A stretch of 64,000 nt of DNA from positions 558,001-622,000 of the forward strand of contig OX597842.1 of assembly GCA_951406725.2 (NCBI GenBank). The letters run 5' to 3'. Positions 1 through 64,000 of the stretch are shown here, in pieces. The stretch comes from Octopus vulgaris. Its lineage: Eukaryota. The notes under the pieces were generated by a model. It did not search any database. It was not told the origin of the DNA and saw only the letters and a list, made by a program, of their open reading frames with translations. A program made the position numbers and the translations under genes. The stretch's first letter is position 1. Every line of letters starts with the position of its first letter.

Positions 1-53902: not shown

Positions 53903-54404
53903 TTTATTTCAGGTATGTTGCCACAAATTTTTTATAGTTATTATTTTTAGTGATTAATTCATATTTGCTACAAATTTTTCAACAAATTCACTGCAGTAAC
54001 CCTTTAAATTCACCAAAAGAACGTTTCTACAAATTTACTAGCTGAAAATATCTACAAATTTGCTACAAGCTTGCTTCCAACTTTCCTTATATTTGCTACA
54101 AATTTTCTATAGTTATTTTTTTCATTAATTAGCTCATATTTAGGGTAAGCTTTTCTCCTAATTAACTACATTTGCACCTTAAATTCTCTACAAGAAAATT
54201 TCTTCAAATTTGCTACAAAAAAATTTCTACAAATTTGCTACAAGAAACTTTTTACAAATTTACTACAAAAAAATTTCTACAAATTGGCTACAAGAAACTT
54301 TTTACAAATTTACTACAAAAAAATTTCTACAAATTGGCTACAAGCTTGCTCCCAAAGTTTCCATATATTTGCTACAAATTTTCTATTTTCGTATAAATTT
54401 ACTT

Positions 54405-55296
54405 TTTTTTTCTTTTTTGATTTGTTTCGGTCATTTGACTGCGGCGAAGCTGGAGCACCACTTTTAGTTGAGCAAATCGACCTCAGGACTTATTCTTTGT
54501 ATGCCTAGTACTTATTCTATCGGGCTCCTTTGCCGAACCGCTAAGTTACGGGAACGTAAGCACACCAGCATTGTTTGTCAAGCGATGTTGGGGGGGGGGG
54601 GAACAAACACATACACACATATATATTGTTGTTGTGTTATTGTGACCCTCTTCGGTCATGACTGACCATGGGATTGCACCTAGAAAGTTACCCTCCGAGG
54701 CACAAGTCCAGGCAAGGTTGTTCATGGAAGACCAGCAGTTGCCCATGCATACCAGCCTCCTCTCTTCGTGCCACTGATGTTATCCAAAGTAAAGGCAAAG
54801 GGGCCGATACAGCTTGGCACCAGTGACGTCACAGCTCATTTATTAACGTGCAAAGGGCAGAGCACACTACAGACACGTGTACCCTTAATGTAGTTCTTGG
54901 GGAGATTCAGCATGACACAGAGTGTGACAAGGCTGGCCCTTTGAAATACAGGTACAGCAGAAACAGGAAGAAAGAGTGAGAGAAAGTTGTGGAGAAAACG
55001 TACATGGAGCTTTAGGTGTTTTCGCTCAATAAACATACACAATGTCCAGTCTGGGAATCGAAACTGCGATCCTACGACCGCGAGTCCACTGCCCTAACCA
55101 CTGGGCCATTGCACCTACACACACACACACATATACAGTGGTCTTCTTTCAGTTTCCGTCTACCAGATCTACTCACAAGGCTTTGGTCGGCCCGAGGCTA
55201 TAGTAGAAGGCACTTACACAAGGCGCCACGCAGTGGAACTGAACCCCGAGCCATGTGGTTGGTGAGCAAGCGTTTTACCACACAGCCACGCCTGCA
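54405..55296 (-). mobile_element. SINE A split by two nested SINE-like inserts (54626-54840 and 54840-55116)
   Basis: SINE A halves at 54405-54625 and 55117-55296; the inner 54840-55116 piece has a tRNA head (TGGCCCAGTGG, GTTTCGATTCC), body 2 and tail Y. Confidence 0.75.
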
Positions 55297-55669
55297 TATA
55301 TGTTCATTGCACATTTTCTGTAGTAATTTTTATTATTAATTAGTTCATATCTACTCCAAGCTTTTCTACAAATTAACTACAATGGCATCATAAATTCGTT
55401 ACAAAAACGTTTCTACATATTTGCTACAAGAAAGCTGCAAGCTTGCTTCCAGGTTTCTATATAATTTTCCAAATTTTCTGCAGGTCTTATATAGATTTAT
55501 AGTATATATGTTTGCCATAAATTTTCTGTAGAATTTATTTGCTTTATTACTTGGCTCAAATCTGCTACAAGATTTTCTACAAAATAATTACCTTTACAGC
55601 AAAAATTTGCTACAAGATATTTTGTACAAATTTTCGAAAGTTACGCCATAAATTTACAACAAGCTCAAG

Positions 55670-56977
55670 TGTAGGAGTGGCTGTGTGGTAAGTGGCTTGC
55701 TTACCAACCACAAGGTTCTGGATTCAGTCCCACTGCATGGCACCTTGAGCAAGTGTCTTCTACTACTATAGCCTCAGGCCGACCAAAGCTTTGTGAGTGG
55801 ATGTGGTAGACGGAAACTGAAAGAATCACGTTGTATATATGTATATATATATATACACACATATATATATACATATATATATATATATTGTCAAGCGATG
55901 TTGGGGGGACAAACACACAAACATATACACACACATGCATATATGATGGTGGTGTGTTTACGTCCCCATAACTTAGCAGTTTGGCAAAAGAGACCGATAG
56001 AATAAGTACTAGGTTTACAAAGAATAAGTCCCGGGGTCAATTTGCTCGACTAAAGTTGGTGCTCCAGCATGGCTACAGTCAAATGACTGAAACAAGTAAA
56101 AGAGTAAGCTTGCTCTCTGGTTTCTAAACATTTGTTACAAATTTTCCACAAGTTTTCTGTAAATTAGTGACATCTCTGCAACAATTTTTCTACATATTAA
56201 CTATACATAGAACATAAATTTGCATTCCAACCATGTGGTCTCAGGTTCAATCCTGCTGTGTGCCACCCTTGCGGAAGTTTCTTCAATAGATCTGTGTTGA
56301 TCAATGCGTTGTGAGTTGATTTGGCAGGTGGAAACTGAAAGAAGCCTGTTATCATATAAGTGTGTGTGTGTGTGTGTCCTTCCACACAAAATATCCTGTT
56401 TCCTATAAATTTACTGCATAGGTACATGTGTAACTGTGTGGTAAGAAGTTTGTTTCTCAATAACAAGGTTCCAGGTTCAGTCCCACTGCGTGGCATCTTG
56501 GGCAAGTGTCTTGTGAGTGGATTTCGTAGATGAAAACTGAAAGAAGCCCACTGTGTATATATACATATATATGTGTGTGTGTCTTTATATCTGTTTGTTC
56601 TGACCATCTCTTATTCTATAGACCCTGAAAGAATAAAAGGGAAAGTTGACCTTGGCACAATTTGAACTCAGTACGCAAAAATGCCACCAAGCATTTTTCC
56701 CACCATGCTAATAATTCTGCCAGATCCTCACTGCTTGATTTTATTCACTCCTTCATTATTTTATTCTTCTAGATGTTTCAGGCATTTGACTGTGGCCATG
56801 CTGGAGCACCACTTTAAAAGGTTTTAGTCAAAGAAATCGCCCCCAGGACTTATTCTCTGTAAGCCTAGTACTTATTCTATCAGTCTCTGTTGCCGAACTG
56901 CTAAGTTACGGGGACGTCAACACACCAGCATCGGTTGTCAAGCGATGTTGGGGGGACAAACACAGACACACAAACAT

Positions 56978-57025
<48 letters not shown>

Positions 57026-57202
57026 GATGATGATGATGATGATACGAAGGGCTTCTTTCAATTTCAGTCTACAAAATCCACTCACAAGGCTTTGGTCAGC
57101 CCAAGGCTATAGTAGAAGACACTTGCCCAAGGTACCACGCAGTTGGACTGAACCCAGAACCATGTGGCTGGTAACCAAGCTACTTACCACACAGCCACTC
57201 CT
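55670..57202. mobile_element. Cluster of SINE A copies (55670-56106 +, 56215-56610 +, 56765-57202 -)
   Basis: Family match. Confidence 0.8.
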
Positions 57203-57821
57203 TTGGAACATAAATTAATAATTTGTTACCATATTCCTGTTGAAATACTCCATCTTTGAAAATAATATAGAATTTAGCAAAATAATTCTGTTATTATTAA
57301 GCTGCCATTTGGAACATAAATTAACAGAAAATTTTCATGGAAGAATTTCATTTAGATCACTTTAACCCTTTAGTTACCATACTTTTGTTCAAATACATTT
57401 TCTTGATTTTTGTAATAATTTCAGAAACGATGAATATTTTAATAAAATGCTCATTATCATGAAGCTGATTGAAGGTTTTTAATTGAGAAGTCAGTCATAG
57501 GACCAAGGGCAGTCTCGGGTCAGTTGGCATCAAAAGAGTTAATCAAACATAATCAATAATCTTCCACCTAAGCAGAGCTTGTAGAGAGACAACTTCCATG
57601 CAAGCCTGCAGCAACCCAACCATTCTGGGTGTTCATTTAATCGTCTTGAAATGCTATCAGTAATTTCTTAGTTGGCAATTCAGTTTTGGCTTATTGAAGC
57701 TGCAATGTGGCTCTGATGGTCCACTGAGCCAGCAAACTCCACAAAAGTTGGAATAATGCAAACAGTTATACAACCATTTTTTCAAGAAATGTTAAGATGT
57801 TTAACAGCCACGAAATATTAA

Positions 57822-58347
57822 CCGGGTTGTTACCAACCAGTTGAAACCGGCTCTGGCTCTGAGTACAAATGTCTTGTTTTCATAAGTTTTTAATTAAAAT
57901 CTTCCACCAAACCTTAGTCACAATTTATGTTCCTAACACTAGCTTAATGATAACCAAGTTATTTTACTAAATTCTTTGTTATATTTAAAGTAATTGAAAG
58001 AAACACAGAGCATCTCAACAGAAATATGGTAACGAAAAGGGTTAAAGACAGTCAGTGAAATGTGTCTTCAATGTGCACAAGATTTGGCTGCTATTTCTAA
58101 CAACTGAAACAAAATCTGCAAATTTACCCTTTTGATACCAACCTGGCTGAAACCACCTCTGGCTCTGTAATACAAATGTCTTGTTTTCATAAGTTTTGAA
58201 TTAAAATCTTCCACCAAACCTTAGTCACAATTTATGTTCCTAACACTAGCTGAATGATAACTAAGTTATTTTACTAAATTCTTTGTTATATTTAAAGTAA
58301 TTGAAAGAAACACAGAGCATCTCAAAATAAATACAGTAACAAAAGGG
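57822..58347 (+). mobile_element. Two TTAA MITE copies (57822-58041 and 58127-58347); diverged inverted copies at ~57225-57543
   Basis: Match 38386-38839; ends AAGGG-TTAA. Confidence 0.8.
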
Positions 58348-58469
58348 TTAATGCTTTATTTTTTCTCTTCGGTCATTGGACTGTGGCCATGCTGGGGTAC
58401 TACCTTAAAAGGTTTTATAAAAAAAATCGATCCCAGTAGTTACCCTTTTTAGTTAGAGAATGTCTCACT

Positions 58470-58660
58470 TTTCTATATTTAAGAGATGAGGAATTAAGTA
58501 CATTATTTACATTATTTACATTTGATGGATATTTGTCCTCATCTTGTTTGTTGTTAACACATTTCGGCTGATATACCCTCCAGCCTTCATCAGGTGTCTT
58601 GGGGAAATTTCAAACCTGGGTTCTCGTTCCTAAGTTATTTTTTCGATATTATTATTATTA
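58470..58660 (-). mobile_element. HHR unit family H1; core at 58556-58598 with the cleavage triplet deleted
   Basis: GACAC CUGAUGA A GGCUG GAGGGUAUAU CAGCC GAAAU GUGUU (3-nt deletion compared with the 18366 copy). Confidence 0.8.
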
Positions 58661-58809
58661 TGGCATAGCGGTTAAGAGTGCAGGATTCCGAGTTCAATTC
58701 CAGGCAGTGACCTGAATAATAATAATAACATTGAAAAAAAAAAATACCATAGGAATGAGAACCTAGTTTTGAAATTTCCCCAAGAGACCTGATGAAGGTT
58801 GGAGGGTAT
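58661..58809 (+). mobile_element. tRNA-like head joined to a 3'-truncated H1 unit
   Basis: A box TGGCATAGCGG 58661-58671, B box GAGTTCAATTCC 58690-58701, (AAT)n, then H1 sequence through CTGATGA (58789-58795). Confidence 0.75.
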
Positions 58810-59157
58810 TTCTTTGAACTAAGAACCATATAGCTGAGAAGCAAAGTTCTTTAGCACACAGCTGTGTCTATAGATAGGTGTATTCAAGTAGATACATCAC
58901 TGACCAAATACAACCTTCACAAGAAATGTCCAATTAGCCAGGTAAGAATATATACGACTGTGTATGTGTGTGTGTGTATACACAGACACAAGCACACACA
59001 TACACATGTATAAACAAACAGATAGATATACAGAAACATATATATATATATATTTATATGCACACATGCTCACATGCATGTATATAAACACACACACACA
59101 TATATACTTATTTCTGTAGTTGTGTTGATAAATATACATACATACATATATATATTT

Positions 59158-59198
<41 letters not shown>

Positions 59199-59353
59199 CA
59201 CACACATACATACATATATGTATACATATACATATATACATATATCTATACAGAGATACACACACACATATATATATATATACACACACATACATACATA
59301 TATGTATACATATACATATATCTATACAGAGATACACACACACACATACACAC

Positions 59354-59397
<44 letters not shown>

Positions 59398-60524
59398 ATA
59401 TACACACACGGATATATACACATATATATACATATATACACAAACACACACATTCATATACACACATATGTACATAACTGTATACAATCACATGCATGTA
59501 TGCACAAACACACACACACACATCCACACAACACACACGCAGTGACACACAGACACACAATGGAAACCTGTAGCTAAACTAACCGAGCTTTAGACATCCT
59601 CCCGTGGGATATCAAAGTGAGTGACTTACTCGATACCAAAGTAATCCGCCTTTAATGCTTCTGGAATGATCTGTGACACACAGACAGAGGGGTGGTGGTC
59701 GTGGCGGGGTGGCAGTCATCATTGCTGTTGTGGTGGTAGTACAGTTGTCTTTTATTGTTGTTGTTGCTGTTGCTACTGTTTGTCTCAAGGTTAAGCTTGA
59801 TTGAGCCGATGATCTATGTTTAAAGGCAATCCTGACATGGCCATCACGTTTGTTATATTATACAGGCACAGTGCATCTGGGAATGGTGCTGTTGTGTTAT
59901 CTAATGTCTTTTGTTTCTTGGGCAGAGTAAGGCTGGATTTGATGAAATTTTACCTGCTATTTCTAGCGAGTTGATTAACCACTAGTGGCTTCCCTCATTT
60001 ACTTTAGAGAGAGAGGGGAGGAAGTGAGGAAGAGGTGAACTGAGAGAGTGGGTGCAAGGGAGAGAGAGAGAGGGAAGAAGACTTAGAGGAGAGCATGAGA
60101 GGGAGGGGGACTCTAAAAGTGAAGGGGAAAATCTGAAAGTGAAAGTGAAACTAAAGAGAGACAGAGAAAGACTGAGAGTTGAGGAGAGAGGGAGAAAGAG
60201 TGGGAGAGAGTAGGAGTGGAAGAAGGGAGAAAAAGAGTGAAAGAGAAATAGTGAAAGAGTTAGTGAGAAGGAAGAAAGAAAGGAAAAAGAGGAGGAGAAG
60301 CAAAGTGAAAAGTATATATATGTATATATGTGTATACACATACACACACAGACACAGACCCACACACATATATAGAGTATGAGAGGTTTAGTTCACTGGA
60401 ATTGGCTTTCCGTTAGGTTCCAAGTTATATATAGATATATATATATATATATACAGGGAAAGAGAGAGAGAGAGAGCTATAGAAGGAAAACAGTGACACA
60501 TAGGTAGATAGATAGATAGAAAGG

Positions 60525-60572
<48 letters not shown>

Positions 60573-60625
60573 CAGACAGACAGACAGATAGACAAATAGA
60601 TAGATAGTGGATAGATAAATAGAGG

Positions 60626-60665
<40 letters not shown>

Positions 60666-61806
60666 CAGATAGATAGAAAGATAGATAGATAGAAAAAGAG
60701 AGAGAGACGGAAACAATAAGAGAGAAACAAAAGTTATAGAGGATGAGAGCAATAGAGACAAAACAAGACAGTGAGAAAGAGAGAGAGAGAGAGAAAAAAA
60801 GAGAGAGAGAGAGGAAAGACAGGGTAGATGGGGCAGAACTGTGAGAAGTGATGAGAGAAAGATAGACAGAGAGAGAGAGAGAGAGAGAGGGAAGGGTAGA
60901 TAAAGAAAAAGAATGATATAGTATAGTGGGTGTGTCAGAAGTGTTGGGGTATGGGGTGGAGCAAGGGATGATTGACGGGAGGGGATAGGGAGGTGGCAGA
61001 AGGACGACAAGAGGAAGAGGGAGGTGGAGCAAGAAAAGGAACTGAAGTAGGAGGAGGAGGAGGATGAGAAGGAGGAAGATGAGGAGGAGGCGTTGTTGCT
61101 GTTCATTCAAGAAGTCAGAGGGAAATCCTGTGTTTATTTTCCATTTTCCTGTTTTTGGACATTGGTGGGGGTGGGGGTGGGAGGGATTGTGTGGTAGGGG
61201 GTGGAGGAGACTGAGGGAAGGAGGAGGAGGAGGAGGAAGAAAGTGTGTGTTTGTGTGTATTTTTGTATGTGTGTGTGTGAGAGAGTTTGTGTGTGTGTGT
61301 ATGTGTATGTATGCATGTTTGTATATGTGTTTGTAAATGTGTGTGTTTTGGCATGTGTGTGAGAGAGAGTTTATGTGTGTGTGTGTGTATGTGTGTGTGC
61401 GTATGTTTTGTGTGCATCTGTCTATGTATGTTCATGTCTATATATGTGTGTGTGTATATATATGTTTATGTATGTGTGTCTATATATTTGTGTGTGTGTG
61501 TGTGTATATGTTTGTGTGTGTGTGTTGGGGTATATGTGTTTCTGTATGCGAGTATGGAGTTAGAGTGTGTGTGTGTGTATGTGTAATGTGTGTGTGCGAT
61601 GTGTGTATGTGTATGCTGTGTAGATGTGTGTGTATTTGTATATGCATGTATATGTGAGCATGTATGTGTTTGTATCAGTGTGGATGTGTGCGTGTGTTTC
61701 TATGTGTGTGTGCATGTGTGTTCCTATGCATCTGCTCATCTATGTGCTTTTGTACATGTGTGTGTATATGTGTGGATACTTATATGTGTTTGTTGTGTAA
61801 GTGTAT

Positions 61807-61839
<33 letters not shown>

Positions 61840-62559
61840 TTTGTGTGTGTATGTGTGCATGCCTGAGAGTGTGTGTTTGCAAGTGTATGTGTGAGTTTGT
61901 GCATGTATGTGTGTTTGCATGTATGTATGTCTGTGTGCATGAGTGTGTGTGTGTATATGAGCATGTACGTATATGTATAGAAGTGCATGTATGTGTGTGT
62001 GTATGGATGTTTCTATGTATGTGTGTGTGTTTGTGTATGCATGTTTGTCTATGTGTGTGTATATGGGTGTATTCGTATGTGTATGTGCTTGGGGGGGAGT
62101 GTAGGAGGAAGAAAGAGAGAAGAGAATAGGAATAAGAGAAAGGGGGAGACAGGGAGAAGAGAGAAAGGATGAGAGTGGTGGTATGAGATAGAGAATACAC
62201 AAGAGGGAGAAAGAGAGAAAAAGGAGGGAGACAAGAGAGAAAGAGCAAGGAGAAATGGAGAGAGTGTGAAAGAGGGAGGTAATAGAAAAATGGACAGGAT
62301 CTAAGAGAGAAAGAGAGAGAGATAGGAAAGGAAGAGCAAAACAAAGGAGAGACAGAGTGAGGAGGGGAAGAGTTGGAAATAGAGGGAGTAGAGAGAGAAA
62401 AGGTAGTGTTAGTGAGTAAGAGGGGTGAGAGAGACAGTGATAGAGTGAAACAGACAGAGGGAGTGAAAAAGAGAAGAAGGGGAGAGAGAGAGAGATAGTG
62501 AAAGATAGAGAGAGATGTTTGAATATGAGAGTGGTAGTAAGGGTTGGAGGAAAGAAGTA

Positions 62560-62694
62560 GATGTGGTTAGTAGTTTGTTCCCTAACCACATGGTTCTGGG
62601 TTCAGTCCCACTGCATGGCACCTTCAACAAGTGTCTTCTGCTATAGCCTTAGATTGCTTTGTGAGTGAATTTGGTAGCTGGAAACTGAAAGAAA

Positions 62695-62735
<41 letters not shown>

Positions 62736-62895
62736 TGAAGGGCACAGCTGTGGTTATGTGGTAAGGAGCTTGCTTCCCAACCACATGGTTCCGGATTTAT
62801 TCCCACTGGGTGACTCCTTGGACAATTGTTGTCTACTGTAGCTTCAGGCCAACCAAACCCTTGTGTGTGGATCTGGTAGACAGAAACTCAAAAAG

Positions 62896-62905
<10 letters not shown>
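62560..62905 (+). mobile_element. Two SINE A 5' halves
   Basis: Family match; each ends in (TA)n. Confidence 0.8.
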
Positions 62906-62941
<36 letters not shown>

Positions 62942-62944
<3 letters not shown>

Positions 62945-63238
62945 CGTGACGCATATTTGCCATTTGAATATGGCTTACCCATAAGGGTGGATGCTACTGT
63001 AGTTTGTAGCCCCAGGAAGATATCTCCTCCAGCTGGTTATAGACACACTATCTGTGTCCTCTCAGTATTTGTGAAGGGGAGTCATCCTCCCCGTCTTCAA
63101 CACATGATACACACGTACCCGAGTTTCAAGGTGTTTACCTTTCATCAGCGTGTGACAATCATGGTTGTCGATGAGAAGTCAAATCCCTTCACAAATACAT
63201 ACTTTTTCCAGTGTCGATTGACACTGATATTGAAAAAG

Positions 63239-63240
<2 letters not shown>
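62942..63240 (-). mobile_element. Structured ~300-nt HHR element in (TA)n (family H4, retrozyme-like)
   Basis: Complex-sequence island between pure (TA)n runs; multiple inverted repeats; intact hammerhead. Confidence 0.8.
63097..63167 (-). ncRNA. Intact type I hammerhead ribozyme with extended stem I
   Basis: CAAC CAUGAU UGU CACACG CUGAUGA AAGGU AAAC ACCUU GAAAC UCGG GUA CGUGUG U AUCAUG U GUUG. Confidence 0.9.

Positions 63241-64000
<760 letters not shown>

What the first reader, a model, noticed from the sequence alone, without database searches (positions are those of the whole stretch)
62942..63240. Intact hammerhead ribozyme in a highly structured 300-nt element embedded in (TA)n: candidate cephalopod retrozyme / circular RNA unit
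Seen: the minus strand of 63110-63154 reads CACACG-CUGAUGA-AAGGU(AAAC)ACCUU-GAAAC(UCGG)GUA-CGUGUG, giving a 6-bp stem I, perfect core, 5-bp stem II, 2-bp stem III and a GUA cleavage triplet. Stem I continues past an internal loop (UGU/U) with CAUGAU/AUCAUG and CAAC/GUUG. A perfect 14-bp inverted repeat (63065-63078 / 63185-63198) encloses the ribozyme. A terminal hairpin (63200-63240) and several short hairpins (62959-62974, 62977-62988, 62993-63010, 63042-63058) fill the rest. There is no credible ORF. Known: type I HHRs with a bulged stem I contacting loop II and a very short stem III are typical of Schistosoma Sm-alpha, Penelope-like element pLTRs and animal non-LTR retrozymes of roughly 170-400 nt that form circRNAs. 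Inference: a young, non-coding, (TA)n-targeting self-cleaving retroelement. I cannot say whether it has been described.
Basis: partly seen in the sequence, partly recalled or inferred. Interest (0 to 1): 0.9.

Follow-up and report, generated by a model that had tools for sequence, protein, structure and literature searches.

The report
Hammerhead retrozyme family with Penelope-type ends
This is one clipped copy of a 352-base, protein-free repeat, present over a thousand times in a large animal genome (likely an octopus), that carries a predicted self-cutting hammerhead RNA and lands in TA microsatellites with the same two-ended footprint as the genome's Penelope-like jumping genes, which likely copy it.

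Summary
The hammerhead and the fold are real (fold z = -7). The 299-nt stretch is not the unit. It is a 5'-clipped copy of a 352-353-nt tandem unit, lacking a 53-nt linker. The family has at least five subfamilies and over 1,300 exact-motif copies. Hammerhead stems covary between subfamilies, and the commonest subfamily matches Rfam Hammerhead_1; the window copy does not. Copies have scattered 5' ends and two fixed 3' ends 42-45 nt apart, followed by (TA)n. In 44 of 46 head-to-head inverted insertions one arm uses each end. That is the Penelope 'tail' footprint, and Neptune-type Penelope elements in this genome show it too. I found no sequence homology to their terminal repeats; one chimeric locus hints at a partner. 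No 5' end lay at the ribozyme cut (0 of 100). Cleavage, expression and circles are untested. Verdict: a new member of the animal non-LTR retrozymes (non-autonomous Penelope-like elements), with unusually clear genomic evidence on how they are copied. The scan holds no look-alike sequence, but noted elements of this general kind in other genomes.

The parts
62943..63239 (-). Clipped copy (unit positions about 1-299 of 352) of the retrozyme-type repeat, subfamily A; 3' end at the inner of the two fixed 3' ends (E1)
63110..63154 (-). Type I hammerhead motif: 6-bp stem I, core, 5-bp stem II closed by A-U, 2-bp stem III inside an 8-nt self-complementary stretch (two G-U), GUA triplet; predicted cut 63116/63115
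   Evidence: sequence; no Rfam hit for this copy, Rfam RF00163 hit for sister subfamily E
63098..63167 (-). Extended stem I beyond the 3x1 internal loop
   Evidence: helix 1, 99% of cells paired
63065..63078 (.). Arm of the perfect 14-bp inverted repeat enclosing the ribozyme domain
63185..63198 (.). Other arm of the 14-bp inverted repeat
63200..63239 (-). Hairpin at the copy's 5' end; internal in full units
62959..63058 (-). Cluster of short hairpins kept across subfamilies A-D
62902..62942 (.). (TA)n target, the tail of a SINE-like repeat (62736-62900; 14 hits in the window)
   Evidence: the SINE label is recalled, not tested
63240..64000 (.). (TA)n run with scattered C, 1,146 nt in all, continuing past the window

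Best explanation
The stretch is a 5'-clipped copy of a protein-free, hammerhead-bearing 352-nt tandem repeat that is likely copied into (TA)n by the reverse transcriptase and endonuclease of a Neptune-type Penelope-like element acting in trans. Inferred cycle: a tandem array is transcribed; the helper nicks both strands of a TA run; one nicked end starts cDNA at site E1 and the other at site E2, 42-45 nt further 3'; both copy towards the 5' end of the RNA, stop at scattered points and are joined head to head, or only one arm survives, as in the window. The usual template is inferred to be uncut multimeric RNA. The hammerhead is predicted to cut only as a dimer, through its palindromic stem III, and likely yields unit-length RNA or circles that now and then found new uniform arrays. 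Shown: copies, unit, ends, target, covariation. Inferred: helper, priming, template. Untested: cleavage, expression, circles.
For: Copy number: 1,323 exact matches to one 20-nt motif, 392 and 439 to two hammerhead motifs, reversed controls 0. Polarity: in subfamily A 56 of 61 arms end at E1 or E2 while 5' ends scatter; TA follows 49 of these 56 ends against 10% background. Inverted loci with both ends canonical: 44 of 46 pair E1 with E2 (25 of 27, 11 of 11, 8 of 8; binomial p 1.5e-11). Published Penelope footprint: inverted 5'-truncated copy and a 30-40-bp tail at one end only (PMC8557442 section 6; PMC3846280 passages); in vitro the tail lies between two internal RT start sites and both strands are cut and extended (PMC11167929 parts 1-2). 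This genome has RT + GIY-YIG elements with open 781-aa frames and a Cys linker of the Neptune type that end in (TA)n with the same two ends. L236 joins a retrozyme arm to Penelope ORF pieces with no TA or host DNA between. Uncut multimer template: 0 of 100 listed copies start at the cut; in L274 both arms repeat the same order of a private variant from the 3' end. Ribozyme under selection: 10 of 36 pairs change on both sides, 6 of them in the 11 core pairs of stems I and II; stem III is self-complementary in subfamilies A, C, D and E.
Against: No sequence homology between the unit and any Penelope terminal repeat in 44 GIY-YIG loci (A and D units tested) or 25 loci of the chimera's family, so the helper is not identified, unlike the Xenopus cases of Li et al. 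The chimera is a single locus, its Penelope arm ends about 24 nt short of that family's usual end, and nested insertion with deletion would explain it too. The window copy has A10.1-U11.1 in place of the conserved G-C and no Rfam hit; subfamily C has a C-A mismatch there (13 of 22 rows unpaired at that pair). Covariation counts reflect only a few subfamily-level events, and 28 of 500 shuffles reach the number of covarying pairs. Only 5 of 82 sampled loci held two hammerheads in tandem (that sample missed subfamily E). Li et al. found cleavage in only 1 of 9 predicted retrozyme dimers. Uniform arrays (22 of 23 loci) also fit a monomer circle as the main template.
Confidence: 0.62

Rival explanations
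1. Same family and same Penelope-type helper, but the main template is a unit-length circular RNA made by hammerhead cleavage and ligation and read by rolling reverse transcription.
For: Arrays of up to 5 units are uniform within a locus: 22 of 23 multi-unit loci agree at lineage-marking sites, and private variants fill 5 of 5 (L263), 3 of 3 (L192) and 2 of 2 (L273) units. A circle also gives no 5' ends at the cut. Cut-to-cut monomers fold as circles at z -8.6 and -8.4. Coral, mussel and axolotl retrozymes accumulate as circles (PMC7229834).
Against: L274 (4 of 6 units, same order in both arms) and L191 (2 of 3) need a template with unlike units, or later gene conversion. Hammerhead mutants did not affect insertion for the anole Penelope in vitro.
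Confidence: 0.22
2. The copies are the terminal repeat (pLTR) debris of an autonomous Penelope-like element that I did not sample.
For: The footprint is identical to that of autonomous elements; only 150 of 6,136 GIY-YIG candidates were scored; Li et al. trace retrozymes to pLTRs.
Against: Arrays of 2-5 units run unit to unit with no ORF. In 85 loci tested against one Penelope ORF and 104 further loci tested against two (28 of these belong to other repeats) the few ORF hits that I inspected were separate insertions or the one chimera. The ribozyme is of the canonical long type, whereas the sampled Penelope ends are AT-rich with minimal variant hammerheads.
Confidence: 0.09
3. A satellite or SINE-like repeat spread by a LINE or by unequal crossing-over, with a now idle hammerhead.
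For: The window copy's ribozyme is non-canonical at 10.1-11.1; LINEs and SINEs are the commonest repeats of Octopus vulgaris (PMC13282606).
Against: No poly(A) or tRNA head (one search found no tRNA gene in the window); two fixed 3' ends in strict E1+E2 pairing are not a LINE or satellite trait (own knowledge); the youngest, commonest subfamily has the most canonical ribozyme.
Confidence: 0.07

Closest known systems
Animal non-LTR retrozymes (Cervera and de la Pena 2020, PMC7229834; read: parts 2-3 of 6 and passages; supplement not readable)
   Same: Non-coding 170-400-nt unit, type I hammerhead with 1-2-bp stem III, GC under 50% (43%), strong self-pairing, tandem copies, coexisting Penelope elements; the mussel unit is 350-390 nt.
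   Different: No cephalopod example in the main text (0 hits for octopus or cephalopod). Here copies are dispersed short arrays, often head-to-head inverted, with two fixed 3' ends in (TA)n; 'inverted' and 'microsatellite' do not occur in that text. Circles are not shown here.
Retrozymes as non-autonomous Penelope derivatives (Li, Clavereau, Pollet 2026, 10.64898/2026.07.22.740005; read: parts 1-3 of 5; supplements closed)
   Same: Proposes mobilisation by Penelope-like elements; most families have at most seven units.
   Different: Their evidence is co-occurrence and pLTR homology in 35 species without molluscs. Here pLTR homology was not found, but the insertion footprint is shown.
[quoted passage not shown] 2021, PMC8557442, section 6 and passages; Arkhipova et al. 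2013, PMC3846280, passages; Frangieh et al. 2024, PMC11167929, parts 1-2 of 4)
   Same: 5' truncation, partial tandems, inverted 5' copy, tail at one end, microsatellite targets, hammerhead in the repeated unit.
   Different: No ORF; tail 42-45 nt against 30-40; canonical long hammerhead in a heavily folded unit rather than a minimal one.
Rfam RF00163 Hammerhead_1
   Same: Subfamily E copy matches the full model, 32.2 bits, E 9e-7.
   Different: Below the gathering score of 34; the window's subfamily A copy gives no match.

Membership tests
Type I hammerhead ribozyme | Core CUGANGA...GAAA...UH with three stems, stem I open | tested here: met
   RF00163 hit for subfamily E, none for the window copy
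Type I hammerhead ribozyme | Conserved G10.1-C11.1 pair | tested here: not met
   A-U in the window copy; G-C in subfamilies E and D; C-A or U-U in C and B
Type I hammerhead ribozyme | Stems kept by compensatory changes | tested here: met
   38 cells with double changes against 14 in shuffles, and against at most 10 in slid controls; few independent events
Type I hammerhead ribozyme | Self-cleavage at the predicted site | not testable with these tools
   needs in vitro assay
Animal non-LTR retrozyme | Non-coding 170-400-nt unit in tandem copies with a hammerhead in each unit | tested here: met
   352-359-nt units, arrays to 5 units; the window copy itself is under one unit
Animal non-LTR retrozyme | Short palindromic stem III allowing a dimer ribozyme | tested here: met
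   self-duplex -8.9 (A), -10.7 (E) kcal/mol; cofold of two window copies forms the cross helix; 69 of 100 listed copies have the perfect palindrome, 18 the G-U form (hand count)
Animal non-LTR retrozyme | Accumulates as circular RNA | tested here: inconclusive
   only assembled contigs of runs guessed to be RNA were available
Animal non-LTR retrozyme | No LTR, PBS or PPT; target duplications when present are long | tested here: inconclusive
   no LTR structure seen; duplications cannot be read in (TA)n
Non-autonomous Penelope-like element | 5' truncation, partial tandems, inverted 5' copy, tail at one end | tested here: met
   36 of 82 loci are inverted pairs; 44 of 46 E1+E2
Non-autonomous Penelope-like element | 3' or pLTR sequence shared with an autonomous family | tested here: not met
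   no homology in 44 + 25 loci; sampling incomplete, 150 of 6,136 candidates scored
Non-autonomous Penelope-like element | Autonomous RT + GIY-YIG element present in the genome | tested here: met

The most novel reading that the evidence does not exclude
A long-lived radiation of cephalopod ribozyme RNAs (subfamilies A-E down to 70% identity, plus a distant sister F) that has no sequence left in common with any Penelope element and parasitises a Neptune reverse transcriptase by shape alone. One helper dimer starts two cDNAs at two fixed sites of one RNA, and hammerhead-made circles re-found uniform arrays. This would give a compact, protein-free substrate that defines what a Penelope protein recognises and whether it can roll round a circle.
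Probability: 0.35. Interest if true: 0.7.

Novelty: new member of a known kind. Interest (0 to 1): 0.48.

Why it matters
Who copies animal retrozymes is still argued from co-occurrence and pLTR similarity (PMC7229834 calls Penelope elements 'a strong candidate'; the 2026 preprint says the mechanism remains to be elucidated). Here a retrozyme family carries the Penelope-specific two-start footprint in 44 of 46 informative loci. The strict one-arm-each pairing is a number that any model of Penelope integration must explain. Young uniform arrays, a canonical ribozyme variant and open-frame helper candidates in one genome make both questions, helper and circle, directly testable. I found no cephalopod retrozyme in print (no 'ribozyme' in the O. 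vulgaris repeat paper or its supplement); Rfam hammerhead hits are listed for giant squid, and repeat databases could not be checked.

Tried and rejected
Rfam on the window copy: no hammerhead. Expression: no RNA holder on record; 19 of 24 listed runs hold part of the stretch, none recorded as RNA. Four were laid: all are assembled contigs; contigs in two runs guessed to be RNA cross the predicted cut, which fits uncut RNA, ligated RNA or DNA alike, so no conclusion is drawn. Apparent partners rejected: L117 (retrozyme copy about 560 nt past the Penelope end, host repeats between), L103/L186 (39 nt of TA between), L145/L237 (TA and host sequence between); L247/L252 were placed beyond the Penelope 3' end from hit coordinates only. 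A shared 8-mer between the retrozyme tail and the L236 Penelope end is private to that copy. One search's end mapping was spoiled by TA in my query and was redone. 5'-end pile-up at the cut: 4 of 33 partial hits began near it, but the direct test gave 0 of 100 (that pattern misses truncated copies whose first letter is C). No solved structure matched the Penelope ORF. Rows dropped as duplicates before counts: L096, L111, L112 (same loci), L158, L190; L205 (end at 335) was classed 'other'. Sets two and three (L188-L207, L263-L278) were hand-picked for several nearby hits, not for end type.

Full report
Observation. The hammerhead at 63110-63154 (-), the 14-bp inverted repeat and the five hairpins are as described. 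The minus strand folds far better than shuffles (z -7.0), as does the plus strand (z -6.2). No real ORF overlaps it. Rfam does not call this copy a hammerhead, and a loose core pattern is not above chance in the window.

Host. The genome has 2.80 Gb in 227 contigs. An octopus is my inference from size, about 30 large contigs and the repeat landscape; it was not tested.

A family, not a locus. The DNA search gave 2,499 candidates; all 40 scored were near full length, the 39 others at 96-98% identity. Neighbouring hits are separated by a constant 53-nt linker, so the unit is 352-353 nt. The window copy covers unit positions about 1-299, lacks the linker, sits in the TA tail of a SINE-like repeat and is followed by 1,146 nt of TA. 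Exact-motif counts are 392, 1,323 and 439, with reversed controls at 0. Subfamilies: A (window); B and C (stem II closed by U-U or C-A); E, the commonest and youngest (87% to A); D (70% to A over 181 nt, U3 core variant, 1,463 candidates); and a distant sister F (355-nt unit, 2,917 candidates, little alignable sequence).

Ribozyme. Over 22 copies of A-D, 89.6% of cells pair, and 10 of 36 pairs change on both sides, including three pairs in stem II and three in stem I. Slid controls give at most 4 such pairs, but 28 of 500 shuffles reach 10, and the changes stem from few events. Subfamily E has G10.1-C11.1, a GUC triplet and a perfect 8-nt palindrome over stem III, and matches RF00163 (32.2 bits, E 9e-7, gathering 34). 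The window copy has A-U, GUA and a palindrome with two G-U pairs. Stem III is not predicted in the monomer; two copies cofold through the palindrome. This is the dimer design described for animal type I hammerheads (PMC4209133 passages). Cleavage itself is untested, and 8 of 9 predicted retrozyme dimers failed to cut in one study.

Footprint. In 82 loci taken from the hammerhead-pattern list, subfamily A has 56 of 61 arms ending at E1 (about 299) or E2 (about 341-345), with TA after 49 of 56 against 10% background; 5' ends scatter. The older subfamily C is looser (31 of 50 arms). Thirty-six of 82 loci are head-to-head inverted pairs. Where both arms have a canonical end, one uses E1 and the other E2 in 25 of 27, 11 of 11 and 8 of 8 loci in three sets, 44 of 46 in all. 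An inverted 5' copy with a tail on one end only is the published Penelope layout. For an anole element the tail lies between two internal reverse-transcription starts, both DNA strands are cut and extended, and the protein is predicted to be a dimer. I infer one cDNA from each nicked strand, one per start site.

Helper. The genome holds several RT + GIY-YIG families, one with many open 781-aa frames and a Neptune-type Cys linker. They end in (TA)n with two ends: L123 has an inverted arm without and a main arm with a 38-nt tail; another family has a 42-nt tail in 9 of 25 loci, none in 14, other ends in 2 (hand count). No terminal repeat among them aligns with the unit. One locus, L236, joins 556 nt of subfamily E, a 31-nt reversed patch and two pieces of that second family's ORF without TA or host DNA. 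This fits one event using both RNAs, or a nested insertion with deletion. The helper's class is likely; its family is open.

Template. None of 100 listed copies begins at the cut. In 72 E units from 27 loci, units differ by 0.67% within and 1.54% between loci; 22 of 23 multi-unit loci are uniform at lineage-marking sites, and private variants fill whole arrays in three loci. That points to a single-unit bottleneck, such as a circle, a template jump or gene conversion. Against a monomer circle as the only template, L274 shows a private variant in 4 of 6 units in the same order in both arms, and L191 in 2 of 3. I therefore favour uncut multimers as the usual template, with occasional re-founding from unit-length RNA. 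Cut-to-cut monomers of A and E fold as circles at z -8.6 and -8.4; single older C and D copies give -2.0 and -3.8. Read data were uninformative.

Comparison. It works like an animal non-LTR retrozyme moved by a Penelope-like element. It meets the sequence and layout criteria of retrozymes; circles are not shown. It meets the Penelope footprint but fails the shared-terminus test within my sample, so I do not file it under a named Penelope family. No cephalopod retrozyme turned up in eight literature searches; the unread supplements of PMC7229834 and the 2026 preprint, and repeat databases, may hold it. Earlier scan notes show no look-alike but similar kinds elsewhere.

Verdict. Real, a new member of a known kind, interest 0.48: ordinary in kind, but with a clean, countable footprint that bears on an open mechanistic question.

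Noticed in passing
window 58555-58593 (-), 18365-18405 (-), broken copy near 18590-18632 (-): A second, unrelated hammerhead-bearing repeat (1,942 candidates). Copies are often preceded by a tRNA-like head with an (AAT)n spacer (the head label is by eye), which suggests a SINE-like element carrying a minimal hammerhead.
   Followed up: partly
L123, L124, L121, L119, L116, L118; subfamilies D (L063-L085) and F (L209-L227): Many hammerheads here replace the C3-G8 core pair by U3-A8 or U3-G8, in autonomous Neptune-type ends and in retrozyme subfamilies D and F alike; F shares the stem III palindrome of the 781-aa family.
   Followed up: partly
L209-L227: Family F: 355-nt unit with the same tandem and inverted layout and hairpin order, but about 60 nt between its two 3' ends (by eye).
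   Followed up: partly
L236:2126-3900 (G000:C1, about 71.845 Mb): Retrozyme-Penelope chimera without a TA spacer; possible trace of one insertion using two RNAs.
   Followed up: partly
L188/L190, L157/L158, L247/L252: Pairs of loci with identical element ends 7 kb to 1 Mb apart: segmental duplicates or assembly duplicates.
   Followed up: no
window 63240-64000: TA run of 1,146 nt beside the element, far longer than most targets seen; later expansion or an assembly effect.
   Followed up: no
window 8744-9280 (+), 25367-26369 (+), 10353-10790 (-): ORF fragments that look like an R2/CRE-type retroelement and a mariner transposase (by eye, labels recalled, not searched).
   Followed up: no
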